From the IMG/VR virus record IMGVR_UViG_3300025072_002799, positions 1-64,000 of that record: 64,000 nucleotides of DNA; one strand, given 5' to 3'. Origin of the DNA: a virus. Each line of letters opens with the position of its first letter. Within the stretch, counting starts at the first letter, position 1. Positions 1 to 64,000 of this stretch are shown here, piece after piece. Made by a program: the position numbers and the translations under genes. The notes beneath the pieces are model-generated. The model had not been told where the DNA came from, did not search any database, and saw nothing but the letters and a program-made list of their open reading frames with translations.

Positions 1-246
1 TTTCATCAAAAATGGGGATCTTATGTAGGAGTAATGACTCCAACGGTTTGTTTCATTGCACAAACATGAATGAGCAACAGGTGTAAGTGAACCATATCCA
101 GGGCAATTAGACGTATAAGTAATCGTATCAGTCTCAGCAGAGCCAGGACTTTTTTCAATGTAAATTTCCCACCCAGATTCTATCACATATCGCAACAGAC
201 TGTTTAGGGAATCTTTGGTGATCTTAGTTTCTAATTTGACATTCAT
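1..246 (-). CDS. hypothetical protein, 3' end runs off window (MNVKLETKITKDSLNSLLRY...)
   Basis: Manual translation: ATG at 246 and 82 open codons to the window edge; not in the ORF track. Confidence 0.6.
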   Translation of the reverse strand, partial: MNVKLETKITKDSLNSLLRYVIESGWEIYIEKSPGSAETDTITYTSNCPGYGSLTPVAHSCLCNETNRWSHYSYIRSPFLMK

Positions 247-260
247 CAGTTATCTTTCTT

Positions 261-289
261 TCGATCTGACATAAAATTAAAACGCCCCT
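261..289. repeat. 29-bp direct repeat, copy 1 (copy 2 at 732-760)
   Basis: TCGATCTGACATAAAATTAAAACGCCCCT is identical at both sites. Confidence 0.95.
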
Positions 290-296
290 CAATGAA

Positions 297-518
297 TCAA
301 TCATGTATAATACATCCAACAATTTCCTTAAACGTTGACTCTTCGCCATCTACATCCACAGAACACCATCCAAAAGCCTGAATTGTCTTTTCTCTTTCCG
401 TCATTACCACAATGAGTTGTCTTGCAGATGTTTTGCATCCTCGTCCAGCCTGAATTGTTAAAAGGTTTAGAATCGGAGTGTAAGCATCGTAAATTTCTTT
501 TATCTCTCTATAAATCAT
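297..518 (-). CDS. hypothetical protein
   Basis: 73-aa ORF with GGAG upstream, in a same-strand run. Confidence 0.6.
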   Translation of the reverse strand: MIYREIKEIYDAYTPILNLLTIQAGRGCKTSARQLIVVMTEREKTIQAFGWCSVDVDGEESTFKEIVGCIIHD

Positions 519-522
519 TGTG

Positions 523-548
523 TCTCTCCAGGGGGCGTTTTAATTTTA
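523..548. repeat. 26-bp direct repeat, copy 1 (copy 2 at 1289-1314)
   Basis: TCTCTCCAGGGGGCGTTTTAATTTTA is identical at both sites; it contains the inverted core of the 261/732 repeat. Confidence 0.95.
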
Positions 549-743
549 CTTTATCTTTAAGGCGTCTTTGCCAGAAGCGGTAATATACACATAGTAATCT
601 GAACACCCCAATTCCTCGCCAGTCTGAATCCACCCTCTTTCAAATAGAGATTTTATAGTAAGGCTATGCGCCCAAATCGGTATAGGAGAAGGTTTGGCTC
701 TATTGGCAATCCAACTCAGTAGTCTTTGTTGTCGATCTGACAT
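546..743 (-). CDS. small hypothetical protein, possible winged helix
   Basis: 65 aa; SLFERGWI...YITASGK resembles the C-terminal wing of a wHTH. Confidence 0.55.
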   Translation of the reverse strand: MSDRQQRLLSWIANRAKPSPIPIWAHSLTIKSLFERGWIQTGEELGCSDYYVYITASGKDALKIK

Positions 744-758
744 AAAATTAAAACGCCC

Positions 759-1106
759 CTATTCCAATATGTCTGGCAAGGCTTCAATGAATTCTTCTAA
801 TTGGTAATATTCCAGTAAAGGACAACTATGAACTTGTTCCCCCTCTGGGATTTCGTCTTTTTCAATAATTGTAGCTGCTTTGAATGCCTCTTCGAAAGAA
901 GACTTAAAAAGGTCATCTCCAATGTCATAAACATAAGAACCATAAATGAAATGATCTTTCTCCATATCACTAGGTTCTTCTGAATATCCCAAATCTGATC
1001 TATAGTAACAAATACTTGGCTCAGTGCGGAGAACCTTCCATTCCCCGTTTTCTTCGCCATAAACGCTTTTCTCGTACTCAAGTTTCAAAAACAACTGTAT
1101 CATCAA
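759..1106 (-). CDS. acidic hypothetical protein
   Basis: 115-aa ORF with AGGAG SD. Confidence 0.65.
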   Translation of the reverse strand: MMIQLFLKLEYEKSVYGEENGEWKVLRTEPSICYYRSDLGYSEEPSDMEKDHFIYGSYVYDIGDDLFKSSFEEAFKAATIIEKDEIPEGEQVHSCPLLEYYQLEEFIEALPDILE

Positions 1107-1115
1107 TGATCTCCT

Positions 1116-1373
1116 TTATCCAGACATTAAACTATATTGGCAATCTCCGTCTTCTAACCAAGACTTTGAACACCATACAGCGACCTTACTTGCAAATACG
1201 GGAGATCCACATTTAGGACACCAGTATTTCTTGTCCGTAACTATTGCATCTTCCTGAAAGATACTTTTTAACTCAGTTAATTTTTTAATCTCTCCAGGGG
1301 GCGTTTTAATTTTAAGTTCTTCTGTAGAAGGCGTTACATTCTCTTCGATACTCGTTGGGCTGTTGATAGCCAT
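1116..1373 (-). CDS. small zinc-ribbon protein
   Basis: CPKC...WCS...DC cysteine pattern. Confidence 0.55.
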   Translation of the reverse strand: MAINSPTSIEENVTPSTEELKIKTPPGEIKKLTELKSIFQEDAIVTDKKYWCPKCGSPVFASKVAVWCSKSWLEDGDCQYSLMSG

Positions 1374-1657
1374 GCCGGTGAGGTTAAAGGTGCGGAGGGT
1401 TCGAGGTGAGTCGGAAACCTCTGGGGGCGTTTCAATTAACTTAAACGTTGACTCCCCTCAATTCCCAGCAAAATAGGCGAATACCAGTTCATTTAAGTGA
1501 TTATACTTCATTTCGTCCTAAACGTAAACGATAATCCTAATTTTGTTCTAATTCGCCTTGAAATCTGCTAAAATGGGGGGTATAGGGGGGAAGTTGGTCG
1601 CATAAAATTTTGCCTCTGGCAAAAATTTTGACGCCCAAGGAACGCTAAATATATGAA

Positions 1658-1921
1658 TCAAAGAACTTCGTTATGCGGGTTGACGGGCAGGTAATATTCC
1701 GGTCTTTCTGGATCATAATCTCGTCTCCACGGATAATTTGGTCCAGCCCTTGACCCTATTTTGAAGTAAGCAACGGCAATAAGGCATGAAAAGCCGAACG
1801 TCGCATAAGCAATCAACGAAAAAGGGGATTTGAGTAAAATGGAAGTAAAAAATAACGCTCCTGACAGGCAGACAAACGCTGCAATTGACCAGTCACGAGT
1901 TGTTCTAATGTATTTGCACAT
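1658..1921 (-). CDS. small membrane protein (MCKYIR...)
   Basis: Restarted at ATG 1921 (TAATG overlap with the upstream stop); two hydrophobic helices. Confidence 0.65.
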   Translation of the reverse strand: MCKYIRTTRDWSIAAFVCLSGALFFTSILLKSPFSLIAYATFGFSCLIAVAYFKIGSRAGPNYPWRRDYDPERPEYYLPVNPHNEVL

Positions 1922-2037
1922 TACCATTCTTCTCCACGATTTCTTCTGCATGTTTGGCATGGGCACCAACGCCAAGGAAGCACAGCATTGGCGATCACAG
2001 TTAGGTTCGTTAATAATTTTCGTAGTTTTAAACACAT
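1921..2037 (-). CDS. 38-aa Cys-rich microprotein (MCLKLRKLL...WCPCQTCRR)
   Basis: Manual translation; lies between adjacent coupled ORFs. Confidence 0.5.
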   Translation of the reverse strand: MCLKLRKLLTNLTVIANAVLPWRWCPCQTCRRNRGEEW

Positions 2038-2039
2038 AA

Positions 2040-2216
2040 TTAAAACGCCCTTGTGTTGTTGTAAGCATTTGCAACAAAAAACATTGTGACGATAAATGTC
2101 AAAAACACCAACAACAATACGCTTGCTAATGAGGAAAATACAGCCAGCAATGTCCACAGTCCCATACCAAGTATGAATAATGCTAACATTGCTGACATTA
2201 CGTGCGGACAACTCAT
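2040..2216 (-). CDS. 58-aa membrane microprotein (MSCPHVMSAMLALFILG...)
   Basis: Manual translation, below the ORF-track cutoff; ATGA overlap with 2213..2458; strongly hydrophobic. Confidence 0.6.
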   Translation of the reverse strand: MSCPHVMSAMLALFILGMGLWTLLAVFSSLASVLLLVFLTFIVTMFFVANAYNNTRAF

Positions 2217-2458
2217 TCTTCTTCCTCACGTTCTCTCAAAAAACGATTGTAGTATTCTGCCACCACCAAATGTTGATGAATAAACCAACAGATTAAGGAA
2301 AATGAAAACGTTGAAAACGACGCAATAAAAACCCATGTTCTAGCATTATCCCCTATGGGAAGGAATGTCAATACTAAAATTAGGATTGACACCAACAGCC
2401 CATATGAGTCAAAGAACTTCGATCCATATTTTATAACGGTTCTAATGAGTGGGCACAT
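2213..2458 (-). CDS. small membrane protein (MCPLIR...)
   Basis: 81 aa, two TM-like helices. Confidence 0.7.
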   Translation of the reverse strand: MCPLIRTVIKYGSKFFDSYGLLVSILILVLTFLPIGDNARTWVFIASFSTFSFSLICWFIHQHLVVAEYYNRFLREREEEE

Positions 2459-2462
2459 TTTA

Positions 2463-2611
2463 TTAAGGTCGCGGAACTGTCAAAACAACAATATGACGCA
2501 TATCCCTGTGATGATAAGTGAAAGTGTTACAAATTCAAATAACCACGAATTGTTCTTTGGAGGAATGTCTTTGTTTTCATTGTGGCATTTTGGTGATTCA
2601 TATGGATTCAT
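2463..2611 (-). pseudogene. frameshifted small membrane protein (MNPYESPK.../KQDIPPKNNSWLFEFV...)
   Basis: Span is 149 nt, one short of 50 codons; one extra A in the A4 run at 2574-2577 joins the two frames. Confidence 0.5.
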
Positions 2612-2889
2612 TAAAGATCATCTCTACTCATTTCCCAAAGCAACATAAAAAACATTATGGCGAATATTGTAAGTGTTGTTGAGATTACGTCCGCCCAATG
2701 AAATTCGTCACCGAACATCCAAAACACTGCCATAGATATAAAAGTGATAAAAGAAGACACAGATGAAATTAACATCCATGTCATAAAATAAATGGTTATC
2801 TTTTCACCAAATACTTTAGACACTTTATTTACCAATGCCGAAAACACAAACCATAGAGAATCTAGTCCTTTTTTGATTACTGGGCACAT
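2611..2889 (-). CDS. small membrane protein (MCPVIKK...)
   Basis: 92 aa, TM helices; paralogue of 2890..3126. Confidence 0.75.
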   Translation of the reverse strand: MCPVIKKGLDSLWFVFSALVNKVSKVFGEKITIYFMTWMLISSVSSFITFISMAVFWMFGDEFHWADVISTTLTIFAIMFFMLLWEMSRDDL

Positions 2890-3126
2890 TTAATAATTGT
2901 CCATCGGAAAGAAAAACTCCCACGCTGTCAAAGCAAACGCCAATATTCCAGCCAAGCAAAAACACATTAAAACATCTGAGAAACACATTAAACTTGTATC
3001 TCTACAAAAATCCACGATTGCCATGGTGACACAAATCATCCCAGATAATGAAAATGTAAGAATAAACCAAACTACAACAAATACAGCTAATCTGCTTTCT
3101 GTTGCCTTTTTTATTATTGGGCACAT
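2890..3126 (-). CDS. small membrane protein (MCPIIKK...)
   Basis: 78 aa, TM helices. Confidence 0.75.
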   Translation of the reverse strand: MCPIIKKATESRLAVFVVVWFILTFSLSGMICVTMAIVDFCRDTSLMCFSDVLMCFCLAGILAFALTAWEFFFPMDNY

Positions 3127-3170
3127 ATCAGTCTTTCAGTGTGTTAATTTATTAAATCGGCGGAAAGGCA

Positions 3171-3533
3171 TTAATAGTCTTTCTTTCTTCTTGATTCTTC
3201 TTTTAGAAACTGGGTACGTCTTTTGTCTTCGGCACGTTGTTCTTTTGTTGGGTTAATAATACGTTCACTATAATCTATAACATTTCGTCCATCATCGTAA
3301 GTTTTAAACGATGCAAATTTATCCGTGACAACAACTGACAAATCATGATGTAATATTTCATAATCCGTGAACCCTTTGTGCTTTCCATCTTCATCTTTGT
3401 GATAAATACGGAAGACTTTTTTACTTGTATTTACAATTGGAATTCCATCATCTGTAGTCTCATCAGTTGGTTCAAAACAAGAAATAATCATCCCTTGTAC
3501 GCCATCTGCTGGATTCTCTTTTACTTTTCTCAT
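3171..3533 (-). CDS. hypothetical protein
   Basis: 120-aa ORF. Confidence 0.7.
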   Translation of the reverse strand: MRKVKENPADGVQGMIISCFEPTDETTDDGIPIVNTSKKVFRIYHKDEDGKHKGFTDYEILHHDLSVVVTDKFASFKTYDDGRNVIDYSERIINPTKEQRAEDKRRTQFLKEESRRKKDY

Positions 3534-3650
3534 TTAAAGTAGTATTTTAAGGCTCTGTCAGCCTGTTTTGAAGGATTGCAGAGATTTTATGGCTCCACAC
3601 TCAATTTAGCCCCGCAAAGCCTCTAATGAGCCTTGTGGGGCGTTTTAATT

Positions 3651-4064
3651 TTACATTTTTTCTTGCATAATTTCAAATTCGGCTTGAACCAGTTCAATAT
3701 CAAACATTAATACTGGTCCGTCAAATAAGGTGAGTCCAAAACTTTCGACTTTCACCTTTAATGTTTCATCAAAATAAACTGTATAAAGGTAATCTTCTCC
3801 GCAGTTTCTTGTACCGCTTGGATATAAGTAAAAGCCTCCTGCCTCATCTTTGAAATGTGTTACTAGTTGAGCAGCCAAGCATCCCATTCCATTGGCGGTT
3901 TTGCCTTCACCCCCTCTTAGACCATTTACAATTTCCATATCTTCAAGGAAGTCTTTAAGTTCTTTTCCATGTCCGTCCAAATACCCGTCATATTGACGAT
4001 AAAGAACAATAATGTCTTCTTCATTGTTTTGGTCTTTGACTACTGTTAAGCATCTTGTTCCCAT
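3651..4064 (-). CDS. conserved phage hypothetical protein
   Basis: MGTR...YRQYDGY...GHG motif typical of a widespread phage family; AGGA SD. Confidence 0.75.
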   Translation of the reverse strand: MGTRCLTVVKDQNNEEDIIVLYRQYDGYLDGHGKELKDFLEDMEIVNGLRGGEGKTANGMGCLAAQLVTHFKDEAGGFYLYPSGTRNCGEDYLYTVYFDETLKVKVESFGLTLFDGPVLMFDIELVQAEFEIMQEKM

Positions 4065-4075
4065 GATAGTTTCCT

Positions 4076-4369
4076 TTAATAAAGTTCAGTTTTTGATATA
4101 AAAAACATGCATTTACATTTTTTACAAAACATCCTAACAATGTATTTCTTTGCTCTTTTTCCATCTACCATCGTCTCGTTTTCATCTACTGCTTTATCAG
4201 TAAACACATCTTCTGTACATTCTGGGCATTGAATTTGCTTGTAATCATTTATCCACCACGTCCCATGGCTGATCACTGTTACTGCTGGTGGTGGGGAAAC
4301 ATCTTCTTCTTCAGTCATTTTTGTCCATGCTTTGAACATATCATTAATCATTTTGCACCAATTCAACAT
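4076..4369 (-). CDS. zinc-ribbon protein
   Basis: CPEC and CKKC pairs. Confidence 0.65.
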   Translation of the reverse strand: MLNWCKMINDMFKAWTKMTEEEDVSPPPAVTVISHGTWWINDYKQIQCPECTEDVFTDKAVDENETMVDGKRAKKYIVRMFCKKCKCMFFISKTELY

Positions 4370-4577
4370 GTTCTGCCAACACGCCTACATCTTTGATCTC
4401 CAAAAACGTTTCTAAATAAACAAACTTATCATCAAAACGACTAACTGGGAGCCATGCTCCATGATTTTTAAGTGCATCAACCAACTCTATGCATGTATTG
4501 GTTGGAGCGCCGTGATCCAAGATGACCTCCAAAATGTCTTCTGAAATGACATCTTTTTTAAGTCTAGCTTCAATCAT
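4344..4577 (-). CDS. hypothetical protein
   Basis: 77 aa; ATGA overlap with the coaC fusion. Confidence 0.6.
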   Translation of the reverse strand: MIEARLKKDVISEDILEVILDHGAPTNTCIELVDALKNHGAWLPVSRFDDKFVYLETFLEIKDVGVLAEHVELVQND

Positions 4578-5644
4578 CCAACTGACGCTCCTGATTCATT
4601 ATCCCAAGTTAACGTATTGGTTGGTGCGTTTGACGCTTGTATTAGATTTTGAGTTGGATCTAGCAAATCTGGATTTTTTTGTGGGTCATGCCAATTTGCA
4701 TAATCGCGAGTGCCAGGTTTATACAATTCAATATGAAGCATCGAAGTGCTATGACCAGGAATGTCTGGTCTATGTCGATCTTCGAAAAGAACTCTTTTAA
4801 CGGCTCCAATACGTTGCCCTCTCTTTACAGGCTCTCCTACCTTCAGTTCTGGGGAAACTTCTCCATAATTAACAACGCCGCTTGCACCTTCAATCATAAC
4901 TCCATAAGTTTCTTCCCACCAACTATGACCAACAGCAGGACCAGTAAACACGTCCGCTTTAACAACGATGCCATCTTCTACAGCGACAACTTCTTGTCCG
5001 TCATTGCAATAAAGATCTACGCCAGTGTGATGATTTTTCTTTCGATGAAATCCAAATGCTCCTGGGTGGTGATTGATAGGAATCCCATTACATTGTTCTA
5101 ATGGAAATTGCCATCTTAAGGAATTTTTTACATTTCGCACAATAGATTCAACAGAAGCCATTGCTCCAATTCCAACATCTCCACACGCCAGCTTCTTGCT
5201 TACAGGAGGGTCCATGAAAACGCCCCTATTTTGCAATGATTCAATTTGCATTCCTGTAGGATGATTATTCCACATCATTGTGTTCATTGCTGGCGCTACG
5301 ACAACTGGGTTTTTCCAATCCCATGCCCTATACAAGCAAGTCAGCAAATTGTCGCATATGCCATTATGAAGCTTTGCCAATGTGTTGGCTCCAAGAGGTG
5401 CAATGACAAGGCAAGATGCCCAATTCCTTAACTCGATATGTAAGATTGGATCACCAAGTTTATAATCATCTTTCCACTCATCTGCATCTTGGTACACTGG
5501 AAAGTTGATGTCTTTTGGGAAGAATTGCATCGCAGAAGAAGTTGCGACTATTCGAACTTCTCCAATTTCGCTTAGTGCTGATGCCAATTCATTCACTTTA
5601 ATAGCAGCAACACTTCCTGTTACTCCAAGAATGATGTTACGCAT
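4574..5644 (-). CDS. coaC: phosphopantothenoylcysteine decarboxylase (HFCD flavoprotein) fused to an M23 peptidase-like domain
   Basis: IILGVTGSVAA, HIELRNWA, PAMNTMMW and LACGDVGIG motifs; C-terminal HTGVDL and LHIEL M23 motifs; start moved to MRNIILG. Confidence 0.85.
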   Translation of the reverse strand: MRNIILGVTGSVAAIKVNELASALSEIGEVRIVATSSAMQFFPKDINFPVYQDADEWKDDYKLGDPILHIELRNWASCLVIAPLGANTLAKLHNGICDNLLTCLYRAWDWKNPVVVAPAMNTMMWNNHPTGMQIESLQNRGVFMDPPVSKKLACGDVGIGAMASVESIVRNVKNSLRWQFPLEQCNGIPINHHPGAFGFHRKKNHHTGVDLYCNDGQEVVAVEDGIVVKADVFTGPAVGHSWWEETYGVMIEGASGVVNYGEVSPELKVGEPVKRGQRIGAVKRVLFEDRHRPDIPGHSTSMLHIELYKPGTRDYANWHDPQKNPDLLDPTQNLIQASNAPTNTLTWDNESGASVG

Positions 5645-6350
5645 TTGCAAGCTCCTCAATGCTATTAACAACTCCCTCAACTTGTTCTGCTTTTAGGATG
5701 TTTATTTTATCACGTTCAACCAACAGAACTTCATGATTCCCTGCTTTCAAAGAATTTAAGTCGTTTGCAATCACCAGATCACATCCATTACCTTCAATGC
5801 TTTTCATAGCCGCTTCGATTAACTCTTCTTGTGGAACGCCAACAAGAAGTTTGAATCCAACCAAGAACGTTGAAGGGTGCCATTCCTTTACTTTAGAAAT
5901 GATCTTTTCTGCTGGATGAAGTTCAATAGACATTTCATCTTGAGATCTAGCCTTTTCTTCTGACTTTTTCACAACATAGTCGCTGACTGCTGCTGCCAAC
6001 AGAACGACATCTGGTTTCTGTTCTTTTATTAGTTTTTCAAGACCACTTCTATAGTCTTCATAATTTCGGAACTGGCTCTCTTGATATTGGTCTTGTTTCT
6101 TCCAGCACCAATGAGCGTGATCTTGAAACCGATCCACTTGAACAATTGGATTTACGTTATCTGAGGCGAAATCATATTCAAACTTAAATGGAGTGCGTGA
6201 ACGCTTTGCGCAAAAAAGGTGAACTTCATGATCTTTATCAAGAAATTGTTTTGCAAGTTTTGAACCAAAAGTCCCATTGCTCAAATTCGTTATATCTCTA
6301 ACTGGGTCAATAGGAACCTTTGTCCCTCCACTCGTGATTAGAACCTTCAT
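5637..6350 (-). CDS. coaB: phosphopantothenoylcysteine synthetase (DFP domain)
   Basis: VLITSGGT..PIDPVR.ITN.S.G, AAAVSDY, LVGFKL and ANDL motifs. Confidence 0.9.
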   Translation of the reverse strand: MKVLITSGGTKVPIDPVRDITNLSNGTFGSKLAKQFLDKDHEVHLFCAKRSRTPFKFEYDFASDNVNPIVQVDRFQDHAHWCWKKQDQYQESQFRNYEDYRSGLEKLIKEQKPDVVLLAAAVSDYVVKKSEEKARSQDEMSIELHPAEKIISKVKEWHPSTFLVGFKLLVGVPQEELIEAAMKSIEGNGCDLVIANDLNSLKAGNHEVLLVERDKINILKAEQVEGVVNSIEELANA

Positions 6351-6598
6351 ACTACTGTTAATTCAATGTATTCAGATGGGAAAAGATACGTTTCGTCGTA
6401 TGTGGCTACTGAAACCCAGCAGTCATCGAATGAATCAACGTCAAATTCGACACCTTGATCTTTGAATCCTTTTATCTGGTTAATTGTCCAATGATCCGGC
6501 TCACCTACCATTGCTTTCGCAAATTGATAAGGAGTGGCAGTTTTCTTGATTTTCGCTTTAATGGATGACATTTGCAGTCCGTTTGGGGGGTAGATCAC
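6347..6598 (-). CDS. hypothetical protein
   Basis: 83-aa ORF; ATGA overlap with coaB. Confidence 0.55.
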   Translation of the reverse strand: MIYPPNGLQMSSIKAKIKKTATPYQFAKAMVGEPDHWTINQIKGFKDQGVEFDVDSFDDCWVSVATYDETYLFPSEYIELTVV

Positions 6599-6648
6599 AA
6601 AACAGTTTACGTTCCATTATACTTCAAAAAATGGACTTTGTTAAGTCC

Positions 6649-6682
6649 AAAAAAAAACGCTCGCTATTTTTCAAGCGAGCGT
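6649..6682 (-). terminator. intrinsic terminator
   Basis: ACGCTCGCT/AGCGAGCGT stem followed by a T-run on the minus strand. Confidence 0.8.
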
Positions 6683-6716
6683 CTTTGGGCAACGTTCTCA
6701 ACATTCTTCTATGTTG

Positions 6717-6977
6717 TTATGTTATTGGCTCATAAGGTTCATCAGCTATGTCTGCCATTGCATCACTCAATAAATTTGCAGCAAATGCAATTCCGGCCTT
6801 TTGTGCCTCTTCTGCGGTTTTGAAGTGCTTAACCATACATTGTTCCATTAATCTACGTCTACCAAACGATACAGTCCAAGTGCCTTCATCTCGTCCACTA
6901 GAATGAGTCACAGACAAAACAAACATCCCTATTTTTGTCGTATAACAATCTGGTTTTGGGTTAGCTGTCCAATCCAT
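6717..6977 (-). CDS. hypothetical protein
   Basis: 86 aa; AGGAG SD. Confidence 0.65.
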   Translation of the reverse strand: MDWTANPKPDCYTTKIGMFVLSVTHSSGRDEGTWTVSFGRRRLMEQCMVKHFKTAEEAQKAGIAFAANLLSDAMADIADEPYEPIT

Positions 6978-6986
6978 ATAGGCTCC

Positions 6987-7214
6987 TTATTCAAAAGTTT
7001 CTCCGTTATTAAGACCTTCTATAACCTCTTCCATGACTTCCAATGCTTGTTGTGGCGAAAATCTTCTTCCGACTAATTTCAAGTCACTGACAGATACATC
7101 TTCTACATTGCGTGCATCGCCTTCAACCATAAATACTAATCCTGCAAAGGAATCTCTTCTCATAAGTTCATCAACAAGTTCTTCATTGGTGAGGTATTCT
7201 GCTGGTATTTCCAT
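6987..7214 (-). CDS. hypothetical protein
   Basis: 75-aa ORF in an operon-like run. Confidence 0.65.
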   Translation of the reverse strand: MEIPAEYLTNEELVDELMRRDSFAGLVFMVEGDARNVEDVSVSDLKLVGRRFSPQQALEVMEEVIEGLNNGETFE

Positions 7215-7216
7215 TT

Positions 7217-7828
7217 TTATCCAAACTCAACCGTGACTTCAACACTTGTTCTTAATGTAGGTACACGAATGAAATTAATTAAATTAAGTTTTTTTGCTTG
7301 TTGAGCGGTAAGATACCATTCGGCATGTCCTTTTTCATGGATTTCTTTACTAAAGAAATTTCTATCTTGTCCACAATTTTTGTCCATCATGTTGAATATC
7401 ATCTTATTTAGCCGGTCTGTCTCAGAAGCCTCCGCTTTAATTTCTTCATTTTTTCCTGCCGCCATATTAGACACATCATGGATCATTATTCTTGAATTTA
7501 CATCACAATAACGATGCCCTTCTGTTCCAAAGCTCAATAAAATACTCCCGCACGACATTGCTTTCCCTTGGCAAATAGTTGCAACAGGGACTTCTGCATT
7601 TTGAATTTCAGAAATCATATGAATCAAGGCGTCTACTTGTCCTCCATACGAGTCAATGACAATTGGTATGATTGGTTGACCTGATTGATGTGCTTTTTGC
7701 ATGTCTAGTGAAAACGTCTTAGCAGATGCTTCTTTGAATTCATTTACATGAATTACAACCGGAAGATCCATAGGAACATCATTCTTCTTTAGCTTTAGCC
7801 TGGGGTCTATTGTCAGAAGATTTTTCAT
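7217..7828 (-). CDS. clpP: ClpP-family protease subunit
   Basis: IDSYGG, AMSCG (catalytic Ser) and IMIH (catalytic His) motifs. Confidence 0.85.
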   Translation of the reverse strand: MKNLLTIDPRLKLKKNDVPMDLPVVIHVNEFKEASAKTFSLDMQKAHQSGQPIIPIVIDSYGGQVDALIHMISEIQNAEVPVATICQGKAMSCGSILLSFGTEGHRYCDVNSRIMIHDVSNMAAGKNEEIKAEASETDRLNKMIFNMMDKNCGQDRNFFSKEIHEKGHAEWYLTAQQAKKLNLINFIRVPTLRTSVEVTVEFG

Positions 7829-8018
7829 TTTTAGCCAGTTCTGTTAGTGAATTTATTTTATTTTCAAGTTCATCTATTCTACTTTCAGATTCAATAAATC
7901 TTTCAGCGAATATACGTTCTAATTTAGTTGTAAGAGTGCATTCTTCCCACGTTTCTAAGTTTCTCAAAACAACTGGGTAGCTTCGTGTTGATATTTCATA
8001 CTTCGGCATTTTTGGCAA
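7779..8018 (-). CDS. hypothetical coiled-coil protein
   Basis: 79-aa ORF filling the gap between flanking genes. Confidence 0.55.
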   Translation of the reverse strand: MPKMPKYEISTRSYPVVLRNLETWEECTLTTKLERIFAERFIESESRIDELENKINSLTELAKNEKSSDNRPQAKAKEE

Positions 8019-8616
8019 TCCAAATTATTTGTCGTTCTTTAATATAAGTTAAACTACAGTAAGGAACTTTCTCAAAATTTACACTAAGGCCACTTACAAC
8101 CTCTGATAAACTTATAATAAAATCTGAATGTGTAATCAAGACCGATTTGAAAGGAATCTCTTTTGCAATTGAATCCAAACGTAGGCAAAAGGAATCTGGA
8201 GTCTCTTTTTCGGAAAAAGCTGATAATTCATCTCTCTCCTCAAAGGTTATATTAGTCTCATTTCTAAAAATTTCAGAAGTTTCCATGCACCTTCTGGCTG
8301 GACTACAAAACATTTCGTAATCAGTCAACTCAATTTGTCTAGAAAGAAAAAAAGCCGTCTTACTTGCTTGTAGACGGCCTTGTTCGCAAAGACTTGGATT
8401 ATCGCCATCCAAATTAGGTTGGGCGTGACGTATCAAAATTACTTGCTTGAGATAAAAATTCATATCTTCACTTCGAAACTCTTGGGATTGAGGATCTATA
8501 AAGCCACTTGTTATTTGACTATTATCCCGCTGTTCAGAAGTAAGCTTTCCAAATGCTTCGCCATGGTTGTATCCGGTGTATATTCTACCATCTACAAATA
8601 GTGCTGGCAATTTCAC
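7996..8616 (-). CDS. histidine phosphatase (phosphoglycerate mutase/SixA-like)
   Basis: LIRHA, SP.RRC.ET and LITH motifs. Confidence 0.8.
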   Translation of the reverse strand: MKLPALFVDGRIYTGYNHGEAFGKLTSEQRDNSQITSGFIDPQSQEFRSEDMNFYLKQVILIRHAQPNLDGDNPSLCEQGRLQASKTAFFLSRQIELTDYEMFCSPARRCMETSEIFRNETNITFEERDELSAFSEKETPDSFCLRLDSIAKEIPFKSVLITHSDFIISLSEVVSGLSVNFEKVPYCSLTYIKERQIIWIAKNAEV

Positions 8617-8774
8617 GACTTTTCTCCATCATTTGAATCACTATAATATATTTATTTATCTATCGTTATCGCAAAACACCAAACCAACGAGAACTTTTTG
8701 TATTTCTTGTTTTTATTTGAAATTTTCATTCATTAAACACTACTATACTATATCAAGTTTAAGTATAGGTATCA

Positions 8775-9941
8775 ATGGAAGATTACACATATAAATTCAG
8801 ACTCTATCCAACAAAGGAGCAAGAGATTAAGCTTGCCAAGCATTTCGGTTGTGTGCGTTGGGCATATAACCACTTTCTTGACCGACGTGTAAAATTCTAC
8901 CTTAATGCTAAAGAACAAGATCTTGAAAAGAAATCACTTAACTACAATGACGACTCCAGAGAATTAACAATTATCAAGAAAGAAAAAACTTGGTTAAACG
9001 AGGTTAATGCGCAATCATTACAACATTCACTAAAACATTTGGAATCAAGTTTCAATCGCTTCTACAAAAAGTTGGCAAAGTTTCCACGCTTTAAAAATAG
9101 TCGATCAAAACAAAGTTTTAGAGTTCCGCAGAGCATTAAGGTAAAAGACAATATGCTTTATATTGTAAAATTCAGAGAAGGCATTAAAGTTAATCTACAT
9201 CGTCAAATTGAAGGCAAAATTTGCAATGCTACGATCAGCAGAAATAAAGTTGGTCAGTATTATGTGTGTATTGGGGTGCAACGACATATTCCTAAACTCA
9301 AACCAAACGAAAACCAAGTTGGCGTTGATTTAGGAGTTAAAACACTTGTTACGTGCTCAGATGGCAAAGCGTTTAAGAACATTAAGCCATATCGCAATCT
9401 TCAAGATCGCAGACGCATTTATGCAAAAGCATTGTCACGGACAGAAAAGGGAACTCGTGGCAGAGACAAAGCACGACGCAAACTTGCGAAATTAGACTTG
9501 AAGATAGCCAATATACGAAACAATCATTTGCATAAAATTAGTCATCAACTTGTTAGCGAGAACCAAACTATCGTGATGGAAGATTTGAACGTAAAAGGAA
9601 TGTTGAGTAATCGCAAATTGTCCAAAGCCATTTGGGACTGTTCTTTATCAGAATTAACTCGACAGATCGAGTATAAATGTAAGTGGTATGGTCGAGAATT
9701 TTTACAAGTTAGCCGATGGTTTCCATCTAGTAAAACTTGTGAAAGTTGCGGATACGTCAACGATGGTTTGACGTTAGCCGATAGAGAATGGACTTGTCCA
9801 AGATGCAAAGTTAAGCATGATCGTGACATGAATGCTGCAAGAAACATTTTGCGACAAGGATTAAATCAAGAAAATAGAACCGTAGGAACTACGGAGATAG
9901 CCGATTGTCTTGGTGTAAGACCTGCTTTAGCAGGCAACTGA
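8775..9941 (+). CDS. tnpB: IS200/IS605-family RNA-guided endonuclease TnpB
   Basis: YKFRLYPT HTH; RuvC residues in GVDLG, MEDL and DRDMNAA; CESC/CPRC zinc finger. Confidence 0.95.
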   Translation: MEDYTYKFRLYPTKEQEIKLAKHFGCVRWAYNHFLDRRVKFYLNAKEQDLEKKSLNYNDDSRELTIIKKEKTWLNEVNAQSLQHSLKHLESSFNRFYKKLAKFPRFKNSRSKQSFRVPQSIKVKDNMLYIVKFREGIKVNLHRQIEGKICNATISRNKVGQYYVCIGVQRHIPKLKPNENQVGVDLGVKTLVTCSDGKAFKNIKPYRNLQDRRRIYAKALSRTEKGTRGRDKARRKLAKLDLKIANIRNNHLHKISHQLVSENQTIVMEDLNVKGMLSNRKLSKAIWDCSLSELTRQIEYKCKWYGREFLQVSRWFPSSKTCESCGYVNDGLTLADREWTCPRCKVKHDRDMNAARNILRQGLNQENRTVGTTEIADCLGVRPALAGN

Positions 9942-9983
9942 TTGGATCGGAAGCCACCATATTTAAATTGGCTGGCATTTCAC
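9878..9983 (+). ncRNA. TnpB omegaRNA scaffold / element right end
   Basis: CCGTAGGAACTACGG and CCTGCTTTAGCAGG hairpins, then GAAGCC...TTCAC as typical of IS605-group right ends; guide would start at 9984. Confidence 0.65.
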
Positions 9984-10004
9984 TGTATGGTTGATAATGA
10001 AATA

Positions 10005-10979
10005 CTAAATTGCTTTTTTTGTAGGTCCAAAACGAGAATTCTTAGGCTGTTTTACAATTTCGTTGCCCAACATGCCAGATGCATAATTCCACCAATTAGA
10101 TTTTGCTTCTGGTAGGTCGAATTTTTTTGCCAATGTGTCTGGAACTACAACATAATCAAAATCTTGAGAAATTATCCATTGATTATTTGGAAGTTCGACC
10201 TTAAATCCTCCTCCATATTGAGAATTATTCAACATATTTGGGTCATAATCTTCAAATCGCATGTCAATGGTGTCAATTTTAACATCTCCATCTGTTGGCA
10301 TTCCAAGTCCTGGCATCTTGATAACATTCTTAAGACTTACATATGCCATTTCATTTAGGTTGTGAGACATCATTGGCTGAGTGGCAATTGGAGGAGCGGG
10401 GGCGGCAGCGCCCTGAGTGGTGGATGCTGGACCACCTTTCTTGGCAGCAGCAGCCATTGCAGCCATGCCAGCCTGGAACGGATCTTTCTTTTGCACAGGT
10501 TGAACTTCATATATTTTTTGCATTGTTCTATACAAAGAGGATTTCAAATTATTTACAATTTCTTCTGGCACGTCTTTGCTGTTAGTGGCACGGTCTATGT
10601 TGTCCATAATTTGCTTTATTGAATGATCTTTTTTCATTCTATCATAAACTACCTTGACCAATGCCATAATTTTATCTTTATTGGCTGGAGTTTGTTGTGC
10701 CTTTTGATATATGGCTCTAATAGATGGAATGTGAGTAAAATAAGTGTTGAATAAATCACCTGAACTGCGTTTCTGCATTCCAGCCATTTTGCCATACTCG
10801 TCTGGGGTGATGCCCATCATAGAATGAACGCCTGTTTGTATAGCGCCATGTTGTAAAGCAGATTGGACATATGGATTTGCAGAGGCTTTTGTGGCAAGGT
10901 TCTTCGCGCCTGTAATGGCACTGTTTAGCCATCCAGCTTCATCTAAAGTCATCCACTCTTTGAAAGTAAGGTTTTCCAT
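10005..10979 (-). CDS. putative virion (internal head) protein
   Basis: N-terminal TFKEWMTLDE motif; GCTAAATA late-promoter-like octamer upstream. Confidence 0.7.
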   Translation of the reverse strand: MENLTFKEWMTLDEAGWLNSAITGAKNLATKASANPYVQSALQHGAIQTGVHSMMGITPDEYGKMAGMQKRSSGDLFNTYFTHIPSIRAIYQKAQQTPANKDKIMALVKVVYDRMKKDHSIKQIMDNIDRATNSKDVPEEIVNNLKSSLYRTMQKIYEVQPVQKKDPFQAGMAAMAAAAKKGGPASTTQGAAAPAPPIATQPMMSHNLNEMAYVSLKNVIKMPGLGMPTDGDVKIDTIDMRFEDYDPNMLNNSQYGGGFKVELPNNQWIISQDFDYVVVPDTLAKKFDLPEAKSNWWNYASGMLGNEIVKQPKNSRFGPTKKAI

Positions 10980-11007
10980 TATAAATTATTTAGCCAGTAG
11001 GGGCGTT

Positions 11008-11832
11008 TTATTTTAATATTTTGGAAACTATAGTTTTCACATATTCTGACGTTTCTGTTCGGCTATTATTCACAAGAGTCTCAAGAGGTCCTTCACCTTG
11101 AAGCGAGATTTCTGGGTGTAGATACATTCTTTTATTGAATATTGGTGGCATTCCATGATTGTAGTGTATTAGATTGCTGTTCGCTGAGTTGTCCATAAGG
11201 TTTGTTTCATATTCATTATTGCCTTTTATTGAATATTCTTTTAATTTTTCAATAAATAAAATCATCCAAGCGATTTTGTCTGCGTACCTTTTGTCTGATG
11301 GGGCGTTTGTTGTTCCATTTATCTTTTTGAAGTCATTTTCAATTTTAACTCCAATTGAAATAACCCTTTCAAAGAACGAAGCGTCTACATCATTGAATTG
11401 CATAACACTTCCAACATTTAGCCAACTGTCACCTATGATTTTTTTTAAAAAATCATATCCAACTTTATAGAAATGACCTTGATCAAAGTCATAATCAACA
11501 CTAAAGCTTATGTTTGACTTTGATGGTTTTATAGGATTCGCAAGAACCATATCAGGCTCTATCACTACAAAATTGCTTCCCACCAGCCCCTTTGAGATTG
11601 CAAGAGTTATAGCATATGATTTATTCAAATATGGGTTTAACGATCTGCTATTAGAATGATTGAATTTATGCTTGTGATTGGCGAGGTTGTCGCACACAAC
11701 TGTATCATCATGAAGGTCAGCAATTGCAACGACTAAATCATCTTGCAAATTATGAAATTTAAAACTTTCTATAAGAATGTTTATTTGCCATTGAAAGTAT
11801 TCAGAATTTTCAATGCTTACTAGATATTTCAA
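11008..11832 (-). CDS. putative glycosyltransferase, HPAT/serine galactosyltransferase-like
   Basis: YFQWQ..IL..SF, YLNK and VIEPDMVL motifs; TTG start at 11832 with GGAGG SD. Confidence 0.5.
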   Translation of the reverse strand: MKYLVSIENSEYFQWQINILIESFKFHNLQDDLVVAIADLHDDTVVCDNLANHKHKFNHSNSRSLNPYLNKSYAITLAISKGLVGSNFVVIEPDMVLANPIKPSKSNISFSVDYDFDQGHFYKVGYDFLKKIIGDSWLNVGSVMQFNDVDASFFERVISIGVKIENDFKKINGTTNAPSDKRYADKIAWMILFIEKLKEYSIKGNNEYETNLMDNSANSNLIHYNHGMPPIFNKRMYLHPEISLQGEGPLETLVNNSRTETSEYVKTIVSKILK

Positions 11833-11853
11833 CTTTTCCTCCAACGCATAATG

Positions 11854-11889
11854 CAATAAGACCAGCATTTGGCAATGCTGGTCTTATTG
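11854..11889. terminator. perfect 16-bp hairpin downstream of the sigma gene
   Basis: CAATAAGACCAGCATT-TGGC-AATGCTGGTCTTATTG; no strong U-tail. Confidence 0.55.
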
Positions 11890-11916
11890 TAATAATAGTA
11901 AATTTTAAAATTTTAC

Positions 11917-13506
11917 TTAATTTATCATTGATTCAATGATCATTTCAATGCGATCACCAGTTATTTTAGTGTGATCCATAACGTGTAACTGTCTCATGAG
12001 GTTTGGCAGTTTTGCCATTGCACGTTTTTTAATTTGATCAAAATTGGCTCTATTGATATGAAGCTGTTCTGCTCCTTCTTCTGGGCTAACTCCTTGTGAA
12101 ACTAAAGACATGACATCTCTCATTGCATCAGGAAGCATTGCAATTGCTTTCCTTAGAGCCATCTTCTCTTCTTGCCCAACCATTGAACTTAAGCCTCCTG
12201 CTTTCTCTCTCCCAACCTCTTGGGAAAAACGATCACCAAGTTCATCATCACCTCCAGCGGTTCCTAGAACGCTTGGTCGATGTTTTTGACCTTTGCCGTG
12301 ATCCATTAATTTATTTCTAGCGACACTAAACACAAATGGGACAAATGTTTCTGGGTCTGCTGGGTTGCCATCTATAAGCTTTTGTCTGACCAATATAACA
12401 ATATCTTGAGCAATTTCCTCGGCAGTGTGGCTATTGAGTTTTTTGCTCAAAAGAAACCTTAATGCAAGTGTATGTGTTTTGTTTAGAACATCGTCCATGG
12501 CTTGTTTGTGGTCTGGATGTTCTGGACTTTGTGCCAAAAGGACATCTTGTTTGTCAACCTTTACATTTTCTACCAAATCAATTATTTCGCGTTGTTCGGC
12601 AAATTCCAAGAATGTGGTTCGTTTCATTTTATTTTCCTCTACAATTGATTCTATTATGATTTCAATGTAATTATTAGTTATTTTTGTGTGGTCCATCATT
12701 TTTTGATTGGACATGTCATTTTTGAGCATTTCAATTGCTCGTTTTTTAATTTGATCAAAATTAGCACGACTAATTCCAAGAGAGTTCGCAGCCTGCGCTG
12801 GTTTTTTGCCTTTTGTCAATGATTGAATAACTCTTTTCATTTTTTCTGGCAATCTAGAAATTGCTTTTCTTAGAGCAGCTTGTTCTTCACCTTTTACTGC
12901 TCCAGAATATGGTTGCGGAACGTCTGCTCTTACTCCTCTACCTCTAGAAAATGAAGCATAAGGAGAATGGAAGTCATCTTTTCCAATTATGTCTCCTCTT
13001 GACTTTGAGGCGCGTGTACGCATTCTCAGTTCGTTTCTTGCAATAGTTGTTACAAGTTTGAATAATGATCTTGGATGGTTTACGGTTTTTTTAAGTATTT
13101 TTTCTCTGATTATTAAAACAACATCTTGCACTATGTCATCTAAGTCTAATCCTTGAATGACTGGATCGACTTCATCATTGTCTAACTTTCCATAACCAGG
13201 ATTGGTCAAATAAAATTTAGATCGAGATTTAACGTATCTGTCAGTTAACGTATGAACTTTTTGCAATACTTCGTCAAGGGCGTTCTTGTCGCCATTTTGG
13301 GCATTCAAAAAAACTTGGTCATCAATCTTCAAATCGCTTGACTTAATTCCAAAATCGGAATTGTTGGGCTTCCAATCATATGATGGACTTGGCGAGTAAT
13401 GACCAGGAGGCGAATAATCACCCCTGCTGTCAGGGCTAAGACCGTAGCGATGTGCTTGATCGGGAGATCTTCCGATGCTCTCAACAAAGTCTTTAAATTT
13501 AATCAT
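11917..13506 (-). CDS. tandem double ECF-type sigma factor
   Basis: Two copies of region 2 (DDIVQDV/EEIAQDI...ARN) and region 4 (LRKAI..LP...A..L.I.RANFDQIKKRA). Confidence 0.8.
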   Translation of the reverse strand: MIKFKDFVESIGRSPDQAHRYGLSPDSRGDYSPPGHYSPSPSYDWKPNNSDFGIKSSDLKIDDQVFLNAQNGDKNALDEVLQKVHTLTDRYVKSRSKFYLTNPGYGKLDNDEVDPVIQGLDLDDIVQDVVLIIREKILKKTVNHPRSLFKLVTTIARNELRMRTRASKSRGDIIGKDDFHSPYASFSRGRGVRADVPQPYSGAVKGEEQAALRKAISRLPEKMKRVIQSLTKGKKPAQAANSLGISRANFDQIKKRAIEMLKNDMSNQKMMDHTKITNNYIEIIIESIVEENKMKRTTFLEFAEQREIIDLVENVKVDKQDVLLAQSPEHPDHKQAMDDVLNKTHTLALRFLLSKKLNSHTAEEIAQDIVILVRQKLIDGNPADPETFVPFVFSVARNKLMDHGKGQKHRPSVLGTAGGDDELGDRFSQEVGREKAGGLSSMVGQEEKMALRKAIAMLPDAMRDVMSLVSQGVSPEEGAEQLHINRANFDQIKKRAMAKLPNLMRQLHVMDHTKITGDRIEMIIESMIN

Positions 13507-13830
13507 TTATCCTCTTATGAAGTGCTTTTCAAAAAGCCTATAAACGTTTGAATATGCCAAGCCCCAAGCAGGACCGTGTACTTCTTCTCTGAATTTCTCT
13601 ATAGACCAATTATCGTACTCATCTGTCCAAGCCAATGTGTGAGCCCATTCGTGCAGTAAAACATCAATGACTTTGGATTCTGACAATTCCACATTTATTC
13701 TTATGTGAAACTTATCTCCTCTTTTTGTACAATAACCCTCTTCTTTTATCTTTGTTCGCCGGACTACTACAGGCAGTTTTGGCGGCATCTCTTTTTTTAA
13801 TAATTTCAAAACTTTGTAGTATGTCCTCAT
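13507..13830 (-). CDS. SprT-like zinc metalloprotease
   Basis: LLHEWAH and HGPAWG motifs. Confidence 0.75.
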   Translation of the reverse strand: MRTYYKVLKLLKKEMPPKLPVVVRRTKIKEEGYCTKRGDKFHIRINVELSESKVIDVLLHEWAHTLAWTDEYDNWSIEKFREEVHGPAWGLAYSNVYRLFEKHFIRG

Positions 13831-13835
13831 ACTAC

Positions 13836-14012
13836 TTATTTATATTTATCACCACTTTTTATTCCAAACAGCTTCTCTGCTTTTTTGGAACGTTTCGTAA
13901 CTGGCTTATATTTAGTACGTCCCTTTAATAATCCATTATTGCTAACATCTCCCATTCCCATGGAATTCTGTCCCAATCCTTGTTCTAGCCATTTTTTAAA
14001 GCATAATTTCAT
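13836..14012 (-). CDS. 58-aa basic protein (MKLCFKKWLE...)
   Basis: Manual translation; ATGA overlap with the HAD gene; carries the FxxWLE motif. Confidence 0.6.
   Translation of the reverse strand: MKLCFKKWLEQGLGQNSMGMGDVSNNGLLKGRTKYKPVTKRSKKAEKLFGIKSGDKYK
13837..13844 (-). promoter_or_regulatory. T4-type late promoter TATAAATA
   Basis: Exact octamer 6 nt before the ATG at 13830. Confidence 0.6.
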
Positions 14013-14851
14013 TTTTTTACCGGAATATCAATGACATAATGACCTGACTGGTTGTTAAAAACTTGATGTATTACAAAAGACTCTAAATTTGGCCACATCT
14101 TAAACAGCTTGTCTCCCATAGACTTCCAATGGGGGATATGGTCGCTTCTATCGTCCCAAGTCTCTATAACTCTAATATTGTTGTGCATAAGCTTGTTTAC
14201 AACCGCATATTCTTTATGCGCCCAAGTATCTGCAACAGGCTTTCCTTTGGCGGTTTGTGGATAATCTGGCTCAGTTCTTAAATCTCCACTATAAAATTCA
14301 TCATGCGAACCAGGACCTTCATCGTTTGCATGAGGAACATGATTGTCAATTGCCTTCTCATTAGAGTCTGGGATGTATCTCTTTCCATGAAGGTCATGAT
14401 GCTTCAAAACATTTCTTACGTGGTCAGAAGCAACGTCACGTCGCCCTGTAATCATTGCCACATGAGTATTTGGGTCAACCTTAGCCTGTCTCATTGCATC
14501 GACTATAGAGTCATTCATGGGCTTTCCAGGGAAGTGCGTGTCTCCCAACGAAGCTTCGCTTCCCCACCAATCTTTTCCATCCCAGCCACCCAAATGATCA
14601 TGAACGACCTTTTCAGCGTTATCCATATCAAGTTTAGCGGACTGTCTTTGACGTGCTGTTGATGTTTCGCTTTTGTGAGCAGCCCTATGCTTCTTTCTTG
14701 CATTATTAAGCTTTTTAATGGAAGACTGAGCCTCTGTAGACCTATGTGGGGTTTCTGGAACTCTTGCAAGAGTGCTGTCAAAATCGAAAATTGCTAATCG
14801 TGTCTTCATCGGCTGGTGTGCCTCAAAAAAGTTTTTAAAGTATAGTTCCAT
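14009..14851 (-). CDS. HAD phosphatase, Swiss-Army-Knife RNA-repair-like
   Basis: IFDFDSTL (motif I), WW, ITGR and WDDR..H motifs; start moved to MELYFKNFFE after CATAGATA. Confidence 0.75.
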   Translation of the reverse strand: MELYFKNFFEAHQPMKTRLAIFDFDSTLARVPETPHRSTEAQSSIKKLNNARKKHRAAHKSETSTARQRQSAKLDMDNAEKVVHDHLGGWDGKDWWGSEASLGDTHFPGKPMNDSIVDAMRQAKVDPNTHVAMITGRRDVASDHVRNVLKHHDLHGKRYIPDSNEKAIDNHVPHANDEGPGSHDEFYSGDLRTEPDYPQTAKGKPVADTWAHKEYAVVNKLMHNNIRVIETWDDRSDHIPHWKSMGDKLFKMWPNLESFVIHQVFNNQSGHYVIDIPVKK

Positions 14852-14876
14852 ACGTTTATCTATGTGTGGGCGCATT

Positions 14877-14916
14877 AAAAAACCCACCAAGATGTTACCA
14901 TCTTGATGGGTTTTTT
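14877..14916 (-). terminator. intrinsic terminator closing the ncRNA block
   Basis: AAAAAACCCATCAAGATG-GTAA-CATCTTGGTGGGTTTTTT on the minus strand. Confidence 0.85.
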
Positions 14917-15478
14917 ACAACGCACAATCCGCTAATCCACTATGGTTAAGTGAACTAACCTATTAACGGCAACTCTTAGCATTACTCCAGCAGGGATGTA
15001 CGTCACAACCTGTTGGCTCACCACTTGGGGATCTTTTTCTATATGCTCGAAATGTCATTTCACAAAAATTCTTGAATAATAGCCAACTACTGTTACCATA
15101 GATGGTCATTATTTTTCAAACTTTTCAAAAACAACACACTTGCATGTTAGGATTGGTCCAAGTTCTTAATGTTGCAAACGTCGTTTGCTATTCTGAATTA
15201 AGTAACAGAATCGTTTCTTTGGAGATCAATAATTCTCCAGGCTCAACAAAGCAATTGAAATGCGACCATTCCTTGAAGGCTTAATTTAGTAAATGCAAAC
15301 CTAAATGTATCCCGCTTTGTACCAAGGCTTCTATATCAAAAATCACACCAAATGGTAGATGCTCACCATTTTCGTATTGGTTTTTTTGATATAGATTTGA
15401 TTAAACTACTTTTGTTCCACATCTTCATTTCTGAGATTTGGTTTTCACTTAATCGCCTAATTCAGTCCTTTCACTCTC
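14917..15478 (-). ncRNA. large ornate ncRNA, ROOL-like
   Basis: ~560 nt without a credible ORF; long-range TTAAGTGAA/TTCACTTAA and GTTGGCT/AGCCAAC pairings; 13-bp stem 15330-15342/15383-15395; motif strings resemble ROOL as recalled, not searched. Confidence 0.6.
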
Positions 15479-15481
15479 TAA

Positions 15482-15518
15482 TATTTAGTTCTAACATAAC
15501 CAATTAGATGTGTGTCAA
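15482..15518 (-). promoter_or_regulatory. candidate promoter for the ROOL-like RNA
   Basis: TTGACA (15513-15518) upstream of the late-type octamer ACTAAATA (15482-15489). Confidence 0.45.
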
Positions 15519-15524
15519 CAGTGT

Positions 15525-15750
15525 TTTAACCCTTGCGGCGTGATCTCATTCTTGACGTTAGTAATTAGAATGATGTCCATAGTTAGTCAGACTTAGTTCC
15601 GAAGCCCACTCACAGGTTAACGGTTAACGTCCCCCAAAACAGCCAGTCTTGGTTTAGTTTCCCGTAAAGATTATGGCGTGTCCCATATTCTTTCCCAGCC
15701 TTATCAGCTTTTGCAAGAGTGGATTTCTCCACTCCTCTGTGAGATTTTTT
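15525..15750 (-). ncRNA. unassigned structured RNA, ~230 nt
   Basis: CTCACAG/CTGTGAG enclosing helix, GAGTGGA-GAAA-TCCACTC, TCATTCT/AGAATGA and CC-GCAA-GG. Confidence 0.5.
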
Positions 15751-15755
15751 GTTTC

Positions 15756-15770
15756 AAATTGTCAAAGATC
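15756..15770 (-). promoter_or_regulatory. boxA-like antitermination site
   Basis: GATCTTTGACAATTT resembles rrn boxA and lies downstream of the tRNA-like elements. Confidence 0.55.
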
Positions 15771-15836
15771 TGATTTGTGTGGGCGAATTACATGCGATCA
15801 ACAGTGATGAACCTCCCGCAAGACACCAGCACACAG

Positions 15837-15917
15837 TGGGGTGGAAAGGGATCGAACCTTTCAATTTAACTCTTGCTCGAAAGCAAGGGTTACGTTTTTC
15901 CACTAAACTACACCCCA
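15837..15917 (-). ncRNA. anticodon-less tRNA-like RNA 3
   Basis: TGGGGTG TA GTTT-AGTGGAA-AAAC G TAACCCTTGCT-TTCG-AGCAAGAGTTA AATT GAAAGG-TTCGATC-CCTTTC CACCCCA. Confidence 0.85.
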
Positions 15918-15984
15918 AATGAAGCACTAAAATTAATTAAAAATCATTGGCGACGACTTTCTGACTAATTGCTAGTGCCTCAAG

Positions 15985-16066
15985 CAGTAGGGGGAGGAAT
16001 TTAACCTCCCATCTCTTACTCTTGCCCGTAGACATGAGTAAACGCTTTACTATAAGCTACCTACTA
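15985..16066 (-). ncRNA. anticodon-less tRNA-like RNA 2
   Basis: TAGTAGG TA GCTT-ATAGTA-AAGC G TTTACTCATGTC-TACG-GGCAAGAGTAAG AGAT GGGAGG-TTAAATT-CCTCCC CCTACTG. Confidence 0.8.
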
Positions 16067-16210
16067 TAACAGACGATGGCGAGAAACATTCAACCGAGTC
16101 AAAGCCACCATCTATTACGCGACAGAAACCGTTAGGTTATCTGTCATGAGATTAGTGCAATTGAAAATAACGGTTGGCCCATAATTTTAACTATGCAACA
16201 AAATCTCAAG

Positions 16211-16292
16211 AGGTGGAGGAAGGTGTCGCGCCTTCCATCTCGACTCTCTCCCTAAGGAAAGTGTCGCGCTTTTCTAATTAAGCTATCCGCCT
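16211..16292 (-). ncRNA. anticodon-less tRNA-like RNA 1
   Basis: AGGCGGA TA GCTT-AATTAGAA-AAGC G CGACACTTTCC-TTAG-GGAGAGAGTCG AGAT GGAAGG-CGCGACA-CCTTCC TCCACCT. Confidence 0.75.
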
Positions 16293-16513
16293 TATCTTTT
16301 TTTAATCTTTCCTACCACTTCAACTTGAACAGGAACTTCATCAATGTTTTCTGGAAGTTCTTTTTCTGTTGGTGACAACAAATTTACTTTCAATCCATAT
16401 CCATCATCTAAACGAACAATTCCGACAGACACATGTTTTCCGACTATTGAGACAAAAGTTTCAACCGCTTTTTCTTTGGCTTTTCTAGCCAAATCAATGT
16501 TAGCGCCTTTCAT
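16292..16513 (-). CDS. hypothetical protein
   Basis: 73 aa with AGGGG SD; stop codon abuts tRNA-like RNA 1. Confidence 0.7.
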   Translation of the reverse strand: MKGANIDLARKAKEKAVETFVSIVGKHVSVGIVRLDDGYGLKVNLLSPTEKELPENIDEVPVQVEVVGKIKKR

Positions 16514-16525
16514 CTTTGCATCCCC

Positions 16526-16744
16526 TTATAGTTTATAGTGTCCACGTTTTCCTGGTCTGGAAATAAAATTTCCAATCGCCCTGAATGCATAACGAATATC
16601 GCCCACAAGAGACAAGCAATCGCCTTCTAATGTTAAAAAATCAGCGTCTCCAACATACTTGGCATCCAATTTTTCACCATCATAAGTCTCACACTCGTAC
16701 CAAACATCTACTACAAGATCTTTTTCTTCAATGTAACTTGCCAT
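16526..16744 (-). CDS. hypothetical protein
   Basis: ATG at 16744, 5 nt after a -10 box. Confidence 0.65.
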   Translation of the reverse strand: MASYIEEKDLVVDVWYECETYDGEKLDAKYVGDADFLTLEGDCLSLVGDIRYAFRAIGNFISRPGKRGHYKL

Positions 16745-16749
16745 AATCA

Positions 16750-16778
16750 ACTATAGTGGTTCAACCCATTCTTGTCAA
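16750..16778 (-). promoter_or_regulatory. sigma70-type promoter
   Basis: TTGACA-17 nt-TATAGT. Confidence 0.75.
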
Positions 16779-16784
16779 GTGGAT

Positions 16785-17420
16785 TTATTCCTCGTATCTT
16801 TTGTTGGCTACATCTTGCAAATCGCGTTCTAATTGGAATACCAACTCTCTTGAATCATCAGCTTCACCTCCATCTTGACAACCACGAAACAACATTGTGC
16901 TAAGCAAGTCACGTCTTATTAGACGACAGAATTGTGACACAAGATTGAATTCCATAAAGTGTTCTGGTGGCTTGAATTCTTCCGGCAAACGTTCACAAAT
17001 TTCTTCAAAATCTATATCGTCTAACTTTCCTCTTTCCAGACCAATTTCTTTTAGAGTACCCGTAAACATCAATCGTTCAAAACAAAAATGTTTCAAATTT
17101 GATGTAACTCTATCAATAAGAGGCTGTCCCCACATCGTGGCAGTCTTTTGATATTCAATTACACGATCCCACGCATCCTGGTGAAAGAAAATAGCTCTTT
17201 CTTGATAACACTCTTGCATGTCTTCTTTAGTTTCGCCTTCAATCCATCCATAGTCGTTATATTTGCTTTCTTTGTAGATGGCAGAGACATGCCTCATGTC
17301 AAATGTTGACTCAAAGTTGCAATACTTATGCATTTCCTTGTCAAATAGAACCATTACACAATCTTGCCCATGAAAAATTGGCAGGAGTGTAATTGCACAA
17401 GTTTCGTCCCAACAACCCAT
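16785..17420 (-). CDS. conserved phage hypothetical protein
   Basis: 211 aa; MGCWDETC and YNDYG motifs; AAGG SD. Confidence 0.75.
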   Translation of the reverse strand: MGCWDETCAITLLPIFHGQDCVMVLFDKEMHKYCNFESTFDMRHVSAIYKESKYNDYGWIEGETKEDMQECYQERAIFFHQDAWDRVIEYQKTATMWGQPLIDRVTSNLKHFCFERLMFTGTLKEIGLERGKLDDIDFEEICERLPEEFKPPEHFMEFNLVSQFCRLIRRDLLSTMLFRGCQDGGEADDSRELVFQLERDLQDVANKRYEE

Positions 17421-17468
17421 TTTTTATACCTTTCCAAATGCTCGCTAAGGCCACCGGAAGGCTCCTTT

Positions 17469-17579
17469 CTAAACAACTATAGTGACAAAAGTTTCTTTGT
17501 CAAACGATTTTCTTTTCGCTTTCGTTTGCGTCCGTCCCTCTCGACTAAACAACTATAGACGCCTCAAAAAAAAATGCAA
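17469..17579 (-). promoter_or_regulatory. tandem sigma70-type promoters
   Basis: TTGACA-16-TATAGT and TTGCAT-16-TATAGT; both contain CTATAGTTGTTTAG (17469-17482 and 17545-17558). Confidence 0.6.
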
Positions 17580-17617
17580 GCGATTTTTCCCATTTTTGTT
17601 CGAAATCGCTTGCATTT
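17566..17617 (-). terminator. terminator after the cca gene
   Basis: 15-bp perfect inverted repeat AAATGCAAGCGATTT with a T-run on the minus strand. Confidence 0.7.
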
Positions 17618-17643
17618 AAGGGTTTTAGGCTAAAAAATAATGC

Positions 17644-19182
17644 CTACATGTTTAGTTTTGAGTGCTTTCCAAGGAAGTCACCATACATTTTTGCCACCAA
17701 TTGCTGTTTTCTGTTTCCTACAGATGGACCATGAACCTGTCCAGAAATAGGATCTCTCAAATCAGCAAAGTCTTGATGAAGGTTATCGTCATCGTCATAC
17801 ACAGAAGGCATTTTCGACTTCATCAGATCTCGGAGCGCATTAGTATGACCAGATGGTCGTTTCATAAGTTTTGACCACCTTTCCAATCTTCCTCCATCAT
17901 TGGCATATTCTCCTGGCCAAGGATTATTGGCATGCATCCTCATTAACTCTTTTCCATCTTCATGATCCATCGCAGAAGAATTCATCAACCATGTGATTGC
18001 TTTTACTTCTGTGTTTGGCCATCCAGCACTATTCAGCATTTTGGTAACTTTGCCAATGTCATTGTCTCTTAGAATCCAAGCAACAGATACCAAACGATCT
18101 TTCTCGTTGATAATGTCTTCTGGACCGTCTAACTTGAATGTCATTCCAGGGAATACCTTTTTGAGGAATCCAAGATCACGATACAAACGAATGTATTTCT
18201 TAGGATCAATCTCAGAGTCTTCCAACCCTTTCAAGAATTCGTCTCTAGCACGTTCTTTAGACACTGACTTGAAATTGTCTTCAACAAGAGTTTCAATGGC
18301 TTCTTTATACTTTGGAGGAATGTTTGCGACAGTTCCTTTTCCGTATTTGGAATAGAAACGGACATATCTAAATGCTCGCAATTGATCTTCCTCAAGTCTG
18401 TCTGATGCTTTTCCAACAAACAGAACATCAGAATTTCCTTTCCCACCAGACATATGGGTCAATCCGCCATGAGGGTCATGTAGTTTTCCATTGGCACCGT
18501 CTGCGTTGTCCAATTTGATGTACATGGCGTTAATGGTGAAGTCTCTACGACCAGCATCTCCAGCAAGGTCAGAAAAACTCATCTTGTCTGGAGTTCTACC
18601 ATCTCCACTCTTGGAGTCTTCGCGGAAAGTAGCAAGTTCCATTTCTTCGCCACCACCAATACGGATTCCAATGACAAATTCACTGCCCTCTCTATCCCAT
18701 CCTTTGGCATAAAATTGCTTATTCTTATCCTGAGTGACACCTTTGGGCGGTTTAATATTATCTACATTCGACTTTTTCCCAGCCCCGCCAGTACCTTCAG
18801 TCTCGGTAAATCCCTGAGAAAGAAGAATCATTCGGATTTCACTAGGAGTTGCATCTGTTGCCAAGTCAAGATCCTTGGGCTTTTTCCCAAGCATATGATC
18901 CCTAACAGCGCCACCTACCAAATAGAGGCTCTTTCTCTTTAGTTTGATGTCTTCGGTGCCGCCTTCTCCCTTAACGGTGTTGTATCCACCAGAGATAAAG
19001 TCTCCAACACGGACATTTCCACTTTCATTAAAAGCCTTGATGACAGGAACTAACACAGAGTTATTGCTTCTATCCACAATGAACTCTTGACCTTTTTCAA
19101 GTTTTCGGTCAGTGCTAGTTGCTTTTGGTCCGTCAGAACCCTCTTGAAGCTTAACGAAATTACTGAAAGATTGTTTTTTCAT
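17644..19182 (-). CDS. cca: class II tRNA nucleotidyltransferase (CCA- or A-adding type)
   Basis: LVGGAVRD, DLDLAT, ELATFRE..DGR.P loop, RRDFTINAM and EDQLR motifs; poly(A) polymerase signature not seen. Confidence 0.85.
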   Translation of the reverse strand: MKKQSFSNFVKLQEGSDGPKATSTDRKLEKGQEFIVDRSNNSVLVPVIKAFNESGNVRVGDFISGGYNTVKGEGGTEDIKLKRKSLYLVGGAVRDHMLGKKPKDLDLATDATPSEIRMILLSQGFTETEGTGGAGKKSNVDNIKPPKGVTQDKNKQFYAKGWDREGSEFVIGIRIGGGEEMELATFREDSKSGDGRTPDKMSFSDLAGDAGRRDFTINAMYIKLDNADGANGKLHDPHGGLTHMSGGKGNSDVLFVGKASDRLEEDQLRAFRYVRFYSKYGKGTVANIPPKYKEAIETLVEDNFKSVSKERARDEFLKGLEDSEIDPKKYIRLYRDLGFLKKVFPGMTFKLDGPEDIINEKDRLVSVAWILRDNDIGKVTKMLNSAGWPNTEVKAITWLMNSSAMDHEDGKELMRMHANNPWPGEYANDGGRLERWSKLMKRPSGHTNALRDLMKSKMPSVYDDDDNLHQDFADLRDPISGQVHGPSVGNRKQQLVAKMYGDFLGKHSKLNM

Positions 19183-19599
19183 CTATTGAATCCCTAATTT
19201 ATAAATAATTATTGCTGCTGCAACCACAACTCCTAATTTGACAATAAAGTCAAAAATTGTAGTCCATCTATTTTCTTGTGTGGCAGTCTTTTGTTGTACG
19301 ACACCAATTCCAACTTCAATTTCATGAATTTTTTCACTAACTTCTTGCTGTTGTTTTAGAATTGCATCAATTTCTCTTTGAACATATTCTCCGTTTTTTG
19401 ACTCTAAAGCCACTATTCTCTCAACAAGTTTGGAGTGATTGTCCACAAATTTTTCCAATTTATCATCAGAATCTTCTTGTTTTTCACTAAGAGATTTCAA
19501 TCTCTCATCTACACGCGCCGTCAATTCAAACAATCCCTGTAGGGATTGCGTCACTTTGTCATTGAATTCTTTGTTAATACGGTCTGTGTTGTTCATCAA
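19183..19599 (-). CDS. coiled-coil protein with a C-terminal TM helix
   Basis: Heptad pattern plus hydrophobic C-terminus. Confidence 0.7.
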   Translation of the reverse strand: MMNNTDRINKEFNDKVTQSLQGLFELTARVDERLKSLSEKQEDSDDKLEKFVDNHSKLVERIVALESKNGEYVQREIDAILKQQQEVSEKIHEIEVGIGVVQQKTATQENRWTTIFDFIVKLGVVVAAAIIIYKLGIQ

Positions 19600-19640
19600 G
19601 GAAGTCCTGTCAATAAACGCTCTTTTAGGATATATATTGT

Positions 19641-20186
19641 ATGAGCATCCAAAATGACAAAGACAACAGCAGGTTGACTGAGAATAACATTTCTGACAAA
19701 GAAAATCAAGAAACAGTTCAAAAACCTGAAGTTATTGAAGCAAGTCCTATTGAAAATTCTGAACTAATGCCACAAATGAACATCGCTGTCCCTGCTGGGA
19801 GACAAAATGGTGACATATCTACTTTAGTAGGTGATGACGCATTATTGGGGATTTACGATGAAATAACCAAACAACTTAGAAAAGATCGAGAAGAAATAGA
19901 TGGTTTAATGACAAATTTTGCCGATATGGTCTTTAATGATGGTGACGCTTCAAGTGCGAGCAAAGAGGCAGTAGTCAGTTTAATGAAGATGAAAACAGAT
20001 ACCGCCGATAAAATGACGAAGGTTGCAGATTTGATGACAAGATTGAAGATGAAAGAAAAAGATACAATGAGTAGCTTTCAAAAGTCTCAATACAATCAAA
20101 CAAATAACGTCACAATACAAACTAATAAATCAAAACGTGATTTGATCGAGCAAATAGAAAAGGACAAAAGAAATGGGAATTCATAA
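19641..20186 (+). CDS. hypothetical helical protein
   Basis: 181-aa ORF; GATATATA upstream. Confidence 0.75.
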   Translation: MSIQNDKDNSRLTENNISDKENQETVQKPEVIEASPIENSELMPQMNIAVPAGRQNGDISTLVGDDALLGIYDEITKQLRKDREEIDGLMTNFADMVFNDGDASSASKEAVVSLMKMKTDTADKMTKVADLMTRLKMKEKDTMSSFQKSQYNQTNNVTIQTNKSKRDLIEQIEKDKRNGNS

Positions 20187-21462
20187 CATAGAAGATTGGT
20201 TGGTAGAGGCAGAAATACCACCATTGGCTGGACAGCCAGATCCAGGCGGAATGCAGGCACCTGGAAGCACTCCTGATATGCCTAACGCTGCTGGTCTGCC
20301 ACCATCACAAAATGCTGGCGAAGAAATGGATGACCCAACTGAAGTGCCTGATACTTCTAATGATCCACATGCTCCAGACATGCCAGAAGAGAAAGCTGAT
20401 GTCGGAGACTTTGAATCATGGAGAATGCAATACTTTAGAGAACTGCTAAAAGGTGACTCAAATCATATGATTGATATGATTCACCAAGTCAGAGATAGAG
20501 ATCTTGATGAATATCAAAGAAAGTTTGTTGAAGACAATCTGCAAATTAACATCTTAAGACAAGACAGCAATATTGAAAAAGTTTCAAAAGACGTTATCAA
20601 GAACGTTAAAAATGAAATCAACAAAAACTCTCCAGGCGTGTCATTAGTCAATCACATCGCACTTGCACTAGAAGCCAACCCAGTCGTCAATTCCATTTTC
20701 ATCAAGCTGAATGGACTCTGGGGAGCAAAGGGAGATCTTCACCGTAAGTTTCTCGCATCTTTGCTGAATGCCGCTCAGGTAGGCTCTGGGGGCGTTGAGA
20801 ACGAAGACATAGTTTACAATGACAATGATTTCTCTGTGCAGATCTCCACAAGATGTAACTCAAAGTTCGGAAGCATTATGTTGGGAAGTTGGAGTCTAAA
20901 AGAAGATGACCCAGAAAGATACCTGCAACCACCTGAACTTAAAAGACTGCAAGAAGGAAGCCCAGAAGAAAAAGACGTTTTAAGAAGACGTGTTGTTATT
21001 GAATCTATAATAAACAAATTCAAAACAAGAGCTTTCATTACAACAATAACAAATACCGAAGGAACAATTTACAATCTTGGAATTGATCTTTCTGAAATGT
21101 TGCAGTCCTCATATAAAGATGGGAAGTTGCTGGTTAGAACAACAGAAGCAGAAAACTCTGAGGCAATGATTGATGATGACGGCAAAATACTTCCATACAT
21201 TGATCTAAATATTAAATATGCAAAACCTACTGGAAGACAAACTCCAGAAGGTAAGCCTGAAATCGAAGAATTAGAATTCCTAGAAAGAATAAACGGACAA
21301 TTGTTTATCTCAGGAAGTTTGCAAACAATGCAAGACGCAGCAACATCGTTGGCTGGGATTGTGTTAAAAGAATTGCCATACAGTGGAAACCCAACAGATT
21401 TGCATGCTATCGAAAGATGCGTGCCTTCTGTAGCAGAAATACTCCTTAGAAGGTGCGGATAA
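20173..21462 (+). CDS. hypothetical protein, probably virion-associated
   Basis: 429 aa; IEDWLVEAE N-terminus followed by a Pro/acidic linker. Confidence 0.75.
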   Translation: MGIHNIEDWLVEAEIPPLAGQPDPGGMQAPGSTPDMPNAAGLPPSQNAGEEMDDPTEVPDTSNDPHAPDMPEEKADVGDFESWRMQYFRELLKGDSNHMIDMIHQVRDRDLDEYQRKFVEDNLQINILRQDSNIEKVSKDVIKNVKNEINKNSPGVSLVNHIALALEANPVVNSIFIKLNGLWGAKGDLHRKFLASLLNAAQVGSGGVENEDIVYNDNDFSVQISTRCNSKFGSIMLGSWSLKEDDPERYLQPPELKRLQEGSPEEKDVLRRRVVIESIINKFKTRAFITTITNTEGTIYNLGIDLSEMLQSSYKDGKLLVRTTEAENSEAMIDDDGKILPYIDLNIKYAKPTGRQTPEGKPEIEELEFLERINGQLFISGSLQTMQDAATSLAGIVLKELPYSGNPTDLHAIERCVPSVAEILLRRCG

Positions 21463-22762
21463 TCAATTGCCCCGCCGCCAAAAGACGGCAGGGCTTGTTA
21501 CACTGCCTAAGCAGAAACATTAGCGGTTGTTAAACCACCGTTAGGCAAATTGACAGTTGCCCAATCTGGATAGCCTGTAGCGTCCAGATATTTGAGTACA
21601 ATATTTTTACTAGCATTAAGGTCAGCATTCAATTGGAAGCCACACTTTCTACATTTGAAATTGCTTTGGTTCTGGCGATTGCCTTTGTGTATGTGTCCGC
21701 ATTTGCTACATCTTTGCGAAGTGTAGCGTGCGTCAACATACACGACTTGACATCCTTTTGCCATCGCTTTGTAAGTCAAAAATTGTTCAAATTGAAAGAA
21801 ATTCCATTTATTCACTTCCTTGCGTTGTGGTTTACGAAATTTAGTCGCTCCACCACGAATGCCAGTAAGTTTTTCAAGAACGATGGTTGTTCCTTTTTCA
21901 AGATCTTTAACAATTTGTTTGGCAATACAATGGTTAATGTCCTTCCGCATAAGCCGTTCGCTTCGACTAATTTTAGCCAAGTGTCTTTTTGCAGAACGAG
22001 TGCCTTTACTTTGCAAAGCACTTCTCAACCTTTCATATCGTTCACTCAATCGTTTAATTCTTCCGCCACCGTAAAACCTATTGTCACTTACCGTAGCCAA
22101 TTTTCTGATGCCTCGATCAATGCCAATCATTTTTCCAGATGGTTCAACATCTTCAGTTTCTTTTTCAAAGACAATGTGCAGAAATGTTTTGCCTTTGACT
22201 TGAAAAAGATCTGCCGAGCATCGTTTCCATGTAAGATATTGTTCAAAATGTTTGGGGACAAAAATAGGAAGTCGAACTCTGCCTTTAAGTGTCAAAATGT
22301 TGATGGTCCTATTGGCAAAATCAACAGTCAAACTTCTGTCATCGTACCTAATTGTCGAGCATTTATTTTTAGGACAGGAAACTTTCTTTCCTTTCTTTTT
22401 ACTAACTTGAGTAGAAGCAAGTGCTTCTGTGGCTTTAACTCTGGCAGAAATAGCCAGTTGGCTTTTGAGTCCCGTGTCATTTCTGACTTGGTGGTAGGTC
22501 AAATGATGCAGACTAACTCCGTTAAACTCTTGGTTGTCCCAAGCAGTTTGACAAACATAATTGAAAGCGTCAGTATATGCTTCAAGCGTTGGCTTGAAGG
22601 TTTCACTGTCAACTTCCAATTTCAATTTAATGGTTCTCATCTGTTTCATATACGTACTCTATATAGAGTAGTCGAAGACAGATTTTGCCATAAATTATTT
22701 AAATTTTGTACTAATTATTTTGGAGACGGGCATCCTCACGGCTTTGACGTAGGAGTTTCTTG
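21462..22762 (-). mobile_element. non-autonomous IS200/IS605-family element (tnpB only)
   Basis: Right end ACAAGCCCTGCCGTCTTTTGGCGGCGGGGCAATTGAT; left-end-like imperfect hairpin at ~22730-22762; no tnpA. Confidence 0.7.
21507..22649 (-). CDS. tnpB: RNA-guided endonuclease TnpB
   Basis: RTIKLKL N-terminus; GIDRG, VLEKL, YTSQRCSKCG and NADLNAS motifs. Confidence 0.95.
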   Translation of the reverse strand: MKQMRTIKLKLEVDSETFKPTLEAYTDAFNYVCQTAWDNQEFNGVSLHHLTYHQVRNDTGLKSQLAISARVKATEALASTQVSKKKGKKVSCPKNKCSTIRYDDRSLTVDFANRTINILTLKGRVRLPIFVPKHFEQYLTWKRCSADLFQVKGKTFLHIVFEKETEDVEPSGKMIGIDRGIRKLATVSDNRFYGGGRIKRLSERYERLRSALQSKGTRSAKRHLAKISRSERLMRKDINHCIAKQIVKDLEKGTTIVLEKLTGIRGGATKFRKPQRKEVNKWNFFQFEQFLTYKAMAKGCQVVYVDARYTSQRCSKCGHIHKGNRQNQSNFKCRKCGFQLNADLNASKNIVLKYLDATGYPDWATVNLPNGGLTTANVSA

Positions 22763-22774
22763 CTCGAAAATCAG

Positions 22775-23284
22775 ATGAAAACATTCAAAGACTTTGCTGA
22801 TAAAAAAGATCGTTCAAACAAAAAACACCTAGAAATCGTTTACAAAGTGTGTGAACAAGGTGGATTAAAAGTATCAAATCATCTTGATGATGACGAACCT
22901 TATATATTTGTTCGAAATAATGCCGGGCAAACACTTTCATTTGATGGAGTAAGAATATACTCCATTGGAGATAGCATGGCATATAGAGTTCAAAAAGATG
23001 AAAATACCCATCCTTATGGTCGAGCATACTTGCTGGATCTGGAAGAAATGTTTGAAGATCTGGTGTCTGACAACACATCTACAGAAGATGCCGCAAAAGA
23101 AATAATTAAAACTGTTAGTGAAAACCTAAAGGGATTCTTTGATAAAAGCGAGAAGGCTGAAATAGAAATCAGAGATGATGACATTGATAAAGAAAAAGAT
23201 CCACTAGGAAGGGCTGCCGTTAAATCAACTGGAACTGATTACTCTAACACTGTTACGTCAAAGGGAACTAATTACGGAGGATAA
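22775..23284 (+). CDS. hypothetical protein, probably virion-associated
   Basis: Start moved to MKTFKDF at 22775. Confidence 0.7.
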   Translation: MKTFKDFADKKDRSNKKHLEIVYKVCEQGGLKVSNHLDDDEPYIFVRNNAGQTLSFDGVRIYSIGDSMAYRVQKDENTHPYGRAYLLDLEEMFEDLVSDNTSTEDAAKEIIKTVSENLKGFFDKSEKAEIEIRDDDIDKEKDPLGRAAVKSTGTDYSNTVTSKGTNYGG

Positions 23285-23303
23285 GTTCTTTTAAGATGTA
23301 AGT

Positions 23304-23338
23304 TAAATTAAAACGCCCCTTTTGGGCGTTTTAATTTA
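23304..23338. terminator. bidirectional terminator made of two inverted copies of the dispersed motif
   Basis: TAAATTAAAACGCCC-CTTTT-GGGCGTTTTAATTTA between convergent genes. Confidence 0.8.
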
Positions 23339-23339
23339 T

Positions 23340-23531
23340 TTACTTCTTACCTTTCTTCTTCTTACCCTTTAGCTTGAAGGGCCAAGTGGCTCCCATGTTA
23401 GCCATATGTCCAACATAATCATCGCTTAGGTTGTCTTTTTCAATAGACCTATTACCTTTTGACATTGTTTGTTTCCAATTAACATTTTTGCCAACGGCGT
23501 GTTCTTTTATCCATTCAGAGAATGTTATCAT
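23340..23531 (-). CDS. small basic protein
   Basis: MITFSEWIKE start; Lys-rich tail; TAATG coupling to the helicase gene. Confidence 0.7.
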   Translation of the reverse strand: MITFSEWIKEHAVGKNVNWKQTMSKGNRSIEKDNLSDDYVGHMANMGATWPFKLKGKKKKGKK

Positions 23532-26176
23532 TATTCCTCCTTTGAGTCATCAACTACATGATATTCATCTTTGGCTCTTGTTTTTGCCACATACCTTGCA
23601 TTTTCCTCTTGTTCAAAATCTGCGTCTAATTTTGTTCTTGGGTGAGGGTACATGCTTGGCGTTAATTCAAACACTCTTTCAAATTCCAGACCTTTGGCTT
23701 TATGAGCAGTTGTAAGAATTACTGGATTTTCTTTCTCCATTTTCCTTTTGTGTTCTATCCTTTCATCTCTCGACATATCTTCACTAGATCCTCCAAGTCT
23801 TTTTTTCAGCCATTTTTTGAAATCCTTAACACTAACATGAGGATCTTCATAGCTTGGTATATCTTTTGACTTAAGCTGCTCTTGTGCAACTTCTATAGAA
23901 GCATGAAGTGCTTGTTGCGCCTCCAACAAATCCTGTAGATGTCCAATCTTTCTTGATTGTCCGCCCCAATCTTCTTTTTTCTTATCAACAAATTCGTCTA
24001 GTTCGTCCCTGAATTCATTTAAATTACTATCATCATTTACATTTTTCCATTTTCCCCAAGCCATAACTCTGTTTACCAAACCAACTACATCATTTGCTAA
24101 ATCTTTTCCATAAATAATAAAAGGTATTTTATGTTTCAAAAGATCCATAGCAGCTTTTGCCAATGGTTCATTTGTTCTTGCAATAAACGCTGTTTGTTTT
24201 TTCATTTCTCCAAGAGATCTCATCTCATCTCCCAAACGATCTATTGTATCGTCATATTTTAGTTCTTGATCGGAGACATATGCTGGATCGTCTGGGTCAT
24301 GTTCTCGACCTGCTCGCAAGTCATTTACAACAGTATTTTCATTGGCGTGATCAATGATTCCTTGTTTTGATCTAAAGTTCATAGTTAAAGGCTTCACCAC
24401 AGAATCTTTGTTTTTAGAGCCGTCAATAAGCATGGATGTAATATCTTTTAGAGCATTATCATCTGCCCCTCTAAATCTATACATTCCTTGATTTTTATCT
24501 CCTACAGCCACTACTCTAGCACCGTTTTCAATTAATTTTTGCAAAAGAACTTTTTGAGATATATTAAAATCTTGAACTTCATCTACAAGAACGTATTTGT
24601 ATTTTTGAGGCTTACTCCAATCCAATTCGTCTGCATGTTGGGCTGCGTACCAAAGATCATCATTGAAATCTCTTAATGTTTTAAGATTTCTTTTTACTGG
24701 CTTATCTAACTTTGTCCATTTCCTTTTTCTTTTGTCATATTTGTGAGTTTGCATAAACTCTTGATCAATTCCATGCGGTTGAGAACTCTTCAAAAGCCAC
24801 ACAGAAGCCTGTATCATTCTTTCCAAAAAGTCTTCACTGGCGAAATTATCTAACCCCATAAATTCAGATATTTGTTCATTAAAGAAATCAGAGTTTCCAT
24901 CTTTTTCCAATCTTTCTTTTGTTTGTTCCAGGGAAGTGTTTATGTCGTGTTCTTCTGCTATTTTTTTAATTCCCTCTGTAGCGTTTTCTGGAGACAGGTT
25001 GTAGGACTTCGCTAAGCCAGTCAATTTCTCTACTTCTTTATTGAATTCCCTCCAGATATTTTTCATATATCCACCAATATAATTTGACATGCCTGGATCT
25101 TCAAAGTGAGGAACGTCTAGATCTTTGATCATTGCCCTGTATTGGTTTCCATCAAGTATTTCTCTTATTTTGCTCGTATTTTTTGCTGGGGCATAATCAG
25201 CAATTCTTTCGGTTGGTTTAACATTGTTTGACTCTAAAACTCTCCCAGCGTAAGAATTTGTGGTAAATATATGCTTTTTCATCCATGTAGGGAAATCTTC
25301 AACAGCCTCTTCTCTATTTTTGGTTCCGAATACCAAATACAACCATTTTTCACCTTCTTTACCGAAATTCTCAGCCAAATGCTTTAACATTGTTGTTTTG
25401 CCAGTTCCGGCTAATGCTGGTATGACCATATGATCATCGTCTTCGCCATCTTTCATTTGTTTGAATCTGTCTGCTATATCCTGTTGCTCGTCAGTCAATT
25501 CAAAAGATTTTTTCTCTTCTTTGTATGTTGATTTGGCTAAGTCACTGGCTTTTGGTCCTTGAACTGTTTTTCCATCTTTGCCTAAGAATCTTTTGAACCT
25601 TTTTGGTAACTCTTCTTGTGACATGTGATAATTGTGCCATTGCAACTTTCCTTTCCAAATAGTCACATATGTCCAAGACCCTTCCCTGTCATCATTCTTT
25701 TTAAGGGCAACGTATTGACCTTTCTTTATTTTGTGAGGAATGCCATGATAGTCCTCAAGTTCTTCATCTTCTACTGCTGTTGCGAGAAGCCATTGTCCCT
25801 TGCCTGAACTTGCTGGAGTTGCAACCCTTCCTTGAGGAACCTGAGATTGCTGTTGTGGAGCGTCTTGAGACTGAGATTGACCGCCTCCTGTCATCATATT
25901 TATATGATCAATAACTTGCTTTCTGCTCCACCTTGTTCCATCTACTTCAATATCTGGAACCCAACCGTCTGGCTTTTCTGCTAGTTTTTTAGAAATAAAT
26001 CCCCACCACCAATCAGGAATTTTATCTATGCTAGGATATTCTGTCCATCCTTTGTTTTTCCCTCCGTAAAATCTTACGGATTCTTGAATTAAATCACCAG
26101 CCAACCATTCTTTGAATGATTCTGCTCGTGGCGCATCTGTTGGGTCACTGTATTGGGGCGTATAAAATTTATTCAT
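23531..26176 (-). CDS. uvrD: UvrD/Rep-family SF1 helicase with a long N-terminal extension
   Basis: ALAGTGKT, DEVQD, VGDKNQ..YRFRGA, NFRS, TAHKAKGLEF and YVAKTRAK motifs. Confidence 0.9.
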   Translation of the reverse strand: MNKFYTPQYSDPTDAPRAESFKEWLAGDLIQESVRFYGGKNKGWTEYPSIDKIPDWWWGFISKKLAEKPDGWVPDIEVDGTRWSRKQVIDHINMMTGGGQSQSQDAPQQQSQVPQGRVATPASSGKGQWLLATAVEDEELEDYHGIPHKIKKGQYVALKKNDDREGSWTYVTIWKGKLQWHNYHMSQEELPKRFKRFLGKDGKTVQGPKASDLAKSTYKEEKKSFELTDEQQDIADRFKQMKDGEDDDHMVIPALAGTGKTTMLKHLAENFGKEGEKWLYLVFGTKNREEAVEDFPTWMKKHIFTTNSYAGRVLESNNVKPTERIADYAPAKNTSKIREILDGNQYRAMIKDLDVPHFEDPGMSNYIGGYMKNIWREFNKEVEKLTGLAKSYNLSPENATEGIKKIAEEHDINTSLEQTKERLEKDGNSDFFNEQISEFMGLDNFASEDFLERMIQASVWLLKSSQPHGIDQEFMQTHKYDKRKRKWTKLDKPVKRNLKTLRDFNDDLWYAAQHADELDWSKPQKYKYVLVDEVQDFNISQKVLLQKLIENGARVVAVGDKNQGMYRFRGADDNALKDITSMLIDGSKNKDSVVKPLTMNFRSKQGIIDHANENTVVNDLRAGREHDPDDPAYVSDQELKYDDTIDRLGDEMRSLGEMKKQTAFIARTNEPLAKAAMDLLKHKIPFIIYGKDLANDVVGLVNRVMAWGKWKNVNDDSNLNEFRDELDEFVDKKKEDWGGQSRKIGHLQDLLEAQQALHASIEVAQEQLKSKDIPSYEDPHVSVKDFKKWLKKRLGGSSEDMSRDERIEHKRKMEKENPVILTTAHKAKGLEFERVFELTPSMYPHPRTKLDADFEQEENARYVAKTRAKDEYHVVDDSKEE

Positions 26177-26238
26177 TTAGGCTTTCTACCATTCATAAAA
26201 ATTAATCAACTATCTTCGTTAACAATGTATATATAAGG

Positions 26239-26856
26239 ATGGCTGACAATCCTCAAATACCTCCTGTAGGCGTTCCTCCACAATATCAACATATGTTTCA
26301 AGGAGCAGAACCCCAAGAAGCTCCCCAACCTTATAAACGTGTTGGGATGAATCAATACGGTCCCAGCGTAAAGAGCATTGCAAGAGGAAGTTTAGTCTGG
26401 TTTAAGTATTTGAATTATCAGCATGACCCAGCACCATTGGTCGTTGTAACAGATATTTGGCCGAATCACATTAGAGGAGTTAATTTGCATTATTTGACAT
26501 TTAATTACATAAAACGCTTATTAACTTTGCATATGCAAGGTCAAGGTCACTTATTCTCATATTTTCATGTAAGACAAGATCAATATTTAGTCAATTCATT
26601 TCGTACATATAAGAGAATGGGTGTAAAGCAAATTAAATCTTTAGACACAGATTTTTTACTTAATGTTCTTGGGAACGTAATGTCTTTTGACCCTGCTGAA
26701 GTTGAGCAAATGAGAGTTTACGTAAGAGAGCAAATGGGAAGAGATCCAAATCAAAAAGCAGAATCAACAACAGAGAAATATATGGGAATGCAACGTGGTA
26801 ACGCTGAGCATGGATTTGAACAGCCCCACCCTCCACAAGAGCCTAGAGGTATTTAA
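26239..26856 (+). CDS. T4 gp2-like DNA end protector
   Basis: D..PLVVV...GVNLHYL...RTY motif. Confidence 0.6.
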   Translation: MADNPQIPPVGVPPQYQHMFQGAEPQEAPQPYKRVGMNQYGPSVKSIARGSLVWFKYLNYQHDPAPLVVVTDIWPNHIRGVNLHYLTFNYIKRLLTLHMQGQGHLFSYFHVRQDQYLVNSFRTYKRMGVKQIKSLDTDFLLNVLGNVMSFDPAEVEQMRVYVREQMGRDPNQKAESTTEKYMGMQRGNAEHGFEQPHPPQEPRGI

Positions 26857-29800
26857 TGGCAGGTAATTTATTTGATGATTTAATGGCAGCAGTCAACATA
26901 ACGCCAGCCGGTGGAGGCAGTAGTGGTGGCGATGCACCTGATCTAGATGATATGATCGGTGCAATAGATGGACTCGAAGAAACTCTTGATAGTGCATCAA
27001 AAACTATGTCGGACATGTTTTCGAGCCTTGGTGAAGACGGAGAAATGGCTGGCGAAGGATTTAGGTCTGCTCGCGATGAAAGCATGGATTACGCAAAAGC
27101 TGTAGACAGCGTTGCAAAAAGCGTTGTTGCCTCGGCTGCTTCTATTGCTAAGGCATCAGTCAACCTTTCTATGGCTTTCACTGGTGGCGAAGGTTTTATA
27201 AAAGGAGTATTCAAAGGCGTTATAAAAGATGAAGTTGAATACCTTCAAGGAATCAGGGAGATTGCCTTTGTAACTCAGGGGATCACTAGAGACACCGAGA
27301 ATCTACAAAACCAATGGCAGGATGTTGGAAAGATTACAAGGATTACCGGGAAAAATATACTCGGATTCCAAAAACAATACATGAAAAACCTTAAAAAAGG
27401 TTATAAAACTCAAGAGAAAACTGTAGAAGTAACTAAAACTGGTCTTAATGTTGCAAATCTGATTGGCGCTGAGGCTGAGAGTACGGCAGATGTTTTTAAT
27501 TCATGGCATATGCAATTAGGAAGAAACACTTCCCAAATCGCTCAAATGGGTCGCGGAATGAGAACTGTTGCTCTTGAAACTGGTGTTATGGGCGACAATT
27601 TAGTTGAAGTCGCAAAAAATTCTGAAAGCACAATGAAAAGACTTCGCAATATGGGAAGTCTAACAGCAGACGCAACTCAAAATCTAATGACAGTGCTGGC
27701 AGAAGCAGGGAAGTTAGGTGCTGGGGAAACAGCAGCCGATCTCACGAATGCACTGAGTGGTATGAGTGGATTCATGGAAGCTTCTGGAGGAATGCAAGCG
27801 ATGCTTGCCAATTCTGGTCTTACAAGGGATGAATTGTTTGGAGGCGAAGCTCTGCAAAGTAAAGAGTCCATGAAAAAAGTTGCCGCAGGCGGAATGGATT
27901 TCATGAAACGCGCTGCCCCTGGACTTGGGGATGATGTTTCATTAGAAAAGCTTAAATCACTTAGTGGATCTGAAAAAGGTGGAATTGACGTACAACTCAA
28001 GGCTATGGGCTTCAAAGAAGGTTTTGCCGGTCTTTTTAACACCATTCAAGCTGCCGAGGAAGCAAGTAAATCATATTCAGAGAAACTTGGTGAGTTGAAA
28101 AAGTCAATGAAAGATGGGGCTAATACAACTCAAGAAAACAAACACATAAATGAGAAGATGGCTGACATGGAAGTCATGGAAAGTCAACGATTGTTGAGCA
28201 AGTTTTTAGAAAACTCTAAACTAAAAATAACACAGGCTGGGAAGGAAGGAGTCTCTGCCAGTGATGCATTCGCTTCTGCAATGAAAACTTCTCTTGCTGA
28301 TGAAGGGGATTCACTTAGTGCTTTGGGTGCCGGTGGTTTAGAAGGTGCGGACAAAATAAGAGCAGTGTTAGAAAAAGCTGCCGCAGGAGTAAACCAACAG
28401 TTGGAGGATGCTGGGATTGATGGCATGACAATTGATCCAAGTTCGATAAAAGATGCTTTGAAAGATCCAAAGCAATATGAGATTCTAATGAAGCAAATGG
28501 ATGAGGCTCAGAAGGCAGCAGATACAGCAGAAAAAGCTGCGTTAGATCCTATGTCAAAAATAGCATTTGAACAGGCAAAGCTTAATGAAACCATGAAAGG
28601 CTATAGTTCGGCTGCATTAAAACATCTTGGTTGGCTGCAAATCATTGCATTCCAATTAACGGCAACTGCCGCCGTCTCTGCTTTGGGTGCTGGAGGATTA
28701 TTGAACAGGGGTGGTGGATTCTTAAAGAGTTTAATGACTAAAACGCCAGGAGCAGCAGGAGCAGCAGCATCATCAGCAGGATCAGCAGCTTCTTCGGCTG
28801 CTGGAATGGCAGGCACACTAGGCGGAAGAATTGCTGGTGGTGGAAAAACTGCTTTGGGGGCTGTTGGGAAAGGTGCAGGTAAAGCGTTAAGAGGAGTCGT
28901 GGGTCCTATAACAACGGTTGTTGGAAACAGCATGGCATCTCTTGGTGCAGCAGCCACAAATCTTGGAACAAAACTTCCAGTTGTAGGAAGTGCTGTTTCA
29001 GGTCTTGGAGGTTCACTAACAAGCATGGGAACATCAATAGCTGCGGTTGGAGCGGGTCCAATTGCTGGGGTAGCTGCTGCCGCTGCGGTCGTTGTAGGAC
29101 TGGCTGGTGGAATTATTCAATCTTTTGCGGCTGCGAAAGAGGCGCACAACATGTTTGGTGTTGCGGTAGATGAAGTGACAATGAAGCAAAAAATGGCTGC
29201 TGAAAGTGCTGGATTCCTAACTGGAATATTAAACACTTTAACTTTAGGATTTTTCAAAGGTGCTTTAGGACCGGCTGGTGATTTGACTCAAAAATTAGCC
29301 AAATTTTTTGACATGTTCCCAGTTGCAATGATGTGGATTCAGGCAATATTGTTGCCATTCAAAATTCTTTGGGGAGTTCTTAAAGGTTTGTTCAGATTTG
29401 TAATAGAAGTATTCAAAGGCATTTGGGAAGGCATAAAGGCAATTCTCACTCCAATACAAGATGCATTCGCCGCTTTGGTTGATCCAATTATGGCAGCATT
29501 CGAACCATTTACTGGTTCTGGCGTAAAGGCAATTAGTGTTGTAGAAGGAATCGCTACCGCATTTCAAATGGTAGGAAAAGTCGTTGGCTTTTTGTTTACG
29601 ATATTAGGAAAATTGATTGGATGGGGTTTAAAGCCATTAATACTAGTGTTTTCTGTTGTTGGAAAAATATTAGGCTTTTTTGCCAAAGTGTTCATGAAAG
29701 TGTTTACTCCAATATACGCATTCTTTGAAGTCATTGTATCAGTCTTGGGGAAAATAGGACAATTGTTTGGTGGCGCAGAAGGAGGCGTTTCGATTTTCGA

Positions 29801-30920
29801 AACTTTAGGTTCAACTTTAGATTCAGTCCTTGGAGCCGTGGGAAAAGCCCTTATGTTTGTCCTGTCTCCACTTATGTGGCTCGGAAAAGTATTGTTTAAT
29901 ATAGTTTCTGTTCTTGGTTCAATTTTCATCATAGCCCCACTTGTTGGATTGTTCAACCATTTCAAAAATACTTTAAGCAATTTGTGGACGGTCTTGAAAT
30001 ATGTAGGGGCATTTTTATATGACACTTTTGCTCCAGAAATTGAATATATTGGTGGAATATTTGAATGGATGGGCGGAATTTTTGGTGCAGTTGGAGAAGC
30101 AGCCAATAGCTTTGGAGAAGCTGTTCAAGGATTGCTGAAAAAGTTTGGACTTGCCGAATTAGAAAAAGGAGACAAAAGAACGTGGGCTGGCTGGGCAGCA
30201 GGGCAAGATAAGGCACCAACTGCGGAGGGTGTGGCAAACGGAGGAGAAAGAACTTGGTTCCAATGGGCGATGGGAGAGGAAAAGACTCAAAAAACCCACA
30301 AGCAAAGAGGAGAGTTGCCAGAGGAGGAAAAGAGTTTCTACCAACATGGAACAAAAAAGGGAAGCATCTATACCCATGACATACATTTAGAAAAATTGCT
30401 AGATCAACTTATTCCAAAGAGTGGCGCAACTGTAGGCATGGGTGCTGTTGGCGCTATGGGAATGGCGGCAATGAATCCTCTTGGTGCTATAGGAGAATCT
30501 TTAATGGCTCCCGCTAATCTTGTGGCATCTGCTTTTGGATTTCCTGAGATGTTTGGCGATGGTGGCGCAACAAAAACAGCAGAACCAAAGTCGCTGATTG
30601 ATGTTGGAGACAAGCTGCAAGCAGATTATGCCTCTGAGGAACCTTCGGCTGGATCAGCAGCTAATGCAAATTTATTAGTTCAATTACTATCTCAACAAGT
30701 GGCTCAAACTGAATTGCTTAGAGAAGGAAATACATATTTAAGAACAATAGCTCTGGCTAATAGCGATAGCGGGTCAGTGGGTGGAGGGACGCTTGATGGT
30801 GGAAGCACAGACACAAAATCTAGACCTTCAATGAGTAAATTGAATGCAAATTGGCCATCTGTGTATCACCAAAGCAGTGCAACTCAAGTAGTAAATAGCG
30901 GGGGTAATGATGGACAATAA
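26856..30920 (+). CDS. tail tape measure protein
   Basis: 1354 aa, Ala/Gly-rich and helical with amphipathic repeats, upstream of the baseplate genes. Confidence 0.85.
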   Translation: MAGNLFDDLMAAVNITPAGGGSSGGDAPDLDDMIGAIDGLEETLDSASKTMSDMFSSLGEDGEMAGEGFRSARDESMDYAKAVDSVAKSVVASAASIAKASVNLSMAFTGGEGFIKGVFKGVIKDEVEYLQGIREIAFVTQGITRDTENLQNQWQDVGKITRITGKNILGFQKQYMKNLKKGYKTQEKTVEVTKTGLNVANLIGAEAESTADVFNSWHMQLGRNTSQIAQMGRGMRTVALETGVMGDNLVEVAKNSESTMKRLRNMGSLTADATQNLMTVLAEAGKLGAGETAADLTNALSGMSGFMEASGGMQAMLANSGLTRDELFGGEALQSKESMKKVAAGGMDFMKRAAPGLGDDVSLEKLKSLSGSEKGGIDVQLKAMGFKEGFAGLFNTIQAAEEASKSYSEKLGELKKSMKDGANTTQENKHINEKMADMEVMESQRLLSKFLENSKLKITQAGKEGVSASDAFASAMKTSLADEGDSLSALGAGGLEGADKIRAVLEKAAAGVNQQLEDAGIDGMTIDPSSIKDALKDPKQYEILMKQMDEAQKAADTAEKAALDPMSKIAFEQAKLNETMKGYSSAALKHLGWLQIIAFQLTATAAVSALGAGGLLNRGGGFLKSLMTKTPGAAGAAASSAGSAASSAAGMAGTLGGRIAGGGKTALGAVGKGAGKALRGVVGPITTVVGNSMASLGAAATNLGTKLPVVGSAVSGLGGSLTSMGTSIAAVGAGPIAGVAAAAAVVVGLAGGIIQSFAAAKEAHNMFGVAVDEVTMKQKMAAESAGFLTGILNTLTLGFFKGALGPAGDLTQKLAKFFDMFPVAMMWIQAILLPFKILWGVLKGLFRFVIEVFKGIWEGIKAILTPIQDAFAALVDPIMAAFEPFTGSGVKAISVVEGIATAFQMVGKVVGFLFTILGKLIGWGLKPLILVFSVVGKILGFFAKVFMKVFTPIYAFFEVIVSVLGKIGQLFGGAEGGVSIFETLGSTLDSVLGAVGKALMFVLSPLMWLGKVLFNIVSVLGSIFIIAPLVGLFNHFKNTLSNLWTVLKYVGAFLYDTFAPEIEYIGGIFEWMGGIFGAVGEAANSFGEAVQGLLKKFGLAELEKGDKRTWAGWAAGQDKAPTAEGVANGGERTWFQWAMGEEKTQKTHKQRGELPEEEKSFYQHGTKKGSIYTHDIHLEKLLDQLIPKSGATVGMGAVGAMGMAAMNPLGAIGESLMAPANLVASAFGFPEMFGDGGATKTAEPKSLIDVGDKLQADYASEEPSAGSAANANLLVQLLSQQVAQTELLREGNTYLRTIALANSDSGSVGGGTLDGGSTDTKSRPSMSKLNANWPSVYHQSSATQVVNSGGNDGQ

Positions 30921-30932
30921 GAAGGAGATTAA

Positions 30933-31511
30933 ATGGGAGATGGTTTAGCGACTGGCGTAAACGGACAATTAAGAGAAATAAGTGAGTGCTTTATAAAATT
31001 AGGTGCTCCCTCAAATCATGAAATTATTTTAAGGGTATTGCCAGAAATATCAGATTCAAAAAGTGCTGCGTACAATGATGAGCCAGTTGTTGGAAGATCA
31101 TTTCCGTTAAAAACGTTTTCTCATGGCGAGAATAGGACAATTTCAATGAATTGCCCTTTCATAACCACGCATAGAGATGACATTACAAGAAACCTAAGTG
31201 ATTTAAAGGCTTTAGAAAGTCTAGTTTATCCAAGAGATGCAGTTGGAAGTCAAAATCCATTTTTGCCACCACCAGTATGTAAGGTTAAATGCGGATCTCT
31301 TTTGGCAAGTCGAGGAAATGTTGGAGAACCTTTGTGTTGTGTGCTAAGAAGTTACTCTGTTAGTTTTCCACAAGATGTACCATGGGATCAAGAAACGTAT
31401 TTGCCTTACAGATATACAGTTAATTTACAATTTGAAGTAGTTTACATAACCTCCGATCTTCCTGGGCAAGAAAAGATATTACAAACCGGAGGTGCTTTAG
31501 GAGGCGCATAA
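30933..31511 (+). CDS. tube-initiator/baseplate tube-fold protein
   Basis: GRS.P...R.IS...YP...PPP motif; position between tape measure and gp53. Confidence 0.6.
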   Translation: MGDGLATGVNGQLREISECFIKLGAPSNHEIILRVLPEISDSKSAAYNDEPVVGRSFPLKTFSHGENRTISMNCPFITTHRDDITRNLSDLKALESLVYPRDAVGSQNPFLPPPVCKVKCGSLLASRGNVGEPLCCVLRSYSVSFPQDVPWDQETYLPYRYTVNLQFEVVYITSDLPGQEKILQTGGALGGA

Positions 31512-31841
31512 ATGGCAAATTTCATTGAAGTGGTAGAAACTGTTTCCCCAACAGATTTCGTACCACAAACAAGCAGATATATTAACTCTGACGTATTGAG
31601 ATATTCTGATCAAAAAAAATTAACTTTTGAAACATACAAAAGATCTGAAACCCCAACATCAGCAGATGATAGATTCATTCTTTTAGACAAAGGAACAGAA
31701 TACAGACCAGATGTTGTTTCTTTAACGGCTTATGGAACTCCAGATTTTTGGTGGAGGATTTTAGAGGCCAACAATATAATTGATATATTTGATTTCAAGG
31801 CTGGTCTAACTGTACGAGTCCCTAACAATGTGGGTTTTTAA
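31512..31841 (+). CDS. gp53-like baseplate wedge protein (LysM-like)
   Basis: RPDVVS..YG.PDFWWRILEAN motif. Confidence 0.8.
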   Translation: MANFIEVVETVSPTDFVPQTSRYINSDVLRYSDQKKLTFETYKRSETPTSADDRFILLDKGTEYRPDVVSLTAYGTPDFWWRILEANNIIDIFDFKAGLTVRVPNNVGF

Positions 31842-31843
31842 TT

Positions 31844-33394
31844 ATGTCATTTGAACCATTTATTACTTCTAGCGAGTTTCATGCAGGGCAAGGAATAAGA
31901 AAGGCGTTAGGGGCAGATCACCGATTCCAAAGTTGGGCACCTTGGATTAAAGCGCAATTTTCTGATGGAGGCGATGTTTTCACTGTTGGAAACCAATCAC
32001 ATCCTCCAGACAATGCTGCTGTAATAAAGGGATTTCAATATTCTTTTAAGTGCAATGGAACTGGGGGCTGCTCGTGTGAATTAGAAATTCATGACACTCA
32101 AGGAGGTAGCTTTGACACCTTTTTCAAAAAATTAAATAAGAAGAATAAAGATATTGCTAAAAATTACGATATGTCTGTCGAATTTGGGTGGGCTGGCCTA
32201 AATTGCGATGGAGTATCTAGCGATCCTGTAGAGGCTCCCTGCACGAGTACATCTGCAAGACCTTTAAAGACTGGTAAAATATTCTTTATGCCCATGTCTA
32301 TATCAACGAATTATGAAAGTGGCAAAATCAAGTTCATAATTGAAGGAGTAGACACAATGCAAAGAATGATTGACACAAGAGAAGATTCTCCGAAAGGAAG
32401 CAATACAGACAAAGACAAAAAAGTGTCAATGCGTGAAGCCATAGTTCAAATGTTCGATGACAGGGGAGTTACTGTCAAATTTCAAAGAGTGACAAAGAAG
32501 GGAAAGTTGGTCGATGTTGGATTTAAGCAAGTTGAAAATTCAAAACCTGACAGCATTGGTCCTGGTCATGGTGGCGCTCAGGGATTGTACAACACAAATA
32601 ATAACGACCCATTTAGGGCTGCGCTTGAATGGTTGAAAGATGCGTTGTCAGAACATGGAGAACTGCCATTTGTTCCAATATGGGATGCATGCAAGGAAGA
32701 TCCTACTTTAATATTCTTAGAAAGCCCTAAGCCATCATGTGATTGTAAGGGTGGATTGCAGAGAAATATGGGGACATATCTTGTAAATGGAGGAGGCGAA
32801 AGTCCAGTAATATCATTTGCTCCAAAAATAAAATGGGCATATCAATACGCCAATCCGAGCGGAGGCGGTGATTCCACCGCGCAGGGCGGAGGAGCTACAA
32901 AGGTTGATGGCTCAGAACCAGACTGTGATCTTCAAGAAGAAAATGGCATGCTTGTCAATCTAATTCCAACTGAACAATCTGGAACCCAACATGGAGGCAA
33001 ACAAAATGAAGAAAATGCAAAGATTGCTCCTAAATTAAACAGGGCTTGGATCAACAATGAGCCAATTTCTTGTCAGTTAACTGTTCAAGGAGATCCAGCA
33101 TTTTTTGCTCCTGTTCAAATGGTTGCAAACGCATTTTCAATAATAGTAGTAAATCCATATCACTATATTAAATCACCGTCTGGCGCAAGTGGAGACTGTG
33201 GAGAGTGGATTGCAGAGCCAACTGTAAATACCCATTTTAGTAACAAAAATTGGATAATAAAAGGTATCACTCATCAAATAAAAGAAGGATCATTCCAAAC
33301 GTTATTTGATATGTGGGTTGCAGCGCCGATGGTGAATATAAGTAAAGATCAGCCAATTGGATGCAAGGGGTCTGGCGGAGTGACAGTCAGTTAA
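31844..33394 (+). CDS. baseplate hub (gp27/gpD-like)
   Basis: Synteny; LTVQGDP and WIIKGITHQI motifs. Confidence 0.65.
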   Translation: MSFEPFITSSEFHAGQGIRKALGADHRFQSWAPWIKAQFSDGGDVFTVGNQSHPPDNAAVIKGFQYSFKCNGTGGCSCELEIHDTQGGSFDTFFKKLNKKNKDIAKNYDMSVEFGWAGLNCDGVSSDPVEAPCTSTSARPLKTGKIFFMPMSISTNYESGKIKFIIEGVDTMQRMIDTREDSPKGSNTDKDKKVSMREAIVQMFDDRGVTVKFQRVTKKGKLVDVGFKQVENSKPDSIGPGHGGAQGLYNTNNNDPFRAALEWLKDALSEHGELPFVPIWDACKEDPTLIFLESPKPSCDCKGGLQRNMGTYLVNGGGESPVISFAPKIKWAYQYANPSGGGDSTAQGGGATKVDGSEPDCDLQEENGMLVNLIPTEQSGTQHGGKQNEENAKIAPKLNRAWINNEPISCQLTVQGDPAFFAPVQMVANAFSIIVVNPYHYIKSPSGASGDCGEWIAEPTVNTHFSNKNWIIKGITHQIKEGSFQTLFDMWVAAPMVNISKDQPIGCKGSGGVTVS

Positions 33395-33427
33395 AGAGGA
33401 TAGGTCAATTAAATAGGTTAAAAAATT

Positions 33428-35497
33428 ATGGCTAATGTAACAGAACTAAACAACAGGCTTAAGGTGTTGGAAGAAAGACTCCAATCTATGAACACTGACT
33501 TAAGTGCTGTTGTTCAGAGCGAATTCAAAAGAAGATTTAAAACAGATATTCAAAAGCCGATGCAATTTGGCATGTATCGCGCAATGTGCGTTCAAACTAT
33601 AGATCCACTTAAGCAAAACAGAGTTCAATTTTATTCTCCTCTTTGGACAGACGCAGATACGACAATTGATCAATTGCCATTTGCAAATCAAGTAAGCTCA
33701 ATGGGAGGATTTGATGATTGTGGATTAAATTGGGTTCCGCCAGCAAGTTCAACTTTATGTTTAATGTGTGAGGCTGGTGATCGTGATGCAATTTATTACA
33801 TTGGTACAATATGGACAAGAGATCGTGGTCCAGATGGATCTGAATGTAATGGCAATCCTCATAATTTCAATTTTCCGGTGGATGAATATGATTGCATTTG
33901 GGAAGGACACCGGAAAGGGTATTTGGTAGGTCCAAATGACGGATCTCAGATATTCCCGCCTTGGAACACAGAAAACTACAACAACTTTGATTCAGACACA
34001 GAAAGCGACTTTTATGAAGATGAAGCCGCACAAAGAAGCGTTACATGGCCTCACATTTACGGATTTAAAACTCCAGAAAAGCACATGCTTAAAATGGTAG
34101 ATGGAAATGCAAAATGCAATAGAAGATATAAAAGACTTGAATTAATGTCTGGCACTGGGAATTGGTTGATGTTCAAAGATGATCATCTTAGACCGTGCGG
34201 AGAATGGTCAAACACAAACATGGGACCTCCAGAACCTCCTAGATTTGCAGTTAGATGCCAAAACCTAGAAAGAGTAGCCTTAGGCAGTCCTGCCTCATGT
34301 GGCGAATCTGGGGAAGATAAGAGTGAATGTGATTCAAGTACAAACTTCCTTGATTGCGGTCAACCAAAACCAATTCTAGGTGATTGTCAAGCAAGAAGTG
34401 GCGAACAAATTAAAGAGGAAATGAACAAAGGAACAAATCCTTACTTCAAGCACGCCAGCGAATGCAGACCATATCGTGGTCCTGGCACACCATTGAACCC
34501 TAAATGTGCATTGCCGCAAAGTGGTTTTCAAATTCAATCTATCTCTGGTCATAATTTAGTTGCTGATGATTCAGTGGATATGCCAGAGGGATGCCCAGAA
34601 TGGGAAAGGTCTTTAGAATCATTTGGTTTTGGATCAAATGATTTATACAAGGGGAAAACTCATCTTCAGTCTGCTACTGGTCACATACTTGAAATGATGG
34701 ACACAGAAGATACTCCAAGCAACAGAGATAAAGATAATGGAATAAGAATTGAAACTGCTTCTGGCAATAGTATTAAATTAAATGACCATACAACCCCAGA
34801 ATGTACCGCTGGTGATGAGAGAGGAATATTCCTTAAAAGCACAAGCAGCCACACCATAGAAATGACAGATGTTACCGCAAAACAATGCAGCCCTCCAAGA
34901 GCAGACAAGGGACAGCCTGCTCCAACAGCCAAAAGCGACAGAAACTTCATTAAGTTGAGAACTGGATATGGTGTTCAAATTGAAATGAACGACTCCTTTA
35001 CCCAAAAACAAGAAACACAGCAGCAATTTCTTCAGCTTACAACTCCACAATATGATGCTTGTTGCGGTCCTCACTTCCTAAGAATGCAAGAGCTTCCGAA
35101 CTGCGGGTATGTATTTTTACGGGCTGCTGGAGACTATATTAGATCAACTGCTGGTGTGGACATTAATGTTGTTGGTGACAAGGAAGGATGTTTGGGACCA
35201 CAAAATAAATTCACCCTTGTGACAGACAACTTTTTGATTGACACAGATCAAGTTTATTTTAATCACGCTCAATTACACGTATTCTTCTCAGAATCATACA
35301 TATTATTATTAGCGGGAAGAGATTGCGAGGATTCAAATGGTGAGCCAACTCCTTGCATCTACCCCGTTATTGTAGGAAGATGCCCAAAAGTGTGTCCAAT
35401 GACAGGATTTGTTCACTGGACGGAGAAATCCATGAGCATGCGAGTATTCGCATCTGCCGACACTCAAGGACCTGAAGCCGCTGATGGCGGCTGTTAG
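33428..35497 (+). CDS. gp5/Vgr-like baseplate spike
   Basis: OB-fold DP...RV, VP and E.GD...YIG motifs; SGH/SGN beta-helix repeats. Confidence 0.8.
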   Translation: MANVTELNNRLKVLEERLQSMNTDLSAVVQSEFKRRFKTDIQKPMQFGMYRAMCVQTIDPLKQNRVQFYSPLWTDADTTIDQLPFANQVSSMGGFDDCGLNWVPPASSTLCLMCEAGDRDAIYYIGTIWTRDRGPDGSECNGNPHNFNFPVDEYDCIWEGHRKGYLVGPNDGSQIFPPWNTENYNNFDSDTESDFYEDEAAQRSVTWPHIYGFKTPEKHMLKMVDGNAKCNRRYKRLELMSGTGNWLMFKDDHLRPCGEWSNTNMGPPEPPRFAVRCQNLERVALGSPASCGESGEDKSECDSSTNFLDCGQPKPILGDCQARSGEQIKEEMNKGTNPYFKHASECRPYRGPGTPLNPKCALPQSGFQIQSISGHNLVADDSVDMPEGCPEWERSLESFGFGSNDLYKGKTHLQSATGHILEMMDTEDTPSNRDKDNGIRIETASGNSIKLNDHTTPECTAGDERGIFLKSTSSHTIEMTDVTAKQCSPPRADKGQPAPTAKSDRNFIKLRTGYGVQIEMNDSFTQKQETQQQFLQLTTPQYDACCGPHFLRMQELPNCGYVFLRAAGDYIRSTAGVDINVVGDKEGCLGPQNKFTLVTDNFLIDTDQVYFNHAQLHVFFSESYILLLAGRDCEDSNGEPTPCIYPVIVGRCPKVCPMTGFVHWTEKSMSMRVFASADTQGPEAADGGC

Positions 35498-35521
35498 TTA
35501 ATTAATATATTTGGTAAATAA

Positions 35522-35947
35522 ATGGCAAAAAAATTCATTGGTGTTCCTTATCCAATTACTAAAAAACCAAGAGGACTGTTGCAAAGTTCCTCTGGCGTTG
35601 ATCAAATTAAAGCAGATCTTTTGCAATTACTTTTGACCAATCCTGGGGAAAGAGTGATGTTATTGGATTATGGCACTCCTCTAAAGGATCTAATGTTTGA
35701 GCCAAATGATGAAACTGTTCAAATTATGGCCAGAGAAATGATCATTAGAGCGATAGAACTTTGGGAACCACGAATAGCCGTCAATCAAATTGATGTTGGC
35801 GTAGGTCCTGAGTTTAAGGATTCCTTAAATCCTGCTCAAACATCTGATGACGAACTTCATATATTGTTTATTAGAATAAGTTTTTTCGACCCAGAAGAAA
35901 TACAGGAAGTTCAAGAATTAGTATTGCAAGTACCACTTGGAGGATAA
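35522..35947 (+). CDS. gp25-like baseplate wedge
   Basis: LLLTNPGERVM..DYG and WEPRI motifs. Confidence 0.9.
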   Translation: MAKKFIGVPYPITKKPRGLLQSSSGVDQIKADLLQLLLTNPGERVMLLDYGTPLKDLMFEPNDETVQIMAREMIIRAIELWEPRIAVNQIDVGVGPEFKDSLNPAQTSDDELHILFIRISFFDPEEIQEVQELVLQVPLGG

Positions 35948-37495
35948 ATGGCTGCTGATAATAATTGTCCCTTTGACGTAACACCACTAGGACAGTCCGA
36001 ACCTATAGAAAATCAAAATATAGTAAATCTAAATTACACTAATCAAAACTTTTGGTCAATGAAAAGTAGGTTGATTGATTTTATTAGAAATCGTTTTTCA
36101 ACAGATTTCAATGATTTCATTGAATCAGATTTGGCTCTTATGTTGATCGAGTCTTGGTCATTTATAGCAGATACACTCTCTTTCAAAACTGACCAAGTTG
36201 CCAATGAGATTTTCATTGACACCGTAACAGAAATAGAAAATGCCTTCAGACTTTCAAAATTAATGGGTTTTGAACCAACTCCGCCTATAGCAGCAACAAG
36301 TCAATGGAGTGCCGTAATCAATACTCCACTAACTACAGATCTTGTAATTGATGCCCCACTAATCGTAGACGTTGGAAATGTTAAGATAGAGTTATTTCCG
36401 GCAGATGCAAACAATAATCCAATATTTGACGATCCAATTATAATTACAGCAGGAAGCCTAGTTAACGACACAGTTATAGGAGTCGAAGGGAAAACATTTA
36501 CAGATATAGTTACAGGAACCGGAGAGGCAAATCAAACTATTCAGCTAGAGCAATCGCCAGTCATATTTGACTCAATCAGAGTTAGCGTAGACGGAATACC
36601 TTGGGAGCAAGTAGATTATTTCTCTGATTCACAGCCACGTAGAGAATTTAGGGTTGAATTTGATTCAGAATATAATGCTTTTGTTATTTTTGGAAATGAT
36701 ATTGCAGGGCTTTTGCCATCACGAAGTTCTACGATTGAAGCAACATATAGATCTGGTGGTGGCACAGCAGGTAATATTGTTACTGGATTTGCAGCAACAC
36801 AAAGAGGGTTTGATGTTCCAAACGTTCCATTTAGGGTTCCAGTATCATTTAGAAACTTTACCGCTGGCATTGGCGGATATGATGGGGATACCGTTGAAGA
36901 TATTAGAAGAAATCTTCCAAAATTCCTTAGAACACAAGATCGTGCAGTAACAGGGTTGGACTACAAAACATTAGCCGATCTTTTTGCTACTCCATATCAT
37001 GGTCAAGTTGGAAAGTCTACCGCTGTTTTAAGAAATCATGGGTGTGCTGGCAATGTTATTGATTTGTACATTTTGGCACGAGAAGGAGAAAACGGATTAG
37101 TCGAAGCTGGGAATGATCTAAAAGAAGATCTTGCCGATGAACTAGATGTTAAGAAAATGTTTACAGACTTTGTTTGCATCAGAAATGGAGAAGTGATTTT
37201 GTCCGATGTAAACATTGATGTTACTGTAAACAGGTTGCATAGAAACTTTGAAGATGAATTAAGAGAAAGGATTGACCGTCGCATAGATGGATTTTTCAAT
37301 TTAAATTCATGGGAATTCGGAGACAACCTAAAAGAAGCAGACATCATCAAAGCACTTTCTGATATGCGAGAACTAAGTGAAATTGATGTGACATTTACCA
37401 CTGATGACGAGGATAATTCTGGGGACATTGTTGTTGCCAGATACTTTGAAATAATAAGACCTGACACTGTTACAATAACATTTAATTTTGAATAA
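35948..37495 (+). CDS. gp6/baseplate J-like wedge
   Basis: DFNDFIESD, GGG..GN and QDRAVT..DY motifs. Confidence 0.9.
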   Translation: MAADNNCPFDVTPLGQSEPIENQNIVNLNYTNQNFWSMKSRLIDFIRNRFSTDFNDFIESDLALMLIESWSFIADTLSFKTDQVANEIFIDTVTEIENAFRLSKLMGFEPTPPIAATSQWSAVINTPLTTDLVIDAPLIVDVGNVKIELFPADANNNPIFDDPIIITAGSLVNDTVIGVEGKTFTDIVTGTGEANQTIQLEQSPVIFDSIRVSVDGIPWEQVDYFSDSQPRREFRVEFDSEYNAFVIFGNDIAGLLPSRSSTIEATYRSGGGTAGNIVTGFAATQRGFDVPNVPFRVPVSFRNFTAGIGGYDGDTVEDIRRNLPKFLRTQDRAVTGLDYKTLADLFATPYHGQVGKSTAVLRNHGCAGNVIDLYILAREGENGLVEAGNDLKEDLADELDVKKMFTDFVCIRNGEVILSDVNIDVTVNRLHRNFEDELRERIDRRIDGFFNLNSWEFGDNLKEADIIKALSDMRELSEIDVTFTTDDEDNSGDIVVARYFEIIRPDTVTITFNFE

Positions 37496-40400
37496 TGGCT
37501 GATAAAAGAATAAACGAAAATCCGAAAAATACGGATACAGTAATTTTACAATTCAAAACTCCAGTTGATAACTGTTTTTTGGAAAATCCATACAAAGTGG
37601 ATGATGTAAAAATATACTTTGTTTCTAAGGACTTTACCGCAACAAACGCACAAGCATTTGATAAGCGAATACCAGATGAAACATTAGTGGAGGTTGCAGA
37701 AGCGGCAGAAGAGGCTTCTTGTGCTGATCCAGGCAATGAAGAATTGGAGTCCGAAGCAATAAAAAGGCGAAGTGAGGCTGATGCATCAGGAACAGTAAGT
37801 CAATTTTATTTCAACAATGCAGAAGCAGTAAAAGTTATTGGCAATTCTGTAAGACCAGCGTGGCTTTCTACTGGATCTGACGAAGACAATCAATTGATAT
37901 TGATTGACGAAGACGAAGATGGAAACACTCAATTTGGACACTTTGAATATCATTGGCAATCAAATGGTCAGGCTCGCCCTGGCGATTATTTCGTTTGTTG
38001 GAAATGGACCCCTCATATAGCTGGGGATAAGTGCAGTGACTTTTTTCACTTCACACTTCATGGAGACACATTACAAAGTACCGCTATACCAACCCATAGC
38101 ACTGATCCAGAAAAATATTCTACATTATTAAAAAACTACACCCCAACCATGTATTCGCAAATAATTTGCGACAATGACAAAACACCAGAAACAATAGAGA
38201 GGCTTAACAATTCTGTTGCAGATGGATTTACATTCATAGAAGACTTCACAAATCAAATGATTGATTTGTTAGACGCAAATGCTACCGAAACTGCGCTTCT
38301 CCCACTTCTAGCCAATCAATTTAATGTAAAGCTAAAAGGAAATGATGTAACTCGTTGGAGAAGGCAAATCAAAAACTCAGTCCCGTTGTATAAAAAGAAA
38401 GGAACAAAAGGCGGATTAGAAGAGGCATTTGATCAAGCTGGAATGAAATTGACAAAATGTACTGCTCTATGGCAAATTGTGTCACAATCAACATATTGTG
38501 AATCCTTTTTTGTAGAAGAAGACCAAACTGTGTTTGTTCTCGCCAACACTCCAATAGATCCAACTGTCACCGATACAGATAATTTTGCATTGTCCATTAG
38601 ACTTGATGGCACAACAGAGTTTTTAGATTTAACATCTGACTTTGTTACTTTTGGGACAAATGATGAAGGAGATCCTATCATGACATGGGTTGGCGATTCA
38701 CTGTCCGTTGACCCAATTATATTAGAAACGGACGACATTGTAAAAGTCCTTTACAAAATAGCCGAACCTGATAGTCAGTCTGTGGAAGATTACATTAGAG
38801 CATTAGATCTAATGGATCAAAAAGACGTTTCTATAGTGTATCCTCCCAAAAATTGGAATGTAAGAGTCCTAGAAGAAGACGATCCACTTTTCAGTGTTTT
38901 AATTCCAAGCGTTCACCCTTACGCAGATCCTATTGTTTGGGGACAAATTAGAACAGAGTTTCCGTTTTCGGAAAACCTTTACAATATGGAAGAATACAAT
39001 GGTAGCAAAAGGAACTCTAATGACCCATGCAACATTGATAAAGCCTTTGTAGACGAATGCAGTGCTTGTCGTAGTAGCAAATACATATTGGATGTAGAAA
39101 TAGATGACCTTACTGATGATAGAATATTAGAAGTCACTGACATTGCCGAAGAATATGCTCCATTCCATGCAGTTTTGCATAGAATTAACTTTACAGGGGC
39201 AATTAATGAATTTATAGGACCTCCAATTGAAGACATTTCCATTCTCGTGTACTGGAGCATTGAACAAACGGTTCTTTCCGCAAATGGCGCACAGACGATT
39301 TTCAGCAGATCTATGGACGACCCTCACAACCCTGATGTGCAGGTATTTAGAGGCGACCCAAGTGATGGAAACAGGTATTTAACAGAAAACTTTGAAGTGG
39401 CTGCAAGTGCATCAGGAGAAGACGCACAGAACATAGACATCGTTTTGTATTCTCCAGATCAAGACTTCACACTTAATGAAATTGATTTGGATTATTCCGC
39501 TACAGCCTATCCTCCACACACTTCTCATAACGTTGTAGAAATACTTTCTCCACACACACATTCGGGCGTTTATTTTGATGCATTGTCCGATCCTGGGCGT
39601 AATTTAATTAAATTCACTGGAGTCTCAGAGCCAATTACAACGTCAGAATTCACATACAACCTATCAAGTGTAATTTATGACAATGGTGGTGGTGCCACAT
39701 TAGTGAAAGACAATCTTTATATGCTATCAGATGAGAATTTAGATTTCTCTGATGTAAAAACTCAATGGGACGTAGACAATTCGCCGGAATACTCTGGCGG
39801 TGCTTGGCAAGTTTCAATTCTTGCATATTCTGCCACAGCTTACGACATTCAAGAAATCCTTCCAGATGGGTCGTTGCTTTTAGTAGACCATACACCTGGA
39901 AGCCTGCCATCCAGCGATACATCATCAGTGAGTTACGATTTATTAGATGACTCAGCAATGACCATTGATACAAGTTCAACTGGAGAAATGGAAGTAAAGT
40001 TAAGAGCAAGAGTTGAATTGGTCGATGCAACAATTGAAGACATTAGAAAGTATGTGAAGCCTGGGAACAATATGGCTTATCCAACAAGCGGAGATCCACT
40101 CCTTCAATATGAGGTTTTGGGATATGTGGAAGGAGAAACCAAACAATTCTATGTTTTGTCAGACTCAACATTAGACGCTGCTTTAGCCCCATCTGTTGGA
40201 AGTGTGACAATTTCAGTATTAAATAGAATCATTGATGGAAAAGCCGGGAGCCTAAATCACAGAGGTCACAAATTAACGACAACTGTTGACTACGAAAGTT
40301 CACTGGCAGTTATGAATGGATCAAATCCTCCTGGCACAGTGCTGGAAAGCAATGATTTCATGGAGAATTATTTAGCTGAAATCACAACCGGAAGTGAAGT

Positions 40401-40770
40401 AGATTACTATTCTATTAGTGGGTGGGACGGAACTGAAATTACCCTAATAGGACCTTTTAATTCTTGGGGAACAACCGCATCTGCAAACGTAGATATTCGT
40501 TTATTGAGATTTGTCAAAGTGGAAGACGTAGATATACCAGAGTCTCCTAGTTATGCAACACAGCCTGGGCATGTATTTGATTACATAGATCGTCGAGGAA
40601 ATGAGGTCATTACAATAACTGAGGAAGCTGCCGCTACTTATGTCCCAATGGATATGTTAGCAAAAGAATTAAACGCATCTGGTAGAGATCAGGTGGTAGA
40701 CGTAACTGGCCAACACGAAGATATACAAATGAGTATCGAATGGGCTACAAAGGAAAACAAAAATGATTGA
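37495..40770 (+). CDS. gp7/P2 gpI-like baseplate wedge with a large extension
   Basis: LLPLLA.QF...WRRQI...YKKKGT..GL motif. Confidence 0.75.
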   Translation: MADKRINENPKNTDTVILQFKTPVDNCFLENPYKVDDVKIYFVSKDFTATNAQAFDKRIPDETLVEVAEAAEEASCADPGNEELESEAIKRRSEADASGTVSQFYFNNAEAVKVIGNSVRPAWLSTGSDEDNQLILIDEDEDGNTQFGHFEYHWQSNGQARPGDYFVCWKWTPHIAGDKCSDFFHFTLHGDTLQSTAIPTHSTDPEKYSTLLKNYTPTMYSQIICDNDKTPETIERLNNSVADGFTFIEDFTNQMIDLLDANATETALLPLLANQFNVKLKGNDVTRWRRQIKNSVPLYKKKGTKGGLEEAFDQAGMKLTKCTALWQIVSQSTYCESFFVEEDQTVFVLANTPIDPTVTDTDNFALSIRLDGTTEFLDLTSDFVTFGTNDEGDPIMTWVGDSLSVDPIILETDDIVKVLYKIAEPDSQSVEDYIRALDLMDQKDVSIVYPPKNWNVRVLEEDDPLFSVLIPSVHPYADPIVWGQIRTEFPFSENLYNMEEYNGSKRNSNDPCNIDKAFVDECSACRSSKYILDVEIDDLTDDRILEVTDIAEEYAPFHAVLHRINFTGAINEFIGPPIEDISILVYWSIEQTVLSANGAQTIFSRSMDDPHNPDVQVFRGDPSDGNRYLTENFEVAASASGEDAQNIDIVLYSPDQDFTLNEIDLDYSATAYPPHTSHNVVEILSPHTHSGVYFDALSDPGRNLIKFTGVSEPITTSEFTYNLSSVIYDNGGGATLVKDNLYMLSDENLDFSDVKTQWDVDNSPEYSGGAWQVSILAYSATAYDIQEILPDGSLLLVDHTPGSLPSSDTSSVSYDLLDDSAMTIDTSSTGEMEVKLRARVELVDATIEDIRKYVKPGNNMAYPTSGDPLLQYEVLGYVEGETKQFYVLSDSTLDAALAPSVGSVTISVLNRIIDGKAGSLNHRGHKLTTTVDYESSLAVMNGSNPPGTVLESNDFMENYLAEITTGSEVDYYSISGWDGTEITLIGPFNSWGTTASANVDIRLLRFVKVEDVDIPESPSYATQPGHVFDYIDRRGNEVITITEEAAATYVPMDMLAKELNASGRDQVVDVTGQHEDIQMSIEWATKENKND

Positions 40771-41239
40771 AAGTAAAATTAAGCCTAAAGGCGATATTGA
40801 ACTTGTTATTGAATATAAAAATACGCCCCAAAAAGAAGTCATAACCTTCCATAATGCAATTTTAGACACTGGAAGAGAGGCTTTGGCAAAAGTATTGGCT
40901 AATGAAGTCGGAGATGTATTTGAACTATACATAAGCAGATTGCTTTTTGGAAACGGAGGAACTGTCGGAGGAGTGCCACAAGTGGTAAACTCTAACCGAA
41001 CTGGTTTATTTGGCACGACAGTGGCAAATAAATCTGCGTCCTCTAATATTGATCAAAATGCTCCTTCTCAGGTTATTTTCAGTTCTGTATTAAAATTTGA
41101 CGATGCTAATGGGGAAGATATTAACGAAATAGCATTGCAGCTTGCTAATGGTGATCTTTACAGCATGGCAACGTTTGCTGGCGTGAGTAAGACTAGCGAC
41201 ATGCAGGTCACGTTTGGGTGGCGTCTCTCATTCGTCTGA
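40763..41239 (+). CDS. baseplate/tail-fibre attachment protein
   Basis: HN.I...G, FG.GG, INEIAL and KT...W.L pattern. Confidence 0.65.
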   Translation: MIESKIKPKGDIELVIEYKNTPQKEVITFHNAILDTGREALAKVLANEVGDVFELYISRLLFGNGGTVGGVPQVVNSNRTGLFGTTVANKSASSNIDQNAPSQVIFSSVLKFDDANGEDINEIALQLANGDLYSMATFAGVSKTSDMQVTFGWRLSFV

Positions 41240-41306
41240 AAAATATTGACCAAATTTTTGAAACTTAACTATATTATATTATACAACCTAAAACAAGGAT
41301 TTTATA

Positions 41307-42296
41307 ATGTTAAGTCAAAGACAAGAAGAAATTATTACTGGGTCACTGCTAGGAGATGGAACTATATGGACAAATTTTGTTGATCCACTAATGAAATTTC
41401 AATTGTCACAATCTAAAAAAGATTATGTGGGAGTGGATAAAAAACAATACATGGGCTGGTTTGTTTCAGAATTTATGGAAATAGGATGTTCCGTTAGACC
41501 AAAAAAAGTATACCCTGGTGGTGTAATAAAAGACAAAAACAAGGAATATCATCAATATGTATTCACGACAAAATGCAATGAGTTTTGGTGCAATTTAGAG
41601 AAAGAATGGTATGTTCCTAGAGGTGATCATTGGTTTTTCAAAAGAAGAAAAATTGTTCCCAATAACATTAAATTAACACCATTGACTCTATGCATATGGC
41701 ACATGGAAGATGGATCAAGTGACGCAAAAAGTGCCAATATGACGTTAGAGACTCAAAGTTTTACGGAAATTGAAGTTGAATTTTTGATTGAAAAACTAAA
41801 ACAAGATCTTGGAATTGATGCAAATAAGAAGAAAGCAAGAAACGGACAGTTTAGAATTTACATTGGTCGTAATAATTATTTCAAATTCATTGAAATAATT
41901 AAGCCTTTTGTCGAATGGGACTGTTTTCAATACAAAATAGACACTGAAACGTATGATAAAAAGCCTCATCGTGGAGAAGATCATTCAATGTCTAAGCTGA
42001 ATGAAGAAAAAATTAAGAAGATGTTTGAATTGAGAAAACAAGGAATGGAACACAAAGATATAGCCAAACAATTCAACATTACACCTGCCAATGTATCGTT
42101 AATACTGTCTGGGGACAGATGGAGTCATTTAGGGATTGAGCCAATCAAGGTATTAAGAAAACCAAGATTGTCAAAAGAAGGTAAAAAAGAAATAATAAAA
42201 CTCCACGAACAAGGTCTTGAACAACTAGAAATATCAAAAATCATGGATTGTCATCAAACTACTGTATCCAGAACACTGAGTGGCAAGCATAAATAA
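41307..42296 (+). CDS. free-standing LAGLIDADG homing endonuclease with C-terminal HTHs
   Basis: ITGSLLGDG and WHMEDGS motifs; IAKQFNIT..NVS and ISKIMDCHQTTVSR HTHs. Confidence 0.85.
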   Translation: MLSQRQEEIITGSLLGDGTIWTNFVDPLMKFQLSQSKKDYVGVDKKQYMGWFVSEFMEIGCSVRPKKVYPGGVIKDKNKEYHQYVFTTKCNEFWCNLEKEWYVPRGDHWFFKRRKIVPNNIKLTPLTLCIWHMEDGSSDAKSANMTLETQSFTEIEVEFLIEKLKQDLGIDANKKKARNGQFRIYIGRNNYFKFIEIIKPFVEWDCFQYKIDTETYDKKPHRGEDHSMSKLNEEKIKKMFELRKQGMEHKDIAKQFNITPANVSLILSGDRWSHLGIEPIKVLRKPRLSKEGKKEIIKLHEQGLEQLEISKIMDCHQTTVSRTLSGKHK

Positions 42297-42317
42297 TGTT
42301 CAAGGAGAAACAGCACA

Positions 42318-43127
42318 ATGCCTAATATTGAATCAGTACCACAAGTATATTACGAACCGCTCCACGTATACCATTATGAATTTGACAATTTGCCTTTGCG
42401 CAACATCATATTCAGACAGCAAATTATAAATAGTGCTCTAGACCTGCAAATATCAGATATGTCAGCAGCTAGAGGCGATGCGGGCACATTAGAGAATCGT
42501 CTTGCACAATCTCTTAACGATTCAGGGCAATTAAAAGATACTGCCATTGATTTAGCTTTGCACAACATTGCAAGCCATACAGATGGAAGCATTGATATAA
42601 GTGGAACTCCTGTCAGCTTCGTTAGGATGCTTGATGACGAAAGAGACAAGCTTGCACTTATTACAGATGAAGCAACAAATTTTTCATTGAGATTTGAAAC
42701 TGTCGGTCCTAGTTTGACCCCAGTTACATTTGATGATGGCATTTTGCCAATTGAAGATTCCAGCACGGTTACGTGGAGGTTGGATTCAGGTGGTTCGATT
42801 TTAGCTGATATGGTTTTTCCAACTTCAGCCGCACACCAGCATGTTTACGATGCTGAAGCAATAAGTGCGAGTCTTTCCTCCCCTGATTATACTAATTATA
42901 AGTCAACCTCAATTTCAACAGCATACGTAGAGGACAGCCTTCGGGTTTACATAAATGGATCACGTTTGAGTCAGGACGAGTTAATTTACGCTCCTGGCCC
43001 CACACCAACAGACGATTTCGTTCTTATTGGCTACACGGAAAGCCCTTCAGCAGGAACGTTCGTTCTAACCACAGCTATTACGGCTAGTGACGTGATTCGA
43101 ATTGATTTTGATATAGCTTTAGCATGA
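42318..43127 (+). CDS. virion structural protein
   Basis: DNLPL and LRVYING motifs; acidic; AGGAG SD. Confidence 0.65.
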   Translation: MPNIESVPQVYYEPLHVYHYEFDNLPLRNIIFRQQIINSALDLQISDMSAARGDAGTLENRLAQSLNDSGQLKDTAIDLALHNIASHTDGSIDISGTPVSFVRMLDDERDKLALITDEATNFSLRFETVGPSLTPVTFDDGILPIEDSSTVTWRLDSGGSILADMVFPTSAAHQHVYDAEAISASLSSPDYTNYKSTSISTAYVEDSLRVYINGSRLSQDELIYAPGPTPTDDFVLIGYTESPSAGTFVLTTAITASDVIRIDFDIALA

Positions 43128-43660
43128 TTTTTTATCCCAAAGACCTGGATGCAGGCTTTGTGATACTTTGCTTAGACGGGAATTCTGGTTATTTAGAACA
43201 TACCCTGAAATCTATACGATTTAGGTATGGAGATATTCCCTGCATTGCAATAGTGGAACAAGGGACATCCAAAAAACAAATAAAAAGAATGGAAGAACTG
43301 TGCCCAATTTATAGGGGCAAAAACACTGTAACTTCCTTAATCAATACCGGAATGAGAAACAGCGACAATGGATGGAATATGTTCCTTGTTGCTGGCGTCT
43401 GGCTAGGCGGAACTGAAATTAAAAGGATGTCTATTTTTGTGGAAAGCGAAAAAGACATTCTTTTCCCAGTAATTGACAAAGCGTTTAATTGGGAAAACTC
43501 TACCTTAAATGGGCTTTTGATGCACAAGACTTCTTTCAAAGAAGTTGGTCCATTTATAGACAACAATACTCCTTTAGATATGTGCAAGTTTATTTGGGGA
43601 GTGGAAGCTGAACAGCGAGGATGTAAATTTAAGTCCGTATTAGGACCTAAAATAATTTAG
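43124..43660 (+). CDS. degenerate GT-A glycosyltransferase-like protein
   Basis: LEHTLKSI and INTG motifs; GT2-like layout without DxD. Confidence 0.45.
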   Translation: MIFYPKDLDAGFVILCLDGNSGYLEHTLKSIRFRYGDIPCIAIVEQGTSKKQIKRMEELCPIYRGKNTVTSLINTGMRNSDNGWNMFLVAGVWLGGTEIKRMSIFVESEKDILFPVIDKAFNWENSTLNGLLMHKTSFKEVGPFIDNNTPLDMCKFIWGVEAEQRGCKFKSVLGPKII

Positions 43661-43671
43661 GAATAAATAAT

Positions 43672-44250
43672 ATGATTAATGAGTTTTTTAACTATCTGTT
43701 TAAAAACAACGATGATATAAATGAATCGCACAAAGATGCTGTTGAGTGCAAAAAAACTGGGATGGGAATTGGCGTACTTCCTGGTCCAGTTGAACGCAAG
43801 CACAGACACAGATGGACCTATACATGGCTTGACAAAGAAACCAAAGAACAAATTGTGTCTCCACAATTTGTTGAATTAACCGCAAGACCAAGCATGCGAT
43901 TTGAAGAAACAGAACTTAATTATTTGTCAGACAAATCAGAAAAATCATGGGTTCCTGGCAAAGCAACTTGGGACAAATTGACAATCAAGTACATAAACTG
44001 CGACAATGAATTGCAGGATGGTTTAAACGATGTATTTAATGAATGTTTTTATCCCGCCAATGATACATCAATGAAAACTCACGAAGGGTCATTACAATTA
44101 TGGGATAACGGTGGAAACCTACTTGAATCTTGGAAATTAAAAAATGCATTCCCTCAGGATATTTCATGGGAATTCAACATGGAAATTGGAAGTGTAGAAG
44201 TCGGAATTAGATTTAGTGACTCAGAATACAAAGCAGGTAATGATGAATAA
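43672..44250 (+). CDS. T4 gp19-like tail tube paralogue 1
   Basis: RP...EETELN, W.PGK.TW and LQLWD.GG..ESW.LKNAFP motifs. Confidence 0.75.
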   Translation: MINEFFNYLFKNNDDINESHKDAVECKKTGMGIGVLPGPVERKHRHRWTYTWLDKETKEQIVSPQFVELTARPSMRFEETELNYLSDKSEKSWVPGKATWDKLTIKYINCDNELQDGLNDVFNECFYPANDTSMKTHEGSLQLWDNGGNLLESWKLKNAFPQDISWEFNMEIGSVEVGIRFSDSEYKAGNDE

Positions 44251-44749
44251 TTTAAAAAATTATTGGCTATCGCATAAACTAAAAAATCCTAAAATACATC
44301 TTGGAATAATGACAACAAATGAAGTGAGATTCACAAGAAAGTTTAGATGGACTTATACATGGTTGGACAATGAAACTAAAGAAGAAATTGCAAAGGCTAG
44401 ATTTGTTAAATTAGATTCAAGACCTAATGTGAACTTTGAAGAAACAGAAATTAATTTTTTGTCAAACAAAACATGGATTCCAGGCAAAGCTAAGTGGAAA
44501 CCATTGGAATCCATCACTGTGACATACTTTGAAGGCATGGAAGATCTGTACGATCAATTTGAATACCTGCGATCAGAGCCAAAAAAGCATGAGGGATTGT
44601 TGCAATTATGGGATGGATGTGGAGGTCTTATTGAATCTTGGACGTTAAAAAATGCATTTCCATCATGCATTAATGGAGATCTTGATTATGTTGATATAAC
44701 AATTAAATATTTAGAATTACACTACAAGGCAGGTAATGATGAAAATTGA
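44240..44749 (+). CDS. T4 gp19-like tail tube paralogue 2
   Basis: RKFRW, WIPGKAKW and LWDGCG..IESWTLKNAFP motifs; ATG at 44240. Confidence 0.75.
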   Translation: MMNNLKNYWLSHKLKNPKIHLGIMTTNEVRFTRKFRWTYTWLDNETKEEIAKARFVKLDSRPNVNFEETEINFLSNKTWIPGKAKWKPLESITVTYFEGMEDLYDQFEYLRSEPKKHEGLLQLWDGCGGLIESWTLKNAFPSCINGDLDYVDITIKYLELHYKAGNDEN

Positions 44750-45077
44750 AACTAGAAGCAGTCACGGTCTAAAAGCGGAAATGACCGATGGCGTCACTGC
44801 AACGAATAATGATTACGAACAAAGAATAAGAGAAATTGCTGAATTGCTGTACAATGTCAGTCATGACATACACGATCATTCGGTTAGAGCTATATGGGAA
44901 GATGATTCCTGGGCTAAGACTGATAGCGTAATTCAAAATGGAATACGAGGGACGTTTTATGATAAAGCATTAAAGATGTGTGCGCATTATGAGACAAATG
45001 CAGAAATCAAACACATGGTAAGATTTTTAAATGAGGTAAATCCAAAGACTTTAAGACAACTAATTGAAGAACTTTAA
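44736..45077 (+). CDS. hypothetical protein
   Basis: 113-aa ORF. Confidence 0.6.
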   Translation: MMKIETRSSHGLKAEMTDGVTATNNDYEQRIREIAELLYNVSHDIHDHSVRAIWEDDSWAKTDSVIQNGIRGTFYDKALKMCAHYETNAEIKHMVRFLNEVNPKTLRQLIEEL

Positions 45078-45598
45078 ATTCTTCCGCACACTAGATCCCA
45101 TCTATCGTGAAGACCTTCATCGTTATTGTTAACTGAGTCCAAATAGTCGTATAAGCAATCCCAGCTAGAAAACATGAATTCAAGTGGTATGAATCCAAAA
45201 TACCACAAAGGCAAATAAGCAATGTCATCATTTGTTATAAGCAATGTTGGTTTTTTTGAGTCGTTGCTATTTATAATTTCATGATGAGTTCCAGTTGTAG
45301 GCATCTTATATGGAAGATAGGCAATTATAAAATCGCTTTTATCAACAACATCTAGGTCTTTTCTAACGAAGTCTCTAGCTATTTTTGATATTGTTTTATG
45401 ATCTTTTTCCTTTCTAGCCTTGTCTAACGATGGAACCCACTGCTGTTTTGGGTCATCAAAGGGATCAAATACATCAATTTTAAATCTATCATTTAAAACC
45501 TCTTTTGGCTCAATCCTCCAATTTACAACACTTTCTCCATCATGTTCAATTGCACCGCTAAGATAACATTTAGTTCCTTCAAGTGGTTTTTTATTCAT
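45074..45598 (-). CDS. nucleoside 2-deoxyribosyltransferase-like protein
   Basis: YLSGAI, WR, DP, D...SD.IIA and GT..E motifs. Confidence 0.75.
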   Translation of the reverse strand: MNKKPLEGTKCYLSGAIEHDGESVVNWRIEPKEVLNDRFKIDVFDPFDDPKQQWVPSLDKARKEKDHKTISKIARDFVRKDLDVVDKSDFIIAYLPYKMPTTGTHHEIINSNDSKKPTLLITNDDIAYLPLWYFGFIPLEFMFSSWDCLYDYLDSVNNNDEGLHDRWDLVCGRI

Positions 45599-45656
45599 GT
45601 TATACTCCTCTTTACTCTATTAAATAACACTCATATTATCGTATAAAGGACGCAAA

Positions 45657-46358
45657 ATGTCAACAGAATTACAGAAAGCGGAAGATTTTTTAAAACAAGT
45701 AAATCTTCCAGACCGTCACAGCTATTTTCAACTAAGATATTTCGTAATCGGAAAAGAACCGACGATGCAAGGCAAGATGTGGCAATGCCTTAGGGAAATC
45801 AGGTCCAGAAAAGACGCATTGGAAAATATAGTCTGGGAAGAGGAAGAATTGAAGGATAATAAGGAATTGTCAGAAATTCAAATTAAAAAAATAGAACGTG
45901 CAACAGAACTTGCAGTCGATGAATTGGACGTAAAAGAGGGAGATATTCAAATTCGCAAAATTAAAAGACAACTTAAAAGCACCGAAAAAAAGGCTGAGGA
46001 GCTTGTCAGAAGGAAGAAAAACACCGAAGAAGAACTTAATTTCTTCGTTCAATCATTAGAAACCCTGATGAAAACAGAAAATTTAAAGTCTTATGATGAT
46101 TTAGAGGCTCAAACTGAGTATTGGGGTGCCAAACTGTCACAAAAATTGAACTTAGGCAATTTGTTGGGTGGAAAGCTTGATGTGGAACTAGTAGATACAG
46201 TATTGGCTCTACCAGATACGTCTCCAATTAAAAAAGAAGTCGTATATATGATAGAGAACATTCAAAACAGACTACTTGAAGAAAAAGCTGACAGTGAGGC
46301 TATGCTAAGAACCTCAAAAGAAGCCGAGAAAAACGCTAAAGCTTTAACGGAGGATTAA
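45657..46358 (+). CDS. coiled-coil protein (possible fibre chaperone)
   Basis: S.FQL.YFVIG...T..GK..QCL.E motif followed by a long coiled coil. Confidence 0.65.
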   Translation: MSTELQKAEDFLKQVNLPDRHSYFQLRYFVIGKEPTMQGKMWQCLREIRSRKDALENIVWEEEELKDNKELSEIQIKKIERATELAVDELDVKEGDIQIRKIKRQLKSTEKKAEELVRRKKNTEEELNFFVQSLETLMKTENLKSYDDLEAQTEYWGAKLSQKLNLGNLLGGKLDVELVDTVLALPDTSPIKKEVVYMIENIQNRLLEEKADSEAMLRTSKEAEKNAKALTED

Positions 46359-47389
46359 TGACAAGAATTACAAGTCTTGATATTGGATATACAACTGGAG
46401 ATTTGTCGGTATATCCAGAGGCTATAGATTCTGTTGAGCAACTGTATGAAGCTCAAAACAATGCTGAAACAAAGCTGACAAATACGTTGACGTATGCCAG
46501 TCGTATTATCATTGTTGATGATACGACTGGCTTCCCTGATAAAGGCATATTGCGAGTAGGACCACCTGCTGGAACGCCTGGATCTCCAGAATTGATTTAT
46601 TATGGATCTAAAACATCATCAACATTTTTGAATCTGGTAAGAGGATACGCAGGATCTCAGCAAAACAAATGGCCTGCACAAAGTGATGTGGGGAATCCAG
46701 TTAACGCAGAACATCACAATGCTGCTAAAGATGCAATTCTAAATATACAAGCAAATCTTGGCATTGAAGAATCGGTTGCCACTCTTCCAACAGAAACGGG
46801 ACCTTTGAATGGAATATTGAAGGAAGTAGAAAACAAATTTCTATCTCCACGAGCTTTATTTAGAGCGACATATTTAGTTGGAGAGCCACCATTGACAGTG
46901 ACCTTTCAAAACATATCTACTGGGGACATTATTCGTTCTCTTTGGAACTTTGGTGATGGCGCAACATCAACAGACACAAATCCAACCCACACGTATACTG
47001 CTGTTGGATCATATACTGTTACGTTGGAAATAATCACATCTACAGGAGGAACTGGAACTTCTTCTAAATTCAACTACATAACTGTTGATGAAGAACATGG
47101 GTTTTCATTTTTTTACATTACGCCCTCAATAGGAGTATCTTCCGAAACTGCTACAGCCACCGCAACAAGTCCAACATCTTTTGAATTTGTTGATCAAACG
47201 GATGGTGATGTAGTTGCTAGGTTTTGGCTTTTTGGAGATGGAGAAAGTTTTGATCAAGATGACCCAAATGAACACACGGCAACTCACACTTATGCTATTC
47301 CTGGGACATACGAACCATCTGTATTGGTTCTTTTTAGCGACCAATCACTTCAAAGAATATTTTTACAAGAAACAATAACGGTTACTTAA
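46358..47389 (+). CDS. PKD-domain virion protein
   Basis: WNFGDG and WLFGDG PKD motifs; AEHHN domain. Confidence 0.8.
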   Translation: MTRITSLDIGYTTGDLSVYPEAIDSVEQLYEAQNNAETKLTNTLTYASRIIIVDDTTGFPDKGILRVGPPAGTPGSPELIYYGSKTSSTFLNLVRGYAGSQQNKWPAQSDVGNPVNAEHHNAAKDAILNIQANLGIEESVATLPTETGPLNGILKEVENKFLSPRALFRATYLVGEPPLTVTFQNISTGDIIRSLWNFGDGATSTDTNPTHTYTAVGSYTVTLEIITSTGGTGTSSKFNYITVDEEHGFSFFYITPSIGVSSETATATATSPTSFEFVDQTDGDVVARFWLFGDGESFDQDDPNEHTATHTYAIPGTYEPSVLVLFSDQSLQRIFLQETITVT

Positions 47390-47390
47390 T

Positions 47391-49631
47391 ATGGCTGAAC
47401 CTACAGTAAGCAATTTCCCAACATCATTAGACAATGATGAAAATCTATATGTTGTTCACGACAGCTTAAGACTTAGATTGGCAGAAGATTACACTCCAGG
47501 GGACACAACTATAACCGTAGATTTGAACACGCTGGTTATGGAAAACTTTCCTGATTCAGGGCTGATAACATTGACAGATCAATGTAGCGATCTTGCCATA
47601 AGAGCAATATCCTTTCATTATACAGCGAGGACAGAAACTACATTTACTGGCGTTACTGTAAAAGAAGGGTTTACTGATGTAGCCAAACAAAAGAAAATAA
47701 CAAACGTAACAATGAATGTTATGGAAGATCACCATAACAATTTAAAAGACGCTCTCATAGCCGCTGAAGAGTTCATTGGAATAAAAGGAACTATAGACGG
47801 ATCTCCATTTGGCGACACAATGGAGGGGCGTATTAATTTTTTACATAAAATTGCCTTACGCCCCCATGCTTGGTTTTCCGTGAACAAAAGGGTTGGCGTC
47901 ATTCCTTTAGAAATAGAGTTTACGGACTTAAGTTTAAGGACTGCCACTGGATGTGAGGTTGGCACTGTATCATATATATTTGATTTTGGTGATGGAACGA
48001 CATCAACGACCTCTGTAGAGTTTCCGTCTACCACTGAAAGTACGCTTTCTGTAACTGATCTCAATGGAGGCACCGTAAGCAAGATATACGCCGCACCTGG
48101 GATTTACAATGCCTCCTTGACCGTTATAGACAACTTTGGAACAGATACGATTGTTTTCCCTAATTTAATTAACGCAAGGCTAGAGGCTCCCTCAGAGGCA
48201 AATATAATAATTGTTCCAACTACGCAACAGACATTAGAGGATGATGTTCTTAGAACTGCCTCTGACACTCTTATAAACATTCAGATTTTAGAAGGAACAG
48301 ATCCAGGCACTTCAGATCCAGAAAGAACATATTCTGGCGAAGAGGTGGATGGCAATGGAGATCCTTTAGATCCAATTACAGTTTACACTTGGGACTTGTC
48401 TGATGATTTAGAGCATGAAAACACGCAGAACACCTTCGCCTCTTATAGTGTTGGCGGACTGTATGACATTGCATTGAGAGCGGACACTCAATTCGGCGCA
48501 TATAGAATTACATCTGTAGATAGTTCTATTGATGTTGTTGAGAATTCTAATTTATGGGTATGGACAGCACCAAGTTCATCGTTGCCAAATACAGTCCAAG
48601 CATATGAAATGGGACTCATAAGCGAAAGCTTCAAAGTTGGATCTGGTCAAACAGTTTCTTTAGATAGAGATGATTCATTCTTAGATGGAACAAACAATGA
48701 AACGCAAGCAAAAAGAGAATTTAACAGGAATAATGGATTTGCTTCTAGGCAAACAACTGGTTCTAACAAGACAGGATCTACAACATTAATTTATAACGCA
48801 ACAGGACGTACAGATGCAGAGCCATCTACATCTGAGGAAGTTGCATTCTTTTCCTACAATGGATTTCTAGACTCTTACACATCAGAGTCTTCAATAACTA
48901 GACCTTGGAACTGGGCTACATTTTCTTCAACAAGCAATGCATATTTGTTTTCTGGAACTGAATCAGGATCAATACCAGCAAACACTGCACCAACAAATCA
49001 ATTAAGGGCAGCAATTGATTTATCGACACTCTCTGCTTCAAACATAACATTTACATCTGGAAGTTACTTAAATGGTGCGGAAGAACTTGAAGAATACGTA
49101 GCAACGTTTGAAGAAGGCACAGTTCCAGATGATGGATATTTTGGAGTTCACAGAACTGCGTGGAAGGGTACGACAGGATATTTGATAAGAAACTCTGGTG
49201 TTGGTTCGTTTTTTAGACTATTGAACTTTTATCAAACAGACGGTACATTTTCAGATAACTTCACTCAAATGACAAAATTAACCGATATGCTTGGAACAGT
49301 AAAGTTAGAAGGGCAACTTGTTGACTTATCAGAGGGTGTTTATTTTTTCAATAACTCTGGAGCGATTTCTGCATACAATACAACAGATCAATCATGGCAT
49401 ACTGGTGGGAATGTCAACTCGGCAGCATTTGTATCACTTCAAGACGCCACAATATCTGGGTTTAGTAGTGCAGAAAACACGCTTTTGGCTACATCAAACG
49501 GAGACAGACTTGCATATCTGAGTTTTGACTATAGCCCTTCTGCTATGACTAAATTTAATGAAGTTGATACAACATTCACATCATTGGTTTCTAGACCTAG
49601 TGGAGATCAATGGTTAATGGGTATTTACTAA
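47391..49631 (+). CDS. PKD-domain virion protein
   Basis: FDFGDG motif; EDHHN domain; Ser/Thr-rich. Confidence 0.75.
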   Translation: MAEPTVSNFPTSLDNDENLYVVHDSLRLRLAEDYTPGDTTITVDLNTLVMENFPDSGLITLTDQCSDLAIRAISFHYTARTETTFTGVTVKEGFTDVAKQKKITNVTMNVMEDHHNNLKDALIAAEEFIGIKGTIDGSPFGDTMEGRINFLHKIALRPHAWFSVNKRVGVIPLEIEFTDLSLRTATGCEVGTVSYIFDFGDGTTSTTSVEFPSTTESTLSVTDLNGGTVSKIYAAPGIYNASLTVIDNFGTDTIVFPNLINARLEAPSEANIIIVPTTQQTLEDDVLRTASDTLINIQILEGTDPGTSDPERTYSGEEVDGNGDPLDPITVYTWDLSDDLEHENTQNTFASYSVGGLYDIALRADTQFGAYRITSVDSSIDVVENSNLWVWTAPSSSLPNTVQAYEMGLISESFKVGSGQTVSLDRDDSFLDGTNNETQAKREFNRNNGFASRQTTGSNKTGSTTLIYNATGRTDAEPSTSEEVAFFSYNGFLDSYTSESSITRPWNWATFSSTSNAYLFSGTESGSIPANTAPTNQLRAAIDLSTLSASNITFTSGSYLNGAEELEEYVATFEEGTVPDDGYFGVHRTAWKGTTGYLIRNSGVGSFFRLLNFYQTDGTFSDNFTQMTKLTDMLGTVKLEGQLVDLSEGVYFFNNSGAISAYNTTDQSWHTGGNVNSAAFVSLQDATISGFSSAENTLLATSNGDRLAYLSFDYSPSAMTKFNEVDTTFTSLVSRPSGDQWLMGIY

Positions 49632-49657
49632 AATTGATGGAGAATCATAAATAAAGT

Positions 49658-51727
49658 ATGGCATCTATAGGCTTTCCACCCGAACCCGTATTCCCTAACG
49701 CAATTGATTCAGACAGAACGTTGTTTCTTGTGTATAATAGCACAGAAAGCATTCTTGCTGTGGACAATGAGCCTTGGTGTACGGAAATTGAAATAACACC
49801 AGTATTAGAAGATGATGACGATTTTTGGGCTGATAATGGATTTGGAAACATTGACGGAGAGCTTTTCTATTACGACAGCGTAGAAAAGGACTCTAATGGA
49901 AAGGTTTCCAAGTTACTAAAATGCGCCCGTAATTTGGGTGGGATACAAACTCACTTTGTTAAATCTGGTGGTAGCAACTGCCAAGTCAGATCATTTGTTG
50001 TTGCAGAGCATCACAATCAGTTAGTAAAGGCTATTTGCCAAGTAGAGAAGTTCGTTGGATTTAATTTCGACACAGACACAGACACCCTTGACTTTAGAAT
50101 CAGATGCCTAAGAGAAGTTCCAATCTGTCAAGATGACTTTAATTGCCCTGTTGTGACATTTAAGACCAGTGTTGTAGATGACGATCCTTGTGACGGAATT
50201 TTAATAGATTATGAAATAGACATAGATGGAGACTTCTCTGGCGTATTGATTAATTTTGGTGATGGAATAACCACAGATACAATTGTTGCTGGTCAGCATC
50301 GCTATCCGCCAGGAGTCTCAGTTGACCCTGTAGTGACCGTTACTAGCACAAATTGTCAGATTTGCGCTACGCCAAGTGAGAGAGAAGGTGACAATACATT
50401 ATGTGCAGTTGTTGTTCCTGAGCCGTTTACTATTCCGATACCAGAAGTGACGCTGCCAAATATAAGTTTTACAATACCTGAAATCCCAGCGCCACAAGTA
50501 GAGTTGCCTCCTGTAATTCTTCCGTGCGTAGAATTGTCCGTACCTGAGTTTCCAGAGTTTCCTGAAATTTCTATACCTGATTTTCCTGGCATAAGCATTT
50601 CTATTCCAGATATTGACATTCAAATTCCAAGCGTAATAACCATTGTGCCTGACACGATCAGCATTGTTCCAAATGAAATAACAATCAGTCCTTCTGTAAT
50701 TGAGTTTGGGAATGTCCCATTCATTCCAACTCAAATTGCATTTGTTAACAACCCAACAATTACATCTACAATTACATGGATTAACAACCCAACAATTACG
50801 TCTGTAATTTCATGGGCAGAGACACCTGTAATTCCAGACGTTTCATGGGCAACCACACCTGTAATTCCAGACGTTTCATGGGCAACCACACCTGTAATTC
50901 CAGACGTTTCATGGGCACCTACACCTACAATTCCAGACGTTGGATGGGCACCTACACCTTCAATTTCTGATGTTCAATTCGCAGATGCACCAGTAGTTTC
51001 AGTGGAGTGGGGAACGCCACCAGATTGTTCTTGTACTGTTGTCATTGAATGCCCAGCAACGAGCATTGCTGCTGGAATGAATGCAAAAAGAAACAGTGCA
51101 AGCGCTGCTTTTGACGAAGATTGGAGTAATCTCGTTGATTCTTGGGAAGACAATGATGAAGACAATTTGAAAATGCAAATGGACCTAAACAACATAGGCA
51201 TACCATCTGAAATTAAGGTCATTGCACCAGAAAGAATGCCAGATGTTAAGGTGTTTCATGATATTCCTGATGTAATTTCTGTTGAATTTCCAAAAATACC
51301 TACTGTTATAAATGTAGAGCATGATATACCACATAAGATTGAATTGATTGACAAGCTTCCAGAATTTATAAAACTTGAGGTTCCTGGTCCGATTAAGATT
51401 GATGCCTCTGATTTACCAGCATTAGTGTTAGAGTTGTCGGATAATTTTCCAAGTGTGTTCAAATTGGAAGCCATTGGAATACCAGACAAAATTCAAGTGG
51501 AAGGAATACCAGATACAATCGCAGTGTTGCATGATATTCCAGATGTAATTGAACTTATATTGCCTGGAGATCCAAAAGTTAGTTTGGTTATGCCAGATAA
51601 TCCAAAAATAGAAATGGTGTATGAAGGTGCTCCTATAGAAATGAAAGTCAAATTAGGAGTGGACACGGCGCTAGGTGGAGATGACGATGACAATCCTTGC
51701 GTCATGATTGTTCCATGCAATAAATAA
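49658..51727 (+). CDS. virion fibre-like protein with Pro/Ile repeats
   Basis: AEHHN domain, FGDG and IP-x-x-I repeats. Confidence 0.7.
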   Translation: MASIGFPPEPVFPNAIDSDRTLFLVYNSTESILAVDNEPWCTEIEITPVLEDDDDFWADNGFGNIDGELFYYDSVEKDSNGKVSKLLKCARNLGGIQTHFVKSGGSNCQVRSFVVAEHHNQLVKAICQVEKFVGFNFDTDTDTLDFRIRCLREVPICQDDFNCPVVTFKTSVVDDDPCDGILIDYEIDIDGDFSGVLINFGDGITTDTIVAGQHRYPPGVSVDPVVTVTSTNCQICATPSEREGDNTLCAVVVPEPFTIPIPEVTLPNISFTIPEIPAPQVELPPVILPCVELSVPEFPEFPEISIPDFPGISISIPDIDIQIPSVITIVPDTISIVPNEITISPSVIEFGNVPFIPTQIAFVNNPTITSTITWINNPTITSVISWAETPVIPDVSWATTPVIPDVSWATTPVIPDVSWAPTPTIPDVGWAPTPSISDVQFADAPVVSVEWGTPPDCSCTVVIECPATSIAAGMNAKRNSASAAFDEDWSNLVDSWEDNDEDNLKMQMDLNNIGIPSEIKVIAPERMPDVKVFHDIPDVISVEFPKIPTVINVEHDIPHKIELIDKLPEFIKLEVPGPIKIDASDLPALVLELSDNFPSVFKLEAIGIPDKIQVEGIPDTIAVLHDIPDVIELILPGDPKVSLVMPDNPKIEMVYEGAPIEMKVKLGVDTALGGDDDDNPCVMIVPCNK
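50745..50980 (+). repeat. coding tandem repeats (2 x 36 bp, then ~5 x 33 bp)
   Basis: ACACCTGTAATTCCAGACGTTTCATGGGCA units at 50822, 50855 and 50888; degenerate copies at 50921 and 50954. Confidence 0.9.
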
Positions 51728-52587
51728 TGAGAATTAGAAAACACGAAAACAAAAACCATTACATACGAACTCCTGAAGGCGTATGGGTGAGAGACTTTAC
51801 GAAAGTCGGTGTCGTTCCAAAAGACATAAACAGCTTATCTAATCTTGACGATAAGAGAATTCTTCTGAAAAATGAGTTTGAAAACATAAGAAAAAAACTC
51901 AACATTGTAGAAGACATTAGACAAGTCTATAATAATGTAGTCATTGTTTCTGATGGAAACAAATTCAAAGAAAGACATCGCATAATTTCAGATATGCCTA
52001 CAGCAGTTCCAATAGGAGTCAATGGATCTCTCAGAAAATGGGAACTAGCTGGCGATGATTGCCCAGCAGAAAAGCAACGCAACATGTTTTATGTTGTAAA
52101 CAACCCATATGATGAATGCAATAAATATCTTCCTAACGATTCATTCTATCCAAACTGTTTGGCATCTTTAAGAACTAATCCAGATTTCATAAAAGCATAC
52201 AGAGGAGAAGTTTATAGATACTCAACAACGCCAGAAGTGAAGTTTCACAATCCATACAATGATGCAGAGTACACAATAGACGATTACAGAAACTCAATTT
52301 GTGCCGCCATTTGTTTTGCAAATGTGTTCAAAGTTAAAAAATTATTATTACTGTGTTGCGATGATTCATTCGAACAAGAAAGACCAGGATCTATCGAGAC
52401 TGGCAAAGGAACGTGGATGTATCCACAACAAAAAGAATTGCATAACATCATTGACGCTAATCTATTTTGGCTAAAACAAAACGATGTTGAAATTGCAGAA
52501 TATTCTGACGGACCTCATTATAATAACGCTACATACATACAGTCAGATGACGAAGCTATTCAATTTTTTAAGGATGACAATGAATAA
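51727..52587 (+). CDS. hypothetical protein, weakly MptE/Maf-like
   Basis: VVIVSDG, IGVN and NS..AAI.FA...K.LLL..D pattern. Confidence 0.5.
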   Translation: MRIRKHENKNHYIRTPEGVWVRDFTKVGVVPKDINSLSNLDDKRILLKNEFENIRKKLNIVEDIRQVYNNVVIVSDGNKFKERHRIISDMPTAVPIGVNGSLRKWELAGDDCPAEKQRNMFYVVNNPYDECNKYLPNDSFYPNCLASLRTNPDFIKAYRGEVYRYSTTPEVKFHNPYNDAEYTIDDYRNSICAAICFANVFKVKKLLLLCCDDSFEQERPGSIETGKGTWMYPQQKELHNIIDANLFWLKQNDVEIAEYSDGPHYNNATYIQSDDEAIQFFKDDNE

Positions 52588-52873
52588 TAATAACAACGAA
52601 GGATTTTTTGACATTAATGAATTCAAGAAGTGGATGGAAGAAGATCCATCCAACAAACAAAAGAGATCTAAGTTCATTGGAATCCAAGTTGAGTCTAAAA
52701 TATCGTCAAGCAAGCTTGTAAACAAAATAGAAACCGAAAATGAAATTGATGAAGTAGTTGAAGACTTTATTGAAAACGGTGGTTTCATCACAAATGTTGA
52801 AGGCAATTGGTTTACAGTTGAAGTAAACTCTGGTGATTTTATTGTTCCAAGAAAATACGTTCGCCGTTCTTAA
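52580..52873 (+). CDS. hypothetical protein
   Basis: ATG-start part of ORF 52484..52873. Confidence 0.65.
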   Translation: MNNNNNEGFFDINEFKKWMEEDPSNKQKRSKFIGIQVESKISSSKLVNKIETENEIDEVVEDFIENGGFITNVEGNWFTVEVNSGDFIVPRKYVRRS

Positions 52874-53232
52874 CGACCCTTTCTTATCATAGTTTTTTGA
52901 TGTGGAAGCTTGTCCGTTTTAATGGATGGTGCTTCCATAATCTTTTTCAAATTCATTATAGACGCAGGCGACATAGGGATTTGCTTGTACCCTCTAGACG
53001 CAACAGCCTTTCTAAATTCTTGGTAAGACGAAGCACTCTCTGCCCACACTTCCCACATCATTCTGTTTTTGTGAATTATTGCTTCCATCTCTGACTCTAA
53101 ATCTTGAGGAAGTCCAAGAACCTTAGGGCTTTCCATCTTTGTTGGATTCACCTTTTGAGGAGCGTTTAATATCGCTACCACCTTCACTGCCTTCTTGTCT
53201 CTCCTCGCCAGATAAACGTATATCTTTTCCAT
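52870..53232 (-). CDS. hypothetical protein
   Basis: 120 aa; GAGG upstream. Confidence 0.7.
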   Translation of the reverse strand: MEKIYVYLARRDKKAVKVVAILNAPQKVNPTKMESPKVLGLPQDLESEMEAIIHKNRMMWEVWAESASSYQEFRKAVASRGYKQIPMSPASIMNLKKIMEAPSIKTDKLPHQKTMIRKGR

Positions 53233-53354
53233 TTAATATTTCCTCTAAAAAGACTTCTAATACCACTCTTTTATAAACAGAGTTTTCTTTGCCAAGTAAA
53301 TCAAAGAAATTGACCAATCCCTCTGATGCTTCTACTTCTTTTTTTTGTTTTTTC

Positions 53355-53672
53355 ATGTTTATTACCGATTACATAAAAGTCAAAGACAAATACCTGCTAT
53401 GCTACTTTGGATCTGATGAAAAGTGCATAAACCAATTAATATATTTACGCCCACTGATTGAAAAAGAATTCCCAGGCATTACAATATTCCTATCATTCTC
53501 TGACAGGATACTAGAAAGCAATTTCATCAAAAGATCAAAAATAGATAAGTACGAATGCAAAAAATATGCTTATGTTAGATCTCTAAAAGGAGAAGATCCA
53601 ATAAGACAATTGTTGGAAGAGTCTCATTTATGCCATTTGAATAAAGAATTGCCAACTGAATTGCGTATATAA
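53355..53672 (+). CDS. hypothetical protein
   Basis: ATG-start part of ORF 53289..53672; start uncertain. Confidence 0.5.
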   Translation: MFITDYIKVKDKYLLCYFGSDEKCINQLIYLRPLIEKEFPGITIFLSFSDRILESNFIKRSKIDKYECKKYAYVRSLKGEDPIRQLLEESHLCHLNKELPTELRI

Positions 53673-53724
53673 ACTTGTAAGCTGGAGTATTAGTAAGGCT
53701 CAATTATTCACAGGGAGTATACAA

Positions 53725-54345
53725 ATGAGCGTATTTAGAGTAAAATTAAACAACACCGACCAGGGAGTAATGGATCTTGATCCAAGCACCGCATCTGCTG
53801 ACGTGTTGGGAAGTCAAATGGACCCTTCGATTCAACGTAGCGTATACGTAATGGGACCAAATCTAATCAATCGTCTTTTGGTTGATGGTTCAACTTTCAC
53901 CGACTGCAATTACTGGAAGCGTTTTGCGTATCCACAAGTTGCTTTGAATGAAGCAATTGTTGAAGTTGTAACCGATGACGGAAGCGTATATTCTGACGTT
54001 GCATCAGAAAACACCTTCCCAGTTGTGTATGATCGTAGCATTGCTGCGGCTGACACCTATGGTGACAACGAAATTGACATCGTAACTGATCATGGCGGAT
54101 ATGCTGTCTTCACCCAGATCACCAATCAGGAAACTGCTGGTGGCGGATTGGACATCAAGGTTGGTCTTAATGGTAGCGTTGGTACGCCAGCAGCCATCTT
54201 CGACCTAGTAGCTGGCGACACTCAGATTTTCAACGCTGGTGACTTGAGCGTAAGCTTGATCCAGTTTGATAATAGTGTTTCTGGTGCCGGTGGCCCAGTT
54301 GATGTTCAGGTTCTTCTATCTGTTCGTTCGGTATGCAATAGCTAA
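53725..54345 (+). CDS. probable structural protein
   Basis: GGGAG SD, acidic beta-rich sequence, followed by a terminator. Confidence 0.7.
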   Translation: MSVFRVKLNNTDQGVMDLDPSTASADVLGSQMDPSIQRSVYVMGPNLINRLLVDGSTFTDCNYWKRFAYPQVALNEAIVEVVTDDGSVYSDVASENTFPVVYDRSIAAADTYGDNEIDIVTDHGGYAVFTQITNQETAGGGLDIKVGLNGSVGTPAAIFDLVAGDTQIFNAGDLSVSLIQFDNSVSGAGGPVDVQVLLSVRSVCNS

Positions 54346-54369
54346 ACCAAGCTATAAAACCAAAATAAG

Positions 54370-54397
54370 AAAGCTCAGCGAAAGCTGGGCTTTTTTT
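54370..54397 (+). terminator. intrinsic terminator
   Basis: AAAGCTCAGC-GAAA-GCTGGGCTTTTTTT. Confidence 0.85.
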
Positions 54398-54420
54398 ATG
54401 CACCAACATAAATAACTTTA

Positions 54421-54918
54421 ATGCATTATTATAAAATACTAGAAGTTCCAATTACGGCGACAACAGAAGAAATAAATGTTGCTTACAGAAATCTTGCAAT
54501 CAAATACCACCCAGATTCAAGCAAAGACCCAAATAGCGTTAAAAAATTCAAAGAAATAGCTGCCGCTCATGAAACCTTAAGTGACAAAGGAAAGCGTGCG
54601 CAATACAATCTGAGATATTCAATATTAATATCACCGCCTCCAAAACAAAGACCAGTTCAAAAACCTTCGTCCAAGCCAAAGCCAACTCCTAAGCCAACTC
54701 CTAAGCCAAAATCTGACCCTCAAAAACAGTATCCTCACAATGTCCATACAATTAATGATGCAAATAAACCAATACCACCGGATTTGAGAGGGACATCATT
54801 AAATGGAGATGTTGGAACTGTAGATTTATGGAAACAATCTGGGCTTGAGGAATATGAAAAGCCTGCCTTTCAATATTATAAAAAACAACCACGACAATCA
54901 AATTTCATTGATCCATAA
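54421..54918 (+). CDS. J-domain protein
   Basis: YYKILEV, YHPD and F.EI..A...LSD..KR..Y motifs; Pro/Lys-rich linker. Confidence 0.9.
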   Translation: MHYYKILEVPITATTEEINVAYRNLAIKYHPDSSKDPNSVKKFKEIAAAHETLSDKGKRAQYNLRYSILISPPPKQRPVQKPSSKPKPTPKPTPKPKSDPQKQYPHNVHTINDANKPIPPDLRGTSLNGDVGTVDLWKQSGLEEYEKPAFQYYKKQPRQSNFIDP

Positions 54919-54932
54919 ACTCTTTTAATTAC

Positions 54933-55889
54933 ATGATAATTAAGAGATCTCTGAAACAATCAAATAAACCAGAAGATTTATCTATAAAAGACTTTTACCA
55001 AATGAGAAACAAGGTATTGGTCTTAAGACAAACTGGTGGCATAGGAGACATTCTTATGCAAAGAATGATGTTTGAGGATTTTAAACGTATATTCCCAGAG
55101 TCGCACATAACTTATTCATGCCCAAGCAAGTACAAATCACTAGCAATGAATCACCCGTTCATTGATGAATGGCTTCCATCTGAAGATATTGACCTGTCAA
55201 AGTATCTACTGTATTTCAACATCACAACTGCATGTAATCGTCACGAAATGAGAGTTGCACCATTAAGCGATAAACATAGAAGCGATATATGGGCAAATAA
55301 TTGTGGAGCCATTCTATCTAACCACAATATGCACATTACAATTGAAGAAGAAAATAAAAAATACGCCCAAGAAAGGCTAAAAGAATTAAACACTGAAGGA
55401 AAACCAACCGTATGTTTTTGCCCAATATCTGCGATGTTGGGCAAAAACCTGCAAAGCGAGCAAATAACAGACACAGTTAAAGGTCTTTGGGATATGGGTC
55501 TTTTTGTTTATTCAACTCACATCAGAGATATTCCAGAACTTACTAAACTAAAAGTGCCAGTAATCAAGGATATATCCGTATCTCAGTGGATGGGAGTCAT
55601 TGATGCTGCTGACCATGTTGTTAGTGTTGATACTGGAGCATTTCATTTAAGTGGGGGACTCGGAAAGCCATTAGTTGGGGTTTTTGGATGGACTGATGGA
55701 AAGGTGTATGGGCGTTATTATAAATTCGCTTTGGTACAAAGACACAGAGATGATGGCGATTGGGATTGCGGACCTTGCTACAGTTGGCATGGATGTCCTA
55801 AGGAAAGGCAAAACAGAAGAAAACCCTGCATTACCAGCATTACGGCAGATAACATACTAAAAGCGACAGAGCAAATACTGGATAAATAG
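54933..55889 (+). CDS. glycosyltransferase family 9 (heptosyltransferase-like)
   Basis: GGIGD, SVDTGAFHL and GPC..C motifs. Confidence 0.85.
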   Translation: MIIKRSLKQSNKPEDLSIKDFYQMRNKVLVLRQTGGIGDILMQRMMFEDFKRIFPESHITYSCPSKYKSLAMNHPFIDEWLPSEDIDLSKYLLYFNITTACNRHEMRVAPLSDKHRSDIWANNCGAILSNHNMHITIEEENKKYAQERLKELNTEGKPTVCFCPISAMLGKNLQSEQITDTVKGLWDMGLFVYSTHIRDIPELTKLKVPVIKDISVSQWMGVIDAADHVVSVDTGAFHLSGGLGKPLVGVFGWTDGKVYGRYYKFALVQRHRDDGDWDCGPCYSWHGCPKERQNRRKPCITSITADNILKATEQILDK

Positions 55890-55903
55890 CATATATAAGA
55901 ATT

Positions 55904-56146
55904 ATGGCTCAATTAGTAAAATCACAACAAGTACAGGTCACTACGTCTAAGGGCGAGTGTCACATCACTTTGGATATAAACATCACTCTTAACCACCAAG
56001 GATTAATCCAACAGGTTGGCGTAGATGCTACGGAAGCTACTATGATAGATAAGAAGGAAAAAAAGGACCCAGAAGAAGAGAAGTTCAAATGGGAAATACC
56101 CGATTTTGAAGATGGTCCATCAGAAAAAATTGATTTTGGTAAATGA
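55904..56146 (+). CDS. hypothetical protein
   Basis: 80 aa after CATATATA. Confidence 0.7.
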   Translation: MAQLVKSQQVQVTTSKGECHITLDINITLNHQGLIQQVGVDATEATMIDKKEKKDPEEEKFKWEIPDFEDGPSEKIDFGK

Positions 56147-56162
56147 TTAAAAGGAGATAGTT

Positions 56163-57173
56163 ATGAGTGCTCGCGGAATGGACATGGGGACGTACAATTT
56201 AATTGCTTGTCATCGTGATGATAATGGAGATTTCGTACACAAGAGGGAAATCAATGCTTTTTTGGAATTGCCACTAGAAGAAAGATTTGTTTTCAACATG
56301 ATGAAAAAGTCTGGCGTCCCTCTCATTGAACGTGAAAAGGTTGCATACGCTTTGGGCGAAGCTGCCGTAAAGATGGCTTATACAATGCCTAATATAGATT
56401 TAAAACGCCCAATGAAAGATGGGTGTTTGAATCCTCAAGAAAAAGATGCTATGAATATCATAAAAGTTATGATTCACAGTTTGATAGGCGAAATTGAAGA
56501 AGATGGAACATTAATTTATTACTCTATTCCGGCTAACGCCATCAACGAGGAAACCGATGCCGATTATCATTCAGAAGTTTTGGCTTCCATATTGAGATCT
56601 TATAGTTCATCAGATGGTTACAAACTAGATCCAAGACCAATCAATGAAGGTTTGGCTTTGGTGTTTTCTGAGTTGGGAGAAAAGCAATTTACGGGAATTG
56701 GAATTAGTTGTGGCGCAGGAATGGTGAACGTATGCTTTTCCGTATTTTCCCACCCAGTGTTTAGCTTCTCAATTGTCAATAGTGGAGACTGGATTGACAA
56801 GATGGCTGCTAAAGCGGCTGGAGAGAATGCAACATATATAAATCAAAGAAAAATGACTGTTGCCCTGGATAAAGAGCCAGAAGATATTGTTGAAAGAGCC
56901 ATTCAAACCCAATACAGATTGATGATTATGAATACAGTCAAACACATAAAGGAAGGTTTGTCCGATGCAGGCAAAAAGGCTCGTACTGGCGCACCAATAG
57001 ATATTGTTATCGCTGGTGGAACGTCTTCTCCTCAAGGATTCGACACATTGTTTGCAGAAGTCCTTAAAGAGATGGACCTGCCAATTGATGTAGGAAATAT
57101 AATTCGCCCCAAAGATCCGCTTTACAGTGTAGCGAAAGGTTGCTTAATTGCAGCAGAAAACTCTGTGTCTTAA
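56163..57173 (+). CDS. actin-like ATPase
   Basis: GMDMGT (phosphate 1), RPMKDG, NEG.A, SCGAG (phosphate 2), AGGTS (adenosine) and SVAKG motifs. Confidence 0.8.
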   Translation: MSARGMDMGTYNLIACHRDDNGDFVHKREINAFLELPLEERFVFNMMKKSGVPLIEREKVAYALGEAAVKMAYTMPNIDLKRPMKDGCLNPQEKDAMNIIKVMIHSLIGEIEEDGTLIYYSIPANAINEETDADYHSEVLASILRSYSSSDGYKLDPRPINEGLALVFSELGEKQFTGIGISCGAGMVNVCFSVFSHPVFSFSIVNSGDWIDKMAAKAAGENATYINQRKMTVALDKEPEDIVERAIQTQYRLMIMNTVKHIKEGLSDAGKKARTGAPIDIVIAGGTSSPQGFDTLFAEVLKEMDLPIDVGNIIRPKDPLYSVAKGCLIAAENSVS

Positions 57174-57199
57174 AGTCAATTAGAAAAGTAGGAGATAAG

Positions 57200-58051
57200 A
57201 TGGGAAATGAGAAAAAGGTGTATGTCGATGACATAAGTTGCATGCAGCCAAAGTTAAGAAAGTCATCAGTGATTTCTACAAGGGAATTCAATGATACCTT
57301 AAGTGATGAAGATGTTGACTATAACGAAAGGTTGGTTAAAGCATCATTGGAATTTAAGGTAACGCCAGAAAAAATAAAAAAAGTAATTTGTCCTGAGTTG
57401 TCGGCTAAAAAGATGTGTGAAAGTCCAGCTTATGAAAATTTTGGAGATTCGGAAAAGGATTTTGGAAAAGATGGTGTAATCGACTTAAACAAAGGCATTC
57501 CAATAACAGGTCACGATGGAGTGCCATCTCGTGATCCTGGCGGAGTATTGCCAGGAACGGGTGGAGGAACCACAGTAGATGAGTACGTCCATCTTAGAAA
57601 TTTGATTAAACATGCTTATGGACATAATTCAGCAACTATCATACCTGATAAAAAGCCAGAAATGTACGAATTCAAAGAATGGACTGAGGAAGAGTTGAAT
57701 TCACTTAAAGAAAAGGAGGGATATTTCGAATTGTCGATGACATATGAAAATGATGATGATTTATCAATGCATGAAATATTTGAAATTGCAAATGGTCCAG
57801 AAGACAGTGAATGTTACAAAAATTTGATTTCAGACTTAAATGAAGAGTTTCCAAAAATGGACTTTACGTGGATCTGCGCAGATCTATCAATTGAATGGAA
57901 GTCTGGGATATTGAATGGGAACAAAGTAATAACGGCTATCAATAAGCCTATTGTTGACGAACTAAAACAAACGCTTGAAAAGATAATGGATGATGAAACA
58001 AAAGTATACGATATTGTAAAGCGATCCATTATAGAAGCACTAGATTTTTAA
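57200..58051 (+). CDS. hypothetical acidic protein
   Basis: ATG at 57200 with AGGAG SD. Confidence 0.65.
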   Translation: MGNEKKVYVDDISCMQPKLRKSSVISTREFNDTLSDEDVDYNERLVKASLEFKVTPEKIKKVICPELSAKKMCESPAYENFGDSEKDFGKDGVIDLNKGIPITGHDGVPSRDPGGVLPGTGGGTTVDEYVHLRNLIKHAYGHNSATIIPDKKPEMYEFKEWTEEELNSLKEKEGYFELSMTYENDDDLSMHEIFEIANGPEDSECYKNLISDLNEEFPKMDFTWICADLSIEWKSGILNGNKVITAINKPIVDELKQTLEKIMDDETKVYDIVKRSIIEALDF

Positions 58052-58069
58052 AGAAAGAAAGAGAAAGAA

Positions 58070-58525
58070 ATGGGAAAAGTTTATAAACACGTTAGCGACT
58101 TGGGAATGGCTGCTTATTTGTTGATGCATGGCTACGATGTGGCTGGCAAGAAAGGCAGATCATATTACTTCAATATCAATGAAGATGATGTAAAAGCATT
58201 AGATGATTTAACATTGGATTATTTCAATGAGAGAAACTATCATCTATTTGATCACTGCATCATGTCTATGAAGAAAGTCCTTGAAGTTAAAATGTCATCC
58301 AATTCACTTAAGTCTGTAAATGACTTAGGATTGGCTGCTTATATCTTTATGCATGATTTTGATATTGCTGGAAGACAGGGAGGGAGCTTCTTTTTCAAGG
58401 TAGAAGATAATGAATTAGAAGAAAAATTCAATAAATTGACAATGGAATATTTGTCGAGTCAATTTCATAGATTTGATCATTGCATCATGGCACTGAAAAA
58501 AGTCCCTGAGTATTCTCCTAAATAA
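58070..58525 (+). CDS. internally duplicated hypothetical protein
   Basis: Two DLG.AAY..MH...FDHCIM..KKV repeats. Confidence 0.75.
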   Translation: MGKVYKHVSDLGMAAYLLMHGYDVAGKKGRSYYFNINEDDVKALDDLTLDYFNERNYHLFDHCIMSMKKVLEVKMSSNSLKSVNDLGLAAYIFMHDFDIAGRQGGSFFFKVEDNELEEKFNKLTMEYLSSQFHRFDHCIMALKKVPEYSPK

Positions 58526-58563
58526 AGAATATGCGACTCATATATAAATGAAAAGGGACAATT

Positions 58564-60054
58564 ATGAGAACTTTCGGACAATATCTTGAAGAAAATGCAC
58601 CTGAAGAACCAGTTATGGCCACTGCTGTGGAGCCAGTTGACTTAGATGCAAGCTTGGATGCAATGGTAAACTCTTTAGTAGTAGACCTTAAAAAACGCAT
58701 TAAATCCGCAATTCCACAAAGGGAAAAGAAGAAAAACCTTTTTGACCGATTTGGGAAGTGGTGGAAAGATATGAACGACCCAAATTATGAGACGCCCTAC
58801 ACACCTGGACATCGCATGAATCAAAATCGTGCTGCTGGGCTTCATACTGGGCAAGCCAGCGATTTGGGAGAGTCCGTGATCCCTATTGAGGTTTATAATT
58901 TCTTTAAGGAGTCTGCCGAGAAGATTTGCGAAGCAGAAGCTCATGACATAGATTCGCCAAATTTGCATGGAGATCCAAGCAGATATGGAACTTATGAATT
59001 TAGCCCAAATCCAGAAGTTGCAGCAGCAGCTAGAGCGGGAAGACAGCCTCCACAATCATCTCAGCACTTAGGTCCTGGCATGACTCATGTTGGAGGGAAT
59101 TATTATCACAATCAAGAAACAGGGAAGACTCAACAGATCAATCCAGTGGCTCAGTTGGGAATTTATTTAGATGGTGAATTTAAGAAAAAATTGAAGGGAA
59201 TATTAAGCGCCCATATGAAAAACGCACAAAGCAACAAAGACATAGAAGCTGGAAACATACCTGCCGCACCAAAAGCGCCTCAGGCTGCTGGTCCAAATGA
59301 TCCACCGACAGCACCAACAGCACCAAAGTTTTCTGATGGACCCGCTTCTGAAAGACCTCCTGTTGGACCTGGACCTTCATTAACAGATGACAAAGCAACT
59401 TCCGCTTCTTCTGCAAAGCCAGTTTTAAGTCCAAATGACGATCACAAAAAACTAGTGGCTTCTGCCGACAGCAAAAAAACAGACGAAGAAAAGGCTGAAG
59501 TGTATTTGCCAAATTACAAACAAAATCACACTGCACAAGAAGTAATGGATGCTGTAGATAAACTTATGGATGGTGGAAAAGCTTTTGATGATACAATTGT
59601 AAGTGTGCAAGATTTTAGAGATGACTTAAAAACTGTGTTAGGTGTCAAAATAAAACCTAAATCAACCCCATCTGACTTCAATCAAGTTGATGAAGATGAA
59701 AGTAGCAGTAAGTTAATCAACATGCTTGGGAACAAAAGTGATGAACAACAGGCTGAATTGCTTTCTCCTGGTTATGAAGAAAAAGGTTATAAAGTTGATG
59801 ATATTTTGCAAGGCGCTAAGAGTCTTCAACAACATGACAAGAAGAAGAAAACTGTTAAGCAATTCCGTGATGGACTTGATCAATATCTTGGATTGACAAT
59901 TGGACACGCTGAATCCAATATGGTTGACAGATACAAGCAAATGTTGAGAGAGCAAGATCTAAAAGGCTACATGACACCAGTGGTAAGATGGAAAGTGGAC
60001 GATTTGCCCGTTTCTGAACGAGCAAATTATTACCGTCAACTAATGCGTAATTAA
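58564..60054 (+). CDS. putative internal virion protein
   Basis: MRTFGQYLEE start; low-complexity Pro/Ala linker. Confidence 0.7.
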   Translation: MRTFGQYLEENAPEEPVMATAVEPVDLDASLDAMVNSLVVDLKKRIKSAIPQREKKKNLFDRFGKWWKDMNDPNYETPYTPGHRMNQNRAAGLHTGQASDLGESVIPIEVYNFFKESAEKICEAEAHDIDSPNLHGDPSRYGTYEFSPNPEVAAAARAGRQPPQSSQHLGPGMTHVGGNYYHNQETGKTQQINPVAQLGIYLDGEFKKKLKGILSAHMKNAQSNKDIEAGNIPAAPKAPQAAGPNDPPTAPTAPKFSDGPASERPPVGPGPSLTDDKATSASSAKPVLSPNDDHKKLVASADSKKTDEEKAEVYLPNYKQNHTAQEVMDAVDKLMDGGKAFDDTIVSVQDFRDDLKTVLGVKIKPKSTPSDFNQVDEDESSSKLINMLGNKSDEQQAELLSPGYEEKGYKVDDILQGAKSLQQHDKKKKTVKQFRDGLDQYLGLTIGHAESNMVDRYKQMLREQDLKGYMTPVVRWKVDDLPVSERANYYRQLMRN

Positions 60055-60977
60055 TTTCCGTGTTCTGCCGTAACCCATCTGATAGTTTTGCTTTCAGATC
60101 TCATGAACACTGAGTTAGTGGTCGGTTTCGCTCTATTCCACTTAACACCTCTCAACAGACTGCCATCGGTGATTCCCGTTCCAGCAAACGCACACTCTCC
60201 TTTAACTAATTCATTTTCATCCAAAATAGGCTCAGAAGACTCTCCTTCTTTAGTGCATTCTTGACCTTGTAGCCCTCCACCCAAGCATTTGATCGCACAA
60301 GCGGACAGAATAGCCTCTGGCGAGCCTCCAATGCCATAAAGGATGTCTATGTCACTATCTGGAAGGCAAGCCGCAACAGCCCCAGAAACGTCACAATCTT
60401 GAATTAATTTAATTCTGCACCCTAGTTCTCTTAATTCTTTGATTGCCTCATGATGTCGTGGTCGATCTAAAATGCATACCAACACCTGTTCTGGCTCCTT
60501 TCCTGTTGCCGAACAAACCAATTCTATGGTTCTTTCTAGTGGGTCGTTTAATTTTAATTCTACTTTACTTGCTATTTCAGGTCCGTATGCCAACTTTCTC
60601 ATATAATACGAAGACGGACTAAACATAGCTCCTTCTAGTGCGACAGAAATGACGCTCATAGCTTCTGGTCCAGAAGTTACAGTTGGAGTTGTTCCTTCAA
60701 TTGGATCTATTGCTATATCATTGAATTTTCCGTGGTATCCATCGCATGACCCCCACCTACTTCCGATTTTCTCTCCTGCGAACAAGCCATATGACTTATC
60801 CTTTTCTCCTTCGCCTATTACAATCTTTCCAGCAAAGTCCATTCCATTAAGACGATCTCTCATTGCATCAGTAGCGGCTTTATCTGATTCTAGTTTATTT
60901 CCGCTTCCGACCCACTTTGAGCCTGCTATTGCTCCTGCTTCTGTAACTCTAATTAAATCAAGGCTTATATGTTTCAT
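60051..60977 (-). CDS. glpX: fructose-1,6-bisphosphatase class II
   Basis: RVTE.GA, VIGEGEKD, DPIEGT, LDRPRH, GIGG.PE and TGITDG motifs. Confidence 0.95.
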   Translation of the reverse strand: MKHISLDLIRVTEAGAIAGSKWVGSGNKLESDKAATDAMRDRLNGMDFAGKIVIGEGEKDKSYGLFAGEKIGSRWGSCDGYHGKFNDIAIDPIEGTTPTVTSGPEAMSVISVALEGAMFSPSSYYMRKLAYGPEIASKVELKLNDPLERTIELVCSATGKEPEQVLVCILDRPRHHEAIKELRELGCRIKLIQDCDVSGAVAACLPDSDIDILYGIGGSPEAILSACAIKCLGGGLQGQECTKEGESSEPILDENELVKGECAFAGTGITDGSLLRGVKWNRAKPTTNSVFMRSESKTIRWVTAEHGN

Positions 60978-61192
60978 TGTTGTTCCGTTAATGAGTATGT
61001 TTTATTTCTAAATCGGTCACATGAAACCCAAAAGTTTCTAACGCCATCAACAACAGGAAGATGACCAGAACTTGGATGTATCCAATATTTTATTCCTGGC
61101 TTAGGATTAGACCAACATGTGTGTGGATAACCAGGAAGTATTATGCCGGGACTTGTTGTGTTTGAAGGTGGAAACCCTTTCAGAATTGCCAT
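60974..61192 (-). CDS. hypothetical protein
   Basis: 72 aa, translationally coupled on both sides. Confidence 0.6.
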   Translation of the reverse strand: MAILKGFPPSNTTSPGIILPGYPHTCWSNPKPGIKYWIHPSSGHLPVVDGVRNFWVSCDRFRNKTYSLTEQQ

Positions 61193-61656
61193 TAATCCTC
61201 CTCTTTGAATTTCTTAGCCAGATTAGATAGTTGATTAACATCTACAAATGGACTTTTATTTTCTGGTTCTTCTTCATCCAGCCAAGTTGGTTCTTTTTCT
61301 ATCTTTGGCATTTCAGGCTTTTGTTCTTCACGATGTGCGAATTTAGCGCCTTTCTTTTCTTCCATTTTCTTTTCATATTCATCCATGATTGCATCATAAT
61401 TGGGGTCATCTTTTTTAAGAACTTGTTCCTCTGCGAATCCGATGAGATGCGTCCAGGTGTAGAAATTCTTGCTCAAAGTTGTTGGGTGCGTAAGCCAAAT
61501 TCCCAATTCACAAATATAGTCCACTCTTCCAACGAAGTAGTCTGTCATTTGTGAATCTTTGAAGTCCCAATTTATATTAGCAACAAACATTGTTACAACT
61601 TTTCCAACAAAATAGTTGGATAAGCGATTTAGTTCTGTTTCGTTTGGTGTTTCCAT
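61192..61656 (-). CDS. hypothetical protein, possible Sm-like N-domain
   Basis: FVGK.V...G.V..I...GI.L pattern. Confidence 0.6.
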   Translation of the reverse strand: METPNETELNRLSNYFVGKVVTMFVANINWDFKDSQMTDYFVGRVDYICELGIWLTHPTTLSKNFYTWTHLIGFAEEQVLKKDDPNYDAIMDEYEKKMEEKKGAKFAHREEQKPEMPKIEKEPTWLDEEEPENKSPFVDVNQLSNLAKKFKEED

Positions 61657-61663
61657 AATTTCC

Positions 61664-62686
61664 TTATCTAGGATTTGGCCATTTAGTGAACGGCACTGTT
61701 GTCTTGTTGATGTATTGTTTTATTGTTTCTGGATTTATGACCTGCAACATAGCATTCCAATCTTTGAATCCTTCTGGTGGCGAAACCTGTCTAACTTCTA
61801 TTCCATTGGAATTCAAAGAATCACCAATAACCTTTAGAGCACTTTTGCCAGCACTGTCATTGTCTAATGCAATGCATACATTGAACCCACGCAACATCTC
61901 TAGCTGCTTAGGAGTTAATGTTTTGCCTCCACAGGCAACAGAGGCACGCCCACAAGCTATTGTCAGGCTAATGGAGTCCAATTCTCCTTCGGTCAAGAAT
62001 ACCCAACCATCATTCGGCCAATAAGTAAAAAATAAAACGTCTCTTTTTCCAACTCCATAGACCTCTTCTTCTGGACCGAGGTACTTTGGCTTGGCACTAT
62101 CTGAAAGATGTCTTCCATTCCAATAAATTAAATTTCCATCTTTATCGTAATATGGAATGATGATTCTATTTCTGTACTTGTCTTGAGTGCAGAATTCTAT
62201 ATTAAACTTTTCGTAATCTATTTTCCTAGATTCAAGATAGGCAATTGCTTCTGAACCTTTATAGTGTTGTGTCAATTGAGACAAAGGATATGTGAATGGA
62301 GGAAGCCTCATGTGTGGAGGCTTTTCTGGATCAATCTCTATCTTCGCTGGCTTTTTGTCAGACTTTTTATTCGCATTAAAAAAATCGTCTAGATCGCTGT
62401 AGACTTTTGACATTTCTGTTTCGCCACGGATTTGATAAACAGCCTCTTCGTAAGGCAATCCATCAACCTTCATGACTAAACCAACTAAGGTTCCTCTCTT
62501 GTCACTCTTCCAGCACCTAAACACGCCGTCTTCTCTGCCATTCTTTCCCCCATCGACATTACACCAGAGGTGATTTTTATTGTCGTCCGCAAAGGGGCTA
62601 TTAACCATGATCTCTCGACCATTGGTTTTTACATTGTCAAAACGGCTCTCAGCCCATGACAGAAAAGCATCGTAATCTATTGACAT
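61664..62686 (-). CDS. dnaG: DNA primase (TOPRIM)
   Basis: RIIIPY, PKYL, EGELD, LDND.AG and KDWN motifs. Confidence 0.85.
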   Translation of the reverse strand: MSIDYDAFLSWAESRFDNVKTNGREIMVNSPFADDNKNHLWCNVDGGKNGREDGVFRCWKSDKRGTLVGLVMKVDGLPYEEAVYQIRGETEMSKVYSDLDDFFNANKKSDKKPAKIEIDPEKPPHMRLPPFTYPLSQLTQHYKGSEAIAYLESRKIDYEKFNIEFCTQDKYRNRIIIPYYDKDGNLIYWNGRHLSDSAKPKYLGPEEEVYGVGKRDVLFFTYWPNDGWVFLTEGELDSISLTIACGRASVACGGKTLTPKQLEMLRGFNVCIALDNDSAGKSALKVIGDSLNSNGIEVRQVSPPEGFKDWNAMLQVINPETIKQYINKTTVPFTKWPNPR

Positions 62687-62691
62687 AATTT

Positions 62692-63057
62692 TTACTCTGT
62701 GAAGCCAGATTCCAAACTTATGAAATTGATGTCTGAACTAGAAGCCCTAACTGGGAGCAAAAATATAGCAATATCGTCAGGAAGTTTTTTGTTTGCTTTT
62801 TCTAGATCTCCAAGCAATTTATCTTTCATTCTCTCCGCAAGATTAATACCCTTTTCTGAAGAAAGTGTACCAATATTTACATTCATTGCTAAAATGCCTC
62901 TGATCTCTGTTGGATTTGCGGCATAGGGTTTGTCGTCTTCGTGCATATTTGCATCCATCTTTGCCTCCTCTTGACAATATCCGTCTGGTCTGCAATTAAA
63001 TTCTTCACCCACATATAATTCGCCACCAACGCCATTATTCAAATTTTCTGCTGCCAT
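62692..63057 (-). CDS. hypothetical protein
   Basis: 121-aa ORF. Confidence 0.6.
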   Translation of the reverse strand: MAAENLNNGVGGELYVGEEFNCRPDGYCQEEAKMDANMHEDDKPYAANPTEIRGILAMNVNIGTLSSEKGINLAERMKDKLLGDLEKANKKLPDDIAIFLLPVRASSSDINFISLESGFTE

Positions 63058-64000
63058 AATCTTTCCTCTATTTGTTTGATATAATCTTCGTATAGCTCAA
63101 ATCCAGTATACAATCTTTTTAAGCCAATGCAAGCCAATGCTGTAGTTCCTGAACCCATAAATGGATCAAGAACCAAGTCTCCTTCGTCTGTGGTTAAAAG
63201 TATTAATTTCTCCACAATTTCAAGGGGATAAATTGCTGGATGCTTGGTTCCTTTAATGCTCTCAACGGGGCATTCTATTATATCTTTTAACATAGTCTTG
63301 CCAGATAATCTAATTACAGAAAAGCCGTTGTTTTTTATCTGGTTATTGCGACCGCCCTCCTGTCCACCAAACGCCAAAGCGTGAATGCCTCTGACTTTCA
63401 TCCTAAACCCACTGATTTTGCCACTTTTGACTTCATCTATGACAGCACCTAACTCATTAATAGCATTGCACTTCTCTTCTTCAGATAAATCAGAATTTTC
63501 TATAATTTTAAAATATTTACGCCCCACTTTAGTATCGGGATTTGGCTTATTTTCTTTAACCTTAGTCAACCTATCTCCGTAATACTTGTATTTGTTAGAT
63601 TTCACAAAATGAAAGAATGGTTCATGTGATGACACCATTCTTCGATTGAATTGACGTGGAACAGGGTTTGATTTAGACCAAGATATGTTGTTAATTAAAA
63701 TGGCGTCAGTTTCGTCTACCACTTTGGCTGCGAATCTATAAGGTGCCAATTGTAGCGAACTATTCAAATATTTATCGCCCATATTCCATATGATGCTTCC
63801 ATCTTCTTTTGTGACTCTAAGACACTCTCTGAACACTTCCAATAAAACATCAAGATATTCATCTAAATCACCCTCTTGACCTATCTCTTCTTTGTCTCCA
63901 TATTCTCTTTGTAAAAAATATGGTGGACTGGTAATTGTCAAATCAACTGTGTTGGTCGTTAAATTTTTAATTAGTTGACGGCAATCGCCTTGGATTATTT
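63039..64000 (-). CDS. beta-class N4-C/N6-A DNA methyltransferase, 5' end off window
   Basis: IQGDC...TSPPY, HPA.YP and DPFMGSGTT motifs; frame open to the window edge. Confidence 0.9.
   Translation of the reverse strand, partial: IIQGDCRQLIKNLTTNTVDLTITSPPYFLQREYGDKEEIGQEGDLDEYLDVLLEVFRECLRVTKEDGSIIWNMGDKYLNSSLQLAPYRFAAKVVDETDAILINNISWSKSNPVPRQFNRRMVSSHEPFFHFVKSNKYKYYGDRLTKVKENKPNPDTKVGRKYFKIIENSDLSEEEKCNAINELGAVIDEVKSGKISGFRMKVRGIHALAFGGQEGGRNNQIKNNGFSVIRLSGKTMLKDIIECPVESIKGTKHPAIYPLEIVEKLILLTTDEGDLVLDPFMGSGTTALACIGLKRLYTGFELYEDYIKQIEERLWQQKI

What the first reader, a model, noticed from the sequence alone, without database searches (positions are those of the whole stretch)
14009..19182. 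Candidate new RNA system: CCA enzyme, three anticodon-less tRNA mimics, two structured RNAs and an RNA-repair HAD phosphatase
Seen, in minus-strand order: cca-type gene, three small ORFs, a TTGACA-17-TATAGT promoter among them, three tRNA-like folds without an anticodon loop or encoded CCA, boxA, a ~230-nt RNA, a ~560-nt ROOL-like RNA, a terminator and a HAD phosphatase. Known: CCA enzymes recognise the acceptor/T-stem half of tRNA and ignore the anticodon; HAD phosphatases of the T4 Pnkp type heal RNA 3' ends; phages use such enzymes against host anticodon nucleases. Inference: this is a module that makes and matures non-decoding tRNA mimics. They could be nuclease decoys, processing tags for the large RNA, or its cargo.
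Basis: partly seen in the sequence, partly recalled or inferred. Interest (0 to 1): 0.92.

Follow-up and report, generated by a model that had tools for sequence, protein, structure and literature searches.

The report
Phage operon of anticodon-less tRNA look-alikes
A large uncultured marine phage carries, between a tRNA-tail-adding enzyme gene and an RNA-end phosphatase gene, a 1.4-kb protein-free stretch that encodes three tRNA-shaped RNAs with a sealed hairpin in place of the anticodon loop, followed by two larger folded RNAs; two related phages keep these RNAs, no RNA database lists them, and their job is unknown.

Summary
The observation largely holds. On the minus strand lie a class II CCA-adding/poly(A)-polymerase-family gene, three orphan ORFs behind two near-consensus promoters, three cloverleaf RNAs (M1-M3), a boxA-like 13-mer, two structured RNAs, a terminator and a HAD phosphatase. 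M1-M3 end their anticodon arm in a tetraloop and encode no CCA.

The RNAs look real. M1-M3 plus one member from a 436-kb phage are 95% paired, with compensatory changes in 14 of 27 pairs. RNA-A and RNA-B recur colinearly in two related metagenomic phage contigs, without any conserved ORF.

"ROOL-like" is not supported. No Rfam family matches either large RNA.

The five-part "system" is not conserved as a unit. Enzyme plus tRNA-likes plus RNAs occur in two genomes, RNAs plus HAD in two, and all five only here. Enzyme and HAD are adjacent in one more distant phage (G005) without the large RNAs.

In that phage, none of 47 tRNA genes checked encodes CCA, and 38 carry the "CU" trailer also seen after the mimics.

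My reading: a non-coding RNA operon whose tRNA look-alikes mature through the ordinary tRNA pathway, including CCA addition. The enzyme and HAD are general tRNA-end maintenance genes, not dedicated partners.

This scan has noted other sealed-anticodon phage tRNA mimics on other DNA. I found no paper describing them.

The parts
17644..19182 (-). Class II tRNA nucleotidyltransferase (CCA-adding / poly(A) polymerase family), 512 aa. It has a ~85-aa N-terminal extension and an insertion between motifs A and B.
   Evidence: PF01743 E 1.7e-25 and PF12627. phrog_2244 E 1e-43. Best NCBIfam match is CCA PRK13299 at 105 bits (cut-off 290), against pcnB at 90 bits. PDB CCA enzymes score 64 bits and E. 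coli PAP 52 bits. Motifs GGAVRD..DLD, RRDFTIN, EDQLR and SKER are read.
17566..17617 (-). Intrinsic terminator after the nucleotidyltransferase gene: a 15-bp stem followed by a U-run.
   Evidence: Read from the sequence. The scan tool missed it because its loop exceeds 8 nt.
16785..17503 (-). Promoter-like site (17503-17476) and ORF211 (17420-16785), an orphan.
   Evidence: Promoter scores 11/12. No Pfam, PHROG or NCBIfam hit. The Atlas gives no usable hit. No homolog in L046 or L048.
16292..16778 (-). Promoter-like site (16778-16750), then ORF74 (16750/16744-16526) and ORF73 (16513-16292), both orphans. They lie directly upstream of the RNA array.
16210..16292 (-). M1, a tRNA-like RNA with a sealed anticodon arm (UUAG tetraloop), a C-A mismatch in the acceptor stem and no encoded CCA.
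   Evidence: Cloverleaf MFE. CM R1 scores 92.8 bits. Covariation.
15984..16066 (-). M2, a tRNA-like RNA with a sealed anticodon arm (UACG tetraloop).
15836..15917 (-). M3, a tRNA-like RNA with a sealed anticodon arm (UUCG tetraloop). It keeps canonical G18G19 and a UUCGAUC T loop.
   Evidence: Rfam tRNA 35.1 bits..
15756..15768 (-). boxA-like 13-mer TCTTTGACAATTT.
   Evidence: Exact copies lie at the same relative place in L046 (4480) and inside the tRNA array of G005 (L044 244-256). None has a -10 hexamer at promoter spacing.
15590..15748 (-). RNA-A: a multi-stem element closed by a covarying helix and followed by the invariant GGGCUUCGGA.
   Evidence: The closing helix is CUCACAG/CUGUGAG here, CGUAG/CUACG in L046 and CUCGCG/CGCGAG in L048. 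Shared motifs are colinear. MFE z is -4.7. No Rfam hit.
14912..15480 (-). RNA-B: a ~560-nt structured RNA with a conserved core at 15285-15195.
   Evidence: CM R2 matches the three sequences it was built from (by construction) - window 82 bits, L046 89, L048 107 - and nothing else in 64 loci and 5 whole phage records. The core is 92% paired against ~40% in slid controls, with 6 of 17 pairs compensatory. MFE z is -3.1. No ROOL match.
14877..14910 (-). Terminator hairpin (12-bp stem, GUAA loop, U-run) that ends the RNA operon.
   Evidence: listed from the + strand as 14888-14905.
14009..14851 (-). HAD phosphatase of the HAD_SAK_1 / Pnkp-phosphatase type. The likely start is the ATG at 14851.
   Evidence: PF10307 E 6.9e-5, below the cut-off. 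Seven of 10 homologs carry PF10307. phrog_415 E 1e-10. DxDxT and DD motifs. AF2 model pLDDT 87. Best structural matches are Pnkp1 at Z 12.6 and T4 Pnkp phosphatase at Z 12.0.

Best explanation
This is a non-coding RNA operon of a marine jumbo phage. It sits in the part of the genome that also holds the phage's tRNA 3'-end maintenance genes.

Transcription most likely starts at the promoter at 16778-16750, or further upstream. It runs through two small ORFs, three tRNA-shaped RNAs, a boxA-like element that probably keeps the polymerase going on untranslated RNA, and two structured RNAs (A about 150 nt, B about 560 nt), and stops at the terminator at 14910-14877.

The three tRNA look-alikes descend from tRNA genes. 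They keep what RNase P, RNase Z and CCA-adding enzymes recognise: the acceptor stem, the T arm, U8-A9 and the D stem. The anticodon loop has been replaced by a closed hairpin, so they cannot decode.

They would be cut out like tRNAs and receive CCA after transcription, from the phage enzyme, the host enzyme or both.

The nucleotidyltransferase and the HAD phosphatase are general tRNA-end repair and maturation genes of this phage lineage. They are neighbours by inherited gene order, not a dedicated machine for the mimics.

Shown: the RNAs exist as conserved, structurally constrained, ORF-free sequence, and they share the 3' trailer signature of the lineage's real tRNA genes. Inferred: processing, CCA addition and antitermination. 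Unknown: what the matured mimics and RNA-A/B do.
For: - Cloverleaf folds with sealed anticodon arms.
- Among M1-M3, 95% of cells pair and 13 of 27 pairs show double changes, reached by 0 of 500 shuffles; slid controls pair at 49-56%. The result holds when the G005 member is added: 14 of 27 pairs.
- L046, whose enzyme is 51% identical, has three tRNA-like RNAs directly behind that gene. They have closed GCAA/GUAA-capped arms, and one scores 38.3 bits on Rfam tRNA.
- RNA-A and RNA-B are colinear in the window, L046 and L048, with covarying helices.
- tblastx finds no conserved ORF (best E 0.3, against 3e-153 for the enzyme gene).
- The boxA-like 13-mer is exact in three phages and never has a -10 hexamer at promoter spacing.
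- In G005, 0 of 47 tRNA genes checked encode CCA and 38 of 47 have CU after the discriminator. The mimics read U|CU, G|CU and A|CU, and the L046 elements read N|CUUU.
- Gene order around the locus is shared with L046, L047, L048 and G005.
- CCA enzymes and stand-alone 'Swiss-army-knife' HADs are already described as jumbo-phage RNA-repair genes (PMC7824862).
Against: - No expression data exist: no RNA run is listed for this DNA.
- Only three genomes carry RNA-A/B and only two carry tRNA-like arrays. All belong to one small clade, so shared ancestry alone could explain the adjacency.
- L048 keeps RNA-A/B without any detectable tRNA-like RNA.
- The window's mimics and the L046 elements differ greatly (compact 82 nt against 115-156 nt with D-loop insertions). 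Their homology is inferred from position and layout, not from alignment.
- The T and D loops of M1 and M2 are non-canonical, so recognition by RNase P or the CCA enzyme is not assured.
- Sequence cannot separate a CCA-adding enzyme from a poly(A) polymerase.
Confidence: 0.55

Rival explanations
1. The phage enzyme, the HAD and the RNAs form one functional module that makes CCA-tailed tRNA decoys against host toxins acting on the tRNA acceptor end or elbow. The HAD heals damaged 3' ends.
For: All parts lie within 5.2 kb on one strand. The mimics keep only the acceptor/T half and need CCA addition. The HAD is structurally closest to Pnkp-type RNA 3' phosphatases. Phage tRNAs are known counter-defences (PMC11555353 and 10.1101/2024.01.02.573894, titles and abstracts).
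Against: The parts separate in relatives. A terminator lies between the enzyme gene and the RNAs, and another between the RNAs and the HAD. The lineage needs CCA addition for ordinary tRNAs anyway.
Confidence: 0.12
2. The tRNA-like units are handles or linked partners of the large RNAs. In this view the arrangement parallels ROOL and GOLLD, large phage RNAs found next to tRNA islands or joined to tRNAs. The units would set the ends of RNA-A/B through RNase P/Z cleavage, or travel with RNA-A/B as cargo.
For: They share strand and apparent transcript with RNA-A/B in the window and L046. ROOL and GOLLD are phage RNAs often near tRNA islands, and tRNAs sometimes sit in the GOLLD linker (10.1101/2024.12.08.627333). 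In L046 the three units are packed with 4-5-nt spacers directly ahead of RNA-A.
Against: L048 has RNA-A/B with its own promoter-like site and no tRNA-like unit. RNA-B is not a ROOL or GOLLD member. One unit would suffice to define an end, yet three divergent units are kept. G005 has a lone mimic far from any RNA-A/B.
Confidence: 0.15
3. The elements are decaying tRNA pseudogenes left from a former tRNA island and have no function of their own.
For: ARAGORN rejects them. M1 and M2 have degenerate D and T loops and fall below the Rfam tRNA threshold. Relatives at 49% enzyme identity lack them.
Against: All four M-type copies, from two very distant phages, replace the anticodon loop in the same way, with a long, almost perfectly paired, tetraloop-capped stem. 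They show 14 compensatory pairs. Random decay would not repeatedly build stable UUCG or GNRA hairpins. L046 keeps three such units as well.
Confidence: 0.08
4. They are aminoacylated, non-decoding carriers that hand an amino acid to a non-ribosomal reaction such as cell-wall, DNA or protein modification, charged by a synthetase that reads only the acceptor end.
For: They have an intact acceptor/T minihelix and would carry CCA after maturation. tRNA-dependent DNA hypermodification by a phage enzyme has been reported (PMC13219725, abstract). This scan noted sealed tRNA-Glu look-alikes alongside a phage GluRS on other DNA (e1-5345864, unchecked).
Against: None of the acceptor-only identity sets I know from the literature (not tested here) is present: no G3:U70 (Ala), no G-1 opposite C73 (His) and no long variable arm (Ser) (read). 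No synthetase or transferase gene lies nearby. The three acceptor stems differ from one another.
Confidence: 0.07

Closest known systems
CCA-less phage and bacterial tRNA genes (Rfam RF00005), such as the T4 tRNAs that depend on RNase BN/Z and the host CCA enzyme (that dependence is from my own knowledge)
   Same: Cloverleaf with acceptor stem, U8-A9, D stem, 4-nt variable loop and T arm. No encoded CCA. Same 'N73 + CU' trailer as the 47 checked tRNA genes of relative G005. M3 passes the Rfam tRNA threshold.
   Different: There is no 7-nt anticodon loop; the arm is a closed 10-11-bp hairpin with a tetraloop. M1 and M2 lack G18G19 and the canonical T loop. The predicted acceptor/T stack is 6+6 (or 7+6) instead of 7+5. 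They cannot decode.
ROOL (RF03087) and GOLLD, large ornate phage RNAs
   Same: Several-hundred-nt, highly structured, phage-encoded, next to or linked with tRNA(-like) genes, function unknown.
   Different: No match to ROOL or to any other Rfam family at E<=10. The conserved core motifs differ. Multimer formation is untested.
YrlA / bacterial Y RNAs with Ro60 (PMC4201824)
   Same: Non-decoding RNAs that mimic tRNA, also found in phages and linked to RNA repair genes.
   Different: As I recall it, YrlA is closed at the acceptor-like stem and open at the opposite end, and it partners a TROVE/Ro protein. Here the ends are at the acceptor stem, the neighbour is a nucleotidyltransferase, no TROVE domain was found and no Y RNA family matched in Rfam.
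mascRNA / MALAT1 tRNA-like element (PMC8457004 lists the system; details are from my own knowledge)
   Same: A tRNA-like unit inside a long non-coding transcript, cut by RNase P and RNase Z and then CCA-tailed, without decoding.
   Different: That element is eukaryotic, single-copy and keeps a small anticodon-like loop. Here three units sit in tandem in a phage.
Jumbo-phage RNA repair gene sets: CCA-adding enzyme plus stand-alone 'Swiss-army-knife' HAD (Iyer et al. 2021, PMC7824862)
   Same: The two flanking proteins belong to exactly these two families, and the two genes are adjacent in G005.
   Different: That survey describes proteins and ordinary tRNAs. It does not describe sealed-anticodon tRNA look-alikes or RNA-A/B.

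Membership tests
tRNA (RF00005) | Cloverleaf that scores above the Rfam gathering threshold (29 bits) | tested here: inconclusive
   M3 scores 35.1 bits. M1 and M2 are not reported even at E<=10. All three give cloverleaf MFE folds.
tRNA (RF00005) | Seven-nucleotide anticodon loop with U33 and an anticodon triplet | tested here: not met
   The loops are the tetraloops UUAG, UACG and UUCG on 10-11-bp stems. ARAGORN calls none.
tRNA (RF00005) | 3' CCA, encoded or added | not testable with these tools
   CCA is not encoded. Addition would need RNA 3'-end data, and no RNA run is available.
ROOL (RF03087) | Match to the ROOL covariance model | tested here: not met
   No match at E<=10 in the whole 111-kb record or in the region scans. 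The tool's control genomes also gave no ROOL hit, so sensitivity was not demonstrated.
YrlA / Y RNA with Ro60 | Ro60 (TROVE) partner gene and a Y RNA covariance-model match | tested here: not met
   No TROVE domain in the neighbouring proteins. No Y RNA or YrlA hit.
Class II CCA-adding enzyme | Head domain with motifs A-E (GGxVRD..DxD, RRDxTxN, EDxxR, ..ER..) | tested here: met
   PF01743 E 1.7e-25. Motifs read and invariant among 7 clade members.
Class II CCA-adding enzyme | Assignment to CCA-adding and not poly(A) polymerase | tested here: inconclusive
   CCA models score 105 and 97 bits and pcnB 90 bits, all far below their cut-offs. PDB CCA enzymes score 64 bits and PAP 52 bits.
HAD_SAK_1 (PF10307) / Pnkp-type polynucleotide 3' phosphatase | HAD catalytic motifs and a family profile match | tested here: inconclusive
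   DxDxT (FDFDSTL), ITGR and WDD are present. PF10307 scores 23.1 bits, below the 25.6 cut-off. Seven of 10 homologs carry PF10307. phrog_415 E 1e-10.
HAD_SAK_1 (PF10307) / Pnkp-type polynucleotide 3' phosphatase | Fold closest to Pnkp phosphatase domains | tested here: met
   VIA-align top rows are Pnkp1 4xrp (Z 12.6, rmsd 2.7, 133 aligned) and T4 Pnkp 5uj0 (Z 12.0); generic HADs reach Z<=10.2. Foldseek alone ranks 5'-nucleotidase III first, with TM only 0.3. The model also has a helical insert after motif I.
HAD_SAK_1 (PF10307) / Pnkp-type polynucleotide 3' phosphatase | Activity on RNA 3'-phosphate ends | not testable with these tools
   Needs an enzyme assay.
boxA antitermination element | Conserved boxA-like sequence at the head of an untranslated operon | tested here: inconclusive
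   An exact 13-mer is shared by three phages at RNA/tRNA operons, without a -10 hexamer. The resemblance to E. coli rrn boxA (GCTCTTTAACAATTTA) is from memory. One exact copy in 64 kb is not itself above chance at 2 mismatches.

The most novel reading that the evidence does not exclude
Marine jumbo phages of this clade encode a previously undescribed RNA system. It would consist of a family of sealed-anticodon tRNA mimics with a non-canonical 6+6 acceptor/T stack and two new large structured RNAs. The mimics would be cut out and CCA-tailed like tRNAs and then act in trans on proteins that grip the tRNA acceptor/elbow half. RNA-A/B would form a higher-order RNA particle, as ROOL and GOLLD do, with the mimics as its partners.
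Probability: 0.2. Interest if true: 0.85.

Novelty: new variant of a known kind. Interest (0 to 1): 0.62.

Why it matters
tRNA genes are among the commonest auxiliary genes of large phages, and they are usually read as codon-usage or anti-defence helpers. Here the copies keep the whole tRNA body but have the decoding loop sealed. They recur in two very distant phages and carry the same 3' trailer as real tRNA genes. This points to a selected use of the tRNA shape that has nothing to do with reading codons.

RNA-A and RNA-B are two further structured RNAs with no Rfam match, kept next to these mimics. They give a second, independent example of the unexplained link between large phage RNAs and tRNA islands. 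That link could be tested by RNA 3'-end sequencing, processing assays and cryo-EM.

The CCA-less 'CU' trailer of a whole phage tRNA set also gives a plain reason why these phages carry their own CCA-family enzyme.

Tried and rejected
- Not ROOL, GOLLD, Y RNA, RNase P or tmRNA: no Rfam hit at E<=10 on the window, L046 or L048 regions, and none for RF03087 on the whole record.
- Protein-coding reading of 14890-16290 rejected: tblastx best E is 0.3 and the longest sense frames are 58-88 aa.
- Short tRNA introns considered and rejected: there are no bulge-helix-bulge motifs, bacterial signals flank the elements, and excision would not restore a purine at position 37 (by reading).
- Histidine identity considered because the best ordinary-tRNA match to the model was tRNA-His. 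Rejected: no G-1, and other tRNAs score nearly as well.
- Searches for more homologs found nothing new. These were 28 + 32 enzyme loci with R1, R2 on 64 loci and five whole phage records, two DNA-pattern scans of viral contigs and one of genome contigs, blastn against 50,697 phage records, and the search for related loci with ORF211 and with the enzyme alignment in viral contigs.
The 9.4-kb contig of the closest relative (P0002 / P0123) could therefore not be fetched.
- Sequencing runs: 20 marine DNA runs from 15 studies hold the stretch, and no RNA holder is listed. The four runs laid were near-identical (2 SNPs), so they gave no variation to use.
- A PDB sequence search with the HAD and with its profile gave nothing meaningful. 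The Atlas gave no usable hit for ORF211.
- MAFFT/RNAalifold on RNA-A aligned poorly. Its structure rests on the hand-read closing helix and shared motifs only.

Full report
**What is there**

The window is the first 64 kb of a 111-kb IMG/VR record, which CheckV rates 22% complete. The same nucleotidyltransferase protein occurs on a contig of 389 kb, so this is a fragment of a jumbo phage. Near-identical DNA occurs in marine metagenomes from 15 studies.

On the minus strand I find, in order:
- A 512-aa class II nucleotidyltransferase at 19182-17644. It matches PF01743 at E 1.7e-25, PF12627, and phrog_2244 'tRNA nucleotidyltransferase' at E 1e-43.
- A long-stem terminator at 17617-17566 (read).
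- A TTGACA-16-TATAGT site at 17503-17476, followed by ORF211.
- A TTGACA-17-TATAGT site at 16778-16750, followed by ORF74 and ORF73. None of the three ORFs matches any family, and none has a homolog in the related loci.
- About 1.4 kb without a conserved ORF, from 16292 to 14910.
- A terminator at 14910-14877.
- A HAD phosphatase gene at 14851-14009.

**The tRNA look-alikes**

Three stretches fold by free energy alone into cloverleaves: M1 16292-16210, M2 16066-15984 and M3 15917-15836 (z -2.7, -3.9, -3.6).

Each has an acceptor stem, U8-A9, a 4-bp D stem, a 4-nt variable loop and a 6-bp T stem with a 7-nt loop. In place of the anticodon arm each has a 10-11-bp stem with one internal mismatch, closed by UUAG, UACG or UUCG.

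M3 passes the Rfam tRNA threshold at 35.1 bits. Its alignment shows a 13-nt insertion exactly at the anticodon loop. ARAGORN finds no tRNA in the window.

The three copies are only about 60% identical, yet 95% of cells pair and 13 of 27 pairs carry changes on both sides. No shuffle out of 500 reaches this, and slid controls pair at 49-56%.

A covariance model of the three (R1) finds no further copy in the 111-kb record. It does find one in the 436-kb phage G005, at L038 1501-1584, with 34 bits. ARAGORN does not call that element, and it is absent from the Rfam tRNA matches (E<=0.01) for that genome. Its arm ends in a GCAA tetraloop. With it added, 14 of 27 pairs are compensatory. I therefore reject chance and simple decay.

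**Register and trailer**

No CCA is encoded. In G005, none of the 47 tRNA genes checked (those lying in the 120 kb fetched, out of 62 Rfam matches) encodes CCA, and 38 of them have CU straight after the discriminator.

The mimics read U|CUUGAG, G|CUUGAG and A|CUGUGU, and the G005 mimic reads G|CUAG. With that register the acceptor stem is 6 bp and the T stem 6 bp. This keeps the 12-bp stack of ordinary tRNAs in a 6+6 split, with base -1 able to pair with base 73. A 7+6 reading is also possible.

The shared trailer is the best evidence available here that the mimics enter the same 3' maturation route as the lineage's real tRNAs, namely cleavage after the discriminator followed by CCA addition. 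That route is inferred, not shown.

**Relatives**

The enzyme family is large (1139 hits at E<=1e-10, many on contigs of 0.3-0.67 Mb), but close relatives are few.

Gene order around the locus is shared with L046, L047, L048 and, more distantly, G005.

L046 (enzyme 51% identical):
- The enzyme gene is followed by a TTGACA/TATACT site.
- Three tRNA-like units follow, at roughly 4066-4181, 4184-4339 and 4345-4470. They have 7-bp acceptor stems, UA, D stems carrying large hairpin insertions, closed arms (GCAA, GUAA or a 6-nt loop), UGAAAGY-type T loops and N|CUUU trailers. Only 4-5 nt separate them. The third scores 38.3 bits on Rfam tRNA.
- Next comes the same 13-mer TCTTTGACAATTT as in the window, then sequence colinear with the window's RNA-A and RNA-B, and a terminator.

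L048 (enzyme 49% identical):
- It has RNA-A and RNA-B directly upstream of its HAD gene (40% identical).
- These lie 6 kb from the enzyme gene, and no tRNA-like unit was detected.

Uninformative or negative loci:
- L047 ends 130 nt after the enzyme gene, and L045 is short and looks chimeric.
- Eighteen more distant enzyme loci have no Rfam hit at all.
- G005 has the enzyme and HAD side by side without RNA-A/B.

**The large RNAs**

RNA-A is a multi-stem element. Its closing helix changes by compensation: CUCACAG/CUGUGAG in the window, CGUAG/CUACG in L046 and CUCGCG/CGCGAG in L048. An invariant GGGCUUCGGA always follows it. Its MFE z-score is -4.7.

RNA-B has an almost invariant core, UGGUCGCA ... 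GAGCCURGA ... AGAAACGA, with covarying hairpins. The core is 92% paired against about 40% in slid controls, and 6 of 17 pairs are compensatory.

Model R2 scores the three sequences it was built from at 82-107 bits and finds nothing else in 64 loci or five whole phage records. The three high scores are expected by construction. The informative result is the absence of other matches.

tblastx between the three non-coding regions gives nothing better than E 0.3, against 3e-153 for the neighbouring enzyme gene.

No Rfam family matches at E<=10, ROOL included. The resemblance to ROOL and GOLLD is therefore one of context: a large phage RNA beside tRNA-type genes. It is not one of membership.

**boxA**

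The 13-mer is exact in the window, in L046 and inside the tRNA array of G005. No -10 hexamer follows it at promoter spacing in any of the three. From memory it closely resembles the E. coli rrn boxA. A role in keeping transcription going on untranslated RNA is plausible but untested.

**The proteins**

The nucleotidyltransferase has all the head-domain motifs. It also has an ~85-aa N-terminal extension that is conserved in its clade. It scores slightly better against CCA-adding enzymes than against poly(A) polymerases, but far below every curated cut-off. Its activity is therefore open.

The HAD keeps DxDxT and the other catalytic motifs. Seven of its 10 homologs carry PF10307. A confident model (pLDDT 87) aligns best with the phosphatase domains of Pnkp1 and T4 Pnkp (Z 12.6 and 12.0), above generic HADs at Z 10 or less. 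Foldseek alone ranks 5'-nucleotidases first, but weakly.

Both protein families are already described as jumbo-phage RNA-repair genes (PMC7824862).

**Interpretation**

I read the locus as a non-coding RNA operon embedded in the lineage's tRNA-end maintenance neighbourhood. The mimics are real, selected, non-decoding tRNA derivatives that most likely mature like tRNAs.

The enzyme and the HAD are probably general tRNA-end genes. Three points support this:
- The whole tRNA set of a relative lacks CCA.
- The two genes stay together where the RNAs are absent.
- Terminators separate them from the RNA operon.

Pairs of components co-occur, but the full set does not.

What the mimics and RNA-A/B do is unknown. 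Decoy, handle/cargo and amino-acid-carrier roles remain open at low individual odds.

**Prior art**

I found no paper in the held library that describes gene-encoded, anticodon-less phage tRNA mimics.

This scan's own notes list several such mimics on other phage DNA, mostly with an encoded CCA and next to Pth2-like or synthetase genes. I did not check those notes. If they hold, the present case is another member of a recurring but unpublished class. It would be distinguished by the absent CCA, the 6+6 stack, the CCA-enzyme neighbourhood and the two attached large RNAs.

Noticed in passing
G005 (record behind L033), 90-210 kb; loci L077-L082: None of the 47 tRNA genes checked encodes CCA, and 38 have CU directly after the discriminator. 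This is a lineage-wide trailer signature and would explain why these phages carry a CCA-family enzyme.
   Followed up: partly
L038:1501-1584 (G005:156248-156331): A lone sealed-anticodon tRNA mimic (GCAA tetraloop above a tandem G-A internal loop, 6+6 stack, G|CU trailer). It lies in an intergenic gap of a 436-kb phage, about 10 kb before that phage's tRNA arrays.
   Followed up: partly
window 8775-9941 (+) and 21507-22649 (-): Two TnpB / IS605 OrfB genes (OrfB_IS605 plus Cas12f1-like TNB domains) are inserted in the phage genome. The second interrupts the gene order that relatives share. Their guide RNAs were not looked for.
   Followed up: no
window 17644-19182 (residues 1-85): The nucleotidyltransferase carries a conserved ~85-aa N-terminal extension (invariant F6, L28, F34, V36 ...) that is absent from cellular CCA enzymes. 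Another first-stage note proposes a shared N-terminal leader on several enzymes of this phage.
   Followed up: no
L046:3760-4025 and L047:6500-6587: Directly after the enzyme gene, both relatives share a TATAGT site and a conserved stretch beginning CGCTTTGCTG. It is either a small hydrophobic ORF or another RNA, and the window has no counterpart.
   Followed up: no
window 14851-14910: The HAD gene starts 26 nt after the RNA-operon terminator, with no evident promoter between them. L048 has the same layout. Read-through from the RNA operon is possible.
   Followed up: no
   Followed up: no
window 15918-15983 and 16067-16209 (-): The spacers between the mimics are 66 and 143 nt here but only 4-5 nt in L046, where large hairpins sit inside the D loops instead. 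I did not test whether the spacer hairpins and the D-loop insertions are related.
   Followed up: no
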